A DNA stretch of 64,000 nucleotides from Eledone cirrhosa (taxonomy: Eukaryota): positions 3,224,001-3,288,000 of the forward strand of contig OZ024760.1 in assembly GCA_964016885.1 (NCBI GenBank). Direction: 5' to 3'. The notes beneath the pieces are model-generated. The model saw only the letters and a program-made list of their open reading frames with translations. It did not search any database and was not told the DNA's origin. Positions 1 to 64,000 of the stretch are shown one piece after another; the stretch's first letter is position 1; each line of letters begins with the position of its first letter. Made by a program: the position numbers and the translations under genes.

Positions 1-54
<54 letters not shown>
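1..54. repeat. (TA)n microsatellite
   Basis: Perfect TA run at the window start. Confidence 0.98.
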
Positions 55-56
<2 letters not shown>

Positions 57-171
57 GGCTTTGTAGCTTGCTTGAAGCATTATTGAATAGGAAACACAAA
101 TTTAAATTTAGTAAACCAAAACACTGCGTTATGAAGAATGTTAAATTGCCAAGATAACAAAAGAATCTTAC

Positions 172-174
<3 letters not shown>

Positions 175-214
<40 letters not shown>
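175..214. repeat. (GA)n microsatellite
   Basis: Perfect GA run. Confidence 0.97.
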
Positions 215-217
<3 letters not shown>

Positions 218-531
218 TTCACAGATTCGTAATACACTGTACAATAGGATTTATTTCAAATATTTACATGTGTTTCATTGAGGTGTTAAGAAGCACGTTT
301 GGAAATCGCTAAACCCAATAATCTATCGGGAAAAATCGAATTCAATGCGGTGAAAGATATTTTTACTCCCGGCACATCAAATTATATATTCTCATTATAT
401 ATAAGGACAAGTTTGAGTCTTGTTCCTCAGTTTCTTTTGTAAGTACACAGGAGAAACTCCAGAGTAACAGGTTAGCTTTAATAAAGCCAATATTAATTTC
501 TACTATGGTACTGAGGAACGTCAATTATATA

Positions 532-614
532 TTGAAAGGCTTGCTGAACACATCAGCCGAAACTGCTTGGCGCTGCGGTCGGAATTTTACATATCTCACC
601 ATGCATCGAGTACT
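532..614 (+). ncRNA. Degenerate hammerhead-like motif (3' half intact)
   Basis: GGCT...AGCC stem, then GAAA-CTGC-ttggcgct-GCGG-TC (559-580), followed by ATCGAGTACT. The CUGANGA box is replaced by TTGAAA. Confidence 0.35.
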
Positions 615-639
615 CCGTGATTAGTGTCTCAGTACCGCA

Positions 640-641
<2 letters not shown>

Positions 642-732
<91 letters not shown>
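642..732. repeat. (CT)n-(CA)n compound microsatellite
   Basis: Direct reading; explains ORFs 617..889 and 624..821. Confidence 0.97.
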
Positions 733-826
733 GTGTGTTTTTTCTCCCCAATTATTTTTTCTCATTTTCCCCGTTCCTTCCTCTCATCACTCTTTATTTT
801 CTATTTATCTTCTATTTCTAACTCTA

Positions 827-862
827 TCTTCTGATAAAGGACTAGTGTCTGAAACGTTAAGA
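827..862 (+). ncRNA. Minimal type I hammerhead-like motif of Penelope-type terminal repeat (G8 mutated)
   Basis: TCTT-CTGATAA-A-GGAC-tagt-GTCT-GAAAC-GTT-AAGA: stem I TCTT/AAGA, stem II GGAC/GTCT, loopless palindromic stem III AACGTT. Related copy on the minus strand at 35445-35488. Confidence 0.5.
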
Positions 863-1040
863 CTCTCTTCCTACTATTTCAAGCATTAAACTAATATATA
901 CCTACCATATACTGTGCAGTTTTTGTTATTTCTGTTTACCTTTCACACACACACATAGATAGATAGATATAGTTAAATCTTAGACAGGAACAAAAACAGA
1001 GAGGCAGTACAAATAGTGGTTTATTAGGTTCACGCTTTTG

Positions 1041-1081
<41 letters not shown>

Positions 1082-1105
1082 CGCTTAGTATTAACGGTGC
1101 CTAGA

Positions 1106-1139
1106 ATGAGTGCTCAGTACCATAGAACTGAGCACTCAT
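1106..1139. other. Perfect 13-bp hairpin
   Basis: ATGAGTGCTCAGT-accataga-ACTGAGCACTCAT. Confidence 0.85.
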
Positions 1140-1217
1140 ATTTGCTTTAAGGGCAACTTTAAGTCTTGTTATTCTGGAGTTTCTAAAACTTGTTCTTATA
1201 TATGAGAATATATAAAT

Positions 1218-1276
<59 letters not shown>

Positions 1277-1281
1277 ATATA

Positions 1282-1372
1282 CAGGGCGTTCCAAAAAATA
1301 TATATACACATTTTCATTAAAATGCTGTTGAAGTGTGTATACATTTTTTTTTGGGGGGGGGGGGACACCCTG
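1282..1372. mobile_element. Small Tc1/mariner-like MITE
   Basis: TA|CAGGGCGTTCCAAAAAAT..ATACACA left arm versus TGTGTATACATTTTTTTTTGG(G)nGACACCCTG|TG right arm. TA target on the left, mutated on the right. Confidence 0.6.
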
Positions 1373-1463
1373 TGTGTATATATAATATATGTGCCAACAC
1401 AAGAGCAAGAATGAAGGGTTCATGGCGTTAAAAATGAGGCTTGTTTGCATAATTGCAAACGAA

Positions 1464-1646
1464 GTGGATTGGCAGTATCGGTAGAGGGTCGGACGCCATG
1501 CTTTCCAGCATAGTTACGTCCCTTTACGATCTGAGTTCAAATCCCCCCGAGGTTGACTTTGCCTTTCATCCTTACTGGGTCGATAAAATAAAGTACCAGT
1601 AATGCACTAGGTAATTGCTGGCCTTGTGCCTAAAGTAGAAAAACAG

Positions 1647-1648
<2 letters not shown>
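1464..1648 (+). mobile_element. tRNA-derived SINE, subfamily A (short-tail variant)
   Basis: A-box-like TGGCAGTATCGGT, B-box GAGTTCAAATCC, core GACTTTGCCTTTCATCCTT..GGGTCGATAAAATAAAGTACCAG, tail GGCCTTGTGCCTAAAGTAGAAA. Many copies in the window. Confidence 0.9.
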
Positions 1649-1689
<41 letters not shown>

Positions 1690-2000
1690 TATATATTTAT
1701 ATATATATAAAACCGTATGGCAGAAAAGATATATATAATGTGAAGATGTGTATGTATGTATTTTGAGTATATGTGAATACATGTATGTATGTATATATGT
1801 GTGTGCATGTGTGTGTGTGTGTATGTATGCATGGATGTATACGAGTGTGTGTGAATGTGTTGCACTTATTAATGTGTGTGTATGTGTTGCACTTATTAAT
1901 GTGTGTGTGCGTATGTGAGGTAATGAATAAACTACATACAAGGAAAGCGTTAATCATTCCAAGCCAGCTCCCTCCTACCTCCCCCCTTTCATTACACACA

Positions 2001-2565
2001 TACCACCACCACCACCACCACCAACACTACCATCGTCACTACAATCAACACAGGCCATTAATAGAACCACTACCACTACCATCCCCACACTAACTATAAA
2101 TACCAACACCATCTCCACCACCAACACTACTACCACTAACTACACCACCACTACCACCACCCACACCACCAACACTACCACCACTAACTACACCACCATC
2201 GCCACTCACACACACCACCACCAACATCCATACTACCTACCACCACCACCACCATCACAAACACTCCCTACCACAAACACTACTACTACCACTACCACCA
2301 CAAATACTACCACCACCATCATCACCACCTTTATCATCATCATCATCATCATTATCATTACCATTGATACACTGCAAACTGTCAAATCATCACCACTATT
2401 ACTACTATTAGCATCATCACCATCACCAATAGCTACTTCAAACACCACCACCACTACCACCATTACCAACACCACCGCCACAACCACCACTACTACTGCG
2501 GCTACTACTACTACTGAAATTACCACCACCACTACTACTACTACTGAAACTACCACCACCACCAT

Positions 2566-2627
<62 letters not shown>

Positions 2628-2628
2628 G
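2001..2628. repeat. Cryptic (ACC/ACT/ATC)n trinucleotide region ending in pure (ACT)n
   Basis: Direct reading. Confidence 0.9.
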
Positions 2629-2774
2629 TGAAATAGTTGTTCCCCCTCTCGCCCATAAACACTCTCACATCACACATACACACACTCACACATACATACA
2701 CCAAACACACACATACATATCACATGCATACACAATACTCCACCCCCTACAAACACACTAACACTTCACACATA

Positions 2775-3210
2775 CACACACTACTCTATATACCTACACA
2801 CACATATTACACCATATATCTACACTATTCCACCTAACACACACACATTACTCTATATACCTACAAACACACACACATTACTCTATATACCTACAAACAC
2901 ACACACATTACTCTATATACCTACACACGCACATACACACACACACGTGTGTGTGTGTACGTGTGTTAGGCGGAATAGTATGTATATGGAGTAATGTGTG
3001 TGTGTTAGGTTGAATAGTGTGTAGGTATATGGTGTAATGTGTGTGTGTGTGTGTGTATGTAGGTATATAGAGTAATGTGTGTGTGTTAGATGGAATATTG
3101 TAGATATATGGTGTAATATGTGTGTGTGTGTGTGTGTGTATGTAGGTATATAGAGTAATGTGTGTGTGTTAGATGGAATATTGTAGATATATGGTGTAAT
3201 ATGTGTGTGT
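2775..3210. repeat. Inverted minisatellite (foldback)
   Basis: CACACATTACTCTATATACCTAC units to about 2925, then their reverse complement GTAGGTATATAGAGTAATGTGTG from about 2960. Centre near ACACACGTGTGT at 2941-2952. Confidence 0.8.
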
Positions 3211-3504
3211 ATATATATTCCACACACTCTCACATCACTTATAAATACATACAGTCCTCCACCGCCCACAAATACGCATACACTCACATCACACTCAGCT
3301 ATATTTCACACACACACACACGCGCATCACATACGTACACAGCCACCGCTGCCGCCGCCGCCCCCATATCCTCCTTCACCACCTCCACCCCCCGCTGCAG
3401 CAGTTGCTGCTGCTGCTGCTGCTGCTGGGGTTATTCAGCGGGCAAAGCTATAGTAACTTGTGATCAATGTTGTCTTTTTCGCCCTGATTTCCATTGAAAG
3501 TAAC

Positions 3505-4020
3505 ACACACACATACACACTCACATACATACATACATACATACATACACGCATACAGACTCACATACATACATACATACACACTCACATACATACATGC
3601 ATACATACACGCATACAGACTCACATACATACATACATACATACACACTCACATACATACATGCATACATACATACACGCATACAGACTCACATACATAC
3701 ATACATACATACATACACGCATACAGACTCACATACATACATACATACATACATACACACTCACATACATACATACATACACGCATACAGACTCACATAC
3801 ATACATACATACATACATACATACACGCATACAGACTCACATACATACATACATACATACATACATACACACTCACATACATACATACATACATACATAC
3901 ATACACGCATACACACTCACATACATACATACATACATACATACATACACGCATACAGACTCACATACATACATACATACATACATACATACATACACAC
4001 TCACATACATACGCACTCAC
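3505..4020. repeat. (ACAT)n-based compound minisatellite
   Basis: ACAT runs punctuated by ACACGCATACAGACTC and ACACACTC spacers. Confidence 0.95.
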
Positions 4021-4104
4021 ATAGACACATGCACACGCTGATACAAAAGCACACTCACAAATACACGCACGTATACACTCATATATATACTTACGCATAG
4101 ATTC

Positions 4105-4171
<67 letters not shown>

Positions 4172-4268
4172 CATACACACACACATACTTTTACATTGCG
4201 ACACACACAAACATGTTTGTGTAATATCTACACAAACACACACACACACTCCCTCTCTCTCTCTCTCC

Positions 4269-4340
<72 letters not shown>

Positions 4341-4689
4341 TGTTTGTATAATACTATCTATACAAACACATAATTACACACACACACACACACCTATACA
4401 CGTCCGCCCACACTCACACACATACATTTTGTAATAAGTCACACATTCACACACATACATACCTATCCACGCCGGCACATGCATACACACCTACATATAT
4501 TTTGTAATAATATACACACACCTATACATACACACACACATATACATATATTCACCCCGGCATATGCATACACACAGACATACATTTTGTAATAAGACAC
4601 ACACACACATACACCTATACATGTCTGCCCATACACATATTCACGCCGGTACATGCATACATACACACACACCTATATATATATATATA

Positions 4690-4939
4690 TACACAGTCAA
4701 AAACGTACACACACACATACACCTATACACGTCTACACATACACATATTCACGCCGGTTCATGGTACACACACACACACACATATATATACAGTCAAAAA
4801 TGTACGTACACACACGCACACACATATATATATATACAGTCAAAAACGTACGTACACACACACACACACATATATATATACAGTCAAAAACGTACGTACA
4901 CACACACACACATATATATATACAGCCAAAAACGTACGT

Positions 4940-4978
<39 letters not shown>

Positions 4979-5045
4979 GTCAAAAACGTACACACACATA
5001 TATATACAGTTAAAAACGTACGTACGTACACACACACACATATAT
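4690..5045. repeat. Minisatellite CAGTCAAAAACGTACGTA(CA)n(TA)n
   Basis: About seven recurrences of the CAGTCAAAAA(C/T)GTAC anchor. Confidence 0.85.
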
Positions 5046-5199
5046 ATACCTACACACGCCCCCACCCCACATTTTATAATACAACATACAATTTTGTAAT
5101 AAGACCCCCACCCCACGCTCCACAGTTTAACTCATCTATCCAGTCATACAATAATAATTCCACATTAACATATATTACACTCATTACACCATCTATTGC

Positions 5200-5582
5200 T
5201 ACACACACACCTATCCCTACACAAACACACACACACATATATCCTTACTCACACACACACACCTATCCTTACTCACACACACACCTATCCCTACACACAC
5301 ACACCAATATCCTTACTCACACACACACCTATCCCTACACACACACACACACCAATATCCTTACTCACACACACACCTATCCCTACACACACACATATCC
5401 TTACTCACACACACACCTATCCCTACACACACACACATATCCTTACTCACACACACATCTATCCCTACACATACACATATCCTTACTCACACACACACCT
5501 ATCCCTACACATACACACATATCCTTACTCACACACACACCTATCCCTACACACACACATATCCTTACTCACACACACACAC
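5200..5582. repeat. Minisatellite of CCTATCCCTACAC / ATATCCTTACTCAC units
   Basis: Alternating short units separated by (CA)n. Confidence 0.9.
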
Positions 5583-5891
5583 CATTACCACCTTAGCCAT
5601 CACCTTCTCCCCTCCGACATAATTTGCAGATATGTATTTTATACAAATGCCTGTATATTGGTAGATTTATCTATATATATATACATATGTATATATAATG
5701 TGTGTGTGAAGAATTTGTCTTGTTTTGTAATAAACTAAAACTATTCACATGCAGAAACAAATATGGTTTTATAAATATAGTTTCCATTTGTTTTGTTAAT
5801 ATCGTATGTTTACTCCAAATACTTGTTGAGTGCTTTATATCAGTTATAAAAATATTTGCTTGTTGTATCCCAACAATTTAAATAGAATTTT

Positions 5892-5955
<64 letters not shown>

Positions 5956-5969
5956 GTGTGTATGCATAT

Positions 5970-6194
5970 ATGGTCTCCTATATTCATATATAGAGATATA
6001 TACATATATACACACACATACATAGTCTCATATATTCATATAGAGATATATACATATATACACACACATACATAGTCTCATATATTCATATAGAGATATA
6101 TACATATATACACACACATACATGGTCTGATATATTCATATATAGATATATACATATATATATATATATACACACATACATGGTTTGATATATT

Positions 6195-6200
<6 letters not shown>
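5970..6200. repeat. Approximately 52-bp tandem repeat
   Basis: GTCTCATATATTCATATAGAGATATATACATATATACACACACATACATA repeated about four times. Confidence 0.85.
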
Positions 6201-6228
<28 letters not shown>

Positions 6229-6360
6229 CACATATATACACACACACATAAAGGTGGGGCGCGAGGGTTTTTTTTAAACAAGTTCTCAATAGACCCTTGT
6301 CTTGAGAAGTTTGTGTAGACTAATATATATATTTATGTTATGTGTGTATGTATACATGTA

Positions 6361-6601
6361 TGGCGGCGAATTGGCAGAGTTGTTAAGTCGTCGGGTAGAA
6401 TGCTTTACTGTATTCGTCCCATCTCATTGCACGCTCAGAGTTCAAATCCCGCTGGAGTCAACTTTGCCTTTCATCTTTTCGAGGTCGATAAAAAAAAAGT
6501 ACCAGTCCAGTACTGAGGTCGATTCTTCCTCTAAAGAAAAAATCGGCTGTGTTCGGACCTGGAGAAAAGTGCCCTAGACACGCCGTATGATGGTGCCTCT
6601 A

Positions 6602-6603
<2 letters not shown>
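6361..6603 (+). mobile_element. tRNA-derived SINE, subfamily B (different 3' tail)
   Basis: Same head and core as subfamily A, but the tail is GATTCTTCCTCTA..GACCTGGAGA..GTGCCCTAGACACGCCGTATGATGGTGCCTCTA, shared with the copies at 19471 and 22390. Confidence 0.85.
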
Positions 6604-6648
<45 letters not shown>

Positions 6649-6710
6649 GGTAAGTTATTCCGGGTTGAATCGGAGGTAACCACAGTAAGTAAGGTACTCA
6701 ATACATAGCA

Positions 6711-6762
6711 GAGTTCCTGATGATTTCTAAAGAATGAAACAGTTCTAGTCCTGTAGAATCTC
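6711..6762 (+). ncRNA. Type I hammerhead ribozyme motif (family 1), predicted cleavage after GUA at 6755
   Basis: GAGTTC-CTGATGA-T-TTC-taaa-GAA-T-GAAA-CAG-ttctagtc-CTG-TA-GAA(T)CTC. Intact CUGAUGA and GAAA boxes and three helices. Homologous copies at 13850-13903 and 14707-14756 keep the stems with different loop II. Confidence 0.65.
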
Positions 6763-6792
6763 ATCTCTCTCTCTCTATATATATATATATAT

Positions 6793-6982
6793 AACGAAGG
6801 AAATGTGGTAAGGAACCAGATGGACCATAACGCACCAAAGTACTCAATACTTAGGGTAGTAGAGTGGGTAATAGGAACAAGTATGACCCCGACGGCAGAG
6901 CTCAAGCCGTTTCGACGGCTAATTCAGTCCAGAATTAGTCGTCGAAACGGCTTGAGCTCTGCCGTCGGGGTCATACTTGTTC
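6793..6982. mobile_element. Foldback short element (family 2) containing hammerhead 3' half, in (TA)n
   Basis: Arms GAACAAGTATGACCCCGACGGCAGAGCTCAAGCCGTTTCGACGGCTAATTC and its near-perfect reverse complement around AGTCCA. The right arm reads GAAA-CGGC-ttgagctct-GCCG-TC-GGGGTC. Confidence 0.8.
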
Positions 6983-6995
6983 ATATATATATATG

Positions 6996-7230
<235 letters not shown>

Positions 7231-7641
7231 GTGTATGAAATCACGTGACCAACACCCTGCTGTGGTGGAATGTCTCTGTTCAGGTTCTATTTTCCCTGGG
7301 GACACTTCACCTCATTTATTTCCCTTAGTTATGTCAGTTTGAGGTGTTGGGGACACAGGGTCAACCTAATGTAGGTAGGGGAGGGGACAACATTGGCCAG
7401 TCCTGATCGGATTGCTGACATTCACACATACATATTCACAGAACACACACATATATACACATGCATATCCACAGAAGATACGCATACATATATACACATA
7501 CATATACACAAAACACACACATACAGAAAGGCATGCATATGTATGCATATTCACACAACACACACATATATATATACACACACACATAAATGTATATATA
7601 TATATATACTTGTTCCTAAATATATATATATATATATATAT

Positions 7642-7840
7642 AGGAACAAGTATGACCCCGACGGCAGAGCTCAAGCCGTTTCGACGGCTAATTCTGGACA
7701 TTGAATCCAGAATTAGTGTCGAAACGGCCTGAGCTCTGCCATCGGGTCATACTTGTTCCTATTATCCACTCTACTACCCTAAGTATTGAGTACTTTGGTG
7801 CGTTATGGTCCATCTGGTTCCTTACCACATTTCCTTCGTT
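7642..7840. mobile_element. Second foldback family 2 element, inverted relative to 6793-6982
   Basis: Short arm first, long arm second; sequence is essentially the reverse complement of 6793-6982. Flanked by (TA)n. Confidence 0.8.
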
Positions 7841-8150
7841 ATATATATATATATATATATACATATACATATTCTCACAACATACACACACATATATATA
7901 TACGCACATTCACACAACACACAAACAAAAAAGCATGCATATGTATACATACATATTTACACAACACAAACATACATATTCAACACACATAGATACATAT
8001 CCACACAACGTACACATCCATACACACACCCACATTCATACGTATTCATGCAACACACACATAGATAAGCACTTACACATTATCTATATACGCATACACA
8101 CAACACACCCCTCTCCCTCACTCATTCACCCACATATATACGTATTCACA

Positions 8151-8188
<38 letters not shown>

Positions 8189-8189
<1 letters not shown>

Positions 8190-8300
8190 ACGAAGGAGAT
8201 GTGGTAAGGAACCAGATGGACCATAACGCACCAGAGAACTCAATACTTAGGGTAATAGGAAAATGTTTAACCCCGACGGCAGAGCTCAAGCCGTTTCGAC
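8189..8300 (-). mobile_element. Family 2 element copy
   Basis: AACGAAGGAGATGTGGTAAGGAACCAGATGGACCATAACGCACC...CCCCGACGGCAGAGCTCAAGCCGTTTCGAC, between (TA)n and (TCAC)n. Confidence 0.8.
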
Positions 8301-8390
8301 TCACTCACTCACTCACTCACTCACTCACTCACTCACTCACTCACTCACTCACTCACTCACTCACTCACTCACTCTCTCTCTCTCTCTCTC
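8300..8390. repeat. (TCAC)n-(TC)n microsatellite
   Basis: Direct reading. Confidence 0.97.
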
Positions 8391-8638
8391 GCTCGCTTCC
8401 AATCTATTACAAACATACAAAATCATGCGCACGAACACATACATACAGACGCATACACGTAAACATCCATATATATATATGTATAAGTACGTGTATATAT
8501 ACTACCCCTATGTGTACATACACGCACGCGCACAACCACTGCTCTACAGAAGATTAAAAAAAAAAAACCATAGCACAGACTTGTTTAGGCAGAACATAGG
8601 AAGTGACGATCCGTAAGTCACAGCTGATCCCATATTAC

Positions 8639-9320
<682 letters not shown>

Positions 9321-9670
9321 GTGTGGGTGTGTGTGCTTGTTCACCTATGTAATTATAAGCACAGGCCTTACATATATACACACACACCTTTTACTTAACA
9401 TGCACACACCTGCACCTGCAATTACACGCCACAAATATATATATATACCCCTCATACATTGATGTACAAAAGCGTGTATAGACATGCCTCCTACGAATTT
9501 TCACGCATGCACACTTCACATACATATATGCTGACACCAATACACACATACACGTACACACACACACGTGTGCAATTGCATTTACAAAACATCAGAAACA
9601 AATGGTTTCCGCCAACTGTGCAAAAAAATCTTCTGTTGCAATGGATTCAGCACACATGTATTATTATTAT

Positions 9671-9863
9671 TGGATTGGCAGTATCGGTAGAGGGTCGGAC
9701 GCCATGCTTTCCAGCATAGTTACGTCCCTTTACGATATGAGTTCAAATCCCGCCGAGGTTGACTTTGCCTTTCATCCTTACGGGGTCGATAAAATAAAGT
9801 ACCAGTAATTCACGGGGTAATTGCTGGCTTTGTGCCTAAAGTAGAAACAATTATTATTATTAT
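9671..9863 (+). mobile_element. tRNA-derived SINE, subfamily A, with (ATT)n tail
   Basis: Near-identical to 1464-1648. Confidence 0.9.
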
Positions 9864-10176
9864 TGTTCTTTGAGTCTCAGTCATTGATGTTATTTAACTG
9901 GAAAGTTTGTTGAAATAAATATCAAGCCGCTACCTGCAGCCTCAGATATTCAGGACGTATCGGAGGGTTCTTGCTGTTCCCAGCAAGCATGCCTTTTGAA
10001 GTGTTCCAAAAAGCGGGGCTGGACTAACTTTCTTTAACCATCCTTGGAAACTCTTTGAGATAGTACCTAGTGCGCCTATGACAATCGGGACGACTCTGAC
10101 TTCATGGCAGTTCCAAATCCTTTTTTACCTCCCACTTTAAATCTTGGTATCGGTTAATTTTCTCCCTCTCCTTTTC
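9864..10176 (-). mobile_element. 3' end of an R4/Dong-like (restriction-like endonuclease) non-LTR retrotransposon, copy 1
   Basis: Minus strand translates (one frameshift) EKEREKINRYQDLKWEVK-IWNCHEVRVVPIVIGALGTISKSFQGWLKKVSPAPLFGTLQKACLLGTARTLRYVLNI*, the K..KY..L / VVPIVIGALG / LQK..LLGTA pattern of R4-clade C-termini. Short 3' UTR ends in (AAT)n. Confidence 0.8.
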
Positions 10177-10204
10177 TTCTTCTTCTTCTTATTATTATTA
10201 TTAA

Positions 10205-10379
10205 CATAAAGCCATGGCCCTTTACGTTCTGAGTTCAAATCCCACCATGGTTAACTTTGCTTTTCATCCTTAAGGGGTCGATAAAATAAAGCACCAGAAA
10301 TGCACTGGGATTGATTTAATCGACTTTCCCCTCTCCAAAAATTTCTGGCCGTGTGCCTATAGTAGATATTATTATTATT
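10205..10379 (+). mobile_element. 5'-truncated SINE (long-tail variant)
   Basis: B-box, core and GCACTGGGATTGATTTAATCGACTTTCCCCTCTCC segment, then (ATT)n. Confidence 0.85.
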
Positions 10380-10700
10380 GTTCTTGGAGTCTCAGTCATT
10401 GATGTTATTTAACTGGAAAGTTTGTTGAAATGAATATCAAGCCGCTACCTGCAGCCTCAGATATTCAGGACTTATCGGAGGGTTCTTGCTATTTCCAGCA
10501 AGCAAGCATGCCTTTTGAAGTGTTCCAAAAAAGGGGAGTGGACTAATGCTCTTTAACCATCCTTGAAAAGTCTTCGAGTTAGTAACTAGTGCTCCTATGA
10601 CAATCGGGACGACCTTGATCTCATGACAGTCCCAAATCCTTTTAAATTCCCACTTTAAATTCTGGTATGGGTTAATTTTCTCCCTCTCCTTTTCTTGCAT
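10380..10700 (-). mobile_element. 3' end of R4/Dong-like retrotransposon, copy 2
   Basis: ORF 10437..10700: QEKEREKINPYQNLKWEFKRIWDCHEIKVVPIVIGALVTNSKTFQGWLK...LQKACLL. Same UTR as copy 1. Confidence 0.8.
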
Positions 10701-10726
10701 TCATCATCATCGTCATCATTATTCGT

Positions 10727-10916
10727 ACACAAGAAAATTCCTTGCGCAACCTCAGGTTTCATGGTCTACCAAACTTACATAAGTGTAATTGATATTTGCG
10801 AGTCACATAGAATGTGTATACAGTTCGCCTGAAGATATAACTGACAAACATCAATTGCACTTAAGTAAGGTTGTCAGACTATGAAACCTAACATTGCACA
10901 ATGAATCTTCTTGTGT
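10727..10916. mobile_element. MITE-like foldback with about 70-bp imperfect terminal inverted repeats
   Basis: ACACAAGAAAATTCCTTGCGCAACCTCAGGTTTCATGGTCT..CTTACATAAGTGTAATTGATATTTG versus the reverse complement of the right end, ACACAAGAAGATTCATTGTGCAATGTTAGGTTTCATAGTCT..CTTACTTAAGTGCAATTGATGTTTG. Confidence 0.75.
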
Positions 10917-11417
10917 CTAATTCATAATAATTCAGTAGTTCTGTTTGTTAAGGAGAGCACTTTTTTTTCTTTTTGTTGACACACGGGACATAGTCACAGG
11001 CGCCGACATGGACACGCACACACTCACACACACACACATCTCTATGTGCCAGTAGCTTGTACCTTGGAGCAGTTAGCAGTAAGGAATACTTATTGCAAAA
11101 ATGCAACGACATCGTCTTAGACTATAACAATTTTTCTCTTTCTGATGAAGTGCAATAATTTATTACGTAATGTATTCGATTGAACAAGGGATCTGCAGTC
11201 AGCGCATGTCGACAGTTATTGTATAGAAACATATGTTAAGGAATGAGCTCTCGATAAATTTCTCATTCTGACGAATTCTTCCTGCCTAGTTATTCCAGTT
11301 TTTCCTGGTACCATACTTATTATTATTATGCTTAGCAGCATAGAGTTACACTTCCGAAGATGCCGCGCAATGAGACACAAGTAGAAACCACGTGGTTTGA
11401 GAGAGCTGTAGATTGTA

Positions 11418-11565
11418 ATTTTCGAAAAGACATTAATGTTTTCTTCAATTCTATTTGCAGATTCGCTGTCAAGATTTGCCTCCCTTTCAAAGATGCTGCC
11501 AAGATATGTGGATGAAGGTATGTTTCTCAAATTTCTACCGTGCAGACTTGTCAACTCTGTCACTT
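11418..11565 (-). mobile_element. Decayed LINE reverse transcriptase C-terminal fragment (RTE-like)
   Basis: LHGRNLRNIPSSTYLGSIFEREANLDSESANRIEENINVFSKI matches the G..LE.V..F.YLGS....LD.EI..RI....F..L motif. Confidence 0.6.
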
Positions 11566-11620
11566 TGGGGTGGGTGAGAGATGTCTTCTCTTGCGAAAAT
11601 TGGTATAGCTTTCATTATGT

Positions 11621-11733
11621 AAAATCCCGCCGAGGTTAACTTTGCCTTTCATCCTTATGGGGTCGATAAAATAAAGTACCAGTAATACACTGGGATAATT
11701 GCTGGCCTTGTGCCAAAAAGTAGAAACAATTAT
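11621..11733 (+). mobile_element. 5'-truncated SINE subfamily A
   Basis: Core and tail present. Confidence 0.85.
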
Positions 11734-11933
11734 GTAAAATCTTCCCATTTTGCTTTATTTCTCCCAGTTTTGGGCCACTTTTTTTCATGGTACTCCCCGT
11801 TTAGGTTTTTAGAGGTTGGCAGGTCTGACCGTGAACCGTTATTTTGGTATTCACACGATTCATTCCATGACAGAATTGATAAAAAAATGTCTGTTTTATC
11901 AAGATTTATTGTGCTACCTAATATGCTATATAC

Positions 11934-12264
11934 CAGAGATTCACAAACCTTTGGGGCCACCGCCTCCCTCGCGACCACATAATTCCCTCAGCACTCCCCA
12001 AACCTATTTCCAGAGAGACCTGCCTACACGTAAATTGTAAATAATATATAATAAATAAAATCGTTAATTTATATATAATAAATATAATATATACTATGTA
12101 TAAATAGATATTATATATTTTTTATTTCACTATATTTATATATAATATGCATCATTTGATATTTAATATACTATTATATCATCTCTAGCGCCCCCACCCT
12201 CCTGGACCTTCTCAACGCCCCACGCAGGGGGGGGGGGGGGGGTCGCCCATTTTCAGAACCTCTA
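11934..12264. mobile_element. Non-autonomous hAT-like MITE with 8-bp TSD
   Basis: Ends CAGAGATTCACAAA and TTTCAGAACCTCTA. Flanks CTATATAC (11926-11933) and CTTTATAC (12265-12272) match 7/8. Confidence 0.75.
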
Positions 12265-12429
12265 CTTTATACTAATGACATTTTACTACGAGAGCCTGAA
12301 GATATTTTTCAGTGCATACTACCCCCTCTTATACACTGTGACAACAATATTTCTGTCACCATAGTACAAAAGGTATCTTTTCTGGAAGGGGGGGGGGGGG
12401 TTACTAACTTTCATTATAAAGTATACTCT

Positions 12430-12565
12430 GTAATGTGGTTGGTGATAGGAAGGGCATCCAGCCATAGAAAACCTACCAAGCACAGAGAGTCAGGAAGGCT
12501 CTTCAGCTGTGTCAAAGTCATGACAATCTCCTCGGTGCTGGTGGCACAATAAAATGCCCTCGGTA
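12430..12565 (+). mobile_element. Fragments of a second SINE-like family
   Basis: GTGGTTGGTGATAGGAAGGGCATCCAGCCATAGAAA and CCTCGGTGCTGGTGGCAC motifs recalled from cephalopod interspersed repeats; single copy here. Confidence 0.45.
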
Positions 12566-13045
12566 GAGCGCGAGAACGTATGTAAGTAATATATAGGTGC
12601 CCTGATCATCAGAGAGGTCTGGCTCTATTTGAGGACTGACTTGGTCTGATAAGACTCGTCCTTGCTAGCAAAATACAAACAAACTGATGTTAAATAATAA
12701 TGATGATGATGATGATATACATAATATACACTATTCTTTTCTGTCTTGGATTCCTGCCCAATTTCTCGTTCGTCTAATATTCCTCTCCTAAATTTTGAAA
12801 TTCCTCTCTTGGGAACCAAGTGCCTCTTGTTTGAGAATCACTGGTCTGAGATTTAATAACTTACCGATTACGTTGTAGTATATATAAATAAACACCCTCA
12901 GAGTATTCTTTAAAGGTAAATTGAAATAAAGAATGACTTATATCCCAAGTAACGTTTCAGATTTGTACTTGTCTGGCCAGTGACTTGATCTGAGACCATG
13001 TGTTGAAATTAAGCAATTACAGCGCTGAAGAGTCATTTTAGCCAT

Positions 13046-13152
13046 GACACAGGCCAGCAATTACCCCAGTGCATTACTGGTGCTTTATTTTATCGACCCC
13101 GTAAAGATGAAAGGTAAAGTTAACCTCGGCAGCATTTGAACTCAGAACGTAA
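13046..13152 (-). mobile_element. SINE subfamily A fragment
   Basis: Reverse complement of B-box, core and tail. Confidence 0.85.
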
Positions 13153-13560
13153 ATGATATATATAATGTAAAGTTAACAGTTTTTGTGTGGTTTTAAAATA
13201 TGGAAAGTTATATTGCCCTGTTTTACACCATGTACCTGTCTTTCTACACCAATTGTAACATGTGTTGATAACATTTTTATATTGATCAGGTCAATTAATT
13301 TTCTTTCAATAAAGGCAATGTTTTAATTTGTTTGGAAGTACAAGATAGAACATTGTTTCTTTATGTGAAACTCATCTGTTGGTGACATTATTTTTGAGGA
13401 AGGGGAGGGGCCCGGTTTCAGAGAAGTGGTGACAGTCTGGGGATTGGGCCTGGAGCGTGTGTTTTTTTTTTTTTTTTTTTTCAGTAGAAAAAACCCTACA
13501 GATACAAACATGCGAACGTGAGACTCGAATCCCTTTTTATCCTTTACTTTACTTTGAGAA

Positions 13561-13693
13561 GGCGGCGAATATCGGACACAATGCTTTGCGGTACTTGTTC
13601 CGGCTCTCCGTGTTCTGAGTTCAGAACCCATCGAGGTCAAATTTGCTTTTCAACATTTCTAGATGGATTAAAAAACCAACTGTACCAGTACGG
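13561..13693 (+). mobile_element. Old divergent SINE copy
   Basis: GGCGGCGAAT head, GTTCTGAGTTCAGA, GAGGTCAAATTTGCTTTTCA, GTACCAG. Confidence 0.6.
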
Positions 13694-13769
13694 GACTGCT
13701 GTCCATTCTTCATTTATATATCTTTCTCCCTTCCTCTCTCTTTCTACATATATTTATTTACTGTGGGGG

Positions 13770-13950
13770 CTCGAGGGAAAAAAACCCACAGTTAGATAAA
13801 GTACTCAATACGTTAGTAGAGAAGATATTTATTTATTTCATATAGAAAGAACTCCTACAAGACTAGAACTGTTTCCGTTTTATTCGTTTGAAATCATCAG
13901 GGGATTTCAAACGAACGAAACAGTTTTAGATGTCATTTCTATATGAAACA
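13770..13950 (-). mobile_element. Family 1 hammerhead element with foldback
   Basis: Minus strand CC-CTGATGA-TTTC-aaac-GAAT-(aaaacg insert)-GAAA-CAG-ttctagtc-TTG-TA-GG, then AATAAA and ATTGAGTACT. An inverted partial copy GATTTCAAACGAACGAAACAG follows at 13903. Confidence 0.65.
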
Positions 13951-14356
13951 GATAAATATATAAATAAATAAATAGGTGATCGGAAGAAGATAGATAGTGG
14001 GCTATAAGAATCGATGTGAATGAACGAGTGGGAATGAGAGGAAAAAAAGTCGATAGAGAGAGAGACAGTGTGTATTATGTAAAGGGGAAACACAGAGAGT
14101 ATGAGAAAGAGAGCGAGGTCAACTGGCGGCCATTTGGAACGCTGTCTCGTGTGTGTGGCTGATGGATTACTTTAATAGTTTACTACTTCTCTTTACACAA
14201 TATATCTAATTATCTCACACTCTTTCTGTGTGTGTGTGTGTGTACACACATACACATATATATGGGTTGTTTATTTATATATTATATAGAGGAATACATA
14301 CATAACTGGCGCACACACAGACACACACACAGACACACACACATATATATATATAA

Positions 14357-14480
14357 CAAAGAGGGTGTGGTAAGATACCAGGTGGACCATTACGCACTAG
14401 AGTACTCAATACTTAGGGTAGTAGAGTAGGTAATAGGAAAAGAGTCAGGACCCCGGCAGGTGAGTTCCGGCCGTTTCGAG
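14357..14480 (-). mobile_element. Family 2 element copy
   Basis: GTGTGGTAAGATACCAGGTGGACCAT..GAGTACTCAATACTTAGGGTAGTAGAG..GGACCCC..GGCCGTTTCGA, next to (TA)n. Confidence 0.75.
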
Positions 14481-14627
14481 TCTTTTCATATATATAATAA
14501 ACTATATTATACTATATTTTTCTGGCAATATTATAACATGTCTCTCCCCAAATATATATATATAGATATATGTATATATATATATAACCTGTTGATTTAC
14601 ACTTCTTGTTTATATATATATTATTTT

Positions 14628-14776
14628 ATCCCAGGTTCAATCAGGGGTAACCACAGTAAGTAAGGTACTTACTACATTGCAGAGTATATATATTTAATAT
14701 AGAAATGGCTTCTACAGGACTAGAACTGTTTCATTCGAAGGAAATCATCAGAAGACCCCCGCCCCAGTAAAAGCCA

Positions 14777-14780
<4 letters not shown>
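14628..14780 (-). mobile_element. Family 1 hammerhead element
   Basis: Minus strand TT-CTGATGA-TTTC-cttc-GAAT-GAAA-CAG-ttctagtc-CTG-TA-GAAGCC, followed by tail AGTACCTTACTTACTGTGGTTACC, also seen inverted at 6675-6710. Confidence 0.7.
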
Positions 14781-14990
<210 letters not shown>

Positions 14991-15029
14991 AGATGGCTTC
15001 TACTGGACTAGAATATATATCCATATGTA

Positions 15030-15260
15030 GTTGACGGTCGAGAGAAAAGAGTACTCAATGTGGAAGTAGTTTAAATATTCATTTTATTAAAGCTAAATAG
15101 TGACTCTTACTACTCTGGAGTTATACCTGTTTGGCACAGGGTCATCAGGTGATTTCCCTGTGAGATGCAGGTGAAACTCTAGAATAACAAGACTCACGCC
15201 TAATGATTCTCTCAGAATTTGCTCCGAAATCATTAGACGAGTCCGAAATCATCAGACAGA
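15030..15260. mobile_element. Family 3 hammerhead-like element with foldback
   Basis: Minus strand 15148-15102: CTGATGA-C-CCTGT-gccaa-ACAGG-T-ATAA-CTC-loop-GAG-TC, then AATAAA and ATTGAGTACTC. Plus strand 15156-15195 carries the inverted copy CCCTGT-gagat-GCAGG-T-GAAA-CTC. Related relic at 447-500. Confidence 0.55.
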
Positions 15261-15356
15261 TCGACACAATGATCGCGTCTCGAGCTGTCCGCCGGCGAAA
15301 CAATTGTAACACACAATAAATTGAGTTCAGATGCATCACTGATTTTTCGTTTTATG

Positions 15357-15390
<34 letters not shown>

Positions 15391-15393
<3 letters not shown>

Positions 15394-15535
15394 TTCGAAT
15401 CTAGCTATTGAAACGGCTGGAGCTTAGCCGTTGGGGTCTCGATCTTTTCATTTTAGCTACTCTACTATCCCTAGTATTGAGTACTCTTGTGAATAATGGC
15501 CTAAAGAATTTTACCGCTACTATTCTGATATATAA
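15391..15535 (+). mobile_element. Divergent family 2 element
   Basis: GAAA-CGGCT-ggagctt-AGCCG-TT-GGGGTC ... ACTCTACTATCCCTAGTATTGAGTACTC, between (TA)n tracts. Confidence 0.65.
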
Positions 15536-15679
15536 TAAATATATATATAAAGTAGTAACACAACAGTTAGTTCACCATACCAAACTCGTCCCATGGACTG
15601 AGTGCTCTACTACTACGGATATTACTTTCCAGTGTTCTACATTTATATATAGTCATAATAAAAAATGTGAAGACTTAAT

Positions 15680-15724
15680 GTGAAGACCCCGTTAAGGGTG
15701 AAAGCAACGATTATTTGCTTAATC
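15680..15724 (+). ncRNA. Hammerhead-like motif (C3 mutated)
   Basis: GTGAAGA-C-CCC-gttaa-GGG-T-GAAA-GCAA-cgattat-TTGC-TT. Stems II and III pair, stem I does not. Confidence 0.4.
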
Positions 15725-16039
15725 TTTAATCTGTTAATATATATCTATATATATATATAACATGGGAACGTACCTATATATTTCTGTAAGCACTGCGCGT
15801 GTAAACCTTTTAAAATTAATTAAACACACTGGACGGTTGTAAACAAATGTATTTATATATACACACACACACATACGCACGCATATATATATACATATAT
15901 ACACACACACATATATGTATATATACACATATATATACTATTGTGAGAATATGAAGGATCAGCTGGACTTAATGCTATCGTTTAATGACATACTTTACAT
16001 AACTTTCTTAGTTTTTTTTTTATCCATGTATCCATATGT

Positions 16040-16094
16040 ACATGTGTGTGTATGGACAAGCATATGTCTATATATATGTAACGTGTGTGTGGAC

Positions 16095-16135
<41 letters not shown>

Positions 16136-16377
16136 CAGATATATATGCATATATTTCTGCCTATATATGTGCATATATATATGCATATATTTATATATAT
16201 GTATATGCATATATTTCTGCCTACATATGCACATATATATATATATATATATAAATTTATGCATGTATGTATATATATATATATATATATCGGTATGTAT
16301 GTATATATATATATGTACATATATTTATTTATGTATGTATATATATATATGTATATATATTTATGTATGTATGTATG

Positions 16378-16461
<84 letters not shown>

Positions 16462-16690
16462 CATGTGTGTATGTATGCACACCTGTGTATGTATATATAT
16501 ATAAATGTGTGTGTGTATATGTATATATAAGTGTGTGTGTTTGCAAAGATGTATCTGAATGCATGTGCCTGCGTGTGTGTGCATATGTATGTGCGTGTGG
16601 CTGGGTATTTATGCATGCACACGTGTGTATTTTCGCAGAGATGTATGCCTGTGACCATCTGCGTCTGTGTGTCCGTGCGCCTGTTGTATA
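16040..16690. repeat. (TA)n/(TG)n low-complexity tract
   Basis: Direct reading. Confidence 0.95.
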
Positions 16691-16694
16691 TATA

Positions 16695-17022
16695 CAGTAG
16701 TCTCCCGCGAAGAGTGAAAAACCGCGAACATTGAACGTGGTCCATAAAAATGCCTATAAATGTCAAAATATAACGTAAAAAAAAAATAAAAGATAGAGCG
16801 TCTTATGCAAAGGGGCGTCCAATAGGCTGGCAAATATAGTATATTGTTATTAATAATTTAGCGTTAAGAAATATATATATTGCCACGAAAAAAGCCATTA
16901 AAAAAATCGCGGAAGATATTTACGGTTCCGCGAATATCTGGTGGTTTCCACGAACAATTATTAGTTAGGTTCTATGGAAAATTCCGCGAATAACCGGCAC
17001 CGCGAATGCCGGGCTTACACTG
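16695..17022. mobile_element. pogo/Tigger-like non-autonomous DNA transposon
   Basis: TA|CAGTAGTC..CCCG start, CGGG..ACACTG|TG end, repeated subterminal CCGCGAA motifs. Confidence 0.55.
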
Positions 17023-17160
17023 TGCATGTATAATTGCAATTATACATACACACACGTCTTCTTGTGTTGCAAAATTTAACAAAATTTAATTTTTATGAAT
17101 GAACTGTTAAAGTATGTTGACAAATTTAAAATTCAACGATTACCCTACTACTACGCTCTC

Positions 17161-17161
17161 T

Positions 17162-17209
<48 letters not shown>

Positions 17210-17309
17210 TCCTTCCTTCCTTCCTTCCTTCCTTCCTTCCTTCCTTCCTTCCTTCCTTCCTTCCTTCCTTCCTTCCTTCTTTCCTTCCTTCCTTCCTTCC
17301 TTCCTTCCT
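17161..17309. repeat. (TTTC)n-(TTCC)n microsatellite
   Basis: Direct reading. Confidence 0.97.
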
Positions 17310-17525
17310 TTTTGCCCTCACCCCTCTCTCGCTCTCTTATCTCTTTCCTTTCTTTCTCATTTGCTCCTTCACTGTTTTTACTTGGGTGTTACCAATGTAT
17401 GACTGGTATTTGGGAGGGAGCATACTTTTACGGCAATCGGCGACACCAAGTGAAGATACATTGGTAAAATAATTATAATTTCTTGGCGCTTAAACAAGAC
17501 AGTGAAATAAATACTAATTTTGAAA

Positions 17526-17745
17526 ATAATCATTTCTACTGTAGGCACAAGGCCAGCAATTTGGGGAGAGGGGAAAGTCGATTGAATCGACACCAGTGCA
17601 TTACTGGTGCTTTATTTTATCGACCCCGTAAGGATGAAAGGCAAAGCTAAGCTCGGCGGGATTTGAACTCAAACCGTAAAAGACCATAACTCTATGTTGC
17701 AAATCATGGTGTCCGACGCCCCACCGATACTGCCAATCCGCCACC
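17526..17745 (-). mobile_element. Full-length SINE (long-tail variant)
   Basis: Reverse complement of head, B-box, core and tail. Confidence 0.9.
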
Positions 17746-18375
17746 CTTAAAATGCAACGATTTCCAGACTAATTTTGAAAATAATAATAGTTATCAAGTC
17801 AAATAAAACAAGAAATATATAAATTTAAAAATGCATAAATATAGAAATTAAAAAAAAAATCTATAAATCTATGAAAAATAACACTATAATTTACTACATT
17901 AGTATTTGTTGAACAGGATCCATGACGCTCAAACAATATAAATATAGCTTTAAAGAAAGCTGGGATTTTAGGGAAAAAATAACAGTAAAAAAATGAGAAA
18001 TGGAATATCCATTTTGCTACATAATTATTCCATTCGCCAAAAAAAAAAAGAAACTTGAAAAGGAAAAAAATCCTCTACATTCGTAAGTGCCTACATTAAA
18101 AAAAATATAAATAATAATCTATGCTCCTCCCCACTGTCGCTCTCTCTCTTGGGTTCACTTTGTTTATACAAATCTAAAGAACTCATAGTTTCAGAGTCAC
18201 ACCTCATCATTACATAATAAATTATATATATTATGTAATTTTCCATGGTTTCGAGCCGGAATATGAACGAAACACGTGTAATGAGAATAAACGTTTGTTA
18301 AACTATTATTTCATTCTCCTTTTTTGTTGTTACATATAGTCTGCGTATCGAATGCCAAACATTTATTGCAATATA

Positions 18376-18440
<65 letters not shown>

Positions 18441-18606
18441 CTGTAAGGTAATCATCCTGTCATTACCATAACGGAAGTCCGATGAGCTTTTGATTTCAGA
18501 GTCGGGCCCCAATCGAAACAGATCGAACCTTGAGCTGATCAATCGCGAAACGTGCGTCATACCTGAAAATTTAACACCTCGTTCGTTTTATAATAATAAT
18601 AATAAT

Positions 18607-18657
<51 letters not shown>

Positions 18658-18702
18658 ATTTGAGGAATTTTATGATGTAAATATCAGGTTTGATGGAAGG
18701 AA

Positions 18703-18855
18703 AATGGTTTAGTGGTTAGATTGCTGGGCCCACAATCGTAAGCTGGTGAGTTCGATTCCCTGACTGGGTGGTGTATTGTGACCCTGTCACGCTGTCCTAC
18801 GAAGACACTGCTGCCAGGCTGTATCAGCCTTTGCCTTTCCCCTGGACAACATAAT
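18703..18855 (+). mobile_element. Second tRNA-derived SINE family, degenerate
   Basis: TGGTTTAGTGGTTAG A-box, CACAATCGTAAG..GTGAGTTCGATTCCC B-box. Head shared with 33250 and with 22240-22335 (minus). Confidence 0.65.
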
Positions 18856-18887
18856 ATGTAGTGTGGATACATTATATTATATACAGG

Positions 18888-19073
18888 GCGATGGATTAGC
18901 AGTATCGGTAGAGGGTCGGATATGCTTTCCAGCGTAGTTACGTCCCTTTACGATCTGAGTTCAAATCCCGCCGAGGTTAACTTTGCCTTTCATCCTTACG
19001 GGGTCGATAAAATAAAGTACCAGTAATTATACTGCGTAATTGCTGGCCTTATGCCAAAAAGTAGAAACAATTA
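18888..19073 (+). mobile_element. SINE subfamily A
   Basis: Near-identical to the 1464 and 9671 copies. Confidence 0.9.
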
Positions 19074-19080
19074 TATTATA

Positions 19081-19110
19081 CTAGCATTAAAGCCCGGCGT
19101 TGCTCGGGGT
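19081..19110 (-). mobile_element. Helitron-like 3' terminus
   Basis: Minus strand CCCGA-gcaacg-CCGGG hairpin followed 8 nt later by CTAG|T. Confidence 0.5.
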
Positions 19111-19470
19111 CATTAAGTTACCAAAGTTAGGTTGCACCACCCATTTTATGGCAGCACTTTTTTGTCTGCCAGGCACTGGGTGAATGAATTGCAGACCTGG
19201 AAGCAGGAGCTGCGCCAGCAGTGACAATTGTAGTTTCGCCTATGGATATTATCTCTGTGCAAAAAAGTGTTGAAATTTATTGTTTCACGGTACTTGCGCA
19301 ACACGCGCGTAGACGATGCCAGCCGAACAACAGAGCTGCGAGGGAGTTGTTCTGCATGGTTGTCTGTGTGTTTTCTAAATTTAAGACAGTAGGGAGGGTT
19401 GTGATATGAGGGAGAGTTAGCTGTTGTTTCTAGCAGGTTTAGTGACCTCATAGAGGATATGTGTTTTCTA

Positions 19471-19735
19471 AGGCAGCGATTTGTCAGAGTCGTTAAGACG
19501 CCGGATAGAATGCTTTACGGTATTCGTCCCATCTCCTTGTGTACTCTGAGTTCAAGTCCCGAGGTGGTCAACTTTGCCTTTCATCTTTTCGAGGTCGACA
19601 AAAACAATTACCAGTCCAGTACTGGGGCCGATTCTTCCTCTATAGAAACAAATGGGCTGTGTTCAGACCTGGAGAGGGTTGGGCTCCACCAGGTTTAACA
19701 GTGCCCTAGACACGCCGTATGACGGTGCCTCTATG
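19471..19735 (+). mobile_element. SINE subfamily B
   Basis: Aligns by eye along its length with 6361-6603. Confidence 0.85.
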
Positions 19736-20366
19736 ACTCTACAAGGAGTTATCGGATCGTTGTCCTATTATCTTTTTATAGTGTATATATTTCATAGTAT
19801 ATATATATATATATATATTATAGTATATATAGGAGTTGCCAAACTGTATCAAACTTTGCCTTTCCCTTGGACAGCATCGATGTAGTGGTGAGGGTAGATT
19901 TAAATGTGAGGGGAACTGCTGGTGTTCCTACCCGGTCTTTTGCCCCTGAGAGGCCAGTCAGTCAGTTCCACAACTCAAATCCAGTCATGATTGAAGGGCT
20001 TCCCTCTCTCCTCTCCCACTTTTTTGCCTGGATTGATGCTGGAGGTTTTTCAAAAAATATTTCATAACGATATATTTTTTTATCTTTTATTTTGCATCAC
20101 TTATTTTATATAACTATATGTTTAGATTGCTTGGTGTTTTATTGACGGGGTATTCATTAGTTACCCCGGGGTTGTTGTGTGATGTTTGTGGGATTGGAGG
20201 GGGTAGGGCGTATGTATGGTGTGTTTTTTTTTGTTGTTTTTTGAGAGGGGCAGGTATTGTGCTATATGTATTACTTTCGGCTTGTTGTTAGACAATAATG
20301 GCGTCATTTCCGGTGTTTTGTGTTATGTTTCCAGTGATCTGGTATTTGATTAGGTGAGTTTGGGGG

Positions 20367-20530
20367 ATGTGTGTGTGTGTACGTGTGTGTACGTGTGCCT
20401 GCCTGCTAGCGTGTGTGTGTATGTGTCAGTGTGTGAATATGTTTCTGTTTATATATATATATATATATATGTGTGTGTGCCTGTGTGTACGTGTATGTGT
20501 GCCTGCGAGTGTATATGTCTGTGTTCATGA

Positions 20531-20570
<40 letters not shown>

Positions 20571-20802
20571 AATAGGTATATATATACTGTATATATATGT
20601 GTGTGTGTAATAGGTATATATATGTGTGTGTGTATATGTATATATGTGTGTGTGTATATATATATGTGTGTGTTTATATGTGTGTATGTGTATATGTATA
20701 TATATATGTGTGTGTGTGTGTGTGAATATATATGTGTGTGTGTATGCGTATGTGTGTGTGTATTTATATATGTCTATATATATGTGTGTATGTGTATTTA
20801 TA
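20367..20802. repeat. (TG)n/(TA)n low-complexity tract
   Basis: Direct reading. Confidence 0.93.
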
Positions 20803-21282
20803 TGCCAGTTTTACGCTGCAGTGACTCTGGTTCTTTTCATGTCCTTTATTCTCTGTTTCATGCAGAAGCCTTTCTATGTTTCATGTTAATCTGTTTGTTT
20901 TAATCCTGTCAACAGTTTATCGGCCAAGGTTCCAGCCGTGACCACCTCACTTTCTTTTGTGATATATTGATTTAAGGATTGCTTTGAAGATTTTTTCTTT
21001 GTGTATTTTTTCCTTTTGAATGATGCTTTTTAAAAATTCATTTTAAAGATGGTAGTGTTTTTAATATGGGGGGGGGGGGGGGGGTTGGATGATGGGATAT
21101 GTATAGAGGAGATTGGGTATTATTTTTAGCAGATCAGGTAACCACATAGTAGTTCCTATGGTTGGTTGGAGTACATAAGCGTTCGCTCGTACCTAGTCAG
21201 TCTTTTCACCAAACAACCTCGACTAAGGTTTTACCTGGGGCTCTATTACAACAACAACAATAACAATAACAACAATAAGAAC

Positions 21283-21506
21283 CAGGGCCGTTATTAAGCC
21301 ATTGCCGGATCTTTAGGCTTTCAGCAGACATTTTCCTCCCCCTCTTCTCGGCACTTCAACACCTCCCTCCGACTACTACAGCCAAAAAAAAGAGCAAAAA
21401 AAAACAAAACAAAAAAAAAACGAAAACGAAAGGAAAGCATGGGCCCCTAGTCCGTCTGGAGCACATATCCATCGGCCTAGTCCGCTTTATGAATAATCTG
21501 GCCTTG
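21283..21506. mobile_element. hAT-like MITE
   Basis: CAGGGCCGTTATT ... AATAATCTGGCCTTG termini. Flanks ATAAGAAC and ACAACAAC (6/8) within an (AAC)n tract. Confidence 0.5.
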
Positions 21507-21942
21507 ACAACAACAACAACAACAACATGGGCAACGACGATGACGACGACGATAATATCAAGAGAAGAAAAAAAAAATGTATCAGCACTTTCAAGACTCC
21601 ATGTCGGAAGTGAAAGCATGAAAAAACGTAGCCATATTGTTTCCGTCGTACAGTAAGCAGCGTCTGATCAGTGATGTGTAGAGAGAAGCTGGGAGGTAAC
21701 ATGGTGAGAGGTTTTATGAGGGGAGTGTGGTGGGTCTTATAGGGTCTTTGTGGTCATACGGCATGTCGGGAGATTGTACAGTTGGGTGTGGGGAAATATA
21801 ATGGAACTCAAGGAACAAAATAATAATGGTAAATAAAATAAAATAAAATAAAATAATGCATTTTAAATATTACTTTTATTTTTTTTCAAATTATATTTGG
21901 TAAAACAAGAAACAAGCAAATTAAATTGAAATGCCTTATTAT

Positions 21943-22100
21943 TGGTTTGGCAGCATCGGTAGAGCGTCAGACACCATGCTTTGTTCCGACCCTTTACGGT
22001 CTGATTTCAAATCCCGCCGAGGTTGGCTTTGCCTTTCATCCATTGTTCGATAAAATATAGTACCAGTAACGCACTGGTACTTGTACCAAAAGTAGAAACA
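21943..22100 (+). mobile_element. SINE subfamily A, internally deleted
   Basis: Head, core and AAAAGTAGAAAC tail. Confidence 0.8.
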
Positions 22101-22199
22101 TATAGCAATCAACAGTCGATCGACAAGATCCCAGACCTCATTCGCTTAACAAGTAGGGTGGAGCTCGTCAAATCGGACCGAGGAAACAGTGTTTCCATT

Positions 22200-22335
22200 G
22201 GTCTTTCAATTGCTAATACTATCTATCGGTCGCAAATGCAAGCAGAAGGAGCAACGTGAAATAAAGAGTCTTGCTCAAGGACATAACGCATCGCCCAGTT
22301 CGAGAATCGAAATCACAACCTCACGATTGCGAATT
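22200..22335 (-). mobile_element. Second SINE family fragment (CORE-like)
   Basis: Minus strand CAATCGTGAGGTTGTGATTTCGATTC..GTTATGTCCTTGAGCAAGACTCTTTATTTCACGTTGCTCC. Confidence 0.65.
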
Positions 22336-22389
22336 GAATCTTCATTACATATAGCAATATGTATGTATGGTGCCATAACTCCTGATAGA

Positions 22390-22704
22390 GTCGTAGGAGC
22401 GCCGTATTGACATACGGCGTTTCTTGGGCATTTTAAGCCTGGCGGAGCCCATCCCTCTCCAGGCCTGAGTACATCAGATCTCTTCTAGAGAAAGATAGAT
22501 AGATAGAGAGAGAGAGGAAATGAGAAAGAGATATAGAGGAAGAATCGACATCAGTACTTGACTGGTACTTTTTTTTTATCCACCTCGAAAGGATGAAAGG
22601 CAATGTTGAAATATGAAAGGCGGGATTTGAACAGTGAGAGCAGCGAGCCGAAACGACTACCATAAAGCATTTTATCCGACGTTCTAACGACTCTGCCGCC
22701 GCCA
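22390..22704 (-). mobile_element. SINE subfamily B with internal microsatellite
   Basis: Reverse complement of GGCGGCGGCAGAGTCGTTAG head, core and subfamily B tail. Confidence 0.8.
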
Positions 22705-22747
22705 CATATAGCAATAAGAAGTAGTATTTCACTGAATTATACTAACT

Positions 22748-22925
22748 TTGGACGGATGAAAGGAAAAGTTGACTTGGCTGGGTTTCGAACACAGAACGTA
22801 AGTACAAAAAAAGGGGGTAGGTAAGGGGTGATGCAGGGTGTGAAGGGGGAGGGGCGTAACCACATATCTCAATTTCAAAGTGTTTTTTATCCGGCGCTTT
22901 TTAACGATTCTTGCTAATCCACCTC
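22748..22925 (-). mobile_element. Old degenerate SINE copy
   Basis: GGATGAAAGGAAAAGTTGACTTGGC..GAACACAGAACGTAA and AACGATTCTTGCTAATCC. Confidence 0.55.
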
Positions 22926-23913
22926 GTTAAACACGTTATTATAATTACTGACTATTGTCCTGTTTAACAATTAGATCTGTTTAACCTAACCCCCTTTTTT
23001 CCTCCGTCCCCCTCTTCCGACACATCAACATAACGTCAATTGCACATGTGCACTTTAAATGTGCAGCAAGCATCACAGAGGCGACGCCGCGGTTTCAATT
23101 CCAGATTATAGTAATTTTTACATCATCTACTTTGTTACCGCCTTTTTATTTATTTACCTATATTTATTTATCTCTTTATTTGTTTATATATTTATTTGTT
23201 GTTCATTATATACGTATATATATATATATGACGTTACCTCCAAAAGATCCCTTTATAAATCACATAACATGTGCCTCCCCCCCCTTTCTCTCTCTCTCTC
23301 TGTATATATATATATATATAATGTGTATGTGTATATATATGTATGTGTATATATATGTATATATATGTATATATATATGTGTATATATATATATGTATAT
23401 ATATATGTGTGTATATATATATATATGTATATATATATATACACATATGTAAGAAATCAATACTCTATTTGTGCCTTCCTCTCCACCAACTCCTTCATAT
23501 GTTTGCCTCCTACTCCTCCCCCTCCTCACACTCACACTCGTACTCGTACTTCCACCCATCGATCTTTATCCTTCCGCTCACCCTCAATTCAGTTTCCTCC
23601 ACCAGATCATCCTCCCCACCCTCCATACCGCACCACACCACATACCTATCTATCGTTTCTGTGTCTGTGTGTCAGTACTGCTTCACCCCTCCCCACACAC
23701 ACACACACATACATACATATATACGCACACACATACATATATACACACACATACATACATATACACACATACATATACACACATACATATACACCATACA
23801 TATACACACATACATATACACACACACATATACAGCCCCACCCCCCACACCGATCCTCACCCCTCGTTTGCCAAATAATAAAGCAGCCAATAGATTGTTA
23901 TTTCATCGTTATG

Positions 23914-24205
23914 GGGTGGTGGTGGTGGTGGTATTGCTGGTGGTGGTGGTGTTGCTGGTGGTGGTGGTGTTGCTGGTGGTGGTGGTGGTGTTGCTGGTGG
24001 TCGTGGTATTGCTGGTGGTGGTGGTGTTGCTGGTGGTGGTGGTGTTGCTGGTGGTGGTGGTGGTGTTGCTGGTGGTCGTGGTATTGCTGGTGGTGGTGGT
24101 GTTGCTGGTGGTGGTGGTGTTGCTGGTGGTGGTGGTGTTGCTGGTGGTGGTGGTGTTGCTGGTGGTGGTGGTGTTGCTGGTGGTGGTGGTATTGCTGGTG
24201 GTGGG
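23914..24205. repeat. 15/18-bp (GGT)n-GTT-GCT minisatellite
   Basis: GGTGGTGGT(GGT)GTTGCT units. Confidence 0.95.
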
Positions 24206-51400: not shown

Positions 51401-54400
51401 TGGTATTGGTATTGTTAGTACTGATGGTGTTATTGGTATTGTTAGTACTGATGGTGGTATTGGTATTGTTAGTACTGATGGTGGTATTGGTATTGTTAGT
51501 GCTGATGGTGGTATTGGTATTGTTAGTGGCGATGGTGGTATTGGTATTGTTAGTACTGATGGTGGTATTGGTATTGTTAGTGCTGATGGTGGTATTGGTA
51601 TTGTTAGTGGCGATGGTGGTATTGGTATTGTTAGTACTGATGGTGTTATTGGTATTGTTAGTGGTGATGGTGGTATTGGTATTGTTAGTACTGATGGTGG
51701 TATTGTTAGTGCTGATTGTGGTATTGGTATTGTTAGGATTGATGGTGGTATTGGTATTGTTAGTGCTGATGGTGGTATTGTTAGTGCTGATTGTGGTATT
51801 GGTATTGTTAGGATCGATGGTGGTATTGGTATTGTTAGTGCTGATGGTGGTATTGGTATCGTTAGTGCTGATAGTGGTATTGGTATTGTTAGTACTGATG
51901 GTGGTATTGTTAGTACTGATTGTGGTATTGTTAGTGCTGATGGTGGTATTGGTATTGTTAGTGGCGATGGTGGTATTGGTATTGTTAGTACTGATGGTGT
52001 TATTGATATTTTTAGTGCTGATGGTGGTATTGGTATTGTTAGTGGTGATGGTGGTATTGGTATTGTTAGTGGCGATGGTGGTATTGGTATTGTTAGTACT
52101 GATGGTGGTATTGGTATTGTTAGTGCTGATGGTGGTATTGGTATTGTTAGTGCTGATGGTGGTATTGGTATTGTTAGTGCTGATGGTGTTATTGGTATTG
52201 TTAGTGCTGATGGTGGTATTGGTATTGTTAGTACTGATGGTGTTATTGGTATTGTTAGTGCTGATGGTGTTATTGGTATTGTTAGTGCTGATGGTGGTAT
52301 TGGTATTGTTAGTGCTGATGGTGTTATTGGTATTGTTAGTACTGATGGTGGTATTGGTATTGTTAGTACTGATGGTGGTATTGGTATTGTTAGTGCTGAT
52401 GGTGTTATTGGTATTGTTAGTGGTGATGGTGTTATTGGTATTGTTAGTGCTGATGGTGTTATTGGTATTGTTAGTGCTGATGGTGTTATTGGTATTGTTA
52501 GTGCTGATGGTGGTATTGGTATTGTTAGTACTGATGGTGTTATTGGTATTGTTAGTGGTGATGGTGGTATTGGTATTGTTAGTACTGATGGTGGTATTGT
52601 TAGTGCTGATGGTGGTATTGGTATTGTTAGTACTGATGGTGGTATTGTTAGTGCTGATGGTGGTATTGGTATTGTTAGTGCTGATGGTGGTATTGGTATT
52701 GTTAGTGCTGATGGTGGTCATGGTGTTGTTAGTACTGATGGTGGTATTGGTATTGTTAGTACTGATGGTGGTATTGGTATTGTTAGGATTGATGGTGGTA
52801 TTGGTATTGTTAGTGCTGATGGTGTTATTGGTATTCTTAGTACTGATGGTGGTATTGGTATTGTTAGTACTGATGGTGGTATTGTTAGTACTGATGGTGG
52901 TATTGGTATTGTTAGTACTGATGGTGGTATTGGTATTGTTAGTACTGATGGCGGTATTGGTATTGTTAGGATTGATGGTGGTATTGGTATCGTTAGTACT
53001 GATGGTGGTATTGGTATCGTTAATGGTGATGGTGGTATTGGTATTGTTAGTACTGATGGTGGTATTAGTATTGTTAGTGCTGATGGTGGTATTGGTATTG
53101 TTAGGATTGATGGTGGTATTGGTATTGTTAGTACTGATGGTGGTATTGGTATCGTTAATGGTGATGCTGGTATTGGTATTGTTAGTACTGACGTTGATAT
53201 TGGTATCGTTAGTACTGATAGTGGTATTGGTATTCTTAGTACTGATGGTGGTATTGGTATTGTTAGTGGTGATGGTGGTATTGGTATTCTTAGTGCTGAT
53301 GGTGGTATTGGTATTGTTAGTGCTGGTGGTGGTACTGGTGTTGTTAGTGCTGATGGTGGTATTGTTAGTGCTGATGGTGGTATTGGTATTGTTAGTGCTG
53401 ATGGTGGTATTTGTATTGTTAGTGGTGAAGGTGGTATTGGTATTGTTAGTACCGATGGTGGTATTGGTATCGTTAATGGTGATGGTGGTATTGGTATTGT
53501 TAGTACTGACGTTGATATTGGTATCGTTAGTACTGATGGTGGTATTGGTATTGTTAGTACTGATGGTGGTATTAGTATTGTTAGTACTAATGGTGGTATT
53601 GGTATCGTTAGTGCTGATGGTGTTATTGGTATTGTTAGTACTGATGGTGTTATATGTATTGTTAGTACTGATGGTGGTATTGGTATTGTTAGTACTGATG
53701 GTGGTATTGGTATTGTTAGTACTGATGGTGGTATTGGTATTGTTAGTACTGATGGTGGTATTGGTATTGTTAGTACTGATGGTGGTATTGGTATTGTTAG
53801 TACTGATGGTGGTATTGGTATTGTTAGTACTGATGGTGGTATTGGTATTGTTAGTACTGATGGTGGTATTGGTATTGTTAGTACTGATGGTGGTATTGGT
53901 ATTGTTAGTGGTGATGGTGGTATTGGTATTGTTAGTGCTGATGGTGGTATTGGTATTGTTAGTGTTGATGGTGGTATTGGTATTGTTAGTGCTGATGGTG
54001 GTATTGGTATTGTTAGTGCTGATGGTGGTATTGGTATTGTTAGTACTGATGGTGGTGTTGTTAGTACTGATTGTGGTATTGTTAGTGCTGATGGTGGTAT
54101 TGGTATTGTTAGTGGCGATGGTGGTATTGGTATTGTTAGTACTGATGGTGTTATTGATATTGTTAGTGCTGATGGTGGTATTGGTATTGTTAGTACCGAT
54201 GGTGTTATTGGTATTGTTAGTGGTGATGGTGGTATTGGTATTGTTAGTGGCGATGGTGGTATTGGTATTGTTAGTACTGATGGTGGTATTGGTATTGTTA
54301 GTGCTGATGGTGGTATTGGTATTGTTAGTGCTGATGGTGGTATTGGTATTGTTAGTGCTGATGGTGTTATTGGTATTGTTAGTGCTGATGGTGGTATTGG

Positions 54401-57400
54401 TATTGTTAGTACTGATGGTGTTATTGGTATTGTTAGTGCTGATGGTGTTATTGGTATTGTTAGTGCTGATGGTGGTATTGGTATTGTTAGTGCTGATGGT
54501 GTTATTGGTATTGTTAGTACTGATGGTGGTATTGGTATTGTTAGTACTGATGGTGGTATTGGTATTGTTAGTGCTGATGGTGTTATTGGTATTGTTAGTG
54601 CTGATGGTGTTATTGGTATTGTTAGTGCTGATGGTGTTATTGGTATTCTTAGTGCTGATGGTGTTATTGGTATTGTTAGTACTGATGGTGTTATTGGTAT
54701 TGTTAGTGCTGATGGTGTTATTGGTATTGTTAGTGCTGATGGTGGTATTGGTATTGTTAGTACTGATGGTGTTATTGGTATTGTTAGTGGTGATGGTGGT
54801 ATTGGTATTGTTAGTACTGATGGTGTTATTGGTATTGTTAGTACTGACGGTGTTATTGGTATTGTTAGTGCTGATGGTGTTATTGGTATTGTTAGCACTG
54901 ATGGTGTTATTGGTATTGTTAGTGCTGATGGTGTTATTGGTATTGTTAGTGCTGATGGTGGTATTGGTATTGTTAGTGCTGATGGTGTTATTGGTATTGT
55001 TATTGCTGATGGTGTTATTGGTATTGTTAGTGCTGATGGTGGTATTGTTATTGTTAGTACTGATGGTGTTATTGGTATTGTTAGTGGTGATGGTGGTATT
55101 GGTATTGTTAGTACTGATGGTGGTATTGTTAGTGCTGATGGTGGTATTGGTATTGTTAGTACGGATGGTGGTATTGTTAGTGCTGATGGTGGTATTGGTA
55201 TTGTTAGTGCTGATGGTGGTCATGGTGTTGTTAGTACTGATGGTGGTATTGGTATTGTTAGTACTGATGGTGGTATTGGTATTGTTAGGATTGATGGTGG
55301 TATTGGTATTGTTAGTGCTGATGGTGTTATTGGTATTCTTAGTACTGATGGTGGTATTGGTATTGTTAGTACTGATGGTGGTATTGTTAGTACTGATGGT
55401 GGTATTGGTATTGTTAGTACTGATGGTGGTATTGGTATTGTTAGTACTGATGGCGGTATTGGTATTGTTAGGATTGATGGTGGTATTGGTATCGTTAGTA
55501 CTGATGGTGGTATTGGTATCGTTAATGGTGATGGTGGTATTGGTATTGTTAGTACTGATGGTGGTATTAGTATTGTTAGTGCTGATGGTGGTATTGGTAT
55601 TGTTAGGATTGATGGTGGTATTGGTATTGTTAGTACTGATGGTGGTATTGGTATCGTTAATGGTGATGCTGGTATTGGTATTGTTAGTTCTGACGTTGAT
55701 ATTGGTATCGTTAGTACTGATAGTGTTATTGGTATTCTTAGTACTGATGTTGGTATTGGTATTGTTAGTGGTGATGGTGGTATTGGTATTGTTAGTGCTG
55801 ATGGTGGTATTGGTATTGTTAGTGCTGGTGGTGGTACTGGTGTTGTTAGTGCTGATGGTGGTATTGGTATTGTTAGTGCAGATGGTGGTATTGGTATTGT
55901 TAGTGCTGATGGTGGTATTGGTATTGTTAGTGGTGATGGTGGTATTGGTATTGTTAGTGTTGATGGTGGTATTGGTATTGTTAGTGCTGATGGTGGTATT
56001 GGTATTGTTAGTGCTGATGGTGGTATTGGTATTGTTAGTACTGATGGTATTATTGGTATTGTTAGTGGCGATGGTGGTATTGGTATTGTTAGTACTGATG
56101 GTGGTATTGGTATTGTTAGTGCTGATGGTGGTATTGGTATTGTTAGTGGCGATGGTGGTATTGGTATTGTTAGTACTGATGGTGTTATTGGTATTGTTAG
56201 TGGTGAATGTGGTATTGGTATTGTTAGTACTGATAGTGGTATTGTTAGTGCTGATTGTGGTATTGGTATTGTTAGGATTGATGGTGGTATTGGTATTGTT
56301 AGTACTGATGGTGGTATTGGTATTGTTAGTACTGATGGTGGTATTGTTAGTACTGATTGTGGTATTGTTAGTGCTGATGGTGGTATTGGTATTGTTAGTG
56401 GCGATGGTGGTATTGGTATTGTTAGTACTGATGGTGTTATTGATATTGTTAGTGCTGATGGTGGTATTGGTATTGTTAGTACCGATGGTGTTATTGGTAT
56501 TGTTAGTGGTGATGGTGGTATTGGTATTGTTAGTGGCGATGGTGGTATTGGTGTTGTTAGTACTGATGGTGGTATTGGTATTGTTAGTGCTGATGGTGGT
56601 ATTGGTATTGTTAGTGCTGATGGTGGTATTGGTATTGTTAGTGCTGATGGTGTTATTGGTATTGCTAGTGCTGATGGTGGTATTGGTATTGTTAGTACTG
56701 ATGGTGTTATTGGTATTGTTAGTGCTGATGGTGTTATTGGTATTGTTAGTGCTGATGGTGGTATTGGTATTGTTAGTGCTGATGGTGTTATTGGTATTGT
56801 TAGTACTGATGGTGGTATTGGTATTGTTAGTACTGATGATGGTATTGGTATTGTTAGTACTGATGGTGTTATTGGTATTGTTAGTGGTGATGGTGGTATT
56901 GGTATTGTTAGTACTGATGGTGGTATTGTTAGTGCTGATGGTGGTATTGGTATTGTTAGTACGGATGGTGGTATTGTTAGTGCTGATGGTGGTATTGGTA
57001 TTGTTAGTGCTGATGGTGGTCATGGTGTTGTTAGTACTGATGGTGGTATTGGTATTGTTAGGATTGATGGTGGTATTGGTATTGTTAGTGCTGATGGTGT
57101 TATTGGTATTCTTAGTACTGATGGTGGTATTGGTATTGTTAGTACTGATGGTGGTATTGTTAGTACTGATGGTGGTATTGGTATTGTTAGTACTGATGGT
57201 GGTATTGGTATTGTTAGTACTGATGGCGGTATTGGTATTGTTAGGATTGATGGTGGTATTGGTATCGTTAGTACTGATGGTGGTATTGGTATCGTTAATG
57301 GTGATGGTGGTATTGGTATTGTTAGTACTGATGGTGGTATTAGTATTGTTAGTGCTGATGGTGGTATTGGTATTGTTAGGATTGATGGTGGTATTGGTAT

Positions 57401-60400
57401 TGTTAGTACTGATGGTGGTATTGGTATCGTTAATGGTGATGCTGGTATTGGTATTGTTAGTTCTGACGTTGATATTGGTATCGTTAGTACTGATAGTGGT
57501 ATTGGTATTCTTAGTACTGATGTTGGTATTGGTATTGTTAGTGGTGATGGTGGTATTGGTATTGTTAGTGCTGATGGTGGTATTGGTATTGTTAGTGCTG
57601 GTGGTGGTACTGGTGTTGTTAGTGCTGATGGTGGTATTGGTATTGTTAGTGCAGATGGTGGTATTGGTATTGTTAGTGCTGATGGTGGTATTGGTATTGT
57701 TAGTGGTGATGGTGGTATTGGTATTGTTAGTGTTGATGGTGGTATTGGTATTGTTAGTGCTGATGGTGGTATTGGTATTGTTAGTGCTGATGGTGGTATT
57801 GGTATTGTTAGTACTGATGGTATTATTGGTATTGTTAGTGGCGATGGTGGTATTGGTATTGTTAGTACTGATGATGGTATTGTTAGTGCTGATTGTGGTA
57901 TTGGTATTGTTAGGATTGATGGTGGTATTGGTATTGTTAGTACTGATGGTGGTATTGGTATTGTTAGTACTGATGGTGGTATTGTTAGTACTGATTGTGG
58001 TATTGTTAGTGCTGATGGTGGTATTGGTATTGTTAGTGGCGATGGTGGTATTGGTATTGTTAGTACTGATGGTGTTATTGATATTGTTAGTGCTGATGGT
58101 GGTATTGGTATTGTTAGTACCGATGGTGTTATTGGTATTGTTAGTGGTGATGGTGGTATTGGTATTGTTAGTGGCGATGGTGGTATTGGTATTGTTAGTA
58201 CTGATGGTGGTATTGGTATTGTTAGTGCTGATGGTGGTATTGGTATTGTTAGTGCTGATGGTGGTATTGGTATTGTTAGTGCTGATGGTGTTATTGGTAT
58301 TGTTAGTGCTGATGGTGGTATTGGTATTGTTAGTACTGATGGTGTTATTGGTATTGTTAGTGCTGATGGTGTTATTGGTATTGTTAGTGCTGATGGTGGT
58401 ATTGGTATTGTTAGTGCTGATGGTGTTATTGGTATTGTTAGTACTGATGGTGGTATTGGTATTGTTAGTACTGATGGTGGTATTGGTATTGTTAGTGCTG
58501 ATGGTGTTATTGGTATTGTTAGTGCTGATGGTGTTATTGGTATTGTTAGTGCTGATGGTGTTATTGGTATTCTTAGTGCTGATGGTGTTATTGGTATTGT
58601 TAGTACTGATGGTGTTATTGGTATTGTTAGTGCTGATGGTGTTATTGGTATTGTTAGTGCTGATGGTGGTATTGGTATTGTTAGTACTGATGGTGTTATT
58701 GGTATTGTTAGTGGTGATGGTGGTATTGGTATTGTTAGTACTGATGGTGTTATTGGTATTGTTAGTACTGACGGTGTTATTGGTATTGTTAGTGCTGATG
58801 GTGTTATTGGTATTGTTAGTACTGATGGTGTTATTGGTATTGTTAGTGCTGATGGTGTTATTGGTATTGTTAGTGCTGATGGTGTTATTGGTATTGTTAT
58901 TGCTGATGGTGTTATTGGTATTGTTAGTGCTGATGGTGGTATTGGTATTGTTAGTACTGATGGTGTTATTGGTATTGTTAGTGGTGATGGTGGTATTGGT
59001 ATTGTTAGTACTGATGGTGGTATTGTTAGTGCTGATGGTGGTATTGGTATTGTTAGTACGGATGGTGGTATTGTTAGTGCTGATGGTGGTATTGGTATTG
59101 TTAGTGCTGATGGTGGTCATGGTGTTGTTAGTACTGATGGTGGTATTGGTATTGTTAGTACTGATGGTGGTATTGGTATTGTTAGGATTGATGGTGGTAT
59201 TGGTATTGTTAGTGCTGATGGTGTTATTGGTATTCTTAGTACTGATGGTGGTATTGGTATTGTTAGTACTGATGGTGGTATTGTTAGTACTGATGGTGGT
59301 ATTGGTATTGTTAGTACTGATGGTGGTATTGGTATTGTTAGTACTGATGGCGGTATTGGTATTGTTAGGATTGATGGTGGTATTGGTATCGTTAGTACTG
59401 ATGGTGGTATTGGTATCGTTAATGGTGATGGTGGTATTGGTATTGTTAGTACTGATGGTGGTATTAGTATTGTTAGTGCTGATGGTGGTATTGGTATTGT
59501 TAGGATTGATGGTGGTATTGGTATTGTTAGTACTGATGGTGGTATTGGTATCGTTAATGGTGATGCTGGTATTGGTATTGTTAGTTCTGACGTTGATATT
59601 GGTATCGTTAGTACTGATAGTGGTATTGGTATTCTTAGTACTGATGTTGGTATTGGTATTGTTAGTGGTGATGGTGGTATTGGTATTGTTAGTGCTGATG
59701 GTGGTATTGGTATTGTTAGTGCTGGTGGTGGTACTGGTGTTGTTAGTGCTGATGGTGGTATTGGTATTGTTAGTGCAGATGGTGGTATTGGTATTGTTAG
59801 TGCTGATGGTGGTATTGGTATTGTTAGTGGTGATGGTGGTATTGGTATTGTTAGTGCTGATGGTGGTATTTGTATTGTTAGTGGTGAAGGTGGTATTGGT
59901 ATTGTTAGTACTGATGGTGGTATTGGTATCGTTAATGGTGATGGTGGTATTGGTATTGTTAGTACTGATGGTGGTATTGGTATCGTTAATGGTGATGGTG
60001 GTATTGGTATTGTTAGTACTGATGGTGGTATTGGTATTGTTAGTACTGACGTTGATATTGGTATCGTTAGTACTGATGGTGGTATTGGTATTGTTAGTAC
60101 TGATGGTGGTATTAGTATTGTTAGTACTGATGGTGGTATTGGTATCGTTAGTGCTGATGGTGTTATTGGTATTGTTAGTACTGATGGTGTTATATGTATT
60201 GTTAGTACTGATGGTGGTATTGGTATTGTTAGTACTGATGGTGGTATTGGTATTGTTAGTGGTGATGGTGGTATTGGTATTGTTAGTGCTGATGGTGGTA
60301 TTGGTATTGTTAGTGTTGATGGTGGTATTGGTATTGTTAGTGCTGATGGTGGTATTGGTATTGTTAGTGCTAATGGTGGTATTGGTATTGTTAGTTCTGA

Positions 60401-63400
60401 TGGTGTTATTGGTATTGTTAGTGGTGAAGGTGGTATTGGTATTGTTAGTGGTGAAGGTGGTATTGGTATTGTTAGTGCTGATGGTGGTATTGGTATTGTT
60501 AGTGGTGAAGGTGGTATTGGTATTGTTAGTGCTGATGGTGGTATTGGTATTGTTAGTGGTGAAGGTGGTATTGGTATTGTTAATGGTGATGGTGTTATCG
60601 GTATTGTTAGTACTGATGGTGGTATTGGTATTGTTAGTGCTGATGGTGGTATTGGTATTGTTGGTACTGATGGTGATATTGGTATTGTTAGTGCTGATGG
60701 TGGTATTGGTATTGTAAGTGCTGATGGTGGTATTGGTATTGTTAGTGCTGATGGTGGTATTGGTATTGTTAGTACTGATGGTGATATTGGTATTGTTAGT
60801 GCTGATGGTGGTATTGGTATTGTTAGTACTGATGGTGGTATTGGTATTGTTAGTACTGATGGTGGTATTGTATTGTTAGTACTGATGGTGGTATTGGTAC
60901 TGTAAGTGCTGATGGTGGTATTGGTGTTGTTAGTACTGATGGTGGTATTGGTATTGTTAGTGCTGATGGTGGTATTGGTATTGTTAGTACTGATGATGGT
61001 ATTGTTATTGTTAGTGCTGATTGTGGTATTGGTATTGTTAGTATTGATGGTGGTATTGGTATTGTTAGTGCTGACGGTGGTATTGGTAATGTTAGTGCTG
61101 ATGCTGGTATTGGTATTGTTAGTACTGATGGTGGTAGTGGTATTGTTAGTACTGATGGTGGTATTGGTATTGTTAGTGCTGATGGTGGTATTGGTATTGT
61201 TAGTGCTGATGCTGGTATTGGTATTGTTAGTGCTGATGGTGGTATTGGTATTGTTAGTACTGATGGTGGTATTGGTATTGTTAGTGGCGATGGTGGTATT
61301 GGTATTGTTAGTGGTGATGGTGGTATTGGTATTGTTAGTACTGATGGGGGTATTGGTATTGTTAGTACTGATGGTGTTATTGGTATTCTTAGTACTGATG
61401 GTGGTATTGGTATTGTTAGTGGTGATGGTGGTATTGGTATTGTTAGTACTGATGGTGGTATTGGAATTGTTAGTACTGGTGGTGGTATTGGTATTGTTAG
61501 TGCTGATGGTGCTGATGGTATTGTTAGTGCTGATGGTGGTATTGTTAGTGCTGATGGTGATATTGGTATTGTTAGTACTGATGGTGGTATTGGTATTGTT
61601 AGTACTGATGGTGGTATTGGTATTGTTAGTACTGATGGTGGTATTGGTATTGTTAGTACTGATGGTGGTATTGTTAGTACTGATGGTGGTATTGGTATTG
61701 TTAGTACTGATGGTGGTATTGGTATTGTTAGTACTGATGGTGGTATTGGTATCGTTAGTGCTGATGGTGGTATTGGTATTGTTAGTACTGATGGTGGTAT
61801 TGGTATTGTTAGTGCTGATGGTGTTATTGGTATTGTTAGTGCTGATGGTGGTATTGTTAGTATTGTTAGTACTGATGGTGGTATTGGTATTGTTAGTGCT
61901 GATGGTGGTATTGGTATTGTTAGTACTGATGGTGTTATTGGTATTGTTAGTGCTGATGGTGGTATTGGTATTGTTAGTGCTGATGGTGGTATTGTTAGTA
62001 TTGTTAATGCTGATGGTGGTATCGGTATTGTTAGTACTGATGGTGGTATTGGTATTGTTAGTACTGATGGTGGTATTGGTATTGTTAGTACTGATGGTGG
62101 TATTGGTATTGTTAGTGGTGATGGTGGTATTGGTATTGTTAGTGCTGATGCTGGTATTGGTATTGTTAGTGCTGATGGTGGTGTTGGTATTGTTAGTACT
62201 GATGGTGGTATTGGTATTGTTAGTGGCGATGGTGGTATTGGTATTGTTAGTGGTGATGGTGGTATTGGTATTGTTAGTACTGATGGTGGTATTGGTATTG
62301 TTAGTACTGATGGCGTTATTGGTATTCTTAGTACTGATGGTGGTATTGGTATTGTTAGTGGTGATGGTGGTATTGGTATTGTTAGTGGTGATGGTGTTAT
62401 CGGTATTGTTAGTACTGATGGTGGTATTGGTATTGTTAGTACTGATGGTGGTATTGGTATTGTTAGTGGTGATGGTGGTATTGGTATTGTTAGTACTGAT
62501 GGTGGTATTGGTATTGTTAGTGGTGATGGTGGTATTGGTATTGTTAGTACTGATGGGGGTATTGGTATTGTTAGTGCTGATGGTGGTATTGGTATTGTTA
62601 GTGGTGATGGTGGTATTGGTATCGTTAGTACTGATGGTGGTATTGGAATTGTTAGTACTGGTGGTGGTATTGGTATTGTTAGTGCTGATGGTGCTGATGG
62701 TATTGTTAGTGCTGATGGTGGTATTGTTAGTGCTGATGGTGGTATTGGTATTGTTAGTACTGATGGTGGTATTGTTAGTACTGATGGTGGTATTGGTATT
62801 GTTAGTACTGATGGTGGTATTGGTATTGTTATTACTGATGGTGGTATTGTTAGTACTGATGGTGGTATTGGTATTGTTTGTACTGATGGTGGTATTGGTA
62901 TTGTTAGTACTGATGGTGGTATTGGTATTGTTAGTGCTGATGGTGGTATTGGTATTGTTAGTACTGATGGTGGTATTGGTATTGTTAGTGCTGATGGTGG
63001 TATTGGTATTGTTAGTACTGATGGTGGTATTGTTAGTGCTGCTGGTGGTATTGGTATTGTTAGTACTGATGGTGGTATTGTTAGTGCTGATGGTGGTATT
63101 GGTATTGTTAGTGCTGATGGTGGTATTGGTATTGTTAGTGCTGATGGTGGTCATGGTGTTGTTAGTACTGATGGTGGTATTGGTATTGTTAGTACTGATG
63201 GTGGTATTGGTATTGTTAGGATTGATGGTGGTATTGGTATTGTTAGTGCTGATGGTGTTATTGGTATTCTTAGTACTGATGGTGGTATTGGTATTGTTAG
63301 TACTGATGGTGGTATTGTTAGTACTGATGGTGGTATTGGTATTGTTAGTACTGATGGTGGTATTGGTATTGTTAGTACTGATGGCGGTATTGGTATTGTT

Positions 63401-64000
63401 AGGATTGATGGTGGTATTGGTATCGTTAGTACTGATGGTGGTATTGGTATCGTTAATGGTGATGGTGGTATTGGTATTGTTAGTACTGATGGTGGTATTA
63501 GTATTGTTAGTGCTGATGGTGGTATTGGTATTGTTAGGATTGATGGTGGTATTGGTATTGTTAGTACTGATGGTGTTATTGGTATCGTTAATGGTGATGC
63601 TGGTATTGGTATTGTTAGTACTGACGTTGATATTGGTATCGTTAGTACTGATAGTGGTATTGGTATTCTTAGTACTGATGGTGGTATTGGTATTGTTAGT
63701 GGTGATGGTGGTATTGGTATTGTTAGTGCTGATGGTGGTATTGGTATTGTTAGTGCTGGTGGTGGTACTGGTGTTGTTAGTACTGACGTTGATATTGGTA
63801 TCGTTAGTACTGATGGTGGTATTGGTATTGTTAGTACTGATGGTGGTATTAGTATTGTTAGTACTGATGGTGGTATTGGTATCGTTAGTGCTGATGCTGT
63901 TATAGGTATTGTTAGTACTGATGGTGTTATATGTATTGTTAGTACTGATGGTGGTATTGGTATTGTTAGTACTGATGGTGTTATTGGTATTGTTAGTGGT
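36470..64000. repeat. Large 27-bp tandem satellite array (about 1000 units by length; runs off the window)
   Basis: Unit GGTG(G/T)TATTGGTATTGTTAGT(A/G)CTGAT with 21-bp and 30-bp variants. Reads GGIGIVSTD on plus and ISTNNTNTT on minus. Shared rare variants show kilobase-scale duplications. Confidence 0.99.

Follow-up and report, generated by a model that had tools for sequence, protein, structure and literature searches.

The window, i.e., the whole stretch of 64,000 nucleotides of Eledone cirrhosa DNA that was analysed, contains a type I hammerhead motif at 6711..6762, located both by reading of the sequence and by a descriptor scan. An earlier note on this DNA, made from the sequence alone, had placed the motif here and listed its elements (CTGATGA, TTC/GAA, GAAA, CAG/CTG and GUA), and both position and elements were found as described. 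On the forward strand, the core box C3–A9, CUGAUGA (CTGATGA in the DNA), occupies 6717..6723. It is followed at 6724..6735 by stem II, which consists of U10.1 (6724), TTC (6725–6727), the loop TAAA, GAA (6732–6734) and U11.1 (6735), i.e., three base pairs, UUC/GAA, with a U10.1–U11.1 mismatch and a variable 4-nt loop. The segment 6736..6755 (also forward) comprises the GAAA box (6736–6739), helix III (CAG at 6740–6742 with CTG at 6751–6753) enclosing an 8-nt loop with a CUAG palindrome, and a GUA triplet that ends at 6755. From the hammerhead consensus, the cut site of this copy is predicted to lie after 6755.

The motif belongs to a 116-bp two-armed insertion flanked by microsatellites. The hammerhead arm (6714..6766, forward strand) is a 5′-truncated 3′ end of a larger element: it starts within stem I, stops 11 nt past the predicted cut site and gives way to (TC)n(TA)n. 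The other arm (6651..6714, reverse strand) is inverted and corresponds to the last 64 nt of the 3′ “tail” extension of the element, with 98.4% identity over 64 nt when an ORF-bearing copy (L084) was compared, by its 3′ end, with the window by blastn; the window copy and the ends of the copies with an ORF share 96–98% identity. The 5′ strand of stem I that has been retained (6713..6716, forward strand) is a junction G followed by the native TTC, and its partners are GAAT at 6756–6759. Stem I of this copy thus has three Watson–Crick pairs and one G–U pair, the G being contributed by the inverted tail, whereas native stem I is AGAUUC/GAAUCU, with 6 bp, of which three pairs remain. The earlier note had called the motif intact, with the caveat that the outer part of stem I might come from an adjoining inverted tail. 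The caveat was right, in that the end of the tail at 6714 supplies the outer bases that had been assigned to stem I, and “intact” does not hold for a clipped, 116-bp two-armed stub with half of its native stem I pairs. Searches with the ORF of the element (tblastn and blastn) found no coding partner within the 64-kb window. From the alignments and predicted folds, the window copy is almost certainly the clipped end of a Penelope-like retroelement and probably an inert stub.

The descriptor scan returned three motifs from both strands of the window, exactly the set that had been noticed before: the copy at 6711 and two homologues on the reverse strand. One homologue, of a sister subfamily (14626..14751; 84% over 128 nt), has the core, a loop II of CTTC, GUA at 14713 and a tail, and its motif (14751–14713) has two stem I pairs left, U–G and U–A. 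The other (13786..13901; 73% over 116 columns) is more diverged, with the core at 13900, GUA at 13856 and a tail; it too has two stem I pairs (CC/GG), which are located at the inversion junction, and a 6-nt insertion separates its stem II from GAAA. Adjacent to it, on the forward strand at 13903..13929, is a short inverted partner arm with part of the core, stem II and helix III. Neither homologue is intact. The co-change of the first stem I pairs (TC/GA versus CC/GG) that had been read from them depends on a junction, as the CC/GG pairs lie on the inversion junction of the 13900 copy. Because of the two-pair stems I, the junction position of CC/GG and the 6-nt insertion, the three window copies alone are weak evidence of covariation, which is supplied by the genome-wide families considered below.

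Several other repeats lie in or near the window. A second repeat family with the same arm layout is present at 6795–7135, 7640–7830, 8200–8300 and 14360–14480; its arms carry no more than a hammerhead's 3′ half, namely GAAA, a helix III in which there is a GAGCUC palindrome, and GUC. In longer copies elsewhere (L193, L194 and L197) the motif is complete; stem II is long there, G10.1–C11.1 is present and stem I is of CCC/GGG type. The tails of both families contain a GTATTGAGTAC-like word (window 6704, 6850, 7078, 7783, 8246, 13811, 14412 and 15474), and the coral element Hydra-2_Amil has a close counterpart of it 3′ of its hammerhead (excerpts of PMC8557442); possibly, the word is a shared end signal. 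The proposal that a downstream GTATTGAGYAC is common to published PLE ends was rejected: it was found in coral Hydra-2_Amil, and the places listed by a search of the supplement of PMC8557442 included no other Hydra 3′ ends. A 27-bp satellite (about 1,036 copies) fills 36351–64000 and runs at least 10 kb past the window, and a 36-bp satellite (about 134 copies) occupies 23915–28758; the long open frames that these two satellites create were not genes by any test applied. In the 10 kb before the window (L207:4003–5583 and 2292), there are an inverted pair of endonuclease-region fragments, 31–34% identical to the ORF, and, on both strands, a hammerhead motif of another family.

Abundance and covariation of the motif

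The exact pattern of the motif has 21,013 matches in the 3.0-Gb genome and its reversed control has none, and therefore the motif occurs far beyond chance. A looser pattern gave 29,041 matches (4 in the control) and a pattern with a short loop III gave 2,399 (control 4). The variation of loop II that had been seen among the window copies extends to the genome, where loop II varies freely among the 100 matches listed from the exact-pattern search; with a loop II so variable, no conserved tertiary contact between loop II and helix I is evident from the sequences. The matches with a short loop III represent further hammerhead families, with different stems and often with a fully palindromic helix III, at L118, L124 and L131–L158. 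In the exact-pattern count and in each of the flank counts given below, matches on the plus strand exceed those on the minus strand by about 1,700–2,100 (e.g. 3,180 versus 1,511); the excess points to at least one very large array in which the hammerhead end is repeated in tandem.

The comparison with hammerhead models that the earlier note had proposed was negative, in that no Rfam hammerhead family scored: no Rfam hammerhead model was matched among the 150 of 165 rows listed, six loci gave no match at gathering score, and a further Rfam search was likewise negative. Matches to Rfam microRNA models were rejected as microsatellite artefacts, being below the models' own gathering scores.

Covariation, another check that had been named, was found. 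The set consisted of 58 distinct motif strings from all loci sampled by then, junction copies included. Watson–Crick pairs were present at stem I positions 1–3 in 53, 52 and 46 of the 58 strings, and at stem II positions 2 and 3 in 53 and 55, values reached in 0 of 5000 shuffles, with two to four pair types per position. Stem II position 4 was weaker (48/58; 65 of 5000 shuffles as high). In a second set of 23 hand-picked rows (20 family representatives and the 3 window copies), 91% of the cells pair, as against 34–42% in slid controls, and two-sided changes occur at all six stem I pairs (0/500 shuffles). Thus, covariation of stems I and II is seen between families of the Eledone genome, with compensatory changes in both, on counts from a few related families and with shuffles that ignore relatedness. 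As the search patterns fixed the core and helix III, the invariance of these parts follows from the search itself, and helix III is uninformative for covariation. Position 17 had been left free in the pattern, and is A in 33, C in 16, U in 9 and G in none of the 58 strings: an NUH triplet is kept in every family examined. The CUGANGA, GAAA and NUH elements of the family are set among three helices, of which helix I is open-ended.

Position 10.1–11.1 behaves differently from the stems. It is U–U in 34 of the 58 strings and shows no sign of pairing, since 615 of 5000 shuffles were as high. Because 14 of the 26 Hydra rows in table S2 of Craig et al. (2021, PMC8557442) carry U–U, the mismatch is a trait of the Hydra clade and no defect peculiar to the window copy; in other PLE hammerheads, G10.1–C11.1 is described as highly conserved in the excerpts of Cervera and de la Pena (2014, PMC4209133). 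The mismatch that had been flagged as a caveat for the window copy is thus present there, as a property of Hydra-clade hammerheads in general. A literature search found no assay of a U10.1–U11.1 hammerhead.

A Penelope-like host element

The motif is almost certainly the end of a Penelope-like element (PLE). Downstream of the motif, two loci (L013 and L028) run into a reverse-transcriptase (RT) reading frame. A DNA search with this coding region gave 2,332 candidates, of which 40 were scored, and all 40 were full length with 94–100% identity to the coding region. Thirty loci were fetched, and in 17 of them the ORF (~713 aa, RT–endonuclease) starts unbroken for 711–714 aa. Among the 20 of these 30 for which 10-kb stretches were taken, 16 have the motif 174–175 nt before the ATG and 16 have it, in sense, 2.0–6.9 kb after the ORF stop; it was missed in L070, L071, L076 and L079, of which L079 contains a gap in the assembly. 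The order of parts in a full element is tail, ORF, a TA/TG-rich spacer of 2–7 kb, a conserved end of 460 nt, the hammerhead and ~22 nt, and it is an upstream copy of the 460-nt end that puts a hammerhead 175 nt before the ATG. Thus, the first host that the earlier note had offered, a Penelope-like terminal repeat, was correct, as the motif flanks the RT–endonuclease ORF on both sides. Of its “self-cleaving RNA family”, what stands is a genome-wide family of type I motifs; a free-standing family is not supported, the window copy being the truncated end of a retrotransposon. In one ORF-bearing copy (L084), the 200 nt after the ORF stop resemble a decayed duplicate of the true 3′ end of the element (L084:2866–3075 versus 5235–5495; alignment score 101.5, as against a maximum of 91.5 and a mean of 64.8 in 300 shuffles) in which the hammerhead core is lost. 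Possibly, the 3′ end became longer when a microsatellite and a second end were captured.

The ORF comprises an RT, a CxCx5C linker and, at its C terminus, a GIY-YIG-like domain. In its translation, RWR is at residues 38–40 (a conservative change from RWK), DKT at 116, YRDD at 347, the linker CNCLNKEAC (CxCx5C) at 566, CDLC (CxxC) at 666 and CMH (CxH) at 694; no CCHH was seen in it by eye. The copy at L032 has VY...YIG, and L064 has YIS where other copies have YIG. Pfam GIY-YIG matched one ORF piece weakly, with an E value of 0.062, and a full-length relative (P0054) with an E value of 1e-5, and did not match L064; Pfam RT did not match the ORF. Among 7,994 scored candidates, 1,396 were full-length relatives at E≤1e-20, and of the 120 listed, 113 have CxCx5C and none is a named relative.

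The features given for the Hydra clade in excerpts of PMC8557442 are a single ORF, DKT, RW[KR], CxCx5C and a C-terminal endonuclease with CxxC and CxH. The same source describes insertion into (TA)n, a type I hammerhead at the 3′ end, a pseudo-LTR, an inverted arm and a tail, in all of which the Eledone element is alike: insertion into (TA)n, the pseudo-LTR and the inverted arm with tail are all present in the sampled loci (an inverted partner is upstream of 19 of 31 motifs), and a comparison by eye showed the ORF and published Hydra proteins to be colinear. Since every testable Hydra feature was found, the element appears to be a Hydra-clade PLE, a placement made by motifs and by-eye comparison. 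Identity with Naiad was rejected on account of the C-terminal position of the endonuclease and the DKT motif. Judged by their protein and hammerhead sequences, which differ, the family is set apart from Hydra-1_Obim of Octopus bimaculoides (PMC8557442, excerpts). It is thus a new PLE family, young, ORF-intact and with more than 13,000 motif copies, of a type that has already been published; a search of published papers found no description of it.

The family also has features of its own. Its units are about 4.3–9 kb, owing to a long microsatellite-like spacer in the 3′ UTR, whereas Hydra units are “generally <3 kb”; loop III has 8 nt, as against 1–3 nt in the Hydra rows; the tail has about 67 nt, as against 30–40 bp in the legend to Fig. 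2; and stem II of 3 bp and a motif count above 21,000 also differ from published Hydra (all comparisons with excerpts of PMC8557442). Helix III of ACAG/CUGU with a GUA site is found in the Nematostella, Saccoglossus and Acropora rows of the same source as well. With the PLE hammerheads described in excerpts of PMC4209133, the Eledone motif shares type I motifs in terminal repeats, mostly as single truncated copies, as well as close opposite-strand pairs, a palindromic helix III suited to dimers and a proposed circular template. The motifs described there have a long helix II with G10.1–C11.1 and little or no helix III, whereas the Eledone motif has a 3-bp helix II with U–U, and a helix III of 3 bp with an 8-nt loop; the highest count per genome given there is about 9,000. 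From the canonical Rfam Hammerhead_1 type, the Eledone motif differs in having U–U in place of G10.1–C11.1 and in matching no model.

Insertion ends, folding and cleavage

The layout of the window copy, i.e., two arms with a tail on only one of them, in TA repeats, recurs in the sampled loci, and is the layout given for PLEs in the legend to Fig. 2 of Craig et al. (2021, PMC8557442). At the 3′ side, none of 30 loci selected by core ends at the cut site: all 30 insertions carry sequence across it, and the ends of the elements cluster ~22 nt or ~90 nt after it. At the 5′ side, copies end abruptly, immediately 5′ of the core. Among 31 distinct motifs of the subfamily, taken from the sampled loci, the native flank is lost 6 nt or less from the core in 13, at 7–20 nt in 3 and at 21–100 nt in 2, and all 13 motifs broken within 6 nt have an inverted partner (paired arms are not independent, and represent about 9 events). 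Genome-wide, with 33 fixed bases in each pattern, there are 13,360 matches to the core plus the 3′ strand of stem I, 8,378 to a pattern including the full 5′ strand and 4,691 to one extending to 13 nt upstream; if only the minus strand is counted, so that the plus-strand excess does not enter, the same three patterns have 5,791, 3,303 and 1,511 matches. Thus, among minus-strand copies with an intact core, the native flank is lost within 6 nt in 43% and within 13 nt in 74%, part of this fall-off being due to variant native flanks and point changes. Either an RT stop at helix I or joining by microhomology, at the near-palindrome GATTC, could account for the breakpoints.

Predicted folds give no positive support for cleavage. 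The hammerhead was never the best predicted monomer fold in this PLE family, and z-scores were near 0. In copies with native flanks, the hammerhead was predicted to lie 2.4–3.7 kcal/mol above the best monomer fold, and in the window copy 13.7 kcal/mol above it. Helix III can pair between molecules, via its CUAG palindrome, at 12 of 16 positions, and two other families allow such pairing at 10 of 10. In L007 and L013, both with native flanks, the dimeric hammerhead was predicted at −19.6 and −21.8, as against −17.0 and −16.6 for two separate best monomers, with a non-hammerhead dimer lower still (−25.2). For the window copy, the dimeric hammerhead was 14 kcal/mol above two monomers. The window copy is therefore predicted to misfold rather than to take the shape of a ribozyme. 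Pairing of the core with its downstream flank was considered as a general conserved switch and was rejected, as it is absent from most other families: shuffles as strong numbered 5 and 14 of 500 here and 58–471 of 500 in the others, one having 19.

Lunse et al. (RNA Biol) are said to have reported cleavage of small PLE hammerheads as dimers. In the excerpts of Cervera and de la Pena (2014, PMC4209133), a minimal monomer does not cleave and dimers cleave at a low level, and a review agrees that the minimal monomer is uncut and dimers are cut at low levels, citing Lunse et al. Cleavage that is real, and weak or assisted by dimer formation, is probable for the longer Eledone copies.

The route to an insertion may be pictured in this way. 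Following published work on PLEs, a transcript that runs from the upstream repeat through the element would carry two hammerheads, which would pair via helix III (the CUAG palindrome), probably forming a dimer, and would slowly cut after GUA. Cleavage would free a unit-length RNA, which may be circularised. The endonuclease of the element would nick a TA microsatellite, and the RT would copy the RNA from ~22 or ~90 nt beyond the cut site; as such a template spans the cut site, it would have to be uncut or re-ligated. Usually the RT would stop early and two arms would be joined head to head, leaving thousands of tiny ends.

Alternative readings and significance

Taken as a whole, the explanation that we consider likely is that of a PLE end, of which the window copy is a clipped example that is predicted not to fold. 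A different account holds that the motif is kept as a structural end signal, e.g., for RT or endonuclease binding, priming or the joining of arms, with no meaningful cutting. The U–U closure, the 3-bp stem II, the variable loop II and the unfavourable predicted fold would all suit such a signal, as would the pile-up of 5′ breakpoints at stem I; the metazoan PLE hammerheads that have been assayed cut poorly in vitro (PMC4209133, excerpts), and Naiads spread without canonical hammerheads (PMC8557442, excerpts). The 30 of 30 sampled insertions that span the cut site fit it too, but are also explained by re-ligation or slow cutting, and the NUH kept in every family examined and the self-complementary helix III are explained by cleavage chemistry and by dimer formation. 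On balance, a purely structural role seems rather unlikely.

Much less probable is a non-autonomous retrozyme, i.e., that a tandem non-coding RNA circle, and not the end of a coding element, gave rise to the window copy. Animal non-LTR retrozymes do derive from PLE terminal repeats (bioRxiv 10.64898/2026.07.22.740005, excerpts), an origin that the Eledone end shares, and at one Eledone locus the same end forms a similar tandem array: at C1:83,679,785–83,691,720 (83.68–83.69 Mb; L204 and L205) there are 12 tandem non-coding units of 1.03–1.11 kb, all of them 3′ ends that include the hammerhead and a tail, and the plus-strand excess hints at more arrays. This retrozyme-like array may have just arisen. 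The one array examined, however, directly follows an ORF-bearing element and interleaves two alternating unit variants, which fits expansion at the DNA level; and the window copy, unlike the retrozymes described in that source, is single, with its 116 bp matching the end of a coding element. The least credible reading is that the window copy is itself active as a ribozyme, thanks to bases gained at the junction, and acts on a transcript of the host. No change is seen in its core, stem II, helix III or GUA, and the G–U pair is gained from the junction, but it has only four contiguous stem I pairs, its predicted hammerhead folds are unfavourable both as monomer and as dimer, and it is one among more than 20,000 similar inserts.

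With the clipped PLE end as the preferred reading, the Eledone finding is mainly one of annotation, as hammerheads at the ends of Hydra-clade PLEs have already been published. The role of PLE hammerheads is treated as an open question by Craig et al. (2021, PMC8557442, excerpts). One idea, which we hold tentatively and with more doubt than belief, is that U10.1–U11.1 hammerheads of the Hydra clade are an active variant in which helix I is also the site of RT stops and arm joining. If this were true, a second role of helix I would explain the 43% and 74% loss of flanks and a genome full of ribozyme-sized stubs. As test material, the family is of modest value: it offers intact ORFs, natural tandem units, the U–U variant and a sharp cluster of breakpoints at helix I.
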